Source: Promethearchaeota archaeon
GTDB lineage: Archaea; Asgardarchaeota; Heimdallarchaeia; Hodarchaeales; Hodarchaeaceae
Reading direction: 5' to 3'
Length of the DNA: 64,000 nt
Assembly: GCA_048938105.1 (NCBI GenBank)
Contig: JBHLMN010000020.1
Span: forward strand, 46,627-110,626
Positions 1-64,000 of the stretch are shown piece by piece (the stretch's first letter is position 1; every line of letters begins with the position of its first letter). Below the pieces are notes generated by a model. It was not told where the DNA came from, made no database searches, and was given only the letters and a program-made list of their open reading frames with translations. The translations under genes were made by a program, and so were the position numbers.

Positions 1-1
1 A

Positions 2-703
2 AAAAGTGGACTTAGGGATCGGAATGTCTGCTTCAATCGGGGAATAGTAAATTGGAAGAGAAATGTCAATATATGGAGAATCATCATAACCATTACTTTC
101 ATAAAATCCCTGATAGTCCTTGGTTGTTACATTGATGTAAGCCAACCATTTAATCCATTTATAACCAAAAAAGCGTGGACAGACAAGACGAATAGGAAAA
201 CCATGTTTCTTTGGCAAAGGTTCTCCATTCATTTCATAAGCTAAGATAACATCACCCCAGAATGCTTCTTCTAGGGTTAAACTTGTGGAAAAAGCCCATG
301 GATTTAAATCAGGTGTGTGAAACGAGATATCCACTGCTTTATCATAATTAATTTGTGATAGATTCAAAATATGATATAATTGTATACCTGTCCAATTAGC
401 TACCCCTGTTAATGATGTGTCTCCAAATTTGTAACCAATACATGTTAACCGCACAATTTCAGAAGTAGCTGGCATTGCTCTAATATCTTTCAAAGTTAAG
501 TTCAATGGATTAGCCACTTCTCCCATGACTACCAATCGATAAGTATCAGGGTCAATGTCAAAGAAATCGATCGCTTCCGTAAAGAACTCATCGTTTGAGG
601 TAATTGGGATATCATCACTAGATGATACTTCAAGTAAAGCGTTACAAAATGCAAAACTGAGTAAGAAACTGAGTAGAATTGGATTGATTTTTTGCTTCGC
701 CAT
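2..703 (-). CDS. Molybdopterin-dependent oxidoreductase (sulfite oxidase/MsrP-like) with N-terminal signal peptide; runs off the window edge
   Basis: Translated by hand (not in ORF track): MAKQKINPILLSFLLSFAFC...YRLVVMGEVANPLNLTLKDI...LTCIG...ANWTGI...LAYEMNGEPLPKKHGFPIRLVCPRFFGYKWIKWL, which are Oxidored_molyb family motifs. Confidence 0.9.
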   Translation of the reverse strand, partial: MAKQKINPILLSFLLSFAFCNALLEVSSSDDIPITSNDEFFTEAIDFFDIDPDTYRLVVMGEVANPLNLTLKDIRAMPATSEIVRLTCIGYKFGDTSLTGVANWTGIQLYHILNLSQINYDKAVDISFHTPDLNPWAFSTSLTLEEAFWGDVILAYEMNGEPLPKKHGFPIRLVCPRFFGYKWIKWLAYINVTTKDYQGFYESNGYDDSPYIDISLPIYYSPIEADIPIPKSTF

Positions 704-750
704 TTCTTCCTAGACAAAAGATAAATACAATTAAAAGTCTTTTGCCAAGG

Positions 751-826
751 TATTTTTCAAATCACAATTGTGAACTGACATTTGTACAAAAATAATCAAA
801 ATATTTTTAATCCACAATTGTGAACT
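751..826. promoter_or_regulatory. Two copies of palindrome CACAATTGTG (763-772, 813-822) within a ~25-bp direct repeat in a divergent promoter
   Basis: TATTTTTCAAATCACAATTGTGAACT and TATTTTTAATCCACAATTGTGAACT, 50 bp apart; extra palindrome TTTGTACAAA at 781-790. Confidence 0.6.
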
Positions 827-845
827 AATGTAAAGTTGGTTAAAC

Positions 846-3071
846 ATGATTGATTTCATCGCAATGATATACTATTATTTAGATAGTTTAGGGATTCTAA
901 ACATTGAACAAATTTTAGCATCTATAGTGCTGTTAACACTTTGTAGAGGATTCTATATAATAACTTATTTCTTTAATTATTCTAAGGATTATAGTAAAGA
1001 ACTTGAGGAAGGAATGAAGTTATTTACGCGAAATGAGACGATCCTATTTTGTTTAAAACAAGTTGCAGCTATACTTGTAGGAACATTATATTTCCCAATC
1101 GCTGTTTTTATATCATTCTATTCACTGTTAGTAGGGGGAAGTTATCTTAAAGAAATTGGGATAAAAACAAGATCTGATCCTCTAAAAATCGCTGGAATGG
1201 TAGTCACTATTATAGGACCACTGATTGGAATTTTGGGGTATGTTATTGCAGAAGACTATTTATCAACTGCAGCTATCGGAGTAAGTTTGTTTATTTTTCT
1301 TCATTATGGCCAAAAGACTTCATTCTTACCATTATCAACTGTTCTAGAAAGAGCTACACAACGCTTCTCTCGGATTCCTAGAGTTCTTTATCTTGGCATT
1401 TTAATTATCTCATTAATTATCCCAACAATTGTTATTCTTGGAGCTGTAATATACACCCCCCCACCTAAGCAAACTCATTTTATTGTGATGCGAGATGGAA
1501 TAAAATTAGCTACAGATGTGTACTTAGCCCCTGGATCATTTGGAGGACCAAGACCAGTCATCCTTACACGAACTCCCTATGGAAAAGATGGGATGGGAGC
1601 AATGTATGGATTATTATATCTTACTCAAGGATATCATCTAGTTGTTCAAGATATTCGAGGATGTTTTGATTCAGAAGATCATGAAGATTTTATCATGTTT
1701 CAACAGGCATATCAAGATGGTGTTGATACTCTTGAATGGATATTAGATCAATCGTGGTGTAATGGGAAGATCGCTTCTGTAGGAGCTTCAGCATTAGCAA
1801 TTAACGAATACTTTTATGCTGGTATGAATCCAACTGGTCTTATTTGCCAATCTTTAATGATTGGTACACCAGATTTATATAAAATCTCTATGTGGCCAGG
1901 GGGGGTACTTAAGGAAAGCCTTGTTCTCGGATGGCTTGAAGGAACAGCTGATAATTACGAATATCAGCTTCAACAAATTATAAGTCGTCCCAAAAAAGAG
2001 GATCTCTACTATAATTCAACATCCTTGTTCTTAGAAGAGGGGCCAAATTTCAGTAATGTTAACGTTCCTGCAATTCATATTGGAGGGTGGTACGATGTTT
2101 TCCAGCAAGGAACCTTAGATGGTTTCATCGGTTATGATGATTTGAGCCTTGAGGGAGCTCGTGATCACCAATTATTGATAATGGGTCCCTTTACTCATGG
2201 TTTTCCAGGTGAAGGGAAACAAGGAGAATTATTCTTTCCAACAAAAACCAAAAAAGGGTTTGATTTGTATCTTGAGTGGGAACGAAAACTTTTTGATCAT
2301 GTTCTATTAGGGAAGGATTTTGATTGGGATAATGAGTATCGCGTAGCTTATTATATGATGGGGGATAACACATCAGATGACCCAGATGTAAATGACTATA
2401 GGTTTACTTATGATTGGCCTGTACCTCATGTTAATGATCGCTGGTATTTCAGTGCTAATAGTCAGTTAATTCTTGGAACAGATGATTTAACCAGTGCAAA
2501 TTATTCTTATATATACGATCCTCGTGATCCTGTACCAACTGTTGGAGGGACTAATCTAATGATCCCTTCAGGGCCATACGATCAAGGTAAAATTGAAACT
2601 CGGGATGATGTACTTATTTTTGAAACCTCATCTCTGACTTCAAAGGTAGAAGTTGTGGGACAGATGTGGGCTCATTTATGGGTTATGTCTAATTGTACAA
2701 ATACTGACTTTACAGTTAAAATTAGTGATGTTTATCCAGATGGACGTTCTATGTTAATAACAGATGGAATCATCAATATGCTTAGGCGAGATGGCTTTGA
2801 TCAAGATGCTCCTCCTTTAAATCCTGGTGAGCCTGTGAATGTTACTCTTGATCTCTGGTCAACAGCTTATCAGTTCGATGAAGGACATAGAATTAGGATA
2901 GCGATTTCTAGTTCGAATTACCCTCGATTTGCAATCAATCCAAACACAGGAGCTCCTCCTGAACTTTATTATTATCAGTATTTAGATCAAAAAATCGCAA
3001 ATAATTCAGTTTTAGTCGGACCAAGTTATCCATCTTATGTCATTCTTCCAAAACCTACTGAAACCGTTTAA
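846..3071 (+). CDS. CocE/NonD-family (peptidase S15) serine hydrolase with multi-TM N-terminal region
   Basis: MRDGIKLATDVY, RTPY, QDIRG, WCNGKI..G-A-S, GGWYD, GPFTH, SSSNYPRF motifs. Confidence 0.9.
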   Translation: MIDFIAMIYYYLDSLGILNIEQILASIVLLTLCRGFYIITYFFNYSKDYSKELEEGMKLFTRNETILFCLKQVAAILVGTLYFPIAVFISFYSLLVGGSYLKEIGIKTRSDPLKIAGMVVTIIGPLIGILGYVIAEDYLSTAAIGVSLFIFLHYGQKTSFLPLSTVLERATQRFSRIPRVLYLGILIISLIIPTIVILGAVIYTPPPKQTHFIVMRDGIKLATDVYLAPGSFGGPRPVILTRTPYGKDGMGAMYGLLYLTQGYHLVVQDIRGCFDSEDHEDFIMFQQAYQDGVDTLEWILDQSWCNGKIASVGASALAINEYFYAGMNPTGLICQSLMIGTPDLYKISMWPGGVLKESLVLGWLEGTADNYEYQLQQIISRPKKEDLYYNSTSLFLEEGPNFSNVNVPAIHIGGWYDVFQQGTLDGFIGYDDLSLEGARDHQLLIMGPFTHGFPGEGKQGELFFPTKTKKGFDLYLEWERKLFDHVLLGKDFDWDNEYRVAYYMMGDNTSDDPDVNDYRFTYDWPVPHVNDRWYFSANSQLILGTDDLTSANYSYIYDPRDPVPTVGGTNLMIPSGPYDQGKIETRDDVLIFETSSLTSKVEVVGQMWAHLWVMSNCTNTDFTVKISDVYPDGRSMLITDGIINMLRRDGFDQDAPPLNPGEPVNVTLDLWSTAYQFDEGHRIRIAISSSNYPRFAINPNTGAPPELYYYQYLDQKIANNSVLVGPSYPSYVILPKPTETV

Positions 3072-3100
3072 AGAAATGTATTTCTAATTGGGTTTGTAAG

Positions 3101-3385
3101 ATGTCAAGAATAAAGGTGACTGTTGAGAAAATTAATGGTTATTGCAATTTACCGATGCTTATAGGTGATCACTTTTTCATAGAAGGATCAAAATTAACAA
3201 TTCCTGAGGGAAAACACATATGTATATGGGCTTTACAAAGTATGATGCCTATATTCCCAATTTTTTCTGAGAAAGAGAAGCTTGATGATGATCATTGGAT
3301 AAAGAGGGTCAAACATTTTTCTTGTCCTGATCCTAAAGGTCTTGTTCAATATCGTTTGGAATTGATTGATGATGATTCAACTTGA
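3101..3385 (+). CDS. Small Cys-containing protein (TIGR04076-like)
   Basis: I-x-G-x-C...GD-x-F...CIWAL...CPDP pattern; first gene of the AOR operon. Confidence 0.7.
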   Translation: MSRIKVTVEKINGYCNLPMLIGDHFFIEGSKLTIPEGKHICIWALQSMMPIFPIFSEKEKLDDDHWIKRVKHFSCPDPKGLVQYRLELIDDDST

Positions 3386-3878
3386 TGTTAGCAAGTGTAC
3401 AGGTTGTAGAATGTGTGAAACTACTTGTACAATGCTTCATACAGGCCGAGTTAACCGAAATATGGCTAGAATACACGTTGTGAATTTATTTCAAATTGGA
3501 ATTGACGGTCCTGTTGTTTGTCTTCAATGTAAAGAAAGATATTGTATGGATTGTCCTTCAAATGCCATTACATTAGGGAATCAAGGACAAATAATAATAT
3601 CTCCCACATTATGCACACTTTGTGGAAAATGTGAGAGGAATTGCCCTATAGGAGCGATACAGATCTTCAACAAAATTGTATATGTCTGTGATCTCTGCGG
3701 AGGTTCTCCTAAATGTGTTGAAGTTTGTACCGAGGGTGCGATCAGCTACATTCCCGAGTTTGAAAAGACTTCGCTTGCTTACCTTAAAGAAGAAATGAAG
3801 AACATGAACCCTAGTGAAAGACAAATGCATTATGTTGAGACACTAGGGAGAGATGTAAGGAGAAATTGGAGGAGGTAA
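3366..3878 (+). CDS. 4Fe-4S dicluster electron-transfer subunit
   Basis: CTGCRMCETTC, CLQC...C..CP, CTLCGKCERNCP, CDLC....C...C motifs; overlaps both neighbours. Confidence 0.9.
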   Translation: MMMIQLDVSKCTGCRMCETTCTMLHTGRVNRNMARIHVVNLFQIGIDGPVVCLQCKERYCMDCPSNAITLGNQGQIIISPTLCTLCGKCERNCPIGAIQIFNKIVYVCDLCGGSPKCVEVCTEGAISYIPEFEKTSLAYLKEEMKNMNPSERQMHYVETLGRDVRRNWRR

Positions 3879-5668
3879 AGCAAATGGATTATGGCTATGG
3901 AGGAAAAATATTACGAATAGATCTCTCCGAAAGAAGGTATAAAATTGACAAATTGAAGAAGAGTTGGATCAAAAATGTGATAGGGGGCAGAGCGGCAAAT
4001 TCTAAAAGGTTATTTGAGGAATTAGATCCGAACTGTGATCCACTTGGGCCTGATAATTTATTAATTTTTGGTATTGGCCCCTTAACGGGCTCTTATCTAC
4101 CCGCATCCGCTTATTTCACGATTTCTGCAAAATCCCCTTTAACAGGAATATTGGGTGACTCCGCTGCAGGGGGCCAATTTGGTTCCGAAATGAAATTAAC
4201 TGGTTTTGATCAGATCATCATAACTGGTAAAGCAAGTAATCTACTTTATTTGTTGATTACTAACTCAGATGTTGATTTCATAGATTGTTCCCAATATGTA
4301 GGGGATTTTGTACTGGATACAACTCATAAGATTCGGAAAGAGCAGAGAGATTATTCAATCCAAGTAGCAGCTATTGGCCCCGCGGGGGAGAACATGGTTC
4401 TATACTCTTCTGTTATTTCAAGCGGAAACAGGGCAAGTGGAAGAACTGGAATGGGAGCAGTAATGGGAGCAAAGAATCTTAAAGCTATTGCAGTCCGTGG
4501 GGGTTGTTCTGTAGAATTGGCGGAACCACTCGCATTTTTATCAGAGGTAAAAAAAATCAAGAAAGAGATTTTCGATCATAATGAATATTCCAAACGTTAT
4601 AACCTAGGAACGACAATGTTAATGACTGATCTAAATGGTATTGGAATTCTACCTACAAATCATTTCCAGAAAGGGGTATGTAATTACCTCAATAAAGTCT
4701 CTGGAGAACATCTAGCTGCAAATTTCAAAGTAAAAAATAAGGGGTGTTTCAATTGTAATCTTCATTGTTCTAGATATTACGTTTGTGGAGATTATGAGGC
4801 TGAAGGACCTGAATATGAAACATTATGTGGGTTTACCTCTCGAATTGGAGTTTCAGATCTAGAGTTTGCTTTGGAAATGAATTATTATCTCAATCAGGTA
4901 GGTTTGGACTCACTCTCCACCTGTGAAGTGATCGGATGGGTAATGGAATGTCAAGAAAAGGGATTGATCAGACCTGAAGAAGTTGGTGGAATAGAGATTT
5001 CTTGGGGCGATACAAATAAGATCAGAGAAATTGTTGAGATGATAACCTTCCGTAAGGGGATTGGTGATGAATTTGCAGAAGGAGCGACTAAATTTTCACA
5101 GAAATTTAGTGAGGAGGTAAGAAAACTTGTCATGCAGGTTAAGGGCCTTGATATTATCTGTGGTGATCCTCGTGGTTTGAAAGCATATGGTTTGACTTAT
5201 GCCATTGCTTCCCGAGGGGGAGACCATCTAAGAGCTGAACCGTTTTTCGAGCTTACTGAGAGATGGGAAGAAGCTAAAAATAGATTTGGTACTGAAAAAG
5301 CTGCTGATAGACTTTCAGAGGAAGGTAAAGCAGCACTAGTCACCTATTCTGAGAAAATTGCGCTCCTAACGGATAGTATGACGATGTGTAAAAACATTGG
5401 TCTCTGTATGGATATTTTAAACTTAGAGAATGCGTCAAATCTCTTGACTTATGGTACAGGGATTGAATACACACCTGAATATTTAATAAAGATTCTTGAA
5501 GAGTCTATTGAAAGGGATTACAAGCTCAATCAAAAATTTGGAATGAAACTAGAGGATACTCTCCCAGAAAGGTTTACTTCTGAATCACTCAATGAAGGCC
5601 CGACTCAGGGATCTACAGTAAATATACAAAAAATGGTTAAAGAGTATAATAGATTACATAATCGCTAA
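3866..5668 (+). CDS. aor: Aldehyde:ferredoxin oxidoreductase (tungsten AOR family); likely start 3884
   Basis: GYGGKILRIDLS, KSPLTG, IGPAGE, GRTGMGAVMGAKNLKAI, CFNCNLHC, EGPEYET, RGGDH. Confidence 0.95.
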   Translation: MEEVKQMDYGYGGKILRIDLSERRYKIDKLKKSWIKNVIGGRAANSKRLFEELDPNCDPLGPDNLLIFGIGPLTGSYLPASAYFTISAKSPLTGILGDSAAGGQFGSEMKLTGFDQIIITGKASNLLYLLITNSDVDFIDCSQYVGDFVLDTTHKIRKEQRDYSIQVAAIGPAGENMVLYSSVISSGNRASGRTGMGAVMGAKNLKAIAVRGGCSVELAEPLAFLSEVKKIKKEIFDHNEYSKRYNLGTTMLMTDLNGIGILPTNHFQKGVCNYLNKVSGEHLAANFKVKNKGCFNCNLHCSRYYVCGDYEAEGPEYETLCGFTSRIGVSDLEFALEMNYYLNQVGLDSLSTCEVIGWVMECQEKGLIRPEEVGGIEISWGDTNKIREIVEMITFRKGIGDEFAEGATKFSQKFSEEVRKLVMQVKGLDIICGDPRGLKAYGLTYAIASRGGDHLRAEPFFELTERWEEAKNRFGTEKAADRLSEEGKAALVTYSEKIALLTDSMTMCKNIGLCMDILNLENASNLLTYGTGIEYTPEYLIKILEESIERDYKLNQKFGMKLEDTLPERFTSESLNEGPTQGSTVNIQKMVKEYNRLHNR

Positions 5669-5823
5669 TAGTTGCAGATTAATATAATCTAGCCATTTAA
5701 TGAGAGAAATAACATATTCAACGAAGAAATTCATCCATATTTTATCAGACGTAAACAGAGGCGATTTTAATTGGAACTTTGGGGGAGTGGATGTTACAAT
5801 TTTTACTTAGCTAGGTACAAATC

Positions 5824-6975
5824 TTATGGCCCTGGGGCTCTTTGATTCATCTTTACGAGTTTTAGAGCTTCTAGAAGATATTCATCTACTTGGGCTTGTT
5901 TTATTCGGATTTGAAACGATGCATTACTTTGGACTAAGGTTTCCCATTCATTAAATTGATCCTGTATCAGTTTTTTCTCCTCTACAACTCTGTCAACTAA
6001 TTGATTTAGCTTTTTCTCCTTTGCGATTACTTCTGCTTGTTCTAAGAATTCAAACGCTTTTGTAAGATCACCTTCTATCATAGCGAATTTGGTTTGAATT
6101 ATTAAAGCGTTAACAACTGAAGAATGAGATTGTTGCTGACGGGATAATTCTATTAGTTTATTTACAAGATTTTTAACATCATGAAGTATTGTTTCCTCTT
6201 CTGATACACTTAGTTCTATAAGAAGAAGTTCACACAAACTGATCATCGCATCAAAAGTATTAGGGAAAAATACCATTCGTTCTTCAGCAATTTCTTTAAA
6301 AATTTCTTGTGCTTTCATTTTATCACGAAGACGTGGGCTATATTTCAGAATATGGCCTTCTGCTAATCGACATAGCTGATTGACATATTTCTTATATTCA
6401 TGTGTTTTAATTTTGGTTAAAGATAAAATCTGTAATCGTTGAAAATAATCCTTTGCATCTTCAATCTCCTGAATATCAAGAGTTAAAGAAACAAGTCTAT
6501 AAAGTACCTGACTAGCCAAAGCATAAAACTCTTCTTCTTCACATAATATTAAAGCTTGATTTGCATATTCGATTGCTCGAATGAAGTCTCCTTTAGCTTG
6601 ATAGACATCTGCTAAGTGTGCAGGAGGGTACACTCTCCCAAAAGGTTTTCCTAAAGAATTGAATTCCCTCATACTTTGATGAAAATAATCTTCAGCAAAG
6701 TCAAGTTCTCCTTTCATGTAATAAATAAAACCCACTGTATCTTTTGCATTAGCTACTCCAACTTTATGTCCAATTCCTTCAAGAGTTGCTAAGCTTTTCA
6801 ATCCATATTTTAATGCTTGATCTAATTCTCCTTGACATAAATAATAGGTTGAAATTTCATTAAGGGCTTCTCCTACTTTATCTGTTCTTCCACTTTTTTC
6901 AAAGGATTTGACTACTCTCCAAGCTTCTTCGAACTTACCTTGGAACATGAGTTTTTCAATTCCCAGGCCAGTCAA
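5824..6975 (-). CDS. Tetratricopeptide-repeat protein
   Basis: Repeated helical units such as YYLCQGELDQALKY, YYMKGELDFAEDY, YQAKGDFIRAIEY. Confidence 0.8.
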   Translation of the reverse strand: MTGLGIEKLMFQGKFEEAWRVVKSFEKSGRTDKVGEALNEISTYYLCQGELDQALKYGLKSLATLEGIGHKVGVANAKDTVGFIYYMKGELDFAEDYFHQSMREFNSLGKPFGRVYPPAHLADVYQAKGDFIRAIEYANQALILCEEEEFYALASQVLYRLVSLTLDIQEIEDAKDYFQRLQILSLTKIKTHEYKKYVNQLCRLAEGHILKYSPRLRDKMKAQEIFKEIAEERMVFFPNTFDAMISLCELLLIELSVSEEETILHDVKNLVNKLIELSRQQQSHSSVVNALIIQTKFAMIEGDLTKAFEFLEQAEVIAKEKKLNQLVDRVVEEKKLIQDQFNEWETLVQSNASFQIRIKQAQVDEYLLEALKLVKMNQRAPGP

Positions 6976-7088
6976 GTTTCTCTACTCCATTCATTCTAAC
7001 TATGGTTTAAATCTTTGATTTTTAATATTTAAGTAACTCTATCAAAATAATCCTTTTTATAGATTAATTTTTCTTTATTTTTTTTATC

Positions 7089-7203
7089 AGGGCAATAAAC
7101 AATTTATAAAAGAATTTTGGTATCAATTAAAAGCAAAGAATTATATCTATAATTAAGCTAGTAAGATAGCAAAACTGTAGTTAAATTTGATGGTTATTGC
7201 CCT
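7089..7203. repeat. 115-bp intergenic element with 13-bp terminal inverted repeats (MITE-like)
   Basis: AGGGCAATAAACA (7089-7101) versus TGGTTATTGCCCT (7191-7203), 12/13 complementary; no clear target-site duplication. Confidence 0.4.
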
Positions 7204-7261
7204 TAAAAGAAACCCTACTTGGGATTATATTGTAAAGATTCAAAAAAAGGGCATATAATCG

Positions 7262-8266
7262 TTAACGGGTACAGATTATCTCTTTTAACTGCTGAATACT
7301 GATATTCCCTCCACTAATAATTAAAATGACATTTTTTTCTTCAAAACGATCTGTTTCTTTCAGATATGCTGCAACTGTGACCCCTGCTGCTCCTTCAATA
7401 ACCATGTGGTGTTTTTCAAGCATGAATAAAATGGCATTAGCAATTTCCTCCTCATTTACAAGAATATAGTGATCTACATAACGTTGACACAGTTTAAAGG
7501 TAATAGCATTAGGTTCAATACCCCCTGCTGATCCATCACTCAGTGTTGGTTTACTTTTCATATCAATAATCTTTCCAGCCTTAATGGACTCATACATCAC
7601 TGCGGAATTTAATGGAAGACATCCTACAATTTTAATTTTTGGATTTAGATCTTTCAAATAGCCTGCTATACCTGATATTAATCCCCCACCTCCAATAGTA
7701 ACTAGGACGATATCAATCTTATCTAGCTGTCTAGTAAGTTCTATTGCAATAGTACCCTGTCCTCCAATAATCTCTAGATCATTATATGGTGAAATAAAGA
7801 CCTTATTTTCCCGTTCTGCAATTTCCTTGGCAAAAATCTCTGCTTCAACACTATCTGTGCCATAAAATTCCAATGGGATGTTATAATTGCGTAATCTATC
7901 AATTTTCACTTGAGCTGTTATAGTGGGAAGATAAATAGTTCCAGTTCCACCAAGTTTGGTTAATGCGTAAGCGACTGCTAATCCATGATTACCAGATGAT
8001 GCTGTAGTGATTTCAATTTCTTTAGGAAGAGAAAGTATTTTGTTTATGGCTCCTCTAGCTTTGAATGATCCAGTCAATTGTACATTCTCCATTTTTAGAT
8101 AAACTTTACTTCCTCTTCCCATTTTACTTAAATATGGGGAATATTCAAGAGGGGTTTCTCTGATATAGGCTCTGATACGCTTCTCAGCTTCAAGAACTTC
8201 ATTTCTTATTGTTTTTGAAATCTGATGATTATGTTTCTCTTCGATCTTCAAGAAGTACAACCTCAA
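7262..8266 (-). CDS. PLP-dependent threonine/serine dehydratase
   Basis: KMENVQLTGSFKARGA, ASSGNHG, GQGTI, IGGGGLISG, SGGN. Confidence 0.93.
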   Translation of the reverse strand: MRLYFLKIEEKHNHQISKTIRNEVLEAEKRIRAYIRETPLEYSPYLSKMGRGSKVYLKMENVQLTGSFKARGAINKILSLPKEIEITTASSGNHGLAVAYALTKLGGTGTIYLPTITAQVKIDRLRNYNIPLEFYGTDSVEAEIFAKEIAERENKVFISPYNDLEIIGGQGTIAIELTRQLDKIDIVLVTIGGGGLISGIAGYLKDLNPKIKIVGCLPLNSAVMYESIKAGKIIDMKSKPTLSDGSAGGIEPNAITFKLCQRYVDHYILVNEEEIANAILFMLEKHHMVIEGAAGVTVAAYLKETDRFEEKNVILIISGGNISIQQLKEIICTR

Positions 8267-8380
8267 GTGTTAGTAATTTGGGTCTCATTATTAACCTATT
8301 GAAGAATAGAACTAATATTATATATACAAAATAATTGAGAATGGTATAATGTACGTACAAAATGATAGGTTATTAAAAGA

Positions 8381-8728
8381 ATGGTACATAATACGAAGAA
8401 GGAATTAAGAATGATAAGTCGTATTTGGCATGGATGGACAACATGCGGGAACGCTGATGCTTATGAATCACTTCTCAAGAGCGAAATTTTCTCAAGTATA
8501 GAGAACCAACGGATTGCTGGTTATAAAGGAATCCATCTTTTTCGTCGTAATATTGGAGATGAAGTAGAGTTCATTACTATTATGTGGTTTGATTCATTAG
8601 AAGCCATTCACGCTTTTGCAGGAGAAGATTATGAGTTAGCAGTCGTTCCTCCTAAAGCAAGAGCTTTACTTTCTCGGTTTGACACGCGTTCTCAACATTA
8701 TGAAGTTAGGGCCGAAGTAAAAGTATAA
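8381..8728 (+). CDS. Antibiotic biosynthesis monooxygenase-like (ferredoxin-fold) protein; likely start 8411
   Basis: MISRIWHG...EFITIMWFDSLEAIHAFAGEDYE..AVVP family pattern. Confidence 0.75.
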   Translation: MVHNTKKELRMISRIWHGWTTCGNADAYESLLKSEIFSSIENQRIAGYKGIHLFRRNIGDEVEFITIMWFDSLEAIHAFAGEDYELAVVPPKARALLSRFDTRSQHYEVRAEVKV

Positions 8729-8853
8729 CTCCGCTTTATTCCTCTAGAATGGCATAGAAGTTTACTCGCTACTGATTTATTATATTAACTCCTAGATTTC
8801 TTTGTAGAATTGTTTAATTAAAGAAAATCCACAATCTATAGATACAAATCCAG

Positions 8854-10038
8854 TTGGGAAAAGCATTGGTTATTAACTTTAATGAAATTCAACCCAAATA
8901 TTATTCCCTTCATCCTAATGAAATGTTTAATTATCAATTCAACAAGGGAATTTCTATTGGTTATGCCCGGGTTGAGGATTTAAAAGAAGTTGTTTCAAAA
9001 ATTCACAGTCTTCATGATTGGGTACATGAAATGCGCTTATTAGCAGATCGAGCCAAATCTGAAAAGAGAATCCTAAATGCAGCTTATTATTATCGGATGA
9101 CTGAATTTTATACTCTTCCATCTGATTCAGAAAAGAGTGTACTATACAATAAATTCAATAAATTGATCTATCAGGTTTTCAAAGGTAATCTTTTCAAGGA
9201 TTATTCTGTTCCGTATGAAAGAGGATTTCTTCCCACATATCGCTTTAAATCAACAAAAAATAATTCTAAGGGTACAATTATTGTCCATGGAGGATTTGAT
9301 TCATTCATTGAAGAGTTTTTTCCTCTTGCGACATTCTTGGTTGAGAAAGGATATGAAGTATTTATGTTTGAAGGCCCAGGTCAAGGAAAAGCACTGTTCA
9401 AACATCAGCTCAATCTAATTCCAGAATGGGAGAAACCTGTGAGCACTATCCTTGATTTTTTCAACCTAACGGATGTTATATTGATTGGTATTTCTTTAGG
9501 TGGTTATTTAGGACTTAGAGCTGCAGCATACGATCATCGAATAAGTAAAGTGGTGGTTTTTGGAGTCATCTATGACTTCTATTCAGCAAGAATGAGTACA
9601 TTATCACTGAGCTCACGAATCATATCTAAAATACTAATTTCTCTTCAGAAGGATAGGTTGTTCAATTCTCTTATTCAAAAAGCAATGAAGAAAGACCCCT
9701 TCGTGAATTGGTCATATCAACAATCTATGTACGTTTTTGGAGTAAGTACGCCTTATGAAGTTATTAAACGGATGAAACAATTCAATCTCATAAAGATATC
9801 AAGATTAATCAAACAGGATATTTTACTCTTACATGGAGAAGAGGATAATTTTATTCCATTAAAGATGTATTTTAAGCAGAAGAAGGCATTAACCGCAGCA
9901 AAATCTACTTCGGGACGAATTTTTACTGCAGTGGAGAATGCATCACACCATTGTCAAATAGGAAATATTAAGCTTGCATTCGATACAATTTACGATTGGA
10001 TAGAGGGTAGATGGTTAAATATTAAATTTGATGTTTAA
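8854..10038 (+). CDS. Alpha/beta hydrolase (FrsA/DHPON-hydrolase-like)
   Basis: HGGFDS, FEGPGQG, GISLGG nucleophile, GEED, HCQIGN. Confidence 0.85.
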   Translation: MGKALVINFNEIQPKYYSLHPNEMFNYQFNKGISIGYARVEDLKEVVSKIHSLHDWVHEMRLLADRAKSEKRILNAAYYYRMTEFYTLPSDSEKSVLYNKFNKLIYQVFKGNLFKDYSVPYERGFLPTYRFKSTKNNSKGTIIVHGGFDSFIEEFFPLATFLVEKGYEVFMFEGPGQGKALFKHQLNLIPEWEKPVSTILDFFNLTDVILIGISLGGYLGLRAAAYDHRISKVVVFGVIYDFYSARMSTLSLSSRIISKILISLQKDRLFNSLIQKAMKKDPFVNWSYQQSMYVFGVSTPYEVIKRMKQFNLIKISRLIKQDILLLHGEEDNFIPLKMYFKQKKALTAAKSTSGRIFTAVENASHHCQIGNIKLAFDTIYDWIEGRWLNIKFDV

Positions 10039-10135
10039 TATGCTTGATGAGCCTCTCAAAAGATTTCTTTTTGTTGCTATATAGATATGGTTTTTTCAAT
10101 GGTTAAACTGATAAAGGAATTTCATAAGATAATTT

Positions 10136-10996
10136 TTGGTGAATTTTTTGAAGGCGTTTATTTCAATTGATCTAGAGGGATTACCTTTTATTGTCATCCC
10201 AGGGCATTTAAGTCTAAAGGGAACATTATATTCTGAAGCTAGAAAAATCGCTACCAAAGTTGTTCTGATTGTTGCAGATGAGTTGAATAGGACTGGATTT
10301 GATAAAGTCATAATAGCTGATTCTCATGGCCCGATGGTTAACATTAAGGTTGATGATTTACCAGAGTACGTAGAAATCGTTAGAGGCATTCCTCGTCCCG
10401 TTAGTATGGTTTCAGGGGTAGAGGAATGTGATGTAGCTCTGTTTCTTGGTTATCATGCGAAATTTGGGACTGCAAAATCAACTTTCGATCACACTTATTC
10501 AGGAAGGAGTATTCATCGATTTGTTATCAATGGAATACCTGTTAGTGAATTTCTTCTCAATTCTTATGCTGCAGGTTTCTACGATGTCCCTGTTATTCTA
10601 GTTGCGGGGGATGCTCAACTTCTCGAAGATGATGCGGAAAAATTTACTCCATGGGTGGAAACTGTTGTTTTCAAAAAATCATTGAGTAGAGTTTCAGCAA
10701 AAAGTCCTAGTATGATTAAGATTGAAGCGGAGTTGAGAGAATCTGTTAATAAAGCAGTGATTAACTTCAAAGAAAACAATGTTCGGCCACTAAAGACTGA
10801 GGAACCAGTAAAAGCTAGAATTATCTTTAATGCGAGTCACTTTGCTGATGTTGCAGAACTATTACCTATTATTGATAGAACAGATGGATTAACTGTAGAA
10901 TACACAGCTAATAATATAATCGATGCTTATAAGATATTTCAATTGCTGGTTTTTGCTTCTTCTGGTGTTTCAGGCTTACTTGAATGGTTACAATAA
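10136..10996 (+). CDS. dppA: D-aminopeptidase, peptidase M55 family
   Basis: ISIDLEG, DSHG, GYHA, HTY, SEF, VAGD motifs. Confidence 0.92.
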   Translation: MVNFLKAFISIDLEGLPFIVIPGHLSLKGTLYSEARKIATKVVLIVADELNRTGFDKVIIADSHGPMVNIKVDDLPEYVEIVRGIPRPVSMVSGVEECDVALFLGYHAKFGTAKSTFDHTYSGRSIHRFVINGIPVSEFLLNSYAAGFYDVPVILVAGDAQLLEDDAEKFTPWVETVVFKKSLSRVSAKSPSMIKIEAELRESVNKAVINFKENNVRPLKTEEPVKARIIFNASHFADVAELLPIIDRTDGLTVEYTANNIIDAYKIFQLLVFASSGVSGLLEWLQ

Positions 10997-11766
10997 ATCG
11001 GATGAATAAAATGAATCACCGTGTTGCGATAGTTAGAGAGCCTGGCAAAAGTTTTCCTCGATGTGTAACATCCCATCCATTACAACATACAATAAACGTG
11101 GCTAATGCTAAGAAACAACATGCAATTTATTGTAACACGTTAAAAGAATTGGGCCTTGAGGTTATTTATTTGCCTATAGATGACACACATCCTGATTCAT
11201 GTTTTGTTGAGGACAATGCCGTTATTCACAATAAAAAAGCGTTGATCACCCGTATGGGGGTCGCGACTCGTCGTGGAGAAGAAGTAATAGTTGAGAAAGC
11301 TCTGAATGATTTTTTAGAAACAAAAAGAACTTTAGCTCCAGGCACGATTGAAGGAGGAGATGTCATTCATCTCCCAGATCGCTTGATTTGCGGAGTAACC
11401 CAGCGAACAAATCATGATGGCGTTAATCAAATGATTAAATGGCTTGATGTGTCAGTAGAAATATGGGTTGATCCCAATATTGTACATCTTAAAAGTAATT
11501 TTACATATTTAGGAAAAGACACTGTTATTGCCGCTAAAGCTTATACTAATCATCCATTACTAAATAAGATGAATATTCTTGTTGTAGAGTCTGATGAAAG
11601 TTATGCAGCTAATACTTTAACAATAAACAATAGCGTATTAATGCCTAAAGGGTTTCCTAACTCCCGAACAATGGTTACCGAGGCTGGTTTTGAAGTAATA
11701 CCTTTAGAAATGAGTGAGTTTCAAAAATGTGAAGGAGCATTAACATGTCTTTCACTGATCTTTTAA
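10984..11766 (+). CDS. Dimethylarginine dimethylaminohydrolase / amidinotransferase family
   Basis: PDSCFVED, RRGE, IEGGDV, RTN, HLKS, GALTCLS (catalytic Cys near C-terminus). Confidence 0.9.
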   Translation: MVTINRMNKMNHRVAIVREPGKSFPRCVTSHPLQHTINVANAKKQHAIYCNTLKELGLEVIYLPIDDTHPDSCFVEDNAVIHNKKALITRMGVATRRGEEVIVEKALNDFLETKRTLAPGTIEGGDVIHLPDRLICGVTQRTNHDGVNQMIKWLDVSVEIWVDPNIVHLKSNFTYLGKDTVIAAKAYTNHPLLNKMNILVVESDESYAANTLTINNSVLMPKGFPNSRTMVTEAGFEVIPLEMSEFQKCEGALTCLSLIF

Positions 11767-11788
11767 GCAAACAAACATTGGTTTTAAA

Positions 11789-12349
11789 ATGATCATTGGA
11801 AAAAATGTGACTTTAAGAGGTCTAGAATTAAGTGATGTTAATGAATTATTGCTATATTATAATAACAAACAGTTTATGAATTATTTTGGTCGAATAACCA
11901 TAATGTCACATGAAGAAGGCATAGAATGGATACGTAAAACCTGGGAAGAGAGAAAAAAGGGTGAAGCTTATACATTTGGAATAATTACAAATGATAACAC
12001 AAAATACATTGGTAATGTTCGTCTTAAAATCCTAAATAATGTAAGTAGAAGAGCTGATATAAGCATTGGAATCTTTAATCCAAAGTATCGAAATAAGGGT
12101 TTGGGAACAGAATCATTAGTTCTTCTTATTAATTTTGGTTTTGACACACTTAATTTACTTAGCATGGAATTAAGAGTTTTTTCAGACAACAACCGAGCTA
12201 TTGCTGTTTATAAGACGCTAGGTTTTCGCGAAATTGGACTTCGTAGGAAAGCTGACTTTGTCGAAGGTAAATTCTTAGATGATTTAATGATGGACTTGCT
12301 AATAGAAGAATGGCGACCTAAGAGAATCGAAGAAGTATCCAGTAGTTGA
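11789..12349 (+). CDS. GNAT N-acetyltransferase (RimJ/RimL/SpeG-like)
   Basis: YRNKGLGTE acetyl-CoA motif; N-x-RAI..Y..LGF..G. Confidence 0.9.
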   Translation: MIIGKNVTLRGLELSDVNELLLYYNNKQFMNYFGRITIMSHEEGIEWIRKTWEERKKGEAYTFGIITNDNTKYIGNVRLKILNNVSRRADISIGIFNPKYRNKGLGTESLVLLINFGFDTLNLLSMELRVFSDNNRAIAVYKTLGFREIGLRRKADFVEGKFLDDLMMDLLIEEWRPKRIEEVSSS

Positions 12350-12354
12350 TTATT

Positions 12355-13527
12355 TCACTGCTTCTTGATCGCTTCAGTAATCAATCTTTTTCTTTCGTTT
12401 AACAATTCTTTTTTAGTTTCTTCTACTTGTTGATTGAGAGCATTGAATTGATGGTTCACATCACTCAATTTATTTTCAAGCCACTGATTTGCCCTAGATG
12501 CGTCTTGTAATGCTTGACGAACAGATTCTCGTGATCTATGAATTTTATCTCGAGCAGCAAGATCTGAAAAAATATTATCCATGAATCCATCCCAAAAAAA
12601 TGACATTTCTTCAACATAAGCTTTGCTCAATGAAGATCTAATGTCTGGGTATTCGTGAATGGCTCGTTGGATGTTATTATGTGCATTATGAACACGATTG
12701 CGTGCATCGCTCATTCTAGAATGTTTAATGGAATCAGCGATGAGTCCCCCACCTAAGATATCCCAAGTCGAAAAACCTGATGCACTTCTAAGTGCTTCTA
12801 ATGCATAATTTAGATCTGCTATCGCATGCTCTAAATGATTTTTAGCACGAAATATTCGTGAGCGATTATCTGTGATCGGTCCTATCTGATTTTCAAGGTT
12901 TGTCAATCGTTGTTCTATAGCATCTTCTATGGGATCAACGACCCCATGGCACACATTATGAATTAATTCCTTCAATTCCGTTTCGAGTTTGGATTTTGTC
13001 TGAAAAAGATCTTCAAGTTGGTAGATTTGCTTTTCTGTCTGTGATATTAGAGATGTCAACTCTTGACATTCCCTAGCTGCGGCTTCTTCTTTATTGAGTA
13101 CATTTAGGTATTCTACTTTCTCCTTTTCCAGTTGTTGATCTTTAGTGCCTTTTATTCTAGCCATAAGTGATGTTGTGCTTAATTTTTCGAGCTTTTCTAC
13201 ATCTTTATACTCTTTCTTTCGTTGTTCTATTAGAGAATCCAACAATGCTTGTGTATTAACCAATGAATTGCTTAAATTCCTAAGATACGCTCGTTGTTGA
13301 TCAAGTTCATTTGGAATATTCTTTAAACCTTCGATTCGTTCTTCTAGTCCTTGATACCTTGTAATAGTATCAACATCTAAATCGATTAGCGGCTTTCCAA
13401 TTGTTTCCTTAGCTTTCTCAACAATTGAGGAAGTCCTTAGATTAAAACCACAATAAGAACAGAAAATATCGCCAATATCAACCATTTTCCCGCAATTAAG
13501 GCATTCAACCATCTTAAAACCAACCAA
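12355..13527 (-). CDS. Zinc-ribbon plus long coiled-coil protein of unknown function
   Basis: CLNCG...FCSYCG N-terminus; heptad-rich helices; WDILGGGLIADSIKH and FWDGFMDNIFSD segments. Confidence 0.7.
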   Translation of the reverse strand: MVGFKMVECLNCGKMVDIGDIFCSYCGFNLRTSSIVEKAKETIGKPLIDLDVDTITRYQGLEERIEGLKNIPNELDQQRAYLRNLSNSLVNTQALLDSLIEQRKKEYKDVEKLEKLSTTSLMARIKGTKDQQLEKEKVEYLNVLNKEEAAARECQELTSLISQTEKQIYQLEDLFQTKSKLETELKELIHNVCHGVVDPIEDAIEQRLTNLENQIGPITDNRSRIFRAKNHLEHAIADLNYALEALRSASGFSTWDILGGGLIADSIKHSRMSDARNRVHNAHNNIQRAIHEYPDIRSSLSKAYVEEMSFFWDGFMDNIFSDLAARDKIHRSRESVRQALQDASRANQWLENKLSDVNHQFNALNQQVEETKKELLNERKRLITEAIKKQ

Positions 13528-13642
13528 TTTCTATAAAAATCGATTATTTGAATGATAAAAGTTTAGAGTTACCTATAATATTTGTTTTTTTTTGATTTTG
13601 GTAGGATCAGAAAAAGAATATTGAATTGAGTTAAAAGAAAAG

Positions 13643-13843
13643 GTGGATAAACAAATGGATTTGAGAAATAATTCCACACGATTAGGCTTAATTTCAATAT
13701 TCCTGCTAGGATTTATGTTACTTATATTCTCACCTAAAATTTCACTGGCAAATGATGATCCATCTGGCATTAGTGTTGAATTTGGAGACGTTATTAGTCT
13801 TAATTATACTCTTTGGGTAGAAAACATCATGACTGATTTTTAA
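13643..13843 (+). pseudogene. Truncated secreted FKBP-type PPIase-like fragment
   Basis: Signal peptide followed by VEFGDVISLNYTLWVE (first FKBP strand), then a stop; only ~60 bp remain before the convergent xth gene. Confidence 0.5.
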
Positions 13844-13906
13844 GAATTACAAAAATATGAATAATATGATTCTAAAGATTAAAAATGAAACTCCTTAAAA
13901 GACTCC

Positions 13907-14665
13907 TTATCCATCTATTATTATTCCAATTGGCGCATGATCCGATCCCATCACATCTTTTAATATAAATGCGGATTTTAACAGTTCTCGAAATTCCTTA
14001 TTTATGATAAAATAATCAATTCGCCACCCAATGTTTCTAGATCTAGCATTGTATCGATAAGTCCACCAAGTATATTGTTCGGGAGACTGATTAAATTCTC
14101 TAAATGTATCAATATAACCATGTTCCAGTAATTCAGTGAAAAAAGCCCGTTCCTGAGGTGAAAATCCTGCATTATTTTGATTTTCTTTAGGATTCGTGAG
14201 ATCAATCTCTTTATGAGCAACATTAAAATCTCCACAGACAATTAAAGCTTTCTTTTTTCTAAGATTTTCAAGATATTTTAACACTGCTTGATTAAATCGT
14301 AATTTAAAATCAATTCGTTTTAACTCCCGTTGAGCATTTGGAAAATACATATTTATTAAGTAGAATCTCTCATATTCTAATTGCAGAAATCTACCCTCAT
14401 CATCAAATTTCTTGTTTCCAAGTTCTTTAGATATTGAAAGTGGTTTCTGTTTAGAAAATGTTGCTACTCCACTATACCCTTTCTTTTTTGCTGAACTCCA
14501 ATAGATATTATATTCAGGAATATCAAAGGAAAAAGAAATTTGATTTGGTTGAGCTTTGGTTTCTTGAATGCATAGGATATCAGGATTTCTTTGTTTTATC
14601 CATTCTATGAATCCTTTGTTGATACAAGCTCTGATTCCATTAACATTCCATGAAAGAAGTTCCAT
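13907..14665 (-). CDS. xth: Exodeoxyribonuclease III (AP endonuclease)
   Basis: SWNVNGIRA, CIQETK, GYSGVA, EGR, CGDFNVAH, GWRIDY, GSDHAP. Confidence 0.97.
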   Translation of the reverse strand: MELLSWNVNGIRACINKGFIEWIKQRNPDILCIQETKAQPNQISFSFDIPEYNIYWSSAKKKGYSGVATFSKQKPLSISKELGNKKFDDEGRFLQLEYERFYLINMYFPNAQRELKRIDFKLRFNQAVLKYLENLRKKKALIVCGDFNVAHKEIDLTNPKENQNNAGFSPQERAFFTELLEHGYIDTFREFNQSPEQYTWWTYRYNARSRNIGWRIDYFIINKEFRELLKSAFILKDVMGSDHAPIGIIIDG

Positions 14666-14712
14666 ATTTTAATTTCGTCCCTTATTTATTATTGAGACTT
14701 GATTTATTAAAT

Positions 14713-16521
14713 TTAGAGATCTCGATAGAAGTCTTTGAAAAATGAATGAACATATCTATAAATGATTAAAATCATAACTAGAAACTCTATCCCGAGAACT
14801 ACCCAAGCGTGAATGGATGGAAGTATTGGATCAGCAATTAGGAATGAATAGGCTAAGGTGAAGCCAAAAAGCACAGCTAAGGGGGCTGCATATAGCAGCA
14901 GAATGATGTTTACCCATAAAATGACCCTCTTCAAAGTTTTCGGATTTGCGCCTAAGAGTTGAAGAATTCTTAGGTCTTTGATAAGTATAACTCTAGCTAT
15001 CAATCCTGAATAAGCAACTAGAGAAAGTCCTGCAGAGATCATCGCTGGAATAAAGGCCGTTGTCGATATTACCCAAAAAGAATTACTGAAGGTAAAATAT
15101 TTTTCTTTGTAGATATCTAAGAAAAAATATGTTAATGAAGATTCTTCAACTAGATTGATCATTTTTTCATCTGGTTTTTCAATGAATACCACATTCTTAA
15201 CGGTTTTATCCTGAAGGTCTTTCATTTCAGCCAATTTGGTAGAATCCATATAGACACAATGTCCGCGAGCAAATGGATCCATGATCACTCCCTCAATATT
15301 GAAACGATTTGTAATGAACTCACCTTTCGGAATGAAAGCTGCTACTATTTCTTGATTTAGATAAGATTGAAGCATCCCATCACCTATTTGAGCATTCTTT
15401 TCTCTTGGAGGAGTGATATAGGCGCCATAATAGTCAAATATCGAGAATGTGGACTCACTAATTCCCCAATAATAAGTTTCCATTGTTTTATTTCCCCCTC
15501 CAAGTATTGTTCCGTTTGGTAGAGTTTTAATGTCAGTTATCATTCTGATTGTACCTTTTAATAATAGTCTGGCCTCGAATGTACAATTTTCTGGTAATTT
15601 TTCAACAAACGAAGGTGGAATAAAATAGCTAGAATCAATAAATGAAAATTGAAGTTCATTAGAGGGATCATAGAGTTCACGCAATATTGGTTCTAGCTCA
15701 GGTGGGGTAACAACACAAATATTTGTGCCATAACCTCGTTCAATATATGAATTCGTTGTGTTATTGATTATATTCCCCCCCAGAACTCCGAATGTGGTCA
15801 GAAATATAAGCATAAAAGTTCCTCCAATCATTACCCATGATAAAACTTTGGATCTTTTATTGAAGAGATAAGCTAGTCGAAAACCGATTTTTCCTCGCAT
15901 TGACATCCCCCAAATCTTGTCTTGATCAACATCTATAACTTCAAACTGACCATCAATTATTTCACTGAATTTCTTTCTAATGAGTAGGTTGACAATGAAT
16001 CCAGCAGCAAAATACGTACCAATGATTTGACAGCCAATATAAAGAAAGCCAAAAGATAAATTCAAAGTTTCTACAATATTCACTGCTTCAAGTCTTAATA
16101 TGACTGTTAAAATGGAAAGTCCAACGATACCTCCAATCCATCCTACTAATCCAGCAATGAGCGTCATTATGAAGATTTGAGCCAAAGGGATCCTCTGAAT
16201 TCGTTTGAATGTTCCACCTAATGCAAGTAAAATAGCCAAGTCATCCATTCTAGCTACAGTAAGTAAACTACTTAAAATGGCAGCGATTATCACACTGGTC
16301 ACTACTGCAAAAGCCAATAGAAAATTAAGATAACCGTGGAAGATTTGGATGATCGAATTGTTAAAATATGCTTGCGATTTTCCTATTTGAGCTTGGATAA
16401 CAACAGCTAGACCATACATAATCATTCCTGAAGCAGTTATGCAAGACTGTACAGTAATGAATAGTAAAGATCTTTGCTTTTGTCTCCAAATGTCTTTTAG
16501 AGCAAGATTAAGACTACCCAT
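14713..16521 (-). CDS. FtsX/LolE-like ABC permease (two FtsX modules)
   Basis: LAILLALGG and LRILQLLGA motifs; multiple TM segments; adjacent to LolD-like ATPase. Confidence 0.75.
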   Translation of the reverse strand: MGSLNLALKDIWRQKQRSLLFITVQSCITASGMIMYGLAVVIQAQIGKSQAYFNNSIIQIFHGYLNFLLAFAVVTSVIIAAILSSLLTVARMDDLAILLALGGTFKRIQRIPLAQIFIMTLIAGLVGWIGGIVGLSILTVILRLEAVNIVETLNLSFGFLYIGCQIIGTYFAAGFIVNLLIRKKFSEIIDGQFEVIDVDQDKIWGMSMRGKIGFRLAYLFNKRSKVLSWVMIGGTFMLIFLTTFGVLGGNIINNTTNSYIERGYGTNICVVTPPELEPILRELYDPSNELQFSFIDSSYFIPPSFVEKLPENCTFEARLLLKGTIRMITDIKTLPNGTILGGGNKTMETYYWGISESTFSIFDYYGAYITPPREKNAQIGDGMLQSYLNQEIVAAFIPKGEFITNRFNIEGVIMDPFARGHCVYMDSTKLAEMKDLQDKTVKNVVFIEKPDEKMINLVEESSLTYFFLDIYKEKYFTFSNSFWVISTTAFIPAMISAGLSLVAYSGLIARVILIKDLRILQLLGANPKTLKRVILWVNIILLLYAAPLAVLFGFTLAYSFLIADPILPSIHAWVVLGIEFLVMILIIYRYVHSFFKDFYRDL

Positions 16522-16527
16522 TTTGCC

Positions 16528-17238
16528 TCAATCCGCTTCATAAGGAACTAATTTTCCATTAATGGGAGTATAAATTTTATCCGCTAAAGGAAAAAGTTTT
16601 CTTTCGTGCGTAACTACTATGAGGTTTTTTTGTCCTTTTAAGTTGGTTAATTTGTTAATAATGATGTTTGTAGTCTGTGTATCTTGATTCGAAGTTGGTT
16701 CATCAATAAGTAATAAGTCAGGATCCAAGACCAATGCTCGGATAAATGCTGTTCTCTGATACTCCCCTCCCGATATCATAACTGGTAGTGAATTGGCTCT
16801 TTCATCGAGTTTAAATTCTTCCAGAAGCTTCCAAGCTCTCTCATTATACTCTCCATCTAAATCTTTTTTTTCTGCAAGTTCAACTGGTAACATTACATTC
16901 TCTAGTACTGTCAATGATTCTATTAAATGACCCGTTTGAAAAACAAAACCAACGTACACAGATCTAAAAAGTGCTAGCGCTTCTTCTTCCATTGTATTTA
17001 AATTATGATTCAAAACTTCGATGTTTCCCTCGTCTACTCGAGTCAATCCCCCAATAACTGATAAAAATGTTGATTTTCCTGATCCTGAGGGCCCAGAAAT
17101 TATTGTAAATTCATTCTCATAACATTGAAAGTCTAATTCATCCAGAATAGTGATCTTTGTTTTGCCAATCGTAAAGACTTTTGTTACATTAGAAACTTGA
17201 ATTGCAATCAGGTTTGTATTATTTGAGGTGATAGCCAT
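16528..17238 (-). CDS. ABC transporter ATP-binding protein (LolD/MacB-type)
   Basis: GPSGSGKST, GFVFQ, ISGGEYQR, LLIDEPT, VVTH. Confidence 0.93.
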   Translation of the reverse strand: MAITSNNTNLIAIQVSNVTKVFTIGKTKITILDELDFQCYENEFTIISGPSGSGKSTFLSVIGGLTRVDEGNIEVLNHNLNTMEEEALALFRSVYVGFVFQTGHLIESLTVLENVMLPVELAEKKDLDGEYNERAWKLLEEFKLDERANSLPVMISGGEYQRTAFIRALVLDPDLLLIDEPTSNQDTQTTNIIINKLTNLKGQKNLIVVTHERKLFPLADKIYTPINGKLVPYEAD

Positions 17239-17281
17239 TGCAATCTCTCATGAATTAGATTCCTTTTTAAGAATATTTTAT

Positions 17282-17333
17282 TAATTGTGGTACAATTATT
17301 CTACTAAATTTAATTTTTTTATTCTAGTACAAT
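17282..17333. promoter_or_regulatory. Palindromic operator TAATTGT-GGT-ACAATTA plus a degenerate second copy
   Basis: Perfect 7-3-7 inverted repeat at 17282-17298; ATTCT-AGT-ACAAT at 17321-17333; lies between the ABC operon and the divergent wHTH gene. Confidence 0.5.
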
Positions 17334-17395
17334 CTTTTGACTGCACAATAGAAAAAAATTATAACATTAGGAATTTAATTACGAATTGACAAGCA

Positions 17396-18292
17396 GTGAG
17401 TGTGATTCCTTCGAAAAAATCCCAGATAAAAGTAATTTATGTTTTTCTGGTTTTAATGCTGTTTTTCCATTCAATTCAAGTTCTTTCTTTTAGAGATCCT
17501 CTCTCTCAAAATGGAGATGAAAATACTCCCTCTTGTAATACTGGTTCTGAGGTAGACATTCTGATCTTTATGATGGGGAGAGAAATTAATTATGGTACTA
17601 GTAGTTGTATAGCTATTTCTCTTGAATCAATTTTGAATAATCAGATAACTAAACCAGATAATTATCTAATGACTTTTCATGAGTTACAATCATCAGTTAA
17701 AGCCCAACTTTCTCAAATAACATCATTTCTTTTAATAAGTGGAGAATTATTTGGATTAAAAGACCCAGTTCATGGTTTTCTATTAGTAATCGGTATAATA
17801 TCAAGTGATATGCAAAAATATCAAGAAACAAAGAAGGAATCAATAAGAAACAGAAATCGTTACAATATCAAAAGAACGATTAATGAGAGTCCAGGTATCA
17901 GGCTTCGAGAAATCCAGCGAATCACCAATCTCGCCATGGGAGTAATTCAATATCATATCCGTTATCTTGAATCTGGAGAAATTGAATCGTTTAGATTAGG
18001 TAAGTGTAAACATTTCTTTGTAAGTGATGCTAAGTTTTCTCAGGAACAAAAAGTCTGGTTTTCTCTCAATAGGAATCAGAATATCAGAAAAATTCTGGAA
18101 TTTTTGGAGACCCCTACTGGCCAATGTTCTCAGAAAGATCTTTCTCAATTTACAGGGAATAGCAAATCTCTCATTTCATATTATGTTAAAATTCTCCGAT
18201 TTAACGGTATCATTGAAGTGAAAAATCATCAAATACAAATCTCTGAAGATTATATTGGAATAAATCATAAATTATTTCGGGAGAAAATATGA
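17396..18292 (+). CDS. Membrane/secretion-signal-bearing double winged-HTH transcriptional regulator
   Basis: Hydrophobic N-terminus; RYNIKRTINESPGIRLREIQR...GVIQYHI and SQKDLSQFTGNSKSLISYYV HTHs. Confidence 0.8.
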   Translation: MSVIPSKKSQIKVIYVFLVLMLFFHSIQVLSFRDPLSQNGDENTPSCNTGSEVDILIFMMGREINYGTSSCIAISLESILNNQITKPDNYLMTFHELQSSVKAQLSQITSFLLISGELFGLKDPVHGFLLVIGIISSDMQKYQETKKESIRNRNRYNIKRTINESPGIRLREIQRITNLAMGVIQYHIRYLESGEIESFRLGKCKHFFVSDAKFSQEQKVWFSLNRNQNIRKILEFLETPTGQCSQKDLSQFTGNSKSLISYYVKILRFNGIIEVKNHQIQISEDYIGINHKLFREKI

Positions 18293-18468
18293 TTTTATCT
18301 TTCGAGAATTTCTAGCTATATCACGATTTCTTTACATTTTATCCAAAACCATTCTATTAGTTTCTCCCACAAAGTATTTTCTTAGAGAAAGTTTAGTCTG
18401 GCTTTAATAGTTGTATTGAACAAGCTTATTTTATAATAAAAACTATTGAGACTTTTCATTATTCATTC

Positions 18469-19194
18469 TTGGTGAAAAAAGTAATGCAAATTGTGAAGAA
18501 GGAAGAAGCTTGGATTGAAGAACACCCACCACAAAAAATCTATCCTGAAACATATACAATTCGCAATGTTTGGACAGCTAATGTGGATTTGTTAAAAAAT
18601 CTTTTGACTAATCCCAAACGTGCAATGGAATTCCCATTCTGGATTTATCTGACTTTATTCCTTTCGACTCTGACAATTTTCTCGACCTTTCATTCCACCT
18701 TAGTGATCTTAACCTCAAAATTTGCATCTTATGAATTCATTACGTTCACAACTGGTTTGATTCGAATTTTTAGCGCTACAATTATAGCTATTCTAATAGC
18801 AATTCCTGGGGTTGTTCTATTATGGGTGGTTACTCCTCAGATTTCATTTGTGTCGACATTCAAACGATTTCTATTCTATTACGAGACTGTGATTCTTTTT
18901 TCATTATTAGGAGAGATATTCTTCTGTAAATTCATTATCGATAGTTCAATGAAAATCCAACCTCTTGTTATCATTCTAGCTGGAGCCTTAGCCATCAATA
19001 GTCTACAGAAAGGTCTCGAAAATGAACCCAATATTCAGTTAACTCGCTTTTTAATCATAGGAATCTTATTGTTTAGCTATTTACAAGCATTTCTAATTGT
19101 GGATGAACTAATACCTTATTATTTACAAGATAACATTGACAGTCCAATTACCATTATCATTAAGAAGATTTTTGAATTACTTTTTCAGAGTTGA
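18469..19194 (+). CDS. Multi-pass membrane protein (possibly Yip1-like)
   Basis: LLTNPKRAM motif followed by about 5 TM helices. Confidence 0.55.
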   Translation: MVKKVMQIVKKEEAWIEEHPPQKIYPETYTIRNVWTANVDLLKNLLTNPKRAMEFPFWIYLTLFLSTLTIFSTFHSTLVILTSKFASYEFITFTTGLIRIFSATIIAILIAIPGVVLLWVVTPQISFVSTFKRFLFYYETVILFSLLGEIFFCKFIIDSSMKIQPLVIILAGALAINSLQKGLENEPNIQLTRFLIIGILLFSYLQAFLIVDELIPYYLQDNIDSPITIIIKKIFELLFQS

Positions 19195-19223
19195 ACGATT
19201 TCTGTGCTAAAAAGAAAATAAAA

Positions 19224-20030
19224 TTAGTCTATTTTAAAACCACAATCTTCTAGGAGTGTGATAAATGGTTTCTCCCCCCAGCGGCCTTGTACCATTTTTC
19301 GACTAATATGTTCTGACCAAGAGTATATATCATAATCGATTTTGTCGTCTCCTAATTCCTTTTTTAATGGTATCTTTGCCTTCTGTTTGATATAATATCC
19401 TTGCTCAAAATAACCCTTATCCATCTTTTCCATACATTCTTGAACTTCTTCTTCTGTTAGATCTTTATACTGGTCTTCAAATGCTATGTATTTCAATGGA
19501 TATCGAGGTCTAATATCCATCAAGGCTGATGGGTCAGGATAACCAATACATAACCCTATTATTGGAAAAACTCTTGGAGGAACATTAAATAGCTCATTTA
19601 TTTGTTTCCACTGATTAGGAACCGCTCCTAATAATACTGAGCCAAGACCAAGTGCTTCAGCAGTTAAAATTATATTCTCTACGACTAACGTGGCATCTTG
19701 TATTGCTAACCAAATTAGGTTTATATCATCATAGTCATATGTGTATCCCCTTTGATTAATGATTTTCTCGATCTTTCTAGCGTCCACGAAGAAGAACATC
19801 AATAATTTTGTAGTCGGATACACCCCACACCGAATGTTTTTCTCTTTAATTATCTCAGGATTCCTAGTATAAATTATACTGTATAATTGGGCTGCAAATG
19901 GTGCTCTAACCCCTGCTTTAAGGAGAGTCTCAAGAACTTCGTCCGAAATTGCTTTATCGGTGAATTTTCTTATTGAACGACGATTGTGAATAATTTTAAA
20001 TATATCTTGAGTGCTATTCAGTCCATTCAA
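19224..20030 (-). CDS. Nitroreductase family flavoprotein
   Basis: RRSIRKFT, AEALGLGSV, GLCIGYP, RPR. Confidence 0.9.
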   Translation of the reverse strand: MNGLNSTQDIFKIIHNRRSIRKFTDKAISDEVLETLLKAGVRAPFAAQLYSIIYTRNPEIIKEKNIRCGVYPTTKLLMFFFVDARKIEKIINQRGYTYDYDDINLIWLAIQDATLVVENIILTAEALGLGSVLLGAVPNQWKQINELFNVPPRVFPIIGLCIGYPDPSALMDIRPRYPLKYIAFEDQYKDLTEEEVQECMEKMDKGYFEQGYYIKQKAKIPLKKELGDDKIDYDIYSWSEHISRKMVQGRWGEKPFITLLEDCGFKID

Positions 20031-20063
20031 TTTATCATCAACTCTAATACGTTATTTAGATAG

Positions 20064-20657
20064 TTAAGATACAAATATACCACATTTAGTGCAGAAAGTT
20101 ACTCCAGGAGGAAGAGATGACCCACACTTTTTACATACCAATTCAGTCGCGGATTCTGATGCAGCTTCATCAATACCCAAGTATTTCTTGAGTACTAAAA
20201 TGAAGTTCATACTTGCGGGATAGGAAAAAGCATTTAAATCCAATTTCACTGTATCTTGATCTTTTAAATGGAGTTCTAACCATGTAATTGATACTGGTAT
20301 TCCTCCTCGTGACGTACGAACTGCAATATTTCCAATACTAGCAATATTTTCAATGTAAATAGTTCTAGATCCTAAAAAGCCCTTAATCACTATCCTTTCT
20401 GATGAATAAATAAGTTTTCTACCTAACATACGCCATACAAATAAAATAGCAATAAGAAGAAAAATAATCCCTAATAAGAAGTAAATTATTACGCCATTTA
20501 CAGTTGTTTGTTCAAGACTGGTGAGAATCATAAATAATCCTATTAGTACAAATAAAAAACCAAAGATCAGAGTGAAAAGTTTTATTATTATACTAGTACC
20601 TTCCATTTGTTCCATGTTATTACCGATTCTTTGAGAATTGTTTTGTGTTTTTTTCAT
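20064..20657 (-). CDS. 2-TM membrane protein with C-terminal zinc ribbon
   Basis: Two TM helices, beta-rich soluble domain, CKKCG...FCTKCG. Confidence 0.7.
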   Translation of the reverse strand: MKKTQNNSQRIGNNMEQMEGTSIIIKLFTLIFGFLFVLIGLFMILTSLEQTTVNGVIIYFLLGIIFLLIAILFVWRMLGRKLIYSSERIVIKGFLGSRTIYIENIASIGNIAVRTSRGGIPVSITWLELHLKDQDTVKLDLNAFSYPASMNFILVLKKYLGIDEAASESATELVCKKCGSSLPPGVTFCTKCGIFVS

Positions 20658-20849
20658 TTATATTGACATCCTGATTTCCTGGGTTCTTTATAATCATTGA
20701 TTGCTTTAACCATAGGAATAATAGATAAAAATGAGTCAATTATTCTTTATAAAGCCTTTAGAGGATAATAGATTCCGATTTGACTATTTTAAAAGACAGA
20801 ATCTATGTAAAAATAAAACCTTCGTAATGAAACAAGATTAAATCTCGGA

Positions 20850-21719
20850 TTATGATTTCATAGGAACACTCAATTGGATTTTAAATCGGTCGTAAGAAAT
20901 GAGTAAAATAGCAAGAGTACGTAAAATTGTTGTTAATTCTCTTTCTAACTCTAATGATTTAATAAAATGACATTTAATACCAAAACCATAGTTACCTCTT
21001 GTAATTGGAACTAAATTATCAATAAATGCTTGAACGGTTTTGTTTAATTCTTTTTCAGGCACAGTACCAGCAGTGATATTATTTTCTAGAACTACTATAA
21101 CAAATGGAATTGGACCTAATCCGTTATAACTCCATAATTCAGATATATGTTTATTTATTATTGTGTGAATGTCAGTTGTATCTGCAAAGGGGGGAAGAAT
21201 AATAATTCCAGCGTCGGAACCGCTTAATTCCATTTTCACTTCTTCAGAGTGTTTAGTGGTCACTACGGTTTTCAACGAATATTCTAGTTGTCTACCTCCC
21301 ACAGTTAAAGACTTCACTAAAGCTTTGAAGTTCTCAATTGAGGAATCGAGACTTATGATTGAAATTTGGTACTGATGAACAGGTTCTTCAATTTCTTGGA
21401 CTTCAGTGGGAGGTGTTGAAATTTTTTCAGAAATAATCTCCATAAGTTTTTCCTCCTTAGGAGATACCTGACGGGTTGCCCTAGTGAGGGATGTATGTTT
21501 TGAAAAACCATTAAGATCAATCCCTAATCGTTTTTCCCCATCTTCGTCTTCAATTAGGTTCCCCTGTTGAATTTTCATTAGCGTATTATAAATTGAAGAG
21601 GTACTTGATGTACTTAACAAATATTCGATTTTCTTCAAATTAAGCTGTTCATCTGAATTTGCCATGTTCATCACCAAAGTAACACTCGTACTTTTATCTT
21701 TATGGATATTTTTACACAA
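20850..21719 (-). CDS. Hypothetical protein with C-terminal degenerate small-GTPase-like domain
   Basis: GSDAGIIIL...HISELWSYNGLGPIPFVIVVLEN...CHFIKS follows the Ras-fold beta4-alpha3-beta5-beta6 pattern; no P-loop. Confidence 0.55.
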   Translation of the reverse strand: MCKNIHKDKSTSVTLVMNMANSDEQLNLKKIEYLLSTSSTSSIYNTLMKIQQGNLIEDEDGEKRLGIDLNGFSKHTSLTRATRQVSPKEEKLMEIISEKISTPPTEVQEIEEPVHQYQISIISLDSSIENFKALVKSLTVGGRQLEYSLKTVVTTKHSEEVKMELSGSDAGIIILPPFADTTDIHTIINKHISELWSYNGLGPIPFVIVVLENNITAGTVPEKELNKTVQAFIDNLVPITRGNYGFGIKCHFIKSLELERELTTILRTLAILLISYDRFKIQLSVPMKS

Positions 21720-21857
21720 AAGAGCTTGCCATTAATTACTATCTCATGTTAGAAATTTTACTTATATTTAAAAAGCTATTAATAAGAGAAAGTTTTTTTC
21801 TTTGAATAAATAAGCTAGAAGTATTCATCTGTAAGAAAACAGCAAGTGGAAATGTAG

Positions 21858-22385
21858 ATGAGCGAGTTCGGGTTACAAGATGAATTTTCTTTAAGAATAT
21901 CAGTTCTAAGTCACCCTGATGGCTATGCTAGTCAATTAATTAAGCTATTGCTAGAGAAATATTCCGATCAGTCCACTCATGAAAATATATCCGTCATATC
22001 CGCGAATATTTCCACTATAAAGTTATTTATATTGAATAATCCTGTTAAAATCATCTTAATTCAACCAATAAGTCAATATTTCACAAATAAATTACATTCA
22101 CGTTTTTACAAATCCCTAGCTGCAATGATTTTATTTTTTGACCATGATTCAGAAGTAGCTGCTAAAGTATTTTATCAAATCTATAGAAAAATAGCTGGAA
22201 CAACTAATCCAGTGGCTTTTGTGGAAGTCATAAATGATTCTAATAAGGAAATATTAATTAATGAACCAGAAATTTTGGAAAATGCTCCGTATGAGGCTTA
22301 TCATAGCATCAAGAGTGATGATGTAAACTCTTTTCAACGAATTTTAGAATCTCTTGTTAATCAATGTTACAAAAAGGAACATTGA
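21858..22385 (+). CDS. Rab/Ras-like pseudo-GTPase (G motifs degenerate)
   Basis: 175 aa; PVKIILIQPISQYFTNKLHSRFYKSLAAMILFFD aligns by eye to Rab VKLQIWDTAGQERFRxLxxxYYRGAxGIILVFD. Confidence 0.65.
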   Translation: MSEFGLQDEFSLRISVLSHPDGYASQLIKLLLEKYSDQSTHENISVISANISTIKLFILNNPVKIILIQPISQYFTNKLHSRFYKSLAAMILFFDHDSEVAAKVFYQIYRKIAGTTNPVAFVEVINDSNKEILINEPEILENAPYEAYHSIKSDDVNSFQRILESLVNQCYKKEH

Positions 22386-22423
22386 ATATTATATCTTAAT
22401 TCGTAGTTCTACGGTGTTTTAAG

Positions 22424-23224
22424 TTGAATGATTCGAAAACCTCTCCTGATACTAATTCTACTGTTTTATTTCAGATTGAGGATCAAATTGCAACAATAAC
22501 AATTAATCGGCCTGAAAAAAGGAATGCTTTGCGCATGAAAGAGTTTGAAGAGTTAATTGAAAGTATTAAAAAGGCTGATAACGATCCCAATGTTCATGTA
22601 ATTCGTATACGTTCTTCAGGAAGCAATGCTTTCTCTGCAGGTTTAGATTTAAATATGTTACAACAATTAACTCTTGAAGAAGTTCCCAAACTTGTCCAAT
22701 ACGGTGAAAATTTAGCAAGAACCATATTGAAAGCGAAGAAACCAGTCATTAATCAAGTTCAAGGACCCGCTGTTGCATGGGGTACAATCTTGTGTTTGGC
22801 AGCTGATTTTGTCATAGCAGGAGAAAACCCTAAGACTTTCTTTTCATTACCTGAAATTGATATCAATCTTTTTCCAGCAACAGGGGCTCTCACGATGGTG
22901 TTGTTTAAGATTGGATACAAACATGCCAAAAAAATATTGATGGTTCCTGAAAGGTTGTTTATAGATCAAGCTAAAGAAATCGGATTAGTTACGTTAACCT
23001 GTCCACTAGAAACTCTAGAACAGACTACAATCGAATTTTGTCAAAATTTGTCAAATAAACCTCAAGGAATCCTCATACCAATTAAGATATTGCTTAACAA
23101 CTTTCTGATAAAGGATTTAGAGTCCTATTTGGAAGTAGAAAAGGAAGCTCTCGAATTGGCAATGACTGGTGATCTAGATAAGTTTGATGGCTTTATCAAA
23201 AACCTTTGGAGCTCTACTAAGTGA
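22424..23224 (+). CDS. Enoyl-CoA hydratase/isomerase (crotonase) family
   Basis: ITINRPEKRNAL, FSAGLDL, KPVI..VQGPAVAWG, FSLPE. Confidence 0.92.
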   Translation: MNDSKTSPDTNSTVLFQIEDQIATITINRPEKRNALRMKEFEELIESIKKADNDPNVHVIRIRSSGSNAFSAGLDLNMLQQLTLEEVPKLVQYGENLARTILKAKKPVINQVQGPAVAWGTILCLAADFVIAGENPKTFFSLPEIDINLFPATGALTMVLFKIGYKHAKKILMVPERLFIDQAKEIGLVTLTCPLETLEQTTIEFCQNLSNKPQGILIPIKILLNNFLIKDLESYLEVEKEALELAMTGDLDKFDGFIKNLWSSTK

Positions 23225-23280
23225 TGAGAGGAAAGCTTGATGAGGTTCAAATCTCTTTAGAGTTCTATTAATAGGTGTGA

Positions 23281-24294
23281 ATGGCTTTGATAAAGAGAAA
23301 TGTTTCTGCTTTTTTGCTATCTTTCTCAATAATTATATTTCTAACAATAATTAATCCATTCACGACCTCTCTATCTTTTATAGAACATGCTTTTATTGAT
23401 AAAGAAAATCAAAATCTTAGTGATATTTCTGTGGCCTTTTATGATGGTGATGGAGCATGGGAGTATGGTAAGATTGTTATGACAAGTGTTTTTGAATGGA
23501 TGGGCTGTAATATCACAAAAATTCGTGGGGATGATATCAAAAACGGATGTTTGGACAAGTTTGATGTTCTGTATTGGCCAGGAGGCCATTATCCAGCATA
23601 CTGGGATGAAATGGGTTTAGAAGGAAAATCGAAAGTTCAGGAATTCATAAACGATGGAGGTGGTTATTTAGGGGTATGTGCTGGTGCATATTATGCCTGT
23701 GATTATATGGTTTGGATGGATGATGATGATTACCCCGCTCCTGAATATAAAGTGGAAGGAGATGAGTTGAATTTAGACCTATTTCCTGCGGTGGCATATG
23801 GCCCGATATTTGAGATAGTAGAGCGGCCTGATCCAGGATATGCTATGACTAGAATTGACATAATTGACCATACTCACCCTATTACTGACTCATTACCAGA
23901 TTACATGCAAATACTATACTCTGGGGGGCCTTATTTTGAACTATATGAAAACGCAAATGCTACGATATTGGGTAGGTATAATATAACAGGAACACCTGCA
24001 ATTACTGTATGCAATTATGGAGAAGGAAGGGTATTTTTGATAGGGCCTCATGCGGAAGTTGAAGAAAATAGCGACAGAGATGGCCAAGAACCGATATCAG
24101 AGTTATCTGATGAAGGATCAGATTGGCCTTTGTTGTTAGAGGCAATGAAATGGCTAATAAACTATGAAACTGAAGAGTCACATGACTCTACTTCTTCTAT
24201 TTCTGGTAAAAAATCCAAAATAACGCCAGGGTGGACATTAATTCTGATTATTTTTTCTATTGGAATACTAATCTTTAAAAAGGACAAAAATTGA
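23281..24294 (+). CDS. Secreted BPL-N (class I glutamine amidotransferase-like) domain protein with C-terminal PGW-TM anchor
   Basis: PGG, GGGYLGVCAGAY, GPHAE; signal peptide; TPGWTLILIIFSIGILIFKKDKN. Confidence 0.85.
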   Translation: MALIKRNVSAFLLSFSIIIFLTIINPFTTSLSFIEHAFIDKENQNLSDISVAFYDGDGAWEYGKIVMTSVFEWMGCNITKIRGDDIKNGCLDKFDVLYWPGGHYPAYWDEMGLEGKSKVQEFINDGGGYLGVCAGAYYACDYMVWMDDDDYPAPEYKVEGDELNLDLFPAVAYGPIFEIVERPDPGYAMTRIDIIDHTHPITDSLPDYMQILYSGGPYFELYENANATILGRYNITGTPAITVCNYGEGRVFLIGPHAEVEENSDRDGQEPISELSDEGSDWPLLLEAMKWLINYETEESHDSTSSISGKKSKITPGWTLILIIFSIGILIFKKDKN

Positions 24295-24335
24295 TTTCTG
24301 GATATTCCTAGTCTTATATTCTTACTTTTTCAAGC

Positions 24336-24842
24336 CTAATCAGGTTTTAAGTGCTTCCTGAAAACAAAATCAATTGTTTGTTTATGGAATAGAATAGTCA
24401 GTGCAAATACTCCCCAGAACATAATAACTATAATAGGAGAGGGGATAGCTGCGATAAGAAGCCAAGAGCTAAAGCTAGAATCGATTATTAGCATAATAAG
24501 TCGATAGAATATGTATAAACAGCTTATCACACCACTAGAATACAATCCTACAAGCATTAACCAACCAAAACGGCTTCTTATATAGGTTAACAATCCCCCA
24601 ATCAATCCTACCGTTCCAAAAAAGGTAAAAATAAAACCAAAAAGTCGTAAAGTATATCTTATGCTTAGTTCATCATATTCTCTTGTATCGTGTTCTAAAC
24701 CTTCCATGGTGGGTAAATTTATATTTAATAGTAGCAAAGGTAAGCCTAATACAAGCCCTAAAACAGCAAATAAAAGGGTTAAGATAATTGTAATTCTCAG
24801 TTTTGAAGGGAGAACATATTCTGTTTTTCTTTGATTGATCAT
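24336..24842 (-). CDS. 4-TM membrane protein
   Basis: Four hydrophobic segments. Confidence 0.65.
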   Translation of the reverse strand: MINQRKTEYVLPSKLRITIILTLLFAVLGLVLGLPLLLLNINLPTMEGLEHDTREYDELSIRYTLRLFGFIFTFFGTVGLIGGLLTYIRSRFGWLMLVGLYSSGVISCLYIFYRLIMLIIDSSFSSWLLIAAIPSPIIVIMFWGVFALTILFHKQTIDFVFRKHLKPD

Positions 24843-25097
24843 ATTTTATCAACTGCGGAATTTGTTAGTAATTACTTTGATAAAAAGCTTTGGACACATG
24901 AACTAGTCCTTATCCAGTCATAAAAACTCGTTAGTGGAGTTTTAATATCTTTAATTATTATCTGAACTCAAATTCTTCTGAATAATCTTCGGAGAAATTC
25001 AAAGAAAACATTGACCTACTCTTCTGATAACAAAGTTGGGTGGTTAAATGATAGTAAGGGAGTCTTGAATTAACTCAGATAATGGATGCAATAATAG

Positions 25098-25421
25098 ATG
25101 ACCAAGAAAATGATATCAGCTAAAGTGTTGAAATCATCCCATCATGAATGTCTATTTCTAATCACATCCTACGATGGCACAGTAACGAACTGTTTGACCC
25201 TAAAACTCTGGAACGAACCATGTCCACACCGCTGCCCATATTATAAAGCGGGACCTCCTGGGAGTCTGGAAGAACTAGAAATGCAACAGTATCTCATCGA
25301 TTGTAAAAAATTTAGTCGTAAATTGACCACCACAGGAAAAGCAATAGCCTATTGTAAGCTTCATCTGATGCGAGAACCACGCTGTCAGCAATGTAATTAT
25401 CCAAATCAGTCTAGTGAATGA
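25098..25421 (+). CDS. Small Cys/His-rich hypothetical protein
   Basis: 107 aa with 8 Cys (HHEC, C, CPHRCP, C, C, CQQC). Confidence 0.6.
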   Translation: MTKKMISAKVLKSSHHECLFLITSYDGTVTNCLTLKLWNEPCPHRCPYYKAGPPGSLEELEMQQYLIDCKKFSRKLTTTGKAIAYCKLHLMREPRCQQCNYPNQSSE

Positions 25422-25575
25422 AAATTATGTTCCCAAATCTTTGACAGATTGTTCCATGGAGTAAAGTAGTAAATTCAATTAATATGAGAGATTATAGTCT
25501 CTAAGTGAGATTGTTTAGTACAGTCACTACTGTCTCCTGATAAAACTATTAAGTATTTACTAGATTAGACAGGAA

Positions 25576-26169
25576 TTGGTGTGTGGTTTGACATTCCAAA
25601 TGGATGCTTTTGAAGAATTAATGACAAATCCCACAAAAACAGCAATATGGGCAGAAATATTCCGAAAACCTGGAATTACAGCAAAAGAACTCACTGAAAT
25701 ACTTAATTTCAAAAAAACTAAAACATACTACACATTGAAAGCGATGTTAAACTCTGGTTTAATCGAGGCTGAAATAATTACTGTGAAAGAATCTTTCAGC
25801 CTAAAAAAATACAGGATTAGTAAGGGGTTCGAGGAATTCCTGAAAAATAAGGAATTCCCCAAAGAGAAACCTAGAGAAGCCCAATTATTCCAACTATTAA
25901 TCATTCAATCATTGATAAATATTGAAATTAGAAAGATTTTAAATTCTACAAATGAGGAATTAAAGGAAAAAAAAGAGAAAATCTTGAAAAAAAATCGGCT
26001 TCCAACAGGAATTGGTGTAATACTTTATGCCATGGAGCGAGAACAAAAACTACTTAACGATTTTAACGAATTTTTAGAAACCAAAATCGATCTCAAGGAT
26101 ACTATAGATCCTGATACCTATGAAAAAATGTACGGATCATTCTTTTTTGGATTTGTTGGTTCTGAGTGA
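25576..26169 (+). CDS. Winged-HTH transcriptional regulator (ArsR-like)
   Basis: NPTKTAIW..IFRKPGITAKELTEIL...KTYYTLKAMLNSGLIE. Confidence 0.8.
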   Translation: MVCGLTFQMDAFEELMTNPTKTAIWAEIFRKPGITAKELTEILNFKKTKTYYTLKAMLNSGLIEAEIITVKESFSLKKYRISKGFEEFLKNKEFPKEKPREAQLFQLLIIQSLINIEIRKILNSTNEELKEKKEKILKKNRLPTGIGVILYAMEREQKLLNDFNEFLETKIDLKDTIDPDTYEKMYGSFFFGFVGSE

Positions 26170-26371
26170 TCAGTGTCATCTTCGTGGTATTAGAATCTCT
26201 CAAATATTGATTATATAACTTATTTACATGAAAAGAACCACGAATTAATATTCTTGACTCCTTTATCTCATTATTGCATGAAAAGCAAACTTTTTTAATT
26301 AATGTTCCGAAAAGTGATACGTTCCATGTTGTCGGAATATACTTTCAAATATAAGATATAGGGTATAAAAT

Positions 26372-26767
26372 ATGCCAGAAGACAAATTTAACGGTCAGGT
26401 AACCTTGTATGTTAGTAAAGTGGCCAAACCAGTACTAATTGAAAAGAATTGTAGTGAAGGACATTGTCATCAACCTGTGGTTAATCGAAGACTTGCACAG
26501 ATGACAAATAATCTAGAAGAAGAGTTCTATACAACTGAAACACAAAAAATAATAATTATTACAAAGAATTATTGTGAAAAACATAGGATCCCTCTGAAGA
26601 TTCAAGATATAACTGGTCCTGGAAGGCGACTAAAATATATGTTATCAAAGAGAATTCTTAGAACCCCAGCATTAGAAGTTAATGGAATGAAAGAAAAGCT
26701 TAGGCTAAAATCATCCCCATCAATCAGCTCGAAAACCATAACAGAATTCTTGGATATGCTACTATAG
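26372..26767 (+). CDS. Hypothetical protein, possible thioredoxin/glutaredoxin-like fold
   Basis: KIQDI...ILRTPALEVNG cis-Pro-like motif; CSEGHC. Confidence 0.5.
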   Translation: MPEDKFNGQVTLYVSKVAKPVLIEKNCSEGHCHQPVVNRRLAQMTNNLEEEFYTTETQKIIIITKNYCEKHRIPLKIQDITGPGRRLKYMLSKRILRTPALEVNGMKEKLRLKSSPSISSKTITEFLDMLL

Positions 26768-26879
26768 TAGAATATTGTTTGTTTCGTCTTTCATCTAACT
26801 TTTCTTCTATTTACCAATTGTAAAGCTTCACTTGAATAGATGACAATACTTATAAGAATGGAAATAGTAGCTTATACAA

Positions 26880-27596
26880 TTGCGAATGAGTTTTGTGATT
26901 ACTAATATAGGCGTAACTACCTTAGAGTTTTTGCATCCACAATGGTTAGTACTCGTTTTTTCCTTCATTATTATTTGTGAATTTCTCTTATTCCTCTTCT
27001 TATGGCATGACCTGAAGATTTCGTTCAAAGTTGCTTTTTTCGGTAATATTGGGTCAGCTCTAATAGGTCTTCTTATTGCTCCTAGCCCTCTTTTCGAATA
27101 TATATGGAAAGGGGTCATGAATGTAGGGTTCCTCTTTTCAATGCAATCTTATCATGAAATGATTAATAATATTTCTCTGTTAAGCATGTACATATTACTA
27201 GGTTTACTACTTGAAACAATAGCAGTTGAGTTTATTATTGCTCAACTGTTAAATGCACCAGAAATAGATTTACTCAAAAAAATTACCATTCCAAATATAG
27301 TAACTTATACCACGATTATTTGTCTCGCTTTGTTCATTGGAATGTCAGTAGAAACGTCTCCGATGGAGAATCTTCCACTAAATCTCTACTGGTTTATTAA
27401 TACACCTGATACTCTCTGGTCTATAATAATTCTAATGTATTTCGAGTTGATCATCATTCTGATCATGCCAGTAATGTTTGTTTATTATATTATAAAAGAA
27501 TTAGATGTCCTCACTAATATTCGAAGGATTAAATCGAGAAAGAAAACTGTTCTTTCCAATAGACATGTTTTACGCCAAGAAAAAAGCCTTGATTAA
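26880..27596 (+). CDS. Multi-pass membrane protein
   Basis: About 5 TM segments. Confidence 0.6.
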   Translation: MRMSFVITNIGVTTLEFLHPQWLVLVFSFIIICEFLLFLFLWHDLKISFKVAFFGNIGSALIGLLIAPSPLFEYIWKGVMNVGFLFSMQSYHEMINNISLLSMYILLGLLLETIAVEFIIAQLLNAPEIDLLKKITIPNIVTYTTIICLALFIGMSVETSPMENLPLNLYWFINTPDTLWSIIILMYFELIIILIMPVMFVYYIIKELDVLTNIRRIKSRKKTVLSNRHVLRQEKSLD

Positions 27597-27691
27597 ATAC
27601 CTTCAAGTCATTTATTTTATTAGTTCAATTAAACAAAGCATAAGAACTATCATATAATTCCTAAATATTATAATAAAAGCTTATGTGACTG

Positions 27692-28828
27692 CTAAACCGA
27701 ATCCATGACTTTTCGTAATTCTGTCCTCATGGCTTCATGCAACGCGGTTGAAAATTTAATAAAAATTCTGTAATAGTATATATTATCCTCAAAGAATTTC
27801 CTAAGTCTTTCTTTCTCTGTCTTATCTTTTTCTTCAATCACATTTACTTTTTCTAGATCAGGTAGAAACTTTTTTTGCATCATCATTTGGATTTGGGTAT
27901 AATAACCTTGAACCCGACTCAATTTTCCCACGCCATAAGTTTCAAGATTCGCAGCTCCTTTATAATATTTTTTTCTATCCCCAGGTTTCTTCACTACTTG
28001 AACTACAGCTAATTCTTCCATCTTTGATAAGGCTTGAGACACATTGGTTCGATTGCTTTTAGTTATACCCATGAGCTCATCTTGGGTTACTGGTTCATAT
28101 TCGAGAAACATTGCCAAGAAAACACTGATTAGATCTTCATTTCCTCCTATTAGCTCTGTACTTAAGTTAATCATATTAGAAATAAAATCTTGTTTAATAT
28201 TTAACAGAGTATCCTCTTTAGGTGTAATTTCCTGAGAGATTAGAGGAAGATGAATCTCCTTTAGCAAAGTAGAAAAGTTTGGATTGAAATCTGGGTCTTC
28301 AAGCATTTGGTTAAGAAAGGGTTCAGATTTGCTAAAAACTTCTTTATAATAATAGATAGCGGTATAAAGATACAATAAAGTGCTGCGAATATGTGAAATA
28401 CTTGGTGTTTGAGGCGATAATCTATCCAATCGGGCTATTAGTTCTGGCATGAATTCCAGACTCATCTCAGAAGCAGCCATAACTGCAAGAAAGTTGTGTT
28501 TAATGTATGGCTCCAAAGATATTGGGCAATAATAGTATTTTTTTCGATTATGGGGCTTTTTAGTCTGAAGAATTGGGAATTCGCTTAAAATAATTGAAAT
28601 ACGTGACAGTGCTTTAGCAATCGTTGGTTTAGTAAAACCAGTAAGTACCTCTAAATCATCTGCAGTCAAATAATTCTCAAGCATTAAAGCAAATATAATA
28701 CCAGTGATTGTCTCATCATATGCCATAACACTGTAAATTTGCATCATATACTGAACATAATCGATTTTTACTTGAATAAAAGGATTATTGTCTTCCATTC
28801 GTTCCTTCACGTCACGAAAGGTGTTCAT
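27692..28828 (-). CDS. GbsR/MarR-type regulator with two tandem wHTH units
   Basis: LTADDLEVLTGFTKPTIAKAL...KKPHNRKKYY and VTQDELMGITKSNRTNVSQAL...KKPGDRKKYY. Confidence 0.85.
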   Translation of the reverse strand: MNTFRDVKERMEDNNPFIQVKIDYVQYMMQIYSVMAYDETITGIIFALMLENYLTADDLEVLTGFTKPTIAKALSRISIILSEFPILQTKKPHNRKKYYYCPISLEPYIKHNFLAVMAASEMSLEFMPELIARLDRLSPQTPSISHIRSTLLYLYTAIYYYKEVFSKSEPFLNQMLEDPDFNPNFSTLLKEIHLPLISQEITPKEDTLLNIKQDFISNMINLSTELIGGNEDLISVFLAMFLEYEPVTQDELMGITKSNRTNVSQALSKMEELAVVQVVKKPGDRKKYYKGAANLETYGVGKLSRVQGYYTQIQMMMQKKFLPDLEKVNVIEEKDKTEKERLRKFFEDNIYYYRIFIKFSTALHEAMRTELRKVMDSV

Positions 28829-28928
28829 TGCGTCGTTTTTAAATTTTTCGTTTTTTTCGAATTTTTGTCATTTTCAAAAGCTTTTTAAAGTATAATTTTG
28901 TTCACTCAAATAGAATCAAATTCATTAG

Positions 28929-28945
28929 TTGCGTCAGTTACGCAA
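28929..28945. promoter_or_regulatory. Palindromic operator TTGCGT-CAGTT-ACGCAA
   Basis: Perfect 6-5-6 inverted repeat between the GbsR-type gene and the divergent ABC operon. Confidence 0.55.
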
Positions 28946-29004
28946 TTAAGAAAACTTTGGAAAAAAACTTTAAGAAAATAAAAATTCAAACGGAGTAAAA
29001 AGAA

Positions 29005-29946
29005 TTGAGTAAAAGTGTTGGTGAACCTGTTCTCCAAGTTTCTGACCTGACTAAAATCTATGGTCGGGAATTTAGTCTTGGGGACAGAAATTTCATGGGC
29101 CAGCGCGTCGTTGGCGCCCAAAATGTCTCTTTCTCGGTCAAAAAAGGCGAGATCTTCGGTTTTTTAGGTCCTAATGGTGCAGGTAAAACCACAACTATGC
29201 GTGCTATCTTGGATTATTTGAAAATCCAAACTGGTGAAGTTACTATTTTTGGACTTGATCATCATCGCGATCGTCTTGCGATTCGGAAATGTATTGGGTA
29301 TGTTCCTGGTGACATGGCATTATTTGAAAACTTTACGGGCAAAGAACTCCTTGAATATTTTGGTAAATTTCGACCTATTAACGAAGATTTCCTCAATGAA
29401 CTTCAAGCTAATTTTCGTGTTAAGCTCGAAAAGAAAATTAAGGCGTTATCTACAGGTAATCGTCAACAAGCAGGACTGATTGCCGCTTTAGCCTCGAAAC
29501 CTGACCTCCTCATTCTTGATGAACCTACAAGTGGCCTTGATCCGTTGATGACTGCTAATTTTCATCGAATTCTTAGAAAGCTTAGGGATGAAGGGTACAC
29601 GATCTTTCTGAGTTCTCATGATCTCGCTGAAGTTCAAGCTGTCTGTGATCGTGTTGGGATCATCAAGGAAGGGAAAATGATTCTAGTAGAGGCGGTTGAA
29701 GACCTCAAAGCAAAATTTATGCAAAAAGTTACTGTGAGATTTAATGGTACATCTGTTCCAGAGGAAAATGACATCAGACAATTAGAAACCGTTATTTCCG
29801 TTGAACGGACAAAAAATGATACCTTTGTTTTACAAATCAAAGAAGATGTGAATGAATTGATTAAATGGCTTTCAAATTATGAGATTAAACGTTTTACCTG
29901 TGAGGATGCCACTCTAGAAGAAATTTTCCTCCATTATTACGAATAG
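29005..29946 (+). CDS. ABC-2 type exporter ATP-binding protein
   Basis: GPNGAGKTT, LSTGNRQ, LILDEPTSGLDP, SSH. Confidence 0.95.
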   Translation: MSKSVGEPVLQVSDLTKIYGREFSLGDRNFMGQRVVGAQNVSFSVKKGEIFGFLGPNGAGKTTTMRAILDYLKIQTGEVTIFGLDHHRDRLAIRKCIGYVPGDMALFENFTGKELLEYFGKFRPINEDFLNELQANFRVKLEKKIKALSTGNRQQAGLIAALASKPDLLILDEPTSGLDPLMTANFHRILRKLRDEGYTIFLSSHDLAEVQAVCDRVGIIKEGKMILVEAVEDLKAKFMQKVTVRFNGTSVPEENDIRQLETVISVERTKNDTFVLQIKEDVNELIKWLSNYEIKRFTCEDATLEEIFLHYYE

Positions 29947-29955
29947 GTGATGTGA

Positions 29956-30813
29956 ATGGTACATGTTTATTTGAAGAATTTACGTAAATCATGGTTGACA
30001 GGCATTGTGCCTCCCTTGTTTGTCGTTGGTTTTGTTGCGACAATAGCTATTGGTTTCCCCTCTTTACGAAAAACAATACTTGATCGATTAGCACAAATGA
30101 GTAATCCGGTCTATCAAGCAATTCTAGGTGATCTAGGTCTTGAGGGCCTTGGATTGACTTGGCAAGGGGCTCTTTTCATGTATGCTGGAGGGACCATGAA
30201 TATAATTCTCCTCTTTGTAGCTCTCTTTATACCAGCCCGACTTTTATCTACTGAGATCGATAAAAACACCCTGGATGTTATGTTGAGTTATCCTATCCCT
30301 CGATGGCGCTATTTATTGGAAAAATTCAGTGTCTATCTTACTTACGGTCTTATCTTTCCGATTTCTCTTGGTGCAATTTTGATTGGATCAACGGAAGTTA
30401 TGAAAATAGTGTATCCAGACGGTTTTGTATTTGAGGGTGAACCGTATAAGTATGAAATCGATAATAATCTTGTTTTAAATTACGCTATCGGCATTTTTTT
30501 GTTACTATTTGCGCTTGGGGCAATCTCTCTCCTTTGTGCGTCCATCTTCTTAGAATCGAATAAGTCCTTATCTGTTGCAGGTGCCTTAATCATAGGTCAA
30601 TATTTCCTAGAAAGCTTAGGAGGATTACTGGCTGGAGTGTTGGAAGGATTTGTTGAAATTCAAGCTTTTTCCCTTTTCCACTACTTTAAAATTAATAGTA
30701 TTTTGGAGACTGGAATGCTTCCATTCTTCGACATAGTCATTGTTGCTGGAGTTGGTATCATAGCACTCATCGGAGCCCTTGTTATCTTCCATAAAAGAGA
30801 ATTTGCGATATAG
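29956..30813 (+). CDS. ABC-2 type exporter permease
   Basis: EIDKNTLDVMLSYPIPRWRYLLEK motif; 6 TM; ends F-x-KRE. Confidence 0.9.
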   Translation: MVHVYLKNLRKSWLTGIVPPLFVVGFVATIAIGFPSLRKTILDRLAQMSNPVYQAILGDLGLEGLGLTWQGALFMYAGGTMNIILLFVALFIPARLLSTEIDKNTLDVMLSYPIPRWRYLLEKFSVYLTYGLIFPISLGAILIGSTEVMKIVYPDGFVFEGEPYKYEIDNNLVLNYAIGIFLLLFALGAISLLCASIFLESNKSLSVAGALIIGQYFLESLGGLLAGVLEGFVEIQAFSLFHYFKINSILETGMLPFFDIVIVAGVGIIALIGALVIFHKREFAI

Positions 30814-30940
30814 CGACATTAATTCTTTTCTTCTTTCCTTTTTTCTTAAAAATTGTTTAAATTGGACGTAAATCCTGGAAATATAAGTAGAAAATAGGAT
30901 TTTTCTTTCTCCCATGAAGTCTATAGAAGAGTTCTGATTC
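30791..30940 (+). repeat. Degenerate direct repeat, copy 1
   Basis: ATAAAAGAGAATTTGCGATATAGCGACATTAATTCTT...TATAAGTAGAAAATAGGATTT-TTCTTTCTCCCATGAA...TATAGAA; homologous to 33331-33547. Confidence 0.75.
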
Positions 30941-31009
30941 ATTGAAAATTTATAGATTATTGAAGTGTGTTGAGTAAAGAAAAAAAAGAAGAAAATAGTG
31001 GTTATTCAC

Positions 31010-33253
31010 TTATTTCTTGTATTTATATTTTCGATAAAAAATGACTCCAAGTGAAAGTAAGACAATTTCAAAACCTGTCAGTGTAATTGGTGTATTCAAA
31101 GAAATTACGCTTTCTTCGCTAGATTCTGAACTCGTTGTTTTTTCTGATGTGGTTTCAGAGGTGGTGGTTGTTGTTTGTTCTGTGGTTGACTCTGGTGTAA
31201 TGTAGATTGAATAATATTTTCCTTCATTGTCATTAGTAGCTTCATTTTTAGACTCGGATGCATCATATGCTTGGATATAATACTCTATTTTTGTATCTGC
31301 GGCAAAAGATCCGATGTTTACCCGCCATGTTGTTCCAGATTGATACTCCATGGCCGTTGAAGTCCATCCTCCTCCATTAATTTGAATGTATGCATCTACG
31401 TTTGCTATTCCTGATTCATCTTCAATATCTGCATAAATAATTAGAGTATCCCCCTCGATGGGGTCAGAGGGAAAATGATACACATTAGTTATCATTGGTT
31501 CAGTAGTATCTTCGACTTTAAATGAATAATAAGCACCGAAATTGTCATCAGTTACCATATTATGATCATCCGTATCATCCATAGCAGTGATATAATACAT
31601 AATTTCTTGCCCAAACATGAAGGGTCCTATTTCAGCTTGATACACATCATCAAATTGCCATATTAAAGCTTCAACGACCCAACCAGTATTATCTATTTGA
31701 TAGTACAAATCAGCTGAAAAGATTCCTGAACGATCTGTAATGTTTACGCTTATTGTGACATTTTCTCCCGCAGTGGGATTAACTGGAGACATTTCTACAT
31801 TGGAAATAGCTGGAACATCTGGAGACACCACTGTTATAAAAACAGAATGAAAAACTTTATTCGTATCATCATCAACTACTACCACTGTCAGATTATGAAT
31901 ACTTGGAGATTCTAACCGATAGTCCAGACTACACACTATCGGTACCCCTGAAAAGCATTCTTCCACAGCAATTGGATAACTATTCCAATATAAATAATAT
32001 ATCAGATTTTGTCGATCTATTGGTGTCCATGACACCTTATGACCGAGAGAATTCTGTTCAACCGTAATAGAGGAAGGTGGTGTGTCGATCAATGCAGGGG
32101 GAAGTATAATATCATCTTGGTAAACACGATCTGTAGCTGTTACTACTTCTAGGATGTAGTCTTCATCAAAATCGAATAATCGAAAGAAAAGGTTACAACT
32201 TAATGAATAATCTTTAGCAATTATAGTCCCATTTGATGCAAGTTCAACTATGGTGAATTGGGCACCATTACCTTCAAGTAATACTTCTGGCAATCCATCA
32301 CCATCTACATCTCCTGCATGAGTATCAAAATGGGCTGAAGGGCTGTATGTAATGTTATATAGGTCGAGTCCAGTACCATTCCATTCAAATTGTGTAATCG
32401 GATAATTTGGCACACCACCAACGTTTGCTAAACCACCAATAATTTCCAATTCCAGATCATTATCTATATCTACTACTGAAAAAGCTGCATAATCTTTATT
32501 GGAATATGGACGTTGATATTCCTCTTCATATAAACCCCCATTATACCCGTACACATGTAAAACGGGAGTACTTGAAGTGATGATTTCATTTTCACCATCC
32601 CTATCAATGTCACCGATACCAACATCAAACCAAGCACCTCCAGAAAGAACTGCATCTTGTTGGAAATTTGTAAAACCAGAATTCCACGAATAGATAAATG
32701 TGGACGTACGTGTGTTTGTAATCAATTCAGGATCCCCATCTCGATCAATATCGTAAACCTGAGGTGCACCATCATAGAAATAGATGATATTTCCTTTAGT
32801 TTCCCACTTCCTAGAATATCCAGTACCATTCCATCCAATAAATACTCCGTGTCCTTGAAGATTCCCAAGAATTTCTGGAAGGCCATCCTCATCAAAATCG
32901 TAAACTAGATAAGGTACAAAAGTATCAGAAGAGTTGGGAGAGAGGAAAAGTTCAGCTTCTATTATATAACTTGCACCTGAAGGTAAAAGGATTCTTACTG
33001 TTCCATTATAATAATTTCCAAGAATTATCCTTGATACACCATCAGGATGGCAATTCCCAACAGCAATACCGCTGCTAGAAGGAAAGCTCGTTATTGTATA
33101 TAATTCAATAAAATTATGACTGATATTCGCATTATCGGTTGATTGAGCAACAACTGGGGAGAATTTGAGGGCTTGAGAAAATGAAACAAAAGCTAGAAAT
33201 AAAGTAAATCCTAAAACCAAATATGAATTTGTCTTATTCCACAATTTTTTCAC
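31010..33253 (-). CDS. Secreted FG-GAP/VCBS-repeat surface protein with Ig-like domains, Thr/Ser linker and C-terminal TM anchor
   Basis: DFDEDGLPEI, DIDRDGDPEL, DIDRDGENEI, DIDNDLELEI, DVDGDGLPEV; duplicated DN-x-G-x-YY domains; TGFEIVLLSLGVIFYRKYKYKK. Confidence 0.88.
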   Translation of the reverse strand: MKKLWNKTNSYLVLGFTLFLAFVSFSQALKFSPVVAQSTDNANISHNFIELYTITSFPSSSGIAVGNCHPDGVSRIILGNYYNGTVRILLPSGASYIIEAELFLSPNSSDTFVPYLVYDFDEDGLPEILGNLQGHGVFIGWNGTGYSRKWETKGNIIYFYDGAPQVYDIDRDGDPELITNTRTSTFIYSWNSGFTNFQQDAVLSGGAWFDVGIGDIDRDGENEIITSSTPVLHVYGYNGGLYEEEYQRPYSNKDYAAFSVVDIDNDLELEIIGGLANVGGVPNYPITQFEWNGTGLDLYNITYSPSAHFDTHAGDVDGDGLPEVLLEGNGAQFTIVELASNGTIIAKDYSLSCNLFFRLFDFDEDYILEVVTATDRVYQDDIILPPALIDTPPSSITVEQNSLGHKVSWTPIDRQNLIYYLYWNSYPIAVEECFSGVPIVCSLDYRLESPSIHNLTVVVVDDDTNKVFHSVFITVVSPDVPAISNVEMSPVNPTAGENVTISVNITDRSGIFSADLYYQIDNTGWVVEALIWQFDDVYQAEIGPFMFGQEIMYYITAMDDTDDHNMVTDDNFGAYYSFKVEDTTEPMITNVYHFPSDPIEGDTLIIYADIEDESGIANVDAYIQINGGGWTSTAMEYQSGTTWRVNIGSFAADTKIEYYIQAYDASESKNEATNDNEGKYYSIYITPESTTEQTTTTTSETTSEKTTSSESSEESVISLNTPITLTGFEIVLLSLGVIFYRKYKYKK

Positions 33254-33330
33254 CTAGATGTGATTAAACTAAATTCAATAATTCTTGTTAGTTTATTGAT
33301 TCTAACTTAAATAATTAACCAAATATAGCA

Positions 33331-33547
33331 ATAAAAGAAGATTTTTCGATTTAGCGACACTAATTCTTCTTTTTTTTCTTTCAATCAATCTGGTTTAGTT
33401 ATCGTTGATGTTTCTTGGTAATTTATAAAAGCTATTGCTAAAACATTGAGAAAAATCTGATTAATTTGGGCCTGAACCCAGAAATTATAAGTAGAAAATA
33501 GAATTTATTCTTTCTCCCCCATGAAACTTATAGAATAATTCAGATTC
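33331..33547 (+). repeat. Degenerate direct repeat, copy 2 (about 70 bp longer internally)
   Basis: ATAAAAGAAGATTTTTCGATTTAGCGACACTAATTCTT...TATAAGTAGAAAATAGAATTTATTCTTTCTCCCCCATGAA...TATAGAA. Confidence 0.75.
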
Positions 33548-33678
33548 CCGAAATAACTTTGGATAGTCTTTCTGCTCCATGTATTCTTCATTGAGTCTCT
33601 AGTTCCCTTGATGGATATCTTTTATTTTTGCCATAAAAATCACAGGACTAAACTAGATAGGATAATTCTTGTTGATTT

Positions 33679-33948
33679 CTATTTTTCAAGTTTTTCTATT
33701 AATTTAATATATGCTTTCATAGCCTCTTCCTGTGACATTCCCTTTCTGGATGCCCATGCATCATACTTGTATCGTTCACGAATTTTTATTCGTCCTGGTC
33801 GTTTTCCTGTCACATCTCCTTTGAGTGCTTGCTTATATAATCCATACATTTCAAGTAAGACTTCTGGTGGTTGATTTGGAAACTTATTTGCGCGTTGCAC
33901 TACTTCTTCAAATTTTGTTTTTATAGAGGGGTCTATTTCTTCAGACAA
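33679..33948 (-). CDS. Acyl-CoA-binding protein (ACBP)
   Basis: LLEMYGLYKQA..GD....RPG......KYDAW...KGMSQEEAMKAYI signature. Confidence 0.93.
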   Translation of the reverse strand: MSEEIDPSIKTKFEEVVQRANKFPNQPPEVLLEMYGLYKQALKGDVTGKRPGRIKIRERYKYDAWASRKGMSQEEAMKAYIKLIEKLEK

Positions 33949-33981
33949 GGACTAAATCCTCCTAAATTTGTTACAGTTAAA

Positions 33982-34737
33982 TCACATTCCAGGGAAAGGG
34001 GGTGGTAATTGTAGATTAACAGGAATAGGATATTTTATGAATCGTTGTGCTCTCATACCTTCAATAATGTTATCTGCTTCTACTGCTGGGATTGTAAACA
34101 ACACTTCGTCATCGTTTGTAGCTGCAAAAACACGATCTCCATTTCCAGGAACAACAATCTGACACTCACCTGTGTTAAACGTTCGTATGATTCCTGCGGT
34201 GCAAGATGCCATAATTCCAATCAATTCACTCCTCAGTTTTTCTCCTTCCTTATACATTCTTCCCTGTATCAAACGCATAATTTGAGCAGCATTTCCGTAT
34301 ACGAGGATAACATCTGGAATTATTTTTGTGCGGGTCAGAGGAGATATTACTATCCCACCATATTTTCCTGGTTCTAAGCGATCAGAATTATCCACAATTC
34401 TTTTCGCACTTTCTTCATTGGAGGCATATCCAGCCATCTGAAAGAACTGTGCTAAAGAGGCCTCATCGATGGGTGAAGTCCATCCATAAGTAAGACTAGC
34501 TCCTGGACATCCATGATCCTCCTCAGTAATTCCCATAGTCCAACCAAATTTCCGACTCATGGTTAAAGCTTGACAGATAGCGATTTTCTGTTCTGGTCTC
34601 CTTGTTCTTTCAGGGAATTCAGATTCATCTTTCACTAGTTTTACTGCTAGTGGATAGGTTTGGGGTCGAAGTATTTCTTCTAATGATTTTCCAATATTCA
34701 TCCAATTTTCCATAATTTTCTCTCCAACAGTCTTCAT
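33982..34737 (-). CDS. DUF169 family protein
   Basis: PLAVKL, ICQA...R..G, HGCPGA, PDVILVYGNAAQIMRL, PGNGDR. Confidence 0.88.
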   Translation of the reverse strand: MKTVGEKIMENWMNIGKSLEEILRPQTYPLAVKLVKDESEFPERTRRPEQKIAICQALTMSRKFGWTMGITEEDHGCPGASLTYGWTSPIDEASLAQFFQMAGYASNEESAKRIVDNSDRLEPGKYGGIVISPLTRTKIIPDVILVYGNAAQIMRLIQGRMYKEGEKLRSELIGIMASCTAGIIRTFNTGECQIVVPGNGDRVFAATNDDEVLFTIPAVEADNIIEGMRAQRFIKYPIPVNLQLPPPFPGM

Positions 34738-34764
34738 TCTTTTAAAGTTATAGATTTAGTTTTT

Positions 34765-35463
34765 TTACCAGATTTTTGGTATTAATCGATAACGAACTTT
34801 TTGCATATATTCTTTATATCCTTCTAGTTCCTCAATCAATGATTTTTCTTCATAAATTGACCGAATCACTATAAGGATAATAACTAGTAATGCAGGAGGA
34901 AGTGCAAGAAAGGAGCCTAGTGCTATAGGAAAGCAAAGTGTCATTATAATGAACCCTATATACATAGGATGTCGAACATACGCATATGGCCCCGTATTTA
35001 TGACTTTTTGACCTTCTTGAACATCTATTGCCTTCGATGCATATACATTTTCCCGCATGACAATGAATATAATGATGAAAGTGACAAAAATCCCTCCAAA
35101 TCCAATGATCTCTAAGGGCAAGGGAACTTTATAATCTGACCATTGAAATAAATCACTTAATGCAGGATTCACACTAAAAGCAGTTATTAGGAACATTGAG
35201 AAAAAGGCTAATCCTGAAATTACTAAAAAAATTGTGTCGAAGCCTTTTTCAGGTTTGACTTTGCTTCGAGATGCTAAAATTGTTGGGTCTTTTCTCCAAA
35301 AATAAAACACAACTACCATCACATAGAGAAATGTAATAATAAGAAATATCCAAGCTTCCGTCCATTCTAAGGTACCAGCTGGTACAAAAAACAAAATCCC
35401 ATAAATGATGAATCCAACTATTACCTGCACAAGTAGACGTGGAAGAGATATTTGCTGAGACAT
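34765..35463 (-). CDS. Isoprenylcysteine carboxyl methyltransferase (ICMT/Ste14)-family membrane methyltransferase
   Basis: QKVINTGPYAYVRHPMY, R...EEK.L..EL.GY.EY...VRYRLIP. Confidence 0.92.
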   Translation of the reverse strand: MSQQISLPRLLVQVIVGFIIYGILFFVPAGTLEWTEAWIFLIITFLYVMVVVFYFWRKDPTILASRSKVKPEKGFDTIFLVISGLAFFSMFLITAFSVNPALSDLFQWSDYKVPLPLEIIGFGGIFVTFIIIFIVMRENVYASKAIDVQEGQKVINTGPYAYVRHPMYIGFIIMTLCFPIALGSFLALPPALLVIILIVIRSIYEEKSLIEELEGYKEYMQKVRYRLIPKIW

Positions 35464-35556
35464 GAATAACCTTCCTTAATTTGTTTTTTCTATCTTAAAT
35501 ACTATTTTTGATAAATGGTTTGTGAACATATCTTCTTGAAATTTTCTTTAATTGTG

Positions 35557-37833
35557 TTATCTTCTCTGTAAAAATATTACAAATAGGAGGACAATACCTA
35601 TTCCTAATAAAAGAAGGATTCCAAATAAAACATTGGAATCAACAGTGGTATCAGGATCAGTGAGAGTAAGATCGATGTCAATACTAACAACAAATGAATC
35701 CGCAAAACCGTTGTAAGTAGTATCATAAGAACTTGTTATAGGAAAATTTTCAGAATGAGTAATACCTGTTAAGTAGACCTTGCTTCTATCAGAATCTAAA
35801 GCTATAGATGTGCCTTGATCGAGCTCAGTTCCACCGAAATAGGTCGAATACAAAATAGAGGAACCGTTTACGGATATTTTAATAAGAAATGCGTCACTTT
35901 CACCATTGAATGTCGAATCATAAGCATTTACAACAAAATAATCTTCTGAACTAGTTTCACCAGTTAATAAGATATTATTTAAATTATCTAGTACAATGTC
36001 ATAACCATAATCATCATTATTTCCCCCAATAAAGGTGGAGTATTGGAGAGAGCCATTTGTAGATAATTTAACAAGGAAGATATCCCATTCACCAGTAAGT
36101 GAGGAATCATACGCATTCAAGGTGGGAAAATCATTTGAATTAGTAGATCCTGTAATGTAGATGCCGTTTGAACCATCCAAAACAATCTCGTTGCTAAAAT
36201 CATCTAATCTTCCCCCAATAAAAGTCGACCATAAAAGTAACGAACCATTACTAGCAAATTTAACAAAGAAAGTATCCCATCCCCCATTAAGCGATGAATC
36301 GTAAGCATTTACTGTTGGAAAATCCCTAGACCAAGTAGTACCAGTGATGTAGATGTTATCTGCATGATCCAGCGCGATATCCATATGTTTTACCATAAAT
36401 TCGAGTGTTTCATCTCGGGAACCACCGATATATGTTGAGTACAGGAGTGAGGAGCCATTGGCAGATAGCTTGACGATAAACGCATCACTACCACCATTTC
36501 GGGTTGGATCGTAAGCATTAACTACAGGAAAATCTAATGAGTTTGTATTCCCAATAATGTATGTATTATTTGAACTGTCTAAAGCAAGAGAATCACCTGA
36601 ATCAAAAGCACTTCCCCCAATGAAGGTAGAATAAAGGAGGGATCCGTTAGTAGATAATTTGAGGAGGAAGGCGTCTGAAAAACCTCCATGTGAAGAATCA
36701 TAAGAATATAACATTGGAAAGTCCGCTGATCTGGTTGCTCCCGTGATATAAATATTATCGCCATTTAGCACAATAGAATTTCCTGTATCGAAATCAATTC
36801 CGCCAATAAATGTGGTATATAGAAAAGAACCGTTTGATGATAATTTAGTTACAAATACATCTCTATTACCTATATGTGTAGGACTAGATACATTTTGTGA
36901 AGGAAAATCAAGTGATTTTGTCCATCCAGTGATATAGATATTATTAAAACTATCCAGTGCTATATCATTAGCTATATCATCTAAGCTGCCACCAATGTAG
37001 GTTGAATAGGTTAATATAAGTGGATCGATAATGATTGGCCTTGAATAATCATATGAAGGAGCAAATGAAAACTGAATTACTGTTGAGGGAGAAGGAAAAT
37101 GAGAGGAAGTTAGAGATTGAAGAGGAGAACCTATAGAACAATAACTGTAGATGAATGAACTATCGATTTTTTGACCGTTATCAGCATACCAAACATCCAA
37201 CTTCTCATCAATGAATGAGTAATTAGATATGATGACCTCCACTTTAGCAGGATCCACTTGTACTTCATCGACACCTAAATATACCATTTTGATCTGTTTA
37301 ATATCGGTATAAGGGTCAACAAGAAATTCGTATTTCATCCCTTTGGAATTAATTCTGTACCTGAGACTGATCCCATCGTATAAATTCTTATACACCACTT
37401 GTGAGAAGTGATTAACCTTATTAAAAACCTGTTCTCCGATGAAATAATTACTGAATCCTTGAAGTTCTTCAATCCCTGTCGGTTCCACTGAGTTCGCATC
37501 AATGAATGTTAATCCAAAAGAGGAGTCACCTACAAAAAAATAGACTTTAGAACATCCAAAACCCACCATTCCTTGAGGAATCACAGAGTAATATGAAAGA
37601 TAATTAGGGACTTGTCCGTCATTCTCACGAAACACTGAATTTATTAAGTCTGTCGAATGATCTTCAACAAAAGCGGAGTTTCTCAACTTTTCAAGACTAA
37701 ATGTGTTTGAAGATGTATTCATAGGAAGGGTACATTTGATTAACGATGTGAAATTGATGAAAGAGATTAATAGGATGATCAAAAGAATAACTAGAAATGG
37801 GAGGAATGACCTTTTAATTCTTTGAGCCTCCAA
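35557..37833 (-). CDS. SBBP seven-bladed beta-propeller surface protein with C-terminal TM
   Basis: FRENDGQ N-domain; seven L(Y/W)(S/T)T(Y/F)xGG repeats with YITG-x-T-x-S-x-DFP. Confidence 0.9.
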   Translation of the reverse strand: MEAQRIKRSFLPFLVILLIILLISFINFTSLIKCTLPMNTSSNTFSLEKLRNSAFVEDHSTDLINSVFRENDGQVPNYLSYYSVIPQGMVGFGCSKVYFFVGDSSFGLTFIDANSVEPTGIEELQGFSNYFIGEQVFNKVNHFSQVVYKNLYDGISLRYRINSKGMKYEFLVDPYTDIKQIKMVYLGVDEVQVDPAKVEVIISNYSFIDEKLDVWYADNGQKIDSSFIYSYCSIGSPLQSLTSSHFPSPSTVIQFSFAPSYDYSRPIIIDPLILTYSTYIGGSLDDIANDIALDSFNNIYITGWTKSLDFPSQNVSSPTHIGNRDVFVTKLSSNGSFLYTTFIGGIDFDTGNSIVLNGDNIYITGATRSADFPMLYSYDSSHGGFSDAFLLKLSTNGSLLYSTFIGGSAFDSGDSLALDSSNNTYIIGNTNSLDFPVVNAYDPTRNGGSDAFIVKLSANGSSLLYSTYIGGSRDETLEFMVKHMDIALDHADNIYITGTTWSRDFPTVNAYDSSLNGGWDTFFVKFASNGSLLLWSTFIGGRLDDFSNEIVLDGSNGIYITGSTNSNDFPTLNAYDSSLTGEWDIFLVKLSTNGSLQYSTFIGGNNDDYGYDIVLDNLNNILLTGETSSEDYFVVNAYDSTFNGESDAFLIKISVNGSSILYSTYFGGTELDQGTSIALDSDRSKVYLTGITHSENFPITSSYDTTYNGFADSFVVSIDIDLTLTDPDTTVDSNVLFGILLLLGIGIVLLFVIFLQRR

Positions 37834-37993
37834 TACCTGTTAAAAGCCTAAACACAATATTAAAAGGTTTCTAAGTCGATCTAATAAAACTTAAATATTA
37901 TTTCTAGCACTTTTTTTTGAAATCATTAAATACTTGATCCTTAAATATTAATTCTTAAATCAACACTTGTCAAAAAATATGGAACAATAAAAG

Positions 37994-38173
37994 ATGAATC
38001 AAAACAAGGGCCCCAATTTATGTGAATTGTGTGAAAAACGTAGGCCCATTAATATCTGTTCATTTTGCAAAGGAAATTTCTGTGAGAAATGTATTGTAGA
38101 AACGAGTAGTGGTGAATATTTCTGTAAAGCTTGTCAGCTTTCTGCAGTAAAAAGTGACCAAGCTTGTGATTAG
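37994..38173 (+). CDS. 59-aa double zinc-finger protein (B-box/FYVE-like spacing), absent from ORF track
   Basis: MNQNKGPNLCELCEKRRPINICSFCKGNFCEKCIVETSSGEYFCKACQLSAVKSDQACD*, with four CxxC pairs. Confidence 0.8.
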   Translation: MNQNKGPNLCELCEKRRPINICSFCKGNFCEKCIVETSSGEYFCKACQLSAVKSDQACD

Positions 38174-38281
38174 TCAGTGTAAATTCCGAGGAGAAGTACT
38201 TCAAATCATTAAAGGAAATTGTCTTGCCAGTACTTGAATCTTTGATGTAAAATGGACCAAGTCTTTGAACACTCTTATACA

Positions 38282-39142
38282 TTATACGTAAGTAAACTCT
38301 CGCTTTTGGAAGAATGGATTATCAAAGATAATTATTGTTAGAGCTATAACAGCGGCTGCAATTATAGCCATACCTAAAAATTCTTGAATTAAATTTGAAG
38401 TGAGTCCACCAGTCTCAATAACTTTATTCATGATCCTTCCACCATCTAGATAATGGTAAAAGGAAGCTTCTCGAAGTAGATTGGATAAATCTGGATCTGA
38501 GGCTGTAACTAATCCTCCTACAGTTTTAAGAAGGTAAGATCCTCCAACAAATAAACCTCCAAAAGCTAGAGTTTTTCCTGTATCCATAAAGATGACTGAG
38601 ATTAAAATGACGACACAAGTCATGGTAAAGTAAAGAAGCCATTTTCCTATAAGAGCTAAGAAGAACGCTTCAGCTCCATAAGGTTGAAGTTCAACTCCTA
38701 CAATTGCTGCCCCTACAATAGCTATACCAGCAGAAAGTACAGGGAACGAAAATGTAACAGTAATGAAAGCAAAGACCTTTTCCAAGATAAAACGCCATCT
38801 AGGGACTGGGAAACTTAACATAAAGTCCATTGTTCCACTATCTACCTCTTGGTTGACTATTTGAATTCCAAAAAGCAAAATGAGTGCCATAAAAAAGATA
38901 TCAGACACGGTAAAGATTTCCATTGCTAAAAATCCTTCAACCGATGTAAGATCAGCTCCCTCTGGGAGTAAAGCTTTATAAAAGGGTTGATCTAGTAGAT
39001 CTCCAAAACCTGCTACATACTCTTCAAAAGATGGCCAAAGGACTACCATCAATAATGTTAAACCCGTTAAGGCAAGTATAGGTAAAAACCAAATGAGCCA
39101 ATTTTTACGTATTTGTTTAATGTAAATTGATAACATATTCAT
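38282..39142 (-). CDS. ABC-2 type exporter permease (paralog of 29956-30813)
   Basis: EVDSGTMDFMLSFPVPRWRFILEK; FQKREF. Confidence 0.9.
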   Translation of the reverse strand: MNMLSIYIKQIRKNWLIWFLPILALTGLTLLMVVLWPSFEEYVAGFGDLLDQPFYKALLPEGADLTSVEGFLAMEIFTVSDIFFMALILLFGIQIVNQEVDSGTMDFMLSFPVPRWRFILEKVFAFITVTFSFPVLSAGIAIVGAAIVGVELQPYGAEAFFLALIGKWLLYFTMTCVVILISVIFMDTGKTLAFGGLFVGGSYLLKTVGGLVTASDPDLSNLLREASFYHYLDGGRIMNKVIETGGLTSNLIQEFLGMAIIAAAVIALTIIIFDNPFFQKREFTYV

Positions 39143-40098
39143 TCCTCCTCTGCTAAATCAAATTCATCTTTATAATAAGTAAGGAAGATTTCTTCTAAAC
39201 TACTATCTTCTAAAGTCATCCTCTTAACACGCCGAGTAGTGACAAATTTAAGAAGATTGTTTACGTCCTTTTTCACTCTTATGAGAAAATTCCCATCCTT
39301 CTTTTCAACACTAGTTACATGTGGAATAGCCTGGAATTCTGATATTTCTGGAACGTCCCCCTCAGCGAACTCAACGTTCATTGTTTGTATAGCTTTTTTC
39401 CGAAGTTCTTTGACAGTTTCAACAACAACAATTTTTCCTTTCCTGATAATACCAACACGGTCACAGATAGCTTGTACCTCTGCTAGATTGTGACTTGATA
39501 GAAAGATTGTTTTACCATTATCTCTCATCTCACGGAGTAAACCATGAAACCTGTTGGTCATTAAGGGGTCCAGACCACTAGATGGTTCATCAAGAATGAG
39601 AAGGTCAGGATTAGAAGAAAGAGCAACAATAATCACTACTTGCTGACGATTACCAGAAGATAAGTTTCTGAATCTCTGAGTGAGGTCTACTTTGAAAACA
39701 GATTTTAATTTTTTAAGGAATTTTTTATCAACAAGGCGAAACTTACCAAAATAGTTAATTAATTCATTTCCTGTGAAATTTCCATAAAGATCTACTTCAC
39801 TAAGAACGTGACCAATATTTTTTTTAATTTTCACACCATCTTTGCGATAATCTAAACCATTAATCTTTATTGTTCCGGACTTGATGGTTAAATAACCAAG
39901 AATGGAACGGATGGTGGTAGTCTTCCCCGCGCCATTTGGTCCAAGAAACCCAAAGATTTCTCCCTTTTTAACGGAGAAATTTGCATTATCTACCGCAACG
40001 ATACTGCGTCCAACTTTACGCGAACCCAGTTGAAACTCCCTTCCGTATATCTTTGTCAAGTTCTGAACTTGTAGGACAGTTTCAGCGGTTGTAGCCAT
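39139..40098 (-). CDS. ABC-2 type exporter ATP-binding protein (paralog of 29005-29946)
   Basis: GPNGAGKTT, LSSGNRQ, LILDEPSSGLDP, SSH. Confidence 0.95.
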   Translation of the reverse strand: MATTAETVLQVQNLTKIYGREFQLGSRKVGRSIVAVDNANFSVKKGEIFGFLGPNGAGKTTTIRSILGYLTIKSGTIKINGLDYRKDGVKIKKNIGHVLSEVDLYGNFTGNELINYFGKFRLVDKKFLKKLKSVFKVDLTQRFRNLSSGNRQQVVIIVALSSNPDLLILDEPSSGLDPLMTNRFHGLLREMRDNGKTIFLSSHNLAEVQAICDRVGIIRKGKIVVVETVKELRKKAIQTMNVEFAEGDVPEISEFQAIPHVTSVEKKDGNFLIRVKKDVNNLLKFVTTRRVKRMTLEDSSLEEIFLTYYKDEFDLAEEE

Positions 40099-40158
40099 AA
40101 TTAATCACATCTCTGTCGTGTATTCCCAGAATAAAAAACATGTTTTGTAAGTTGTTTT

Positions 40159-40179
40159 CTTGCATAGTTTGAACAAATT
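40159..40179. promoter_or_regulatory. Putative operator CTTGCATAGTTTGAACAAATT upstream of ABC operon 2
   Basis: 17/21 identical to 42789-42809. Confidence 0.5.
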
Positions 40180-40305
40180 GTGAAAAGTATTTAAGTTTTT
40201 GCAATTTAACCTTCAGAATGAAATTGAAGCTAGATTAAAATTGGTTAAATCAAGCCATTATTTTGTCTTCTATGTGTAAATCAACGATTTGAAAGTAATA
40301 ATTGT

Positions 40306-41289
40306 TTACATAATTGCTGTTATTGCAATTAAATATCCAACCAACGACCCTACCAATGGAATGAGTGCGGAGATGCGAACTATTTGAGGGATGGGGTACG
40401 AGTGCATTGACACAAGTCGCGTTAAGTTATTTTGATGCCTAATAATTGTTGTTTCATCACTCTTCTTAAGAATTAGTAGATGTATTACTTCTTGCTGATT
40501 AGATATCATTTTACTAAGGATTAAGTCATATTTTTTCCAACTTCGATAAATGGCAAGCCCACTCTGTGAAAAACCAAAAAATATCAACACTAAAAGAAAA
40601 CTGTTCAGAACAACAGTTAACAAATCAAATTGCATTAATGCAAAAAATAATGATATCGACGATGTCACAAGAAAAGGGAGGAGAAAAGAGAGCAATAGAA
40701 ATTCGAATAATAATGGAGGAAACTCACTGAAGATAAAGGGATAAATCCATTCGATATTAAAATCAATTGAAACTTTAGTCAGTTGGAATCTTTTTTTTCC
40801 ATTATCTTCATTGTAAGCGATAAATTCATTAAGTAAATCAACATTGTCCAATCTCCTGAAAAGAGACAGCATTTGTTCATGGTAATTAGACCAATTAGAT
40901 TGACTGAAAAACGATTTGTATAGGATTGCTATTATAGAGAAAGAAATACCCAAGAAAGCAGCAATTCCAACAGCGATCAATAGACCAGCAGATATTTCAG
41001 AAGGAATGTTCTGTAATGGATTTATATAAATTCCTAAAAAGAAGTCGCTGATATTACTAATTGTGAATAATGCCGAACCTATCCCAAGGAATCCTAAAAT
41101 AAGAGCAATAACCAGAGCGAGGATTTTTTGACGTTTAGGTCGATTCTGATCAAACATTTTCTTTTCTTTTTGTAAATAATCGACAAAGTTCTCAGATTTC
41201 TTATCATAAGGAATCTCTTTCCTTATCTTCCAACTAAGTGCTTCTTCCAAAACAATATTTTTCTCTAACTGGTTCATTGCTATCGCCAT
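40306..41289 (-). CDS. Multi-pass membrane protein of unknown function
   Basis: About 5 TM segments. Confidence 0.65.
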   Translation of the reverse strand: MAIAMNQLEKNIVLEEALSWKIRKEIPYDKKSENFVDYLQKEKKMFDQNRPKRQKILALVIALILGFLGIGSALFTISNISDFFLGIYINPLQNIPSEISAGLLIAVGIAAFLGISFSIIAILYKSFFSQSNWSNYHEQMLSLFRRLDNVDLLNEFIAYNEDNGKKRFQLTKVSIDFNIEWIYPFIFSEFPPLLFEFLLLSFLLPFLVTSSISLFFALMQFDLLTVVLNSFLLVLIFFGFSQSGLAIYRSWKKYDLILSKMISNQQEVIHLLILKKSDETTIIRHQNNLTRLVSMHSYPIPQIVRISALIPLVGSLVGYLIAITAIM

Positions 41290-41530
41290 TTTTCTAAAAG
41301 CTCTATATCCTTAGAAAGAAGTTGCATCCAAAGGCACTCTTAAATAATTTTCTTCTCTTTTACGAACAAATATTCCGCAATGAATGATATAATAAAAGCC
41401 TGCCTTAAGATTCAATACAAGGTTAAGTAAAGATGATTACTGCATCAAATACAACACATTCAATACATGATGGCTATTATTGGAATACATTTCAACAGAT
41501 CTCTCATCTTAACAAATTCATATAATAAAA

Positions 41531-42778
41531 ATGGAAGGAATCAAGATGATGAAACTTCTCAAAACGAGAATTATTGCTATCTTATTAATACTTCCTTTTC
41601 TACTACCTCTAAATTTCCAATGTTCTTCCAAGATTATGGAACTTCCGCATAATAGCCAAGAACCTGATTATTGGCCTACTAAAATGTGGAGATCCTCATC
41701 TCCTAAAGAACAAAATGTGAATTCTGAAAAATTACAAGAAATGTATGAGTACATTAATTCTACTCCTCTGGGGACTGCGGGGATGCGTTCAATTCTTATT
41801 ATCCGGAATGGATACATCATCTATGAGAACTATTTCAATAATGATTACAATGAGAATAGAAGTTACAATATTTACTCGTGCACTAAAAGCATTACTTCAG
41901 CACTCATTGGAATTACAATCGAAGAGGAGTTTATTGGAAGCGTTGAAGATAGGGTTCTAGATTATTTCCCCAATCAAGTATTTAAAAATCTTGATGCTCG
42001 CAAAAAAAATATGACTCTTGAAGATCTTCTTACAATGACATCAGGACTAAGTTGGGATGAAAAAAACTACAATGATCCAGACAATGATTTCATCCTAATG
42101 TGCGGAGCTTCGGATGCTGTCCAATATGTTCTGGATAAACCAATGGTTGTTGATCCAGGGACAACTTGGGTATATAATGGAGGTTGTTCCCATCTTCTTT
42201 CTACTATCATTAATAAGACAACTAGTATTGGAACACAAAAATATGCTCAAATCCGCCTGTTTGATCCCCTTGGTATCGATGCTCCCTCTTGGACTGAAGA
42301 TCAGAAAAATATTCCGAATGGTGCCGCTCATTTAAGATTGACAGCGCGTCAGATGGCCAAGTTTGGTTTTTTATACCTCAATAATGGAACCTGGGAAGGG
42401 AAGCAGATTGTTCCAGCTGACTGGGTTACTCGTTCGACTCAAGTAGCAACTTCTCTTCAAAATGAAGTATTAGGCTATGGTTATCAGTGGTGGATTTCGC
42501 CTTATCGCAATTCTTATAGTGCTCGGGGATACTTAGGACAATACATCCTTGTTATGCCTGATTATAACCTTATTATTGTATTTACCGCCAGATCGAATAC
42601 TGTAGGGTATGATACTTTAATCAATGAGTACATAATCCCTGCTCTAGGATTTACATCTCCCGCTCTTCTTTCAGATCATTCGAAGAATGAGATTGTTTCA
42701 TTTATTGATCTATCAATCTTTTTCATTCTTATCTTAGGCTTTTCTATTACAATCATGCTTTTCCATAAGAAATTGTAA
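41531..42778 (+). CDS. Secreted serine hydrolase, beta-lactamase/AmpC-like family, with C-terminal TM
   Basis: SCTK (SxxK), LLTMTSGL, PGTTWVYN, LFDPLGI, YGYQWW, ARGYLGQ. Confidence 0.92.
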   Translation: MEGIKMMKLLKTRIIAILLILPFLLPLNFQCSSKIMELPHNSQEPDYWPTKMWRSSSPKEQNVNSEKLQEMYEYINSTPLGTAGMRSILIIRNGYIIYENYFNNDYNENRSYNIYSCTKSITSALIGITIEEEFIGSVEDRVLDYFPNQVFKNLDARKKNMTLEDLLTMTSGLSWDEKNYNDPDNDFILMCGASDAVQYVLDKPMVVDPGTTWVYNGGCSHLLSTIINKTTSIGTQKYAQIRLFDPLGIDAPSWTEDQKNIPNGAAHLRLTARQMAKFGFLYLNNGTWEGKQIVPADWVTRSTQVATSLQNEVLGYGYQWWISPYRNSYSARGYLGQYILVMPDYNLIIVFTARSNTVGYDTLINEYIIPALGFTSPALLSDHSKNEIVSFIDLSIFFILILGFSITIMLFHKKL

Positions 42779-42788
42779 TACATTCAAA

Positions 42789-42809
42789 CTTGCATTACTT
42801 GAACAAGTT
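42789..42809. promoter_or_regulatory. Putative autoregulatory operator CTTGCATTACTTGAACAAGTT
   Basis: Just upstream of a TTTAAAAA TATA-like box of the GbsR-type gene; matches 40159-40179. Confidence 0.5.
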
Positions 42810-42854
42810 ACGGAAGGTTTAAAAACCCACCACCACCAACCTTAGATAAAATAA

Positions 42855-43433
42855 TTGTCAGGTCGATTTATTATGGCCGAATCTACTGATGATGACCAAA
42901 GTCAAGATATTTTGAAGTTAGAGGAGGAAATTTCTAATTTTTTCGAAGATTTCATGTATGATGAACGTGGTGGATCCCCTCTTCTCGGACGTATTTATGC
43001 TTTATGTGTTTTATCTTCCCCTGAGAAACCTTTACTTCAAAAGGATCTTGTCGACAAATTTAAAGTGAACCCCTCTACAATTAGTCGGAATTTAAAAGAG
43101 CTTGAAAGCTGGAATCTAATTGCTCGAAGGCGTGAACCAGGAAGCCGTGAATGGAAGTATCAGGTTGAACCCACCTCTTTCCGTGAACTTCTAATACAAA
43201 CATATGATGACAATGCAAATACTTTACAAGAAAAAGCTGCTGAACTCAACAGAATCCGTGAACATTGGGGTATATCACTTTCTAAGCAATCAAAAATAAC
43301 AAAAAAAGGAGAACATACTCTTAATGTTCTGGATATTTTGATTGAATGGATTAGTATTGTAGAGAGAGAACTTGGATCTTTCATTGGTAATTTGCAGGAG
43401 CTCTTTTTAGAATTAGAAAAACGTCTCACATGA
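42855..43433 (+). CDS. GbsR/MarR-family transcriptional regulator
   Basis: LGRIYAL...LQKDLVDKFKVNPSTISRNLKELESWNLI..RREPGSR...Y. Confidence 0.88.
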   Translation: MSGRFIMAESTDDDQSQDILKLEEEISNFFEDFMYDERGGSPLLGRIYALCVLSSPEKPLLQKDLVDKFKVNPSTISRNLKELESWNLIARRREPGSREWKYQVEPTSFRELLIQTYDDNANTLQEKAAELNRIREHWGISLSKQSKITKKGEHTLNVLDILIEWISIVERELGSFIGNLQELFLELEKRLT

Positions 43434-43449
43434 ACTAAATCCGTTAGAT

Positions 43450-44358
43450 TTACTTTCTAGCATGCTGTACGATGGCTTTTATTATCTTTGGTGCTACTTC
43501 GGCTGGAATGCTATGTCCCATCCCTTCTATTATCATTAATTCCGCGTTTGGAATGACTTCAGCTGTTTCTTTTCCCCCCTCAATAGGAACTAATGGGTCA
43601 GCATTTCCATGAATGACGAGAGTTGGTACTTTTACGTTTTTCAAATCTTCTTTTCTACTGCCAGACGCTAATATAGCTGCTAATTGCCTTGCTGATCCCT
43701 CTGGATAATAACTACGATCGTAAGCGCGACCTGCACGTTCTCGGACATAATCTTCATCAAATGATAGTATCCCACCATTCAAAAATCTCCAGGTTTTCAC
43801 CGAATCTTCGATATATTCAGCTCGATCTGATGGAGGAGGTGTAATTAGGATAGATATTGCCTCTGGTGATGGTTGTGGTAATTCTGTATTGCCTGTTGAC
43901 GACATAATTGAAGTCATTGTTCGAACTCGTTTAGGATAGTGTATAGCTATGGTTTGAACAATCATACCTCCCATGGATGCACCAACGATATGAGCAGTAT
44001 CGACCCCCAAGGCATCAAGTAGTCCTATTGCATCAGCAGACATATCTAGCAAGGTGTATGGAGCCTCAACTGCCTCTCCTTGTTGAACTTTCATCATTAA
44101 CTCCATTAAATTAGGAACACCTGCTTCTTCAAACTTTGTCGTGAGGCCAACGTCGCGATTATCAAAGCGAATAACCCAATACCCCTGTGCTGCTAATTCT
44201 CGGCAAAAAGCTTCATCCCAATATATCATCTGCGAACTTAATCCCATGATAAGCAACATGGGAGGATTAACAGAATCCCCGAAGGTATCGTAAGTAATTT
44301 CAACCTCACCGACCTTAACAGAAGTTTCTTCGCTTTGTGTTCCTTTTCCCATAATCAT
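43450..44358 (-). CDS. Alpha/beta hydrolase (esterase)
   Basis: LIMGLS, FDNRDVG, GASMGG, HGNADPL, GMGH. Confidence 0.93.
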   Translation of the reverse strand: MIMGKGTQSEETSVKVGEVEITYDTFGDSVNPPMLLIMGLSSQMIYWDEAFCRELAAQGYWVIRFDNRDVGLTTKFEEAGVPNLMELMMKVQQGEAVEAPYTLLDMSADAIGLLDALGVDTAHIVGASMGGMIVQTIAIHYPKRVRTMTSIMSSTGNTELPQPSPEAISILITPPPSDRAEYIEDSVKTWRFLNGGILSFDEDYVRERAGRAYDRSYYPEGSARQLAAILASGSRKEDLKNVKVPTLVIHGNADPLVPIEGGKETAEVIPNAELMIIEGMGHSIPAEVAPKIIKAIVQHARK

Positions 44359-44613
44359 ATCTCCTTTTTCTATTGTTATTTCAAATAGACTTCCATAGAC
44401 AAATAAAAATCTTTTGATGTCGTTCTAAACCATGGTCACAAGCTATTGATTTTGATGTAATCTTACTAGATATCTAATAAAGGAATTCTATGATAGTTTT
44501 AGTTATTGATTAAGGTTTCGTATAAGAAGAAAAAATAGGCATTGAGTGAGGAAGCGAGATAAATCTGTACAGAAATCCAGTTCAAATGCAATAAAAAGGC
44601 TGATTAATTTCAA

Positions 44614-45873
44614 ATGGCTGCATTGAAGGGCTCTAATAAAACGATTTGGATAGCAGGGCTTGGAACAATTCTCACTACTTTCCAATTAGTGATTATAGGG
44701 AATTATATTGTAATCTTTTTGAAAGAAGATTTACTCACCGCTATTATTCTAATTACACTTATTATTTCATTAAGGAATGCTCTACAACTCTTTTTACGAG
44801 TACCATTTGGGGATCTTTCTCAGATAATTGGTCGTAAACCTTTGATTTTAGGTGGTCATTTTAGTTTCACTATTTCATTATTCTTAATGTCTATTGCAAC
44901 TAACTGGATCTGGGTTTTAATAGCGATTGTGTTCGTTGCAATTGGAATGAGTGCTTTTTGGCCTTGTATGTTGGCTTATATTTCAGACATTTCCTCCAAT
45001 AATAACTCTGGAGGATCAATTGGTCGTATGTTTCAGCTGTCTGATATAGGGTCAATAGTGGGATTACTAATATCCAGTTTGATTTTGGATGAATACCAAT
45101 TGACATTAACTGATCTTTTTAGTATTGCTGCAATTTTGGCATTCTTTTTTGGATTAATAAACATTATAATTCTACCAGAAAGTCTAGATAAAATACATAG
45201 AAAACAAATTGTAAGTATTCCAAAAGCAATAATGACTTCATTTTCCTCCATGCTCTCCACATTAAAGCAGATGACTTTAACAAAAGACCTGACGTTGGCA
45301 TATATCTTCCAATTAATAGTGGCTTTTACTGAATTTACCGCAACAACATTTTTACCCTTACTTATTGTTCAAAAAGGATTTAGTCGTGGAGATGTCTCTG
45401 AAATTGGACTATGGGCAACTTTAGTGACTTTATGGTTCAAACCATTTCTAGGAAAATTAACTGATAGATTTCATTTCATTTATGTCATTACTAGCACGGT
45501 GATGATCTATTCTCTAGCTTTGTTTGCTTTTACTATTATCAATGATTATCTTCTACTGATAATTCTCTTTGTCATTATGAATGCGTCTTTAATAACAGCA
45601 TATATGGCTGAAAACAATGAGGTGGCTAGAAGAGCTCCTTTTGCCCTTAGAGGTACAGCCCTTGGGAGTTTAGGCTTCTATGTAGCCTTAGGTCGTACCT
45701 CCTCAACTGTTATATCAGGTCCCATTTGGGAGATTTTCGGGTTAACAGGTGTCTTTAACATCATCATTCTCGGAGTTCTTGTCATTATACTAATTCTATT
45801 TTTCATGAATAGACCGAAAAGGGAACCATTGAGAATGAAAAGTAAGTCAGTTTCCTATGTTATACAGGATTAA
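44614..45873 (+). CDS. MFS transporter
   Basis: About 12 TM; GDLSQIIGRK and GKLTDRF motif-A copies. Confidence 0.9.
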   Translation: MAALKGSNKTIWIAGLGTILTTFQLVIIGNYIVIFLKEDLLTAIILITLIISLRNALQLFLRVPFGDLSQIIGRKPLILGGHFSFTISLFLMSIATNWIWVLIAIVFVAIGMSAFWPCMLAYISDISSNNNSGGSIGRMFQLSDIGSIVGLLISSLILDEYQLTLTDLFSIAAILAFFFGLINIIILPESLDKIHRKQIVSIPKAIMTSFSSMLSTLKQMTLTKDLTLAYIFQLIVAFTEFTATTFLPLLIVQKGFSRGDVSEIGLWATLVTLWFKPFLGKLTDRFHFIYVITSTVMIYSLALFAFTIINDYLLLIILFVIMNASLITAYMAENNEVARRAPFALRGTALGSLGFYVALGRTSSTVISGPIWEIFGLTGVFNIIILGVLVIILILFFMNRPKREPLRMKSKSVSYVIQD

Positions 45874-48065
45874 GATTCATAAAAACTAATTTTAATATCA
45901 TCTACTACTTTCTCTATCTCTTCTTTGATCTGAAGTGGTAAGAGAAGATCCTGTACATGTGGTTCGATCACATCTGATATATCTCGTGCTTTGGCAACTT
46001 CATATTCGTAGTCTAATTCAAGAGGATCAATGATTAGTTCAAACAACTTTGCTACTTTTCCAGGACGCGTTGCTCTCCCGATTCGTTGGATTTGTTCTCT
46101 CCTGTTTCGAGTTCCAGACACGATAATTATTGTATCTGCAGGTGCATCAAATCCTTCGTTAAGCATTTTAACAAGTACAAGAGTCCGTATCTTCCTCTCT
46201 CTAAATTGATCCAAAATTAAATTGAGCTCACGATCATTCATCACAGTATGCCCAGTCAATACTGTTGTTTCTATTCCATGTTCCTTCAAATAAGAATTAA
46301 TTTTCATTGCATGTTTAATACGGCTAGTAAAGATAAGGGTTTGAGAAGTTACTGGCGACTCTAAAAGCTTACGAATTGCTATTAATTTATTCACTGCTTG
46401 TCTTGATACTTTTCCGTATGCACTCTTCCCTTTACGGTTTAAATAACCCTTTTCATCAGCAGTTAAGGGTATATGAATCCGTTTAAAATAAATAGGGGCA
46501 ATGAAACCTTCTCTAGCAAGAAGTCCATAAGATATCTTATGGATAATTGGCCCCATAGTAGCAATTACTAAACTACTATGGACACTTTTCTCAATTGTGG
46601 CAGATAATGCTAATCGGCGTGGGATCTCTAGATCCACAGCAATTTGCCTGAATGTTTCAGCTTGGATATGATGAGATTCATCTGCTATCAAGAGCCCAAA
46701 TTTATGCGTAAAGAATCCGATTGTGTCTTCTACTAAAATTTTTTCACGAAGAGGCTTAGTAGAACTGTCTTCATTTTCAAAAGCGTGTAAATCCTGTAAA
46801 TATTGACTTAAGAGCTGATAGGTTGAGACGACAATGGGGTATTCGCGAAATGCTTTTTTCTGGCCATTAAAGATCCCTATTCGTTCTGCAGGAATTGATA
46901 GGAATTTTGAGGTTAAATCAACCCATTGATCCACAAGGGCAAGATTTGGGACTAAGATTAATGTTCTTTCATGGATATGTCGAATTGCATCAATTCCAAT
47001 GAGAGTTTTTCCAGCACCAGTAGGTAATTGAATAGAGCCAAAATAGTAATTTTCTTTCCATTTATCCATGGCTTCCTGTTGATAAGACCGAAGAGTATAA
47101 TTTTGCTGTGTTGAGAAATCATATTTTTTTAGTGATGGCTGAAAAGTATGGAATTGAAGATCAAATAATGGAGGATTATTTGAGTTATTCAGCGTTTGAT
47201 GGACAACATACCAGAAGTGGTTTGCTCTAAAGGCTGCCCAGTATTGTACTTGGATCTCTTGGGGGCCAATTTGGCTGATACAGGGAATATAATCCGCTTG
47301 AGGATCATCCTCTGATCTGGTCGCCATAAACCGGGCAAAAACATTAAATAATGAGTGAAACCACTTATTAAATTCTTTATTCCATCGAATTCGTAAACGA
47401 TCATCCGAATCGGTTTCAACTACGATGCTGAATTCTTTGCTAGCAACTTTCTCCAGTTTCTTGAGTTTTTGTTTAGCTTTCTGAGCGAATATAATTTTGC
47501 ATCCAGCTTTCTGTAATATTTCCAGATCTTCTCGAGCTAATTGTGGAAATTTCAATTCAAATTTAGTTGCTCTATGTGTTCTATTCTGCTTCCAATAACC
47601 ATTATGTGTTTTCCAATTGCGCTGCCAAATGCTGAATTGTTCTTGTACCCAAGGAGAATAAAAAAACTTTCTATCATAGTCTACAGAGTTAGATTCTTTT
47701 TCTAGGTACAGAAAAAGCTCTTCTACATTGATGGGCCTTGTTCGTTCCGCTTTGTAATGTGGGCGACGGGCAGGAATCCATGCATTTAACTGTGTAAAAG
47801 GGTGCCATGGAAATTCTACCAAAAATGTCAGATCATTCTGGACTTTTACTTGATATTTACCTTTTTTCTTAATAAACATTTCCCAAGCGGCTTTGGAAAT
47901 GTCTGCACCTTCTCTACGGGGACTTTGTTTACCGCGTAACCCAAGTGTTGGTGAAGAACACACGTGAGTGCGTATATTATGTCTACATAGGGGTGCGGAG
48001 CACTTACTGCATCGATAAATCCGCTCACCTTTTTCAGCGCAGTCATTGCAAATTTCTAAAGACAG
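45870..48065 (-). CDS. XPB/Rad25-like SF2 helicase with N-terminal AN1/B-box-like zinc finger (extended 34 codons to a CTG start)
   Basis: LRSYQQEA, LPTGAGKT, DESHH, LSAT, EGFD, QRIGR; frame open upstream of the GTG at 47963, giving LSLEICNDC...CSKC....CRHNIRTHVC. Confidence 0.85.
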   Translation of the reverse strand: MSLEICNDCAEKGERIYRCSKCSAPLCRHNIRTHVCSSPTLGLRGKQSPRREGADISKAAWEMFIKKKGKYQVKVQNDLTFLVEFPWHPFTQLNAWIPARRPHYKAERTRPINVEELFLYLEKESNSVDYDRKFFYSPWVQEQFSIWQRNWKTHNGYWKQNRTHRATKFELKFPQLAREDLEILQKAGCKIIFAQKAKQKLKKLEKVASKEFSIVVETDSDDRLRIRWNKEFNKWFHSLFNVFARFMATRSEDDPQADYIPCISQIGPQEIQVQYWAAFRANHFWYVVHQTLNNSNNPPLFDLQFHTFQPSLKKYDFSTQQNYTLRSYQQEAMDKWKENYYFGSIQLPTGAGKTLIGIDAIRHIHERTLILVPNLALVDQWVDLTSKFLSIPAERIGIFNGQKKAFREYPIVVSTYQLLSQYLQDLHAFENEDSSTKPLREKILVEDTIGFFTHKFGLLIADESHHIQAETFRQIAVDLEIPRRLALSATIEKSVHSSLVIATMGPIIHKISYGLLAREGFIAPIYFKRIHIPLTADEKGYLNRKGKSAYGKVSRQAVNKLIAIRKLLESPVTSQTLIFTSRIKHAMKINSYLKEHGIETTVLTGHTVMNDRELNLILDQFRERKIRTLVLVKMLNEGFDAPADTIIIVSGTRNRREQIQRIGRATRPGKVAKLFELIIDPLELDYEYEVAKARDISDVIEPHVQDLLLPLQIKEEIEKVVDDIKISFYES

Positions 48066-48271
48066 GGCTTATACCCATCCTCGTAAAGAGTTCACACAGG
48101 TAATTATTCTCTCTTTTCTTTAAGAAAACTGTTTAGAGAGGAGTTTAGTTAAAAAAGCCTTTTTTAAGGCAAAAAAATTTCTGATCCAGTTAATTATCCA
48201 TATAAATGGGAGTTTTCCCTCAAGAAGAACATCTCCCTTTTTTTCTAAAAAACCTTTTGTTATGATTTCTT

Positions 48272-49264
48272 TCAGAGTTCTTTTTCTAAGTGATGACCAC
48301 AATTTTCACAGAAATTGTCGTCTCTAAGAATCATATCACCACAGTTAGAACAAAAACGAACATAATCGTTAATTTCAACAGGAGAAATATCGAGAAAACT
48401 TTCCAATGAATGTTGGGGAGCGTCTCCAACCCGTTTTCGGACATCAACCATCTTTACCTCTTCGGGCCTTTTTAAGGGTTGTTTTAGTAGAATAGCTAAC
48501 TGCCTGGCATTCGCTGGGGCACTTCCGTGGGGGTGATTGTTAAAATAGGTGAAAATTTCTTTCAATCCTCTATTTCTTGTTAATGTTTGGATTTTTGACA
48601 CCCAAGGGCTTAATTCCTTAAGAGAATATTGATAATTGTACCAAGGTTTAAGACCATGGCCATGGAATCTGATGTAAGTGAAATCTGCCGTTACTGGTGT
48701 TATCGGAGGTAGTAATGGTTCATCTACAATGCAGTAAGCGGCATTATATTGTGACAAAAGCTCAAGTGTCTGATCCAGTCGTTTGTGTTCAACCCAAGAT
48801 GTATGTCGAAATTCTACAGCTAACCTAATGTTGGTTGGCCAGTACTTCAAAAATATGCTAAGCTGTTTGAAATTATCCGTGGAAAATTTTGGAGGTAATT
48901 GGAGTAGAGCTGGACCTGCTTTCTTATGTAATCCATTTTGAATAGTATCTAAAAATGGGCGTAATTCTTCCCAGTAACCTTGATTAAAATCGAGTTTTTT
49001 TCTATGAGTTATATGACGCGGGATTTTGTAGGAAAAAATGAAATTATTAGGAACATTCAGCCCCCATTTATTCACAACAGCAGCTCTAGGAAAATGGTAA
49101 AAAGTCGTATTTATTTCTACTGTTGGGAATATTTCAGCATAAAAAGATAATCGATGCTGTGTGGTTAAACCTGGGGGATAAAAAGGGAGACGAGTTTTTT
49201 CTTGACGAGCCTGCCAGTCAGAGTACCCGAAACCACTTGTTCCTATTAAGATTTTTGCAGACAT
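48272..49264 (-). CDS. DUF72 family protein with C-terminal zinc ribbon
   Basis: IGTSG, TVEINTTFY, LLQLPP, VEFRH, YIRFHG, YFNNH; FCSNCG...FCENCG. Confidence 0.92.
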   Translation of the reverse strand: MSAKILIGTSGFGYSDWQARQEKTRLPFYPPGLTTQHRLSFYAEIFPTVEINTTFYHFPRAAVVNKWGLNVPNNFIFSYKIPRHITHRKKLDFNQGYWEELRPFLDTIQNGLHKKAGPALLQLPPKFSTDNFKQLSIFLKYWPTNIRLAVEFRHTSWVEHKRLDQTLELLSQYNAAYCIVDEPLLPPITPVTADFTYIRFHGHGLKPWYNYQYSLKELSPWVSKIQTLTRNRGLKEIFTYFNNHPHGSAPANARQLAILLKQPLKRPEEVKMVDVRKRVGDAPQHSLESFLDISPVEINDYVRFCSNCGDMILRDDNFCENCGHHLEKEL

Positions 49265-49430
49265 AACTTCTCCTCTAAGATATACGAGGATATAATTAGA
49301 AATGTAACAATTTAAACCTTTTGAATTCGGTGATTCAAATCATGTCTATACTTGTAAACCTCTTCTGGTAATTTTCTTGTGGATACCTATTTAAAATCGT
49401 ATAATTTCTTCTAATTGGTGTCTTGTTATT

Positions 49431-52275
49431 ATGGATAAAGAACTGAACATCTCCTCTAATCAAATTCAATATGTATATATCACTCCTCATACTCACTGGG
49501 ACATGTGGGATCATTCGTGAGTTCACACCCAACAGGGAGTGGTATTTACCTTTTCAGAAGTTTCGATACAAATTGGTGAAATTGATTGATGAACTATTGG
49601 ATATCTTAGCCAATCAAACCTTTTATTTCACATTTGATGGTCAAACAATCATATTAGAGGATTATCTCGAAATTCGTCCTGAAAGAAAGGAGGAGCTATT
49701 ACATTTCATAAGAGATGGAAAAATAGCAGTAGGCCCATGGTATTTACTACCTGATATATGGTTGGTAGGCCAAGAGAGTCTAATTAGGAATTTGGAATAT
49801 AGTTACGATTTGGCGAAAGAGTTGGATGTCCCTCTTATGCAAATAGGCTATCTTCCTGATATGTTTGGTCATTCACGAGCTATTCCTCAACTGATTGGAG
49901 ATTTAACAAATTTCAAATCAGTAATGGTTTGGCGGGGAGTACCACCTGAAATAACTACTGTTCCATTTCTCTGGAAGAGTGATAGTTCAGTTACAAGTTC
50001 AATTTTAGCGATATACCTTCCTTTTGGATATGGGAACGCTGCAATGCTTCCTGAAGAAGCAGAAAAATTAACTGATGAGATTATGGAACTTGTACGACAA
50101 TTACAACCCTATTCACCCTTACCAGTATATTTATTACATAATGGAACTGACCATCAATTTCCTAAACCGAGAATAGCGACAAATCTTTCTCTAGTAAAAA
50201 TAAACAATATGCAGATCTCTTTATCTGTTCTTGATGATTACGTTCTAAAACTACAGGAATTTATAGTCAATAATGAATATTCTCCTCCTGAATATGCTGG
50301 AGAACTGAGATCTGCAGCTCGGGCTCATCTATTACAAGATACATACTCCTCACGCATGTGGATCAAACAGTGGAACCAAAAAATCGAGGATATGTTGGTT
50401 AATTATGCAGAACCTTTGAATACCTATACTTGGTATTATTTAAATGATAACTACCCTACCTCCTTTTTGTCTCAAGCATGGAAATGGCACTTACGTAATC
50501 AACCTCATGATTCTATCTGTGGCTGTTCAGTAGATCAGACTCATGAGGAGATGCGATTCCGTTATTATTGGGCTGAGTCAATCGCAGAAATGACGATTGA
50601 AAACGCGATCACTACTCTTAAAGATACATCACAGCCCTCAATTACGTATTCGTGTCTTGCATTTAATCCAACAAATTGTTCAAAACCTATTGGTATTGTA
50701 TTCAATGTTTCAGGAGATATTTTAGTTAATTCTGTCAGAATAGATAATCAAGAATACCAAGTACAACCTTTCCAATCTTCTACAAATATTGTGTGGGAGA
50801 TGACCTTAGGAGGGTTTAAACTTCGAACATTAATGAAAATGTTCCCAGGAAGACGACTTATGAATTATTATATTAATAAAACTTCATTAATGGAGGGGCT
50901 TAATCCTGAGATCTGTGAGGTTCAATTGGAAGTCGGTGATAGACCAGAGGGAGAACTTGACATGAGGGAAATGAAAAAAGAACTCTTGAAAGTGATTGAT
51001 AGTAAAAAATACAAAAAATTTCACATTCTAATCACTAAGGAGCACGAACAAAGCTACTTTACATGGGCTCCTTTAAAACCTTGGAGTTTTGCAATGTTAG
51101 AGATTTTAGATTCTTTTCAAGAAAAATCATCTTCTAAAACTTTAATTATTTCAAAAGACCGCGTAAGTAATGATTTCTATGATTTGACCTTCAACAAAGA
51201 TGGTTCTTTCGATATTAAAGACAAATCTAATGATATATACTATAGCAAATTGCATCAATTCGAAGATTGGGGAGATCGAGGAGACGAATATACATTTGGT
51301 CGTCTTGGTCCAGAATTTGTTAAGGTAGAAGAAGTCAAAAGAACAACTAAACTGTTTGGGCCTTTATTTTGTGAGATTCAACAGAATATGATTTTAGAAT
51401 TCTTTCAAGAAGTCGATGAGTCCAGAGAAAATCGTATTGGTAAAAGAAAAGTACCAATAAGCACTATCTTCAGATTCTACCGTGATTCCCCCCAAATTGA
51501 TATGAAAACAACGATAACAAACGTTACTAAGGACCATAGGTTAAGAATATGCTTTGATCTTCCCTTTGAAACTGAACATACTTATTCTTCTACTCACTTT
51601 GGATGTATAAAAAGACCAAGTGACCCCGTAGGTGATGAAACTTATATTGAGAAACCATCAGGGATCCAACCTCAAAAACGTTACATTCGAGTAGAAGATA
51701 AAGAAAGTCAACGAGCTTTTTCACTAATGAATAAAGGCTTACCAGAGGTTGAATTAGAAAATAGAAGACGTCTTGCTTTAACGTTGATACGTTCAATTGG
51801 TTGGCTTTCATGTTCTGGGATTCCTGAGAGACCCGAACATGCTGGTCCAAGAATACCTACTCCAAGAGCTCAGGAACTCAATGTAACCTACATATTTGAA
51901 TATAGTATAGTAGTACATTCAAAGAATGATCCTCTTTGGCTTACAGAAGCATATTCAGAGTCATTCTCATTACAACCTATAACAACTTACTTCAGTTCAA
52001 AAACGCCATCAGTTGACATTCTTCAACCCTTGATTCAAGTACTGAATCCCAATATTAGGATATCTTCATTACGAGTGCGACAGGAAAAATTGTATGTAAC
52101 AATGTTTAATCTATTGAGTGAGGCTGTCAACACGGTTGTTAAGTTTCCTTCAAATGTTGTCAATTTCACTCAAATCAAATTTGATGGTTTGAAAAGGGAA
52201 GAAAATGAATTGGTTGAAAATCAAATAACTCTTAATTTTGATCCACATGAAATAAAGATGTGTACATTTATGTGA
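49431..52275 (+). CDS. GH38 alpha-mannosidase, spliced: join(49431..49502,49534..52275), 937 aa
   Basis: Exon 1 ends PHTHWD and exon 2 starts REWYLPF; also FDGQT, GPWY, PDMFGH, NGTDH, HDSICGCS, DHRLR. Confidence 0.9.
49503..49533 (+). other. 31-nt bulge-helix-bulge intron in a protein-coding gene
   Basis: Helix UGGG(49497-500)/CCCA(49528-31); ACA bulges at 49501-03 and 49532-34; intron hairpin with UUCG loop; excision restores HWD-REWY. Confidence 0.85.
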
Positions 52276-52303
52276 ATATTCTTCATTTTCACATTTACCA
52301 ATC

Positions 52304-53296
52304 TTATTCAACGTTCAAATCTTTTCCTATTGTAGCTAAACTGCCAATCTGCTGCCCAAAGAATCTGACCATTATAGGATTAGTACTAATAATTCCAATT
52401 AGTTCTTCCATTTCTTCATCTTTCTGCGGAGATGGTCCAATCAAAACCTCTTCATTATCCCGTACACAACCCCAAAATTCAACGGTTGCTTGTTTCATTC
52501 TAATATTTGATGTAAGAACTTTTTTCAAAATGCTTTTAGGAACTTTAGTGAAATTACCAACAACCAATGTTCGTGTGCGGACTGGCAGAGATAATTTACT
52601 TGTTGCTATCAAAGTTTGAATTTCAGGATAAGGCATCAGTATGGTCAATGATGCTTTTGCTCGAGAAGTCATATCTTTGAGTACAAGTATGAATGTGGTT
52701 TCTCCATGTACTATATCTGTTGTAAAACCACTTTTAGATTTTGTTGTTGCAGCGGACACCTTACGAGAAAGCTGAAAGAGAATATCTAAGCGTCGTTTCA
52801 TTTCACGAATTGTAAAGGTCAATGCTGAAATTTCATTATCAATCTCTTTTTGGTGTGCTTCCATGGCACTTCTCATTAAATTTTGAACATCTAGAAGTGT
52901 ATTATGATCGTCTTTTACTAGATGGTCAAACAACGGTTGGATTTGGGTTTGAATTTCCTTTTTTATTGATGTAATCTTTTTTTCAGTCATATCCCGTATT
53001 GAAATTAGAGTGAGAGGGTCGTAAGCTAGTAAAAATGATTTTAAAAAGGGTTCTCGTGCGAAATACCTATTAATTTTCCCTCCAGTCCAGTCAACATATT
53101 CGCTGCCTATCAGAAAATCCATGCATTCTCTGACTTGAATGTAGTTAATTCCAGTTAATTGACTGATTTGACCTAGTGTTAGTGTTCCAACTGATAAGAG
53201 AGTCAAATATACTAAACTTTGGTTTTCATTTAAACCCAGAATATCAAAAATTGTTTGTAGTTCGTCTTCTGTGAGGATTATACCAACCATCATCAT
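52304..53296 (-). CDS. TrmB-family transcriptional regulator
   Basis: LGLNENQSLVYLTLL..GTLTLGQISQLTGI HTH; coiled coil; C-terminal effector domain (VRDNEEVLIG). Confidence 0.85.
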   Translation of the reverse strand: MMMVGIILTEDELQTIFDILGLNENQSLVYLTLLSVGTLTLGQISQLTGINYIQVRECMDFLIGSEYVDWTGGKINRYFAREPFLKSFLLAYDPLTLISIRDMTEKKITSIKKEIQTQIQPLFDHLVKDDHNTLLDVQNLMRSAMEAHQKEIDNEISALTFTIREMKRRLDILFQLSRKVSAATTKSKSGFTTDIVHGETTFILVLKDMTSRAKASLTILMPYPEIQTLIATSKLSLPVRTRTLVVGNFTKVPKSILKKVLTSNIRMKQATVEFWGCVRDNEEVLIGPSPQKDEEMEELIGIISTNPIMVRFFGQQIGSLATIGKDLNVE

Positions 53297-53397
53297 CCCA
53301 CATATTAATAGGGGTTATATAACTTCCATTGTAGAAGTATCTGATTAAAGTATTTTGCAGCTTCTTAGAACTTTTTAATCTTTCTTTTTATAGGTTT

Positions 53398-53703
53398 TTA
53401 TTCCTGTTTTAAAACCATTTTTTCTTTAAGTTTTTCCTGAATTATTGAATCCCACAAATCCATGATTCCTGTTCCTATTAATGCATTCGTATCAAATAAT
53501 TCTCCTAAATCAGCAGTCAAGAGATTTCTGGCGTTAGCAGCACTTTCGAGAGCAAATTTAATCCGTTCATTCGTAAGATAATTAAATTTCACGTCATAAT
53601 CAACCCATTTAGAACGAACCCGTACGAAAGAATCATGTTCGCTTGTCTCATCATGAATATGTTCAATTCCTCCCGAATTTGGTATTGCTAAAAGACGCCT
53701 CAT
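53398..53703 (-). CDS. 101-aa hypothetical ORF, possibly the last exon of the upstream giant gene
   Basis: Starts 1 nt after the stop of 53705-57616; its 5' end lies inside a predicted BHB hairpin. Confidence 0.55.
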   Translation of the reverse strand: MRRLLAIPNSGGIEHIHDETSEHDSFVRVRSKWVDYDVKFNYLTNERIKFALESAANARNLLTADLGELFDTNALIGTGIMDLWDSIIQEKLKEKMVLKQE

Positions 53704-53731
53704 CCTATATGGCTCCGAATGAGATGTTTTT
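53686..53731 (-). other. Candidate 46-nt relaxed BHB intron
   Basis: Helix CUAA/UUAG, bulges UUA and CAA, 14-bp intron stem (2 mismatches) enclosing the UAG stop; excision gives in-frame ELI-IPNSGG. Confidence 0.5.
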
Positions 53732-56700
53732 AATTAGCTCAATATCTAATAGTGCTTCTCCTCCTTTTTCTTTCAATACCTTAATCCTATTCAAAGGGAG
53801 ACTACGGTTAAGTCTAGGAAGAGGTAATAACCCTAAATCTTCCGTGAGCTCCTCAAAGTCTCTTGTTTTTAATAAATATCGGATTGTTCTTAATCCCATT
53901 TTTGATTCATCATTTTCTTCTGCTACAATAATTGAAAGTGTATTTTCATTAAAAGAATATGTTCCAAATACTACCTTATACATACCATTATCATCAAATA
54001 TAATGAGGAAGGGAAATACCTGAATCTCTTCCCCTCTAGGGATTTCAAGGTGTTTCAGAAGTTGTACATCACTTCTTAAACGTTTTTTTATGATCTGACT
54101 AGGTTCAAAAAAAGGAAAGACCAGTTGTATGAATAAACTAAAGTTACCAAGCTTTTCACCATAAAATTCAACTTCTTCAGGAAGAAATCGTGAAATTTGA
54201 CAATCATTTTTCAAGTACATTTTATATGCAGTTGTAACCTTCAGATTGCATCGTGAAACATCACGTTGTGTTTGAGACATTATTTCTTTTGACATTCTTT
54301 CCCTTAAAGTTCCAATATCTTTTAGAAGGACTAATCTAGCTTCATCTAATAATTGTTTTAGGACTATTTTAAATAGGGAGTCTGGTTCAGTGGCATTTAA
54401 TCTATTTCTTTCAATAAGACCTGCAATCACTTCTGATGCATTTTGTGTTAGAGGATGAAGAAGGCCCATTGGGATGTTTTCCTTTGAAATCAATTCAAGG
54501 GTTAATCCAGTAACCGTGGAACCTTCAAAGGGATTTTCTGTATAAGAAGCAGCACAGAAAGTTTCACTTTCCCCAAGTTGAAAAACAACCGATTGGAGAG
54601 TAAGACCTGATATACTTAATCCTGTAGCTTTTTTTACCACATCACTTATATTTAATTCCTGAGTTGAGCCTAATAACTGACGACAACTCTCAATTCGATT
54701 CTCCTGGTAGATAATAAAATCTAAATCACCAGTAACTTTCTTTCTGTAAGCGATCTTTTCTTTTCCAATATTTGACCAATTTAGATATAAGAAATATGTA
54801 CTCAATTGGGAATCACATTTAACAGCTTCAGAAAACACTTCATGGGAATAATCTAGAAACTCAGGCGATAAGTGAGTTGTTTCAAACCCCAAAGGTTCTT
54901 TCAGATTCCCAACAATTAAAGGCACCATGAAATTTCTAATATTATCTCTCCCACTCCCTCTAAAAAGAAGCCCAAGAACTTTCTGTTCAAAATCTTCTCG
55001 TTCCCCTTCTTTAATATTAGAAAAAATATCTTCTAAATATGATTCAGCTAGGTTGATGACTGAATTTCCCCAACTTCTTATCCACTCTGTAATTAGTTCT
55101 CTAGCTACGAGCCCTCTTATCCCTGGCTCCCCAATAAGAGGATGAAAAATTTCCGATTCCTTAAAACGATTATATTCAGAAATATTTATAGATCTAGTGG
55201 CCTGTTGTACCCTATTGTCAGCTTCAAGGTCTGCTAAAACTCCTCTAAGGCTAAATACTTTGTCCCATAATTTAATTTGATCTAATACATAATCAATTAT
55301 TGTTTGAATGTTATAATCAAAGTTAAATTGAGAGAAAGTATTCCTTAATGCCTCAATTTGCTTTTGTAATAGTGTTTTAAGGAAATTTGCCTTGTTAATT
55401 TTATCATTATAATTTAACATGAGGGATTTCATCGATTCCTCAACGAGGAATATTACTCCTCCATAAATAGTCTTCAGAAGAACGTCAGTGGGGTTAGTAG
55501 TTTTCTCTAGACTTATTGATTCGGTAATAATTGAATTATAGTATTGATTTGTTCTAACAAACCAATCAATTACTATATTTTCTAATGAAATTCGTTCTTC
55601 TATTTCTTGATCGAAAGTTTTTCTCTCTACTTCTTCTTTAACTTCTCTACCTAGGACTTCATTTATGATGACTTTACTTTCCTCAAATACATTATCTAAA
55701 TAATTTTCAACATCTTCACGATGAGTAATAATTGGATTTTCTGGTAATTTAAGTACTATATCAATAATTTTGACATCTTTTAAATATTCATTTACATAAT
55801 ATAATCCACTTAACGATTCTCTAAGACTTTCAAAGATTAATTGATTAATTTCTGAAGGTTTTTTACCTAAGACAGTAATTTCATTCTGATAGTAACTGAT
55901 CAATTCTCTTGATAAGTCTTCCATCTCATTTTGCCAAACTTGTTTTACTGGTGATTCAATATAAAGTTCAAATCCTGACTTGAGAATTTTTTTAATCCAA
56001 ACTTTGTTGAGAACAGAGCGAATTGCGGAAAATGTTCTATTAAAGTATTTTTGCGCTTCTTCTGGTGTAGAGAAAACAGGAAGTAATAATGGAACCTTAT
56101 TACTTAAGATCTCAAAAACAACATCAGATTCGACTTTTTTTAAACTGTAACTAGAACTACCTGCATGTTTTGGGCTTTCTTGCACTAGAAGATTTAAGCG
56201 CTCTCGTACTGTTTGTTTTGGAGATGTTGAAAGTCCTTTACTAGCTATGTCAAGTATAAAATCATAAAAAAACTTCTCTTGCCAAGAATTAGGGTATAGA
56301 ACTTCATTATAATTCCTTATATCAATAATTTGGTTTCCTATAGCTTTTGATGCTCCACTAAGATTCATAGTTTTGAATGAATCAAGTAATGCTTTTTCTA
56401 TCCCCCCTCGTCTTACACTGAGGATGTATGAGTAAGCCATTTTATTAGAAAAATAATTTACTGCTGATTCAAGGATATTTTTCTCTGTGCTTTGAAACAT
56501 CTCATATAATGAGAGAACTTTTTCTTTCTTTTTTATTTGCTGTAAAACATCTCTTTGAATTTCTTCAATCAGGTCAAGAATCGTAATTTCTTCGCCCATA
56601 GGTACATTTTTTGACCATTCGATTATTTTAACTCTCATTAAAATCTGTAAGAATCTAAGAAATATAATTTCTAGTTCTTGCGGTTTGAATTCTAGTTTCG

Positions 56701-57616
56701 ATATCAGATTGTCTAGATTAGTTGTAAAGTCATAATCATAAGTTCTTACCACTTCACGAAAGTATGAACGCCCCTCAGGAGGGTCAGAAAGAGTTAAGTC
56801 TAGTCCTCCGCTAAGATAAGAACTGAAAAAGTTTACAATTTCTTCTTCAGAGAAACTAACCTCAGCAATTCTATTTGCAATGCTAATGATTCTACGTAAA
56901 CCTAAAACTCCTCCAATGAATAAGGAAACTTGATGAACCACATCCATCATTTGGGAAACATTTCTTCCAAGACTAATGGAAATCTCAGGATAACTAAAGC
57001 TTGCACCTAACTTCTCATAATTTTGATTATTCTCGTAAAATTCCTCAAAAATTAGTCTATAACTCTTAATTTCATCTTCTTTGTAAACACTCCAAATAAA
57101 AGCCTTTGAAGCTTCTTCGAGTAATTCTTTTCCAGAAAGATTTATCATTCCTTCCAAATAATAGAGTATCTTCTTTTCAAATTCTGGATAAGGAATCATT
57201 TCAGTTTTAGCGTTTTCAAGGAGCTTTGTTTTAAACAGAGAGTCTTTTAGACCAATTCGTTGAAATTTATTGCGTTTTATTATTTCAGCTATTTCCTCAG
57301 AGGCTTCAGAGGGTATATCTTCTTGTACCTCTTGCTTTTTTATGTCAATTTTCAAGGCTTCTTCTACTAAATGATAATTATCATTGATGAAAGAAAAAAT
57401 AATCGAAGGAGTGATTTTACCTTCTGTAAGGGTTTGCTTTCTCTCCTCTTGAACGTTCCAGAAACGTTTTTGAAACTCTTGGTCTTGAAAAGCCTCTTTA
57501 TTCTCTTCAAATGCTTCGAACACAGTCATTCGACGCGATACTATGCTTTGAGGTATTTCCACTAACTTAAGGTAACCGCATATTGTCCTTAATAACCAGG
57601 TTTCTTCAATAGTCAA
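53705..57616 (-). CDS. Large helical hypothetical protein (1303 aa; about 1390 aa if spliced)
   Basis: Long open frame, GAGG upstream of TTG start, no recognisable motif. Confidence 0.8.
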   Translation of the reverse strand: MTIEETWLLRTICGYLKLVEIPQSIVSRRMTVFEAFEENKEAFQDQEFQKRFWNVQEERKQTLTEGKITPSIIFSFINDNYHLVEEALKIDIKKQEVQEDIPSEASEEIAEIIKRNKFQRIGLKDSLFKTKLLENAKTEMIPYPEFEKKILYYLEGMINLSGKELLEEASKAFIWSVYKEDEIKSYRLIFEEFYENNQNYEKLGASFSYPEISISLGRNVSQMMDVVHQVSLFIGGVLGLRRIISIANRIAEVSFSEEEIVNFFSSYLSGGLDLTLSDPPEGRSYFREVVRTYDYDFTTNLDNLISKLEFKPQELEIIFLRFLQILMRVKIIEWSKNVPMGEEITILDLIEEIQRDVLQQIKKKEKVLSLYEMFQSTEKNILESAVNYFSNKMAYSYILSVRRGGIEKALLDSFKTMNLSGASKAIGNQIIDIRNYNEVLYPNSWQEKFFYDFILDIASKGLSTSPKQTVRERLNLLVQESPKHAGSSSYSLKKVESDVVFEILSNKVPLLLPVFSTPEEAQKYFNRTFSAIRSVLNKVWIKKILKSGFELYIESPVKQVWQNEMEDLSRELISYYQNEITVLGKKPSEINQLIFESLRESLSGLYYVNEYLKDVKIIDIVLKLPENPIITHREDVENYLDNVFEESKVIINEVLGREVKEEVERKTFDQEIEERISLENIVIDWFVRTNQYYNSIITESISLEKTTNPTDVLLKTIYGGVIFLVEESMKSLMLNYNDKINKANFLKTLLQKQIEALRNTFSQFNFDYNIQTIIDYVLDQIKLWDKVFSLRGVLADLEADNRVQQATRSINISEYNRFKESEIFHPLIGEPGIRGLVARELITEWIRSWGNSVINLAESYLEDIFSNIKEGEREDFEQKVLGLLFRGSGRDNIRNFMVPLIVGNLKEPLGFETTHLSPEFLDYSHEVFSEAVKCDSQLSTYFLYLNWSNIGKEKIAYRKKVTGDLDFIIYQENRIESCRQLLGSTQELNISDVVKKATGLSISGLTLQSVVFQLGESETFCAASYTENPFEGSTVTGLTLELISKENIPMGLLHPLTQNASEVIAGLIERNRLNATEPDSLFKIVLKQLLDEARLVLLKDIGTLRERMSKEIMSQTQRDVSRCNLKVTTAYKMYLKNDCQISRFLPEEVEFYGEKLGNFSLFIQLVFPFFEPSQIIKKRLRSDVQLLKHLEIPRGEEIQVFPFLIIFDDNGMYKVVFGTYSFNENTLSIIVAEENDESKMGLRTIRYLLKTRDFEELTEDLGLLPLPRLNRSLPLNRIKVLKEKGGEALLDIELIKNISFGAI

Positions 57617-57925
57617 TTGGAGTTTCCTCTTACGAGATTCAAGTCTTGGATAATGCTCTTAAGCGTTTTTTTATATTCGGAAGCTTATAAATCTAGGATT
57701 TTGAAATCCTAAAGTGTTTCTGGAGGGAGTTTTTCCCTTATTTGTATAAAGTGTTCTCTCTTCTTAAAAAAACATTTGCTTTTTATTATTCATCTAGAAA
57801 TAATAGCCAAGAAAATCTTTTACAGATTCACCTGATTCAAATTATAAACCTAGAATTAAGCAAATAATATCGGCCATACAGAATTAGAACAGACTAGAAT
57901 TAAGTAAAAAGCTTCATTCATTTTC

Positions 57926-59326
57926 TTATTCAGCTAAAAGTTGTGCAATAAAAGCATTATAAGCAAGACTGGGTTTAATAGTATTTAGCGGTAAGTTCTC
58001 ATTGGGGGCATGTCCGTTTAATCCCTCGACGTGATTAGTAACCAAGCACAAGGGAGTATAAGGAGCAAAAAGATAAGCAGGACCTGATCCAGGAGCAAAG
58101 GGGATGACATTTACTGGCGTTGGAGCAATTATTTTTTTGGTAGCATCTTGGATTGTACGTATAAATGGATGAGAAACAGAGGTCTTAGCTGAATCATATC
58201 CCGTGACAAGCGAAATTTCAAGATCATTAAATCCATGCTTTATTAGGTGCGCTCTTAATAGTTCATCCACTTTTTTCATCGTTAAGTTTGGAACCAGTCG
58301 AAAATCTAGTTTAGCGGAGGCCTCCGCAGGTACAATCGTCTTTGAACCCGAGGCCTGGAATCCTGAGTTCAAACCACAAATCGTTAAAGATGGTTCCAAG
58401 AATAAAGGAACACTGAGATCAATACCAGAACGGTTAAGGAGTAATTGATCCAGTTCGTAATTACGTTTGAACACCGATTCCAAATCACCTTCATATGATT
58501 GGAGGGCTTCCAAATCCTCTTCTAGAGGGGGTGCAACCAATTCATTGAACCCTTCGACTAAAATGTTTTCTTGGCTATCTTTTAAGGTATTTAATGCCCA
58601 TACTAGTCTCCAAGCAGCATGAGGGACGACAGCAGCACTACCAGAGTGAACGTCCGTACGAGGAAACTTGGGTGGACCACCTGCTTTTAGATCGAAGTAA
58701 GCATCACCTTTTAATCCACACCAGATTTCAACTGGGGTTTCAAGAGTTAAAGGTTCTTCAATTATAGGATATAACCCCATTCCTTCCCATACACATCCAT
58801 CTGCCATGAGAAGCGAAGGATGTGCTTGTGTAAAATGTGGCAGATTATTCGATCCTGCTTCTTCTTCTCCCTCAATAACAAATTTAATGTTTATTGGTAG
58901 TTTCATGTAGTCTTCCAATAATTGAATCGCAAGAATACTGATAGCAATGTGTCCTTTGTTGTCAACTGCTCCCCTTGCGAAGACTCGTCCGTCTCGTTCT
59001 GTCAACTCCCATGGAGAAGACACCCAACGATCGATTGGGTCTTCTGGCTGAACATCATAATGATGATAAAACATTAAAGTTTTAGGAGCCCCAATATTCT
59101 TCTCCGCAAAGACAACTGGTGAACCATCTGCCGCAGTAGGATACTGAGAAGCTTTATATCCATAGTCTTGCAAGAGATCAGCTAAATAATTAGCACATTC
59201 CTGAATAGCTCTTGGTTCTCGAAAAGCAACGGTCGGGAACTGAGTTAATTCTTTCAAGATGGCAAGAACTCTTGATTCGTATTGTGGTGTATGGGTAAGT
59301 AAATCTAAAAATGAAATCGCAACCAT
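57926..59326 (-). CDS. M20/M25/M40 family metallopeptidase (dipeptidase-like)
   Basis: HYDVQP, ARGAVDNKG, EGEEEAGS, HSG, HAPNE. Confidence 0.93.
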   Translation of the reverse strand: MVAISFLDLLTHTPQYESRVLAILKELTQFPTVAFREPRAIQECANYLADLLQDYGYKASQYPTAADGSPVVFAEKNIGAPKTLMFYHHYDVQPEDPIDRWVSSPWELTERDGRVFARGAVDNKGHIAISILAIQLLEDYMKLPINIKFVIEGEEEAGSNNLPHFTQAHPSLLMADGCVWEGMGLYPIIEEPLTLETPVEIWCGLKGDAYFDLKAGGPPKFPRTDVHSGSAAVVPHAAWRLVWALNTLKDSQENILVEGFNELVAPPLEEDLEALQSYEGDLESVFKRNYELDQLLLNRSGIDLSVPLFLEPSLTICGLNSGFQASGSKTIVPAEASAKLDFRLVPNLTMKKVDELLRAHLIKHGFNDLEISLVTGYDSAKTSVSHPFIRTIQDATKKIIAPTPVNVIPFAPGSGPAYLFAPYTPLCLVTNHVEGLNGHAPNENLPLNTIKPSLAYNAFIAQLLAE

Positions 59327-59388
59327 AAGTTCAGGTGATTGTTTCCATTTTTAATATTAGCTCTTATCAGCAAAGGATAGGTTGATCA

Positions 59389-60747
59389 TTATAATTGGTC
59401 TTTATTGAGCTTAATCAGGTTACTCATACCAAAGCGTTCCCGATAAAGGAGTCTTTTAGCTTCAAGTCGTGAGATGAGGCGCGATATTGTTACTTTTGAT
59501 ACTCCCATTTGATTAGCTATTGCTTGTTGATTCATGCTTCCTTGTGCGAAAAGAATCTCAAGAATTTCAAGTTCTTGCTCTGGTAAGATAGCTTCCCAAC
59601 GAGATTGAACAGATTCCCATAGAATTTCATCAATTCCTTCCTTTATAAATTCATTAGATGTCATGAAATGTTGTACTATGTGCTTTCGTATTATTTTCTG
59701 AACTATTTCCCTTCTCTTATATAATAAAACTGTAGCTAGAAATGTACTACCAATTAAAGACATTATGAAAATTGGTACAAAAAAATCATTATAATTAGAG
59801 CCAGGAACTTCCTCATATAGAACGAACACTGGGATTCTTACTACCTCCCAGAGCTCTGCTGAAATGATTTCAATCGTTCCATTCATTCCAATAGCAGCTT
59901 CAGAATTAAGTGAGAAAAGAACTGTGAGATTCTGAGTAGGAGCAAGAGAAACATATGTAATATTACTATTGATCCATCTGGGAGTATGTATATAGACATG
60001 AGCTACAAGGGGACCATTATTCTGGATTTGGATTTCAATTGATTGACCTAATGATGCTTCCCAAGAACTCAAATCAACAGCTAAGTAATGCTTTTCAGAT
60101 GTTCTAGAAAAAACTGTTAAATGAGCATTAAATTCATTAATATTCGCATGACTCCATGAGAGGGCCATAGTATTTTCTGTTGTGATAGTCATTTCATCAG
60201 GATGCGGAATTATTGGAGGAAGGACTTTTTCAGACTTTTCAATATAGATCATCGTATGTTGCTTTTCAACATTTGTCCCCCAATTAATCCCTAACTGAAA
60301 GGTAAAGATACCTGAATTATTTTCTTGAAATTTTCCCTTAAAATTACCCAACAATAGGAAAGAGGTTCCAATAGGAATTTCTTGGTCAAGTATAAAGGTA
60401 GATATCGTGAAACTGTCATTTGTTAAAACGGAGCTATTTACAGGAGAATCATAAAGCTGTATGCTAAAATTAGTAATTTGATTGTCAGGGATTCTAAACT
60501 CGCATATCGCATTACTCTGCGAAGTTTGCTCATTTCCAATTCCTCGTAAATAGAAATTACATGTATACATTCCCCCAGAGCAAATATTGAAATAGATTGA
60601 GGCACTTTGAATTTCAAGGTCTGTTTGAGTTTGTGAGGAATTAGCTGAGCTATGTAGAAAGAAAGGAGGGAATACAAGGAAAGCGATCAAAATAGATTGA
60701 TTTAATTTTGACAATCCCATTGAGATCAGCTTAATCGAGCAATACAT
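59389..60747 (-). CDS. Membrane-anchored regulator: extracellular beta domain, TM, C-terminal wHTH
   Basis: Signal peptide; TM FFVPIFIMSLIGSTFLATVLLY; LPEQELEILEIL..QGSMNQQAIANQMGVSKVTISRLISRLEAK. Confidence 0.85.
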   Translation of the reverse strand: MYCSIKLISMGLSKLNQSILIAFLVFPPFFLHSSANSSQTQTDLEIQSASIYFNICSGGMYTCNFYLRGIGNEQTSQSNAICEFRIPDNQITNFSIQLYDSPVNSSVLTNDSFTISTFILDQEIPIGTSFLLLGNFKGKFQENNSGIFTFQLGINWGTNVEKQHTMIYIEKSEKVLPPIIPHPDEMTITTENTMALSWSHANINEFNAHLTVFSRTSEKHYLAVDLSSWEASLGQSIEIQIQNNGPLVAHVYIHTPRWINSNITYVSLAPTQNLTVLFSLNSEAAIGMNGTIEIISAELWEVVRIPVFVLYEEVPGSNYNDFFVPIFIMSLIGSTFLATVLLYKRREIVQKIIRKHIVQHFMTSNEFIKEGIDEILWESVQSRWEAILPEQELEILEILFAQGSMNQQAIANQMGVSKVTISRLISRLEAKRLLYRERFGMSNLIKLNKDQL

Positions 60748-60800
60748 TCGATGTGACTATTTTTATAACCTATCTTCAGGTATTTTGAGTAATTTTGATT

Positions 60801-63788
60801 TCACTTGTGATACCTCTTAATTGTAATAGCAATTAGAGTAATCGTCGCGAAAATTATAAGAAAGGTGAACCCAGGAGTGGAGCCAGGTTGTGAGGTAGTC
60901 GTTGATGGAAAATTAGATGATGTTGTAATATAAATGTTTAATAAGGTAAAAGTGCTATCAGAGGTGTCCTCTCGCATCAAACCTTCAGAACATTTGGCCA
61001 CTACTTTAATCATATAGTATGTGCCAACTGACAATGAGCTTGTGTTCCAAACGTAAGCTGTTCCAGATATGTTTGAAGCTAACAAGACCCATGCATTTCC
61101 CCCATCCGAAGAGTAATATACTGAATAAGTGATGGAGTGACCCAGTGAATCAACTGCTGCTGTCCAAGAGACAGTTATTGTTTCATTGAGGACTTCACCT
61201 CCATTAGGAAAGATAATTTTAGGTGGTAAGAGTATGTGAGCTAATATTAATGGATTAGGTGAAGTTAATGGATAAGAATCCTGATTTGTGGTTGGAATAA
61301 GATAAGGACTGTCAACAAATCCATCTTTATTTTTATCAGGTCCAGTCCAGTCACTCCAATAGTTGAATGTAAAAACATTTTTAGATCCTTCAGAAGATTC
61401 ATCACAAGCTTGGGCACTGTAGGGTTCTAGATCAAGACTGTTACCAATGAAATTATTCCTTTTAATTGTGATAGCGTAGGTGTTGGCTCCTAGAGAAAGT
61501 CCAAATCCACTATTATTCATGAAGAGATTCTGTAAGATCATTCCATCCTTACCTCTACCTAATGATGTCCCTCCTTTATTATCAATAATCGTATTATTAG
61601 TAATGATAATTAGGCTTATATAGCCTATAGCGATTCCATAACGGCCATTATTAGAAATAGAGTTGCTAGAAATGAGGATATTTTCATTCCAATGGTCGGA
61701 ACCGCAAAAAAATATTCCATATCTCTTATTAGCATTAATTGTATTATTCTCAATGAAAAGTTGATTTGTATTAAGTATATATATTCCATTACAGCTATTA
61801 TTAGAAATTATATTACCTGAAATGAAGATATTATTATTGAAATCCCGAAATGAGGATACACGAAATGTTGATATTGTTATTCCCTCATAATTGTTGGAGA
61901 TGATATTGTTTAATATGAACAGTTGATTAGTATATATAACTTCGATTCCATATCTATTGTTGGAAATAATGTTATCCGAGATTGTGCAATTTCTTGTATT
62001 TTCCAGATAAATACCATTATAGGTATTATTGAGGAGATTTTCTTGGATTAGTAGGTTAGAACAATCAGCTAAAATCAGTCCATGATAAATATTAGATAAA
62101 TCTTGGCCTGTTACCGTCACTGACGAACAATTGACCAAGATGACCTGTCCCGAACCGCTGGGAACTGTTCCCCCAGTCTTATCTTCCCAGTAGATTAGTG
62201 GTTTATCATTAACTGTATTGTTTGTCACTTCTGCCTGTGGATAGCCTCCTTGCATCCATAGACCATCTTTAATGATTATATTATCTAAAATTCGGTTATT
62301 TACTGATCTAGATAACTTAATTCCGTCAGACACAATATTCCCTTGTATTTTACAATTTTCTGTAATCGAAAGCTCTAGCATCCCAGATATAGTATTTCCT
62401 GAAATTAGATTGCTATTCGTTTCATAAAGCCTTAGAGTCATATTGTGAGGAATATAACCCTCCTCAAATACCCAACCTGAACTGATAATAGTATTTCTTA
62501 AAATGGAGCTATTAGATGATCCTAAGAATAAAATATCGCCATAAATAATATTATCAGAAATAGTATTATTCGCAAATTTTCCTAATGTATGATAATAATA
62601 AAAATTATCTTCAATCGATTGATATCTGCTTTCTATTAAATTAGAAAGCATCAAATTATTTCTAGAATTCCAAAGTGAAATGCCATTAGAAATTGAGTTA
62701 TTTGAAATGGTGCTATCATCAGAACAAATGAGAGAAATTCTTGCTATTATATTATTTTGGATAAATGAACTAGTACTGAATGCAACGATCATTTTGGTTG
62801 TTAAATTTTGGTTTGTTACAGTAATTGAGGTGCAATTCATCAAGATTACTTGTCCTGCTTCGCTGGGAACTGTTTCTCCCGTCCTATCCTGCCAATAGAT
62901 TAATGGTTTGCTGTTGATTGTATTATTAGTTACCTCCATTTGTCTATAGTACTCTTGTTCACAAGGTTCATCACAATCATTAGTCATGAAACTAATACCA
63001 CTCTTTAAAAACGTATTATGCATGATATTATTGTTGGGTGACCTAAAAAGAGTTATCCCACTATCAGAGAAATTATTTCTTGAAATCATGTTATCAGGGG
63101 CATTTTTAAGCATGAGTCCGTTTATGCAGATATTATCCATAATGGAATTATCTTGAGAATTTTCGATAAGGATTCCCCCTCCACAGTTATAGAAGATGTC
63201 ATCATTGAAGATGTTGTTTTCAGTGATAGTTACATTTTTTGTTTCCTCGAGATGAATAGCAATACCTGGATTTGGCCAAAAATAGGTTTCATCTGATAGC
63301 ATATTCTTAATTGTATTTCTTAAGATACATCCTTGACTCACGTTTTTAAGCAAAATGCCATTACTGAATGCGTTTCTGTTTAAGAAACAGTTATTTATCT
63401 GGAAATATACATTGGTATTCTTGACTATAATTATCCCCTCGTCAACCTTTAAGTAGGATGAAGCTAAACTAGTGAAATTTAGTCCCTCAATAAGATAGGG
63501 ATTGAATTTGCTGCCATCCCCAGGCCACCCCCTCCCTGTCGCTGTGGATGTAAAATTAGCATTACCATCGATATATATTAGAGCATGTCCATTATCTTGC
63601 TTAAGCGCTATTTTAGGTATTTTACTAAACGATGGAGCCTTCATTTCTGGATTTGGAGTAGCTACTAATACCTCTTGAGATTCACGAAATTGTAGGTCAT
63701 TATTAAAGGGGATGTGTTGAAATTTTATTATGGTTAAGAAATTTAAAGTAATTAACATTATCAATATAGTTGATTTAGAAAATACCAT
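60801..63788 (-). CDS. Secreted right-handed parallel beta-helix (NosD/CASH-like) protein with C-terminal Ig/FN3-like domain and PGF-TM anchor
   Basis: GDGSKFNPYLIE, many I-x-x-N-x-I-x-x-N repeats, NYWSDW, PNGGE, TPGFTFLIIFATITLIAITIKRYHK. Confidence 0.9.
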   Translation of the reverse strand: MVFSKSTILIMLITLNFLTIIKFQHIPFNNDLQFRESQEVLVATPNPEMKAPSFSKIPKIALKQDNGHALIYIDGNANFTSTATGRGWPGDGSKFNPYLIEGLNFTSLASSYLKVDEGIIIVKNTNVYFQINNCFLNRNAFSNGILLKNVSQGCILRNTIKNMLSDETYFWPNPGIAIHLEETKNVTITENNIFNDDIFYNCGGGILIENSQDNSIMDNICINGLMLKNAPDNMISRNNFSDSGITLFRSPNNNIMHNTFLKSGISFMTNDCDEPCEQEYYRQMEVTNNTINSKPLIYWQDRTGETVPSEAGQVILMNCTSITVTNQNLTTKMIVAFSTSSFIQNNIIARISLICSDDSTISNNSISNGISLWNSRNNLMLSNLIESRYQSIEDNFYYYHTLGKFANNTISDNIIYGDILFLGSSNSSILRNTIISSGWVFEEGYIPHNMTLRLYETNSNLISGNTISGMLELSITENCKIQGNIVSDGIKLSRSVNNRILDNIIIKDGLWMQGGYPQAEVTNNTVNDKPLIYWEDKTGGTVPSGSGQVILVNCSSVTVTGQDLSNIYHGLILADCSNLLIQENLLNNTYNGIYLENTRNCTISDNIISNNRYGIEVIYTNQLFILNNIISNNYEGITISTFRVSSFRDFNNNIFISGNIISNNSCNGIYILNTNQLFIENNTINANKRYGIFFCGSDHWNENILISSNSISNNGRYGIAIGYISLIIITNNTIIDNKGGTSLGRGKDGMILQNLFMNNSGFGLSLGANTYAITIKRNNFIGNSLDLEPYSAQACDESSEGSKNVFTFNYWSDWTGPDKNKDGFVDSPYLIPTTNQDSYPLTSPNPLILAHILLPPKIIFPNGGEVLNETITVSWTAAVDSLGHSITYSVYYSSDGGNAWVLLASNISGTAYVWNTSSLSVGTYYMIKVVAKCSEGLMREDTSDSTFTLLNIYITTSSNFPSTTTSQPGSTPGFTFLIIFATITLIAITIKRYHK

Positions 63789-63896
63789 GAGAATTTCTGA
63801 CCAAATAACTATGATATTGAAACATCAATTAAAGATTTGGTTTCTATTATATGAAATACCTCTACTTCATGATTTTTTCATCAGTGTATTATGAAT

Positions 63897-63998
63897 TTAA
63901 CCTTCTTTGGTTGTCGTAGTTTTAGCAGAAGTTTCTTTAACTAGAGTAGTTACAGTATAATTAAATGGAGTATTATATAATTGATTATGATTTGATAT
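63897..63998 (-). CDS. Possible C-terminal end of a CDS starting beyond the window
   Basis: ...PFNYTVTTLVKETSAKTTTTKEG*, a Thr-rich tail. Confidence 0.3.
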   Translation of the reverse strand: MSNHNQLYNTPFNYTVTTLVKETSAKTTTTKEG

Positions 63999-64000
63999 TT

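What the first reader, a model, noticed from the sequence alone, without database searches (positions are those of the whole stretch)
49431..49545. Canonical bulge-helix-bulge intron splitting the active-site motif of a GH38 alpha-mannosidase mRNA
Seen: the frame from ATG 49431 reads MDKELNISSNQIQYVYITPHTHWD, then MWDHS-stop, while REWYLPF continues in another frame 31 nt later. The RNA can fold as follows: 4-bp helix UGGG(49497-500)/CCCA(49528-31); a 3-nt bulge ACA 3' of each strand (49501-03, 49532-34); intron stem UGUGGG/UUCACA plus UCA-UUCG-UGA; exon stem ACUCAC/GGGAGU (one mismatch). Known: archaeal EndA cuts after the second nucleotide of each bulge and RtcB ligates; HxHWDREWY carries the GH38 Zn ligands; the classic archaeal mRNA intron is cbf5 in Crenarchaeota. 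Applying the rule removes 49503-49533 and gives CAC UGG GAC AGG GAG UGG UAU = HWDREWY, a 937-aa enzyme. Inference: tRNA-type splicing is obligatory for a metabolic enzyme. An internal UGGG (49506-09) can compete for CCCA, offering a possible conformational switch.
Basis: partly seen in the sequence, partly recalled or inferred. Interest (0 to 1): 0.97.

Follow-up and report, generated by a model that had tools for sequence, protein, structure and literature searches.

The report
tRNA-type intron splits Asgard mannosidase gene
A 31-base insert shaped like an archaeal tRNA intron breaks the metal-binding motif of an alpha-mannosidase gene in a Hodarchaeales (Asgard) archaeon and 13 relatives, so the enzyme can very probably be made only after the mRNA is cut and rejoined by the tRNA-splicing enzymes, which is published for only one other archaeal coding sequence (cbf5).

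Summary
ATG 49431 opens a 24-codon exon ending in HTHWD. A 31-nt insert (49503-49533) carries an in-frame TGA. REWY and 909 further GH38 codons follow in the +1 frame.

The insert and its flanks form a bulge-helix-bulge: UGGG/CCCA, two ACA bulges and an intron hairpin. Cutting after the second bulge base restores HWDREWY.

Evidence that this is a real spliced intron:
- Thirteen other assemblies carry an insert of exactly 31 nt at the same site.
- All 56 central-helix cells pair, and the hairpin has compensatory changes.
- Exon 2 has dN/dS of 0.09-0.18. Exon 1 is selected only in the frame that dead-ends in the insert.
- Syntenic sister species lack the insert precisely.
- The insert is single-copy in the genome.
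- The genome encodes alpha- and beta-type EndA subunits and RtcB.

No RNA data could be obtained, so the splicing itself is inferred.

A second, unrelated 30-nt BHB insert lies 6 nt downstream in the GH38 genes of other Asgard MAGs.

This scan has already noted the same intron in another Hodarchaeales genome (e1-5454676). In print, only cbf5 is documented.

The parts
49431..49502 (+). Exon 1: 24 codons, M...YVYITPHTHWD. It holds two of the four GH38 metal ligands (second His and Asp of HTHWD).
   Evidence: Translation. All intron-bearing orthologues checked have an ATG exactly 24 codons upstream. For its last 39 nt, pN/pS is 0.24 in this frame against 2.58 and 1.26 in the other frames. Ligand assignment by homology to SpGH38 H13/D15 (PMC2815779).
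49503..49533 (+). 31-nt BHB intron (phase 0, between the Asp and Arg codons). It contains an in-frame TGA at 49518-20.
   Evidence: Exactly 31 nt in 14 distinct sequences, with no indels. Single copy in the genome. No Rfam match.
49534..52275 (+). Exon 2: 913 codons plus stop, REWYLPF... It holds the GH38 N, middle and C domains.
   Evidence: dN/dS is 0.09-0.18 against the other intron-bearing orthologues.
49491..49496 (+). Exon helix, 5' strand (ACUCAC). It pairs with 49535-49540.
   Evidence: 76% of cells paired; pair 11/52 never pairs. RNAalifold prefers a register shifted by 2.
49497..49500 (+). Central 4-bp helix, 5' strand (UGGG, from the Trp-Asp codons).
   Evidence: 56 of 56 cells paired with columns 44-47.
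49501..49503 (+). 5' bulge ACA. Predicted cut between 49502 and 49503.
   Evidence: The cut rule (between the 2nd and 3rd bulge residue) comes from PMC2738675.
49504..49527 (+). Intron hairpin (h'): a stem of up to 10 bp with a 4-nt loop.
   Evidence: 86% of cells paired. Compensatory changes at pairs 23/40 (GC to AU) and 26/37 (CG to UA).
49528..49531 (+). Central helix, 3' strand (CCCA).
   Evidence: Orthologues vary as CCCA, CUCA and CUCG. All of these pair with UGGG.
49532..49534 (+). 3' bulge ACA. Predicted cut between 49533 and 49534. A49534 is the first base of the Arg codon.
   Evidence: The middle base varies freely (C/U/A). The Arg codon is AGR in 14 of 14 intron-bearing genes but CGN in 4 of 5 intron-less clade members with DNA in hand.
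49535..49540 (+). Exon helix, 3' strand (GGGAGU).
49471..52275 (+). The 934-aa ORF that gene callers report (spurious N-terminus MYISLLILTGTCGIIREFTPN). It lacks HTHWD.
   Evidence: P0003. The same artefact appears in P0005, P0007, P0009, P0014, P0015, P0017, P0018 and P0020-P0022.

Best explanation
The GH38 alpha-mannosidase gene of this Hodarchaeales-type Asgard archaeon is a two-exon gene interrupted by a 31-nt bulge-helix-bulge intron.

Proposed mechanism:
1. In the pre-mRNA, the Trp-Asp codons (UGGG) pair with CCCA near the 3' end of the insert.
2. This presents two 3-nt bulges on opposite strands, flanked by an intron hairpin and a short exon-exon helix.
3. The heteromeric (alpha-beta)2 splicing endonuclease cuts after the second base of each bulge.
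4. RtcB joins the exons (...GAC|AGG...). This restores HTHWD-REWY and a 937-aa enzyme.
5. The 31-nt intron is probably released as a circle.

Without splicing, translation from ATG 49431 stops after 29 codons. Any product started at ATG 49471 lacks two of the four metal ligands.

Shown: the anatomy, conservation, selection on both exons, precise absence in sister species, and presence of the enzymes.
Inferred: the cleavage, the ligation, the circle, and that splicing is obligatory.
For: 1. Geometry at the stated bases. RNAalifold on 11 sequences independently returns the 4-bp helix with two 3-nt bulges. The BHB is the single-sequence minimum-energy fold in 8 of 11 sequences.

2. Fourteen distinct sequences from independent assemblies carry an insert of exactly 31 nt at the same site.
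- Central helix: 56/56 cells paired, with only pair-preserving changes (C/U opposite G, A/G opposite U).
- Overall: 86% paired against 30-51% when the partners are slid.
- Two compensatory pairs. Shuffles reach the observed values in 7-8 of 500.

3. Insert divergence is 0.13-0.29, while synonymous sites differ by 0.41-0.73. The insert is therefore constrained.

4. Exon 2 is intact in all (913-917 codons) with dN/dS of 0.09-0.18. Exon 1 is always 24 codons and is selected only in the frame that ends inside the insert.

5. Intron-less orthologues read HWD-REWY contiguously. They include the syntenic L085, whose flanking genes are 84% and 77% identical, and L006, which is nested among intron-bearing genes.

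6. The genome encodes an EndA alpha subunit with Y/H/K spacing, a beta subunit without the His, and RtcB. Asgard EndA is the broad-specificity (alpha-beta)2 type (PMC5829648).

7. Twenty-two of 35 aragorn-predicted tRNA genes have predicted introns, many of about 30 nt.

8. Chance rate of such a motif is 3.1e-4 per position and length.
Against:
- The window's own minimum-energy fold is a competitor. The central helix has only about 0.4 ensemble probability, and z = 0.39.
- In L009 and L065 the BHB is far from the minimum-energy fold.
- The exon helix has an invariant mismatch and an ambiguous register.
- Covariation statistics are modest because the sequences are 88% alike and related.
- The stop-codon pattern alone does not exclude a +1 shift right after the AUG that follows the Asp codon.
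Confidence: 0.85

Rival explanations
1. Recoding at the ribosome. Either a programmed +1 frameshift inside the insert adds about 10 residues between D and R, or a gene-60-like bypass hops over the 31 nt.
For: The insert is 3n+1 in length. The downstream frame is open across most of the insert in most orthologues. A shift right after the AUG that follows the Asp codon would be compatible with the stop codons of all sequences. A hairpin follows the possible take-off site.
Against: - There is no conserved slippery or stop-stimulated site: the codon after AUG is UGG, UGA, UGU, AGU or UAA.
- The three bases before AGR (AAC, AAU, AAA, GAU, GAC) do not match the GAY take-off codon, except in two sequences (L007 and L089).
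- Variation in the insert follows RNA pairing, not a peptide.
- Ten extra residues would lie between the Zn-ligand Asp and the substrate-stacking Trp (PMC2815779).
- Sister species do without the insert.
Confidence: 0.04
2. The insert is not removed. Either the gene is decaying, or only the truncated protein from ATG 49471 is made. That protein lacks two metal ligands and would be, for example, a non-catalytic binding protein.
For: Gene callers report exactly this 934-aa ORF (P0003). No expression data are available.
Against: - All 14 intron-bearing genes keep 913-917 intact codons with dN/dS of 0.09-0.18 at saturated dS.
- Exon 1, upstream of and out of frame with that ORF, keeps HTHWD and a 24-codon length, with pN/pS of 0.24 in its own frame.
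- The gene callers' frame shows pN/pS of 2.58 there.
Confidence: 0.04
3. A 28-nt mobile mini-element with an ACA target duplication. It is tolerated in the gene and is removed at the DNA level in some lineages.
For: ACA direct repeats flank the insert in the window. Presence and absence are patchy on the gene tree, with at least 6 changes forced.
Against: - There is no second copy in the 5.85-Mb genome; the best other matches are chance 12-13-mers.
- The flanking triplets differ in most relatives (ACA/AUA, AUA/AAA, AUA/ACA), so they are not a target duplication.
- Insert divergence roughly tracks host-gene divergence.
- An unexcised element would still inactivate a gene that is clearly under selection.
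Confidence: 0.03

Closest known systems
BHB intron of the cbf5 (pseudouridine synthase) pre-mRNA in Crenarchaeota (Watanabe 2002; Yoshinari 2006; Yokobori 2009, PMC2738675)
   Same: Both are short BHB introns inside a protein-coding sequence. Both are placed at a catalytic or ligand residue codon. Cuts are predicted between the 2nd and 3rd bulge bases. The host has a heteromeric (alpha-beta)2 EndA. Distribution is patchy, with inferred secondary losses.
   Different: The gene is different (a GH38 glycosidase, a metabolic enzyme) and so is the phylum (Asgard, Hodarchaeales). The BHB core here is the strict 3-4-3 form, whereas most cbf5 introns are relaxed. Splicing of cbf5 was shown by cDNA; here it is only inferred.
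Archaeal pre-tRNA BHB introns
   Same: Same motif and the same size class (about 30 nt) as the introns aragorn predicts in 22 of 35 tRNA genes of this genome. The same enzymes (EndA, RtcB) are presumed to act.
   Different: The host RNA is an mRNA. Both exon strands are coding sequence, so the helix is built from the Thr-His-Trp-Asp and Arg-Glu-Trp codons.
BHB intron in the 5' UTR of Haloferax volcanii HVO_1309 (PMC7714728)
   Same: An mRNA processed by the splicing endonuclease. There it was confirmed by circRNA-seq and in vitro cleavage.
   Different: That 46-nt intron lies in the 5' UTR and does not interrupt the reading frame.
HAC1/XBP1 unconventional mRNA splicing in eukaryotes (own knowledge)
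   Same: Non-spliceosomal removal of a short frame-changing intron from an mRNA, followed by ligation by a tRNA ligase (RtcB in metazoa).
   Different: The endonuclease there is IRE1, acting on two stem-loops, not EndA on a BHB. That splicing is a regulated stress switch; no regulation is shown here.
30-nt BHB insert in GH38 genes of Lokiarchaeia-type Asgard MAGs
   Same: Same enzyme family and the same HWDREWY motif. The BHB has a 4-bp helix and 3-nt bulges.
   Different: It lies 6 nt downstream (between E and W). It has a different central helix (CGUG/CAYG), different bulges (AAA/AUU) and a different intron sequence. The two inserts share no helix, bulge or hairpin sequence, which points to a separate origin; no shared-origin or sliding test was run.

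Membership tests
Archaeal BHB (hBHBh') intron, substrate of EndA | Two 3-nt bulges on opposite strands, separated by a 4-bp helix | tested here: met
   (coordinates). (RNAalifold finds it without guidance). (56/56 central-helix cells paired in 14 sequences).
Archaeal BHB (hBHBh') intron, substrate of EndA | Flanking helices: intron helix h' and exon helix h | tested here: met
   h' is 86% paired with two compensatory pairs. h is present but weak: 76% paired, one invariant mismatch, and an alternative register.
Archaeal BHB (hBHBh') intron, substrate of EndA | Cutting between the 2nd and 3rd bulge bases and ligating gives the functional product | tested here: met
   Removing 49503-49533 gives ...HTHWD|REWY..., identical in layout to intron-less orthologues. 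The rule comes from PMC2738675.
Archaeal BHB (hBHBh') intron, substrate of EndA | Statistically supported covariation | tested here: inconclusive
   Shuffles reach the observed values in 7-8 of 500 for the covariation score, percent paired and cells with changes on both sides, 40 of 500 for pairs with a change on both sides, and 224 of 500 for pair types. The sequences are related and 88% alike.
Archaeal BHB (hBHBh') intron, substrate of EndA | The host encodes the splicing endonuclease and the RtcB ligase | tested here: met
   PF01974 hits on C38: a 188-aa alpha subunit with Y-H-K spacing and a 218-aa beta subunit without the His. RtcB scores 539.6 bits on C6.
Archaeal BHB (hBHBh') intron, substrate of EndA | The intron is excised from the RNA in vivo or in vitro (spliced junction, circular intron) | not testable with these tools
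cbf5-type pre-mRNA intron | Located in the cbf5 gene of Crenarchaeota | tested here: not met
   The host gene is GH38. The relatives are Hodarchaeota and Heimdallarchaeota MAGs. It works like the cbf5 intron but is not a member.
GH38 alpha-mannosidase | The N-terminal, middle and C-terminal GH38 domains score above the Pfam cut-offs | tested here: met
   PF01074 66.3 bits, PF09261 56.4 bits, PF07748 46.6 bits. PDB 3lvt at E = 3e-77 and 2wyh at E = 8e-65.
GH38 alpha-mannosidase | Four metal ligands (SpGH38 H13, D15, D125, H351) present in one polypeptide | tested here: inconclusive
   H and D of HTHWD lie in exon 1. The candidate equivalents in exon 2 (D of LPDMFGH, H of PHDSICG) align with identical residues in 3lvt. 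They come together in one chain only after the inferred splicing. Residue roles are by homology (PMC2815779).
Miniature mobile element (MITE-like) | Multiple copies in the genome and a true target-site duplication | tested here: not met
   Single copy. The flanking triplets differ from each other in most orthologues.
Programmed frameshift or translational bypass | A conserved shift site, or matched take-off and landing codons | tested here: not met
   The codon after AUG is not conserved. The landing triplet matches GAY only in two of 14 sequences, L007 and L089.
Group I or group II intron, or another Rfam family | A match to a curated RNA family | tested here: not met
   No Rfam match at E <= 1 in 49200-49800. 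Thirty-one nt is far too short for a ribozyme intron.

The most novel reading that the evidence does not exclude
EndA/RtcB splicing of protein-coding messages is a regular and evolutionarily dynamic feature of Hodarchaeales and other Asgard archaea.
- Short BHB introns enter coding sequences repeatedly. Here, two unrelated introns lie 6 nt apart in the same GH38 motif in different classes.
- They are kept under selection, and they are lost precisely again and again.
- Because they sit at catalytic motifs, they may make enzyme synthesis depend on tRNA-splicing capacity. This would be a non-spliceosomal 'genes in pieces' state in the closest archaeal relatives of eukaryotes, working like HAC1/XBP1 splicing.
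Probability: 0.3. Interest if true: 0.9.

Novelty: new member of a known kind. Interest (0 to 1): 0.74.

Why it matters
Four searches of open-access papers and preprints found splicing inside an archaeal coding sequence documented only for cbf5 of Crenarchaeota. One further case lies in a 5' UTR (PMC7714728: "only one example"). None of the papers found reports an mRNA BHB intron in Asgard archaea.

What this case adds:
- A conserved, selected BHB intron in an ordinary metabolic enzyme of Hodarchaeales, a lineage placed next to eukaryotes. This widens the known substrate range of the tRNA-splicing machinery.
- A clean comparative system: sister species with and without the intron, and a second intron 6 nt away in other Asgard lineages.
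- A route to ask how such introns are gained and lost, and whether they regulate expression.

It also has a practical side. Gene callers give these enzymes a false N-terminus that lacks two metal ligands. This affects at least 11 database entries seen here.

Tried and rejected
- **Single-sequence thermodynamics.** The window's minimum-energy fold is not the BHB, and z = 0.39. This is not usable as support. The orthologues do better.
- **Genome-wide search for further mRNA introns.** I combined the BHB motif with ORF fusion: 16,627 hits passed against 15,441 random-position controls. Stricter cut-offs mostly returned boundaries between adjacent genes. I abandoned the scan as unspecific. It did recover 49503-49533 exactly.
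- **More sequences.** The metagenome pattern scan gave only two more copies. The genome contigs pattern scan gave no new ones.
Rejected, because the internal tetramer is not conserved.
- **Mobile mini-element.** Rejected, because there are no other copies.
- **Known RNA family.** None found.
- **Assembly artefact.** Rejected, because the insert is present in 14 assemblies from different projects.
- **Intron-less sisters as exact copies of the spliced junction.** Only partly true. L006 has GAT|AGG GAA, but L085 and L087 have GAT CGC GAG. They are therefore not recent cDNA-like replacements, or the Arg codon drifted after the loss.
Full report
**What is in the sequence**

The window is G000:C35:46627-110626 of a 5.85-Mb archaeal assembly with 35% G+C. 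Its closest GH38 relatives are MAGs labelled Hodarchaeota or Heimdallarchaeota.

- ATG 49431 opens MDKELNISSNQIQYVYITPHTHWD. The frame then runs into TGA at 49518-20.
- From 49534 the +1 frame reads REWYLPF... for 913 codons.
- That stretch holds the three GH38 Pfam domains above their cut-offs.
- It aligns to the bacterial GH38 structures 3lvt and 2wyh starting at their REWY.

In SpGH38 the catalytic zinc is held by H13, D15, D125 and H351, and W18 stacks on the sugar (PMC2815779). The 31-nt insert (49503-49533) therefore lies right after the Asp ligand and before the stacking Trp. Gene callers instead report a 934-aa ORF from ATG 49471 with a meaningless N-terminus (P0003).

**The RNA shape**

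- UGGG (49497-500) pairs with CCCA (49528-31).
- ACA bulges follow each strand, on opposite sides.
- A hairpin fills the insert, and ACUCAC/GGGAGU can close the exon side with one mismatch.

This is the 3-4-3 bulge-helix-bulge. The published cut rule, between the second and third bulge residues (PMC2738675), removes exactly 49503-49533 and gives CAC UGG GAC|AGG GAG UGG.

On its own the window sequence is not convincing thermodynamically:
- Its minimum-energy fold is a competitor (-15.0 against -13.3 to -14.1 kcal/mol).
- z is 0.39, and the central helix has about 0.4 ensemble probability.

A motif of this geometry occurs at 3.1e-4 per position and length in this genome. A motif that fits the insert boundaries exactly is therefore unlikely by chance, but the real test is comparative.

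**Comparative evidence**

Among 53 related loci, eight carry an insert at the identical site. A metagenome pattern scan added two more copies, one of them identical over the aligned 62 nt to L004, and look-ups of mis-called proteins added four. This gives 14 distinct sequences from independent projects, all with exactly 31 nt and no indels.

RNAalifold on the first 11 sequences (10 of them distinct) returns the 4-bp helix flanked by two 3-nt bulges without guidance. It prefers a different register for the exon helix.

Pair counts on the 14 sequences:

| Measure | Result |
|---|---|
| Central helix | 56 of 56 cells paired |
| Changes in its 3' strand | only C/U opposite G and A/G opposite U |
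| Intron hairpin | 86% paired |
| Compensatory changes | GC to AU at 23/40; CG to UA at 26/37 |
| Whole structure | 86% paired, against 30-51% with slid partners |
| Shuffles reaching the observed value | 7-8 of 500 for three measures (covariation score, percent paired, cells changed on both sides); 40 and 224 of 500 for the other two |

These statistics are modest, because the sequences are related and 88% alike. Loop and mid-bulge positions vary freely. Insert divergence (0.13-0.29) is far below synonymous divergence of the same gene pairs (pS 0.41-0.73). The insert is therefore constrained, not decaying.

**The gene is alive, and both exons are read in their own frames**

- Exon 2 is intact in all complete copies (913-917 codons), with dN/dS of 0.09-0.18.
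- Exon 1 is 24 codons from a conserved ATG in every intron-bearing gene checked.
- Over its last 39 nt, pN/pS is 0.24 in frame 0. It is 2.58 in the frame used by gene callers and 1.26 in the third frame.

A reading frame that is under selection yet ends inside the insert makes sense only if it is joined to exon 2.

**Presence and absence**

On the protein tree the intron-bearing genes fall in one well-supported Hodarchaeales-type clade. They are interleaved with intron-less genes, and at least six changes of state are forced. Examples:
- The window's gene is sister to P0004 (77% identical). The locus of P0004 is syntenic, with flanking genes 84% and 77% identical, and it reads CAT TGG GAT CGC GAG with no insert.
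- L005 is sister to intron-less P0011.
- L007 is sister to intron-less L006, whose junction GAT|AGG GAA equals the predicted spliced junction.

The inserts are homologous, and their divergence roughly tracks that of the host gene. One gain followed by repeated precise loss is therefore the simplest history, as proposed for cbf5 (PMC2738675).

The Arg codon is AGR in 14 of 14 intron-bearing genes. It is CGN in four of the five intron-less clade members for which I have DNA. This hints at selection on the base that doubles as the third bulge residue. The sample is small and not phylogenetically independent.

**Machinery**

- The genome has an EndA alpha-like gene (188 aa) with the Tyr/His/Lys spacing of catalytic subunits. 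This judgement rests on my own knowledge of M. jannaschii EndA numbering.
- It has a beta-like gene (218 aa) without the His.
- It has one intact RtcB.
- Asgard archaea are reported to have the broad-specificity (alpha-beta)2 enzyme with the L1 loop (PMC5829648).
- Aragorn predicts introns in 22 of 35 tRNA genes, many of 29-35 nt. Introns of this size are routine substrates here.

**Rivals**

| Rival | Main evidence against |
|---|---|
| +1 frameshift or ribosomal hop | No conserved shift site and no matched take-off and landing codons. Variation follows RNA pairing. It would put ten residues into the metal site. Stop codons alone do not exclude it. |
| Pseudogene, or a truncated product from ATG 49471 | Contradicted by selection on both exons. 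|
| Mobile mini-element | No other copy in the genome. The flanking triplets are not true duplications in most relatives. |
| Known RNA family | No Rfam family matches. |

**Context and novelty**

A second pattern scan found 14 further Asgard MAG genes, mostly labelled Promethearchaeota. In these, a different 30-nt BHB insert (helix CGUG/CAYG, bulges AAA and AUU) splits the same motif 6 nt downstream, between E and W. This motif has therefore been hit at least twice.

Four searches of open-access papers and preprints found only cbf5 as a spliced archaeal coding sequence, plus the HVO_1309 5' UTR intron (PMC7714728, PMC2738675). They found no report of mRNA BHB introns in Asgard archaea.

Notes of this scan, which are unchecked AI leads, describe:
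- the same 31-nt GH38 intron in another Hodarchaeales genome (e1-5454676);
- the Loki-type intron (e1-5498718, e1-5453494);
- another mRNA intron in this genome (e1-5540168);
- RNA support for a cold-shock gene intron elsewhere (e1-5425605).

I confirmed the first two kinds of claim on my own data. I did not test the others.

**Verdict**

[quoted passage not shown] It is very probably removed by EndA and RtcB (confidence about 0.85). It is a new member of the cbf5 kind, in a new gene and a new phylum. The missing piece is direct RNA evidence, which I could not obtain.

Noticed in passing
L068-L081 (for example L068:4898-4956): GH38 genes of 14 other Asgard MAGs (mostly labelled Promethearchaeota; motif VPETHWDRE|WYLPFQ) carry a different 30-nt BHB-shaped insert. 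It lies 6 nt downstream of the site studied here. Its central helix is CGUG/CAYG, its bulges are AAA and AUU, and it has a 6-9 bp AU-rich hairpin. This looks like a separate intron gain in the same catalytic motif.
   Followed up: partly
window 53692-53737 (- strand): The 1303-aa ORF (57616..53705, -) ends at a TAG. A 101-aa ORF (53703..53398, -) follows in a frame offset by 1 nt. The minimum-energy fold shows a hairpin (UCUCAUUC/GGAUGAGG) closed by GCUAA/UUAGC, but not a canonical 3-4-3 BHB, and z = -0.57. My motif scan did not pick it up.
   Followed up: partly
window 49471-52275; P0003, P0005, P0007, P0009, P0014, P0015, P0017, P0018, P0020-P0022: Public protein sets hold these mannosidases with spurious N-termini, such as MYISLLILTGTCGIIREFTPN. 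These are read through the intron in the wrong frame, and the HTHWD metal ligands are missing.
   Followed up: yes
L085:1560-1580, L087:640-660 compared with window 49494-49540: Intron-less sister genes use CGC for the Arg of HWDREWY, and one uses CAT for the second His. All 14 intron-bearing genes have AGR and CAC. This may reflect selection on exon bases that form the 3' bulge and the closing pair.
   Followed up: partly
G000:C38:22018-22119 (L003): A third, short match to the tRNA-intron endonuclease catalytic domain (28 bits, model positions 3-36) with an in-frame TAA. It lies about 5 kb from the beta-like EndA gene. It could be a decayed paralogue or another interrupted gene.
   Followed up: no
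G000, several contigs: Aragorn predicts introns in 22 of 35 tRNA genes, including very long ones (227, 365 and 2136 nt). It also predicts a doubtful intron-containing tRNA with anticodon CUA, which it calls tRNA-Pyl.
   Followed up: no
G000:C14:120138-120692 (L083): A second, very weak GH38 N-domain match (28.6 bits) in a 702-aa ORF. The intron-bearing gene is the only clear GH38 of this genome.
   Followed up: no
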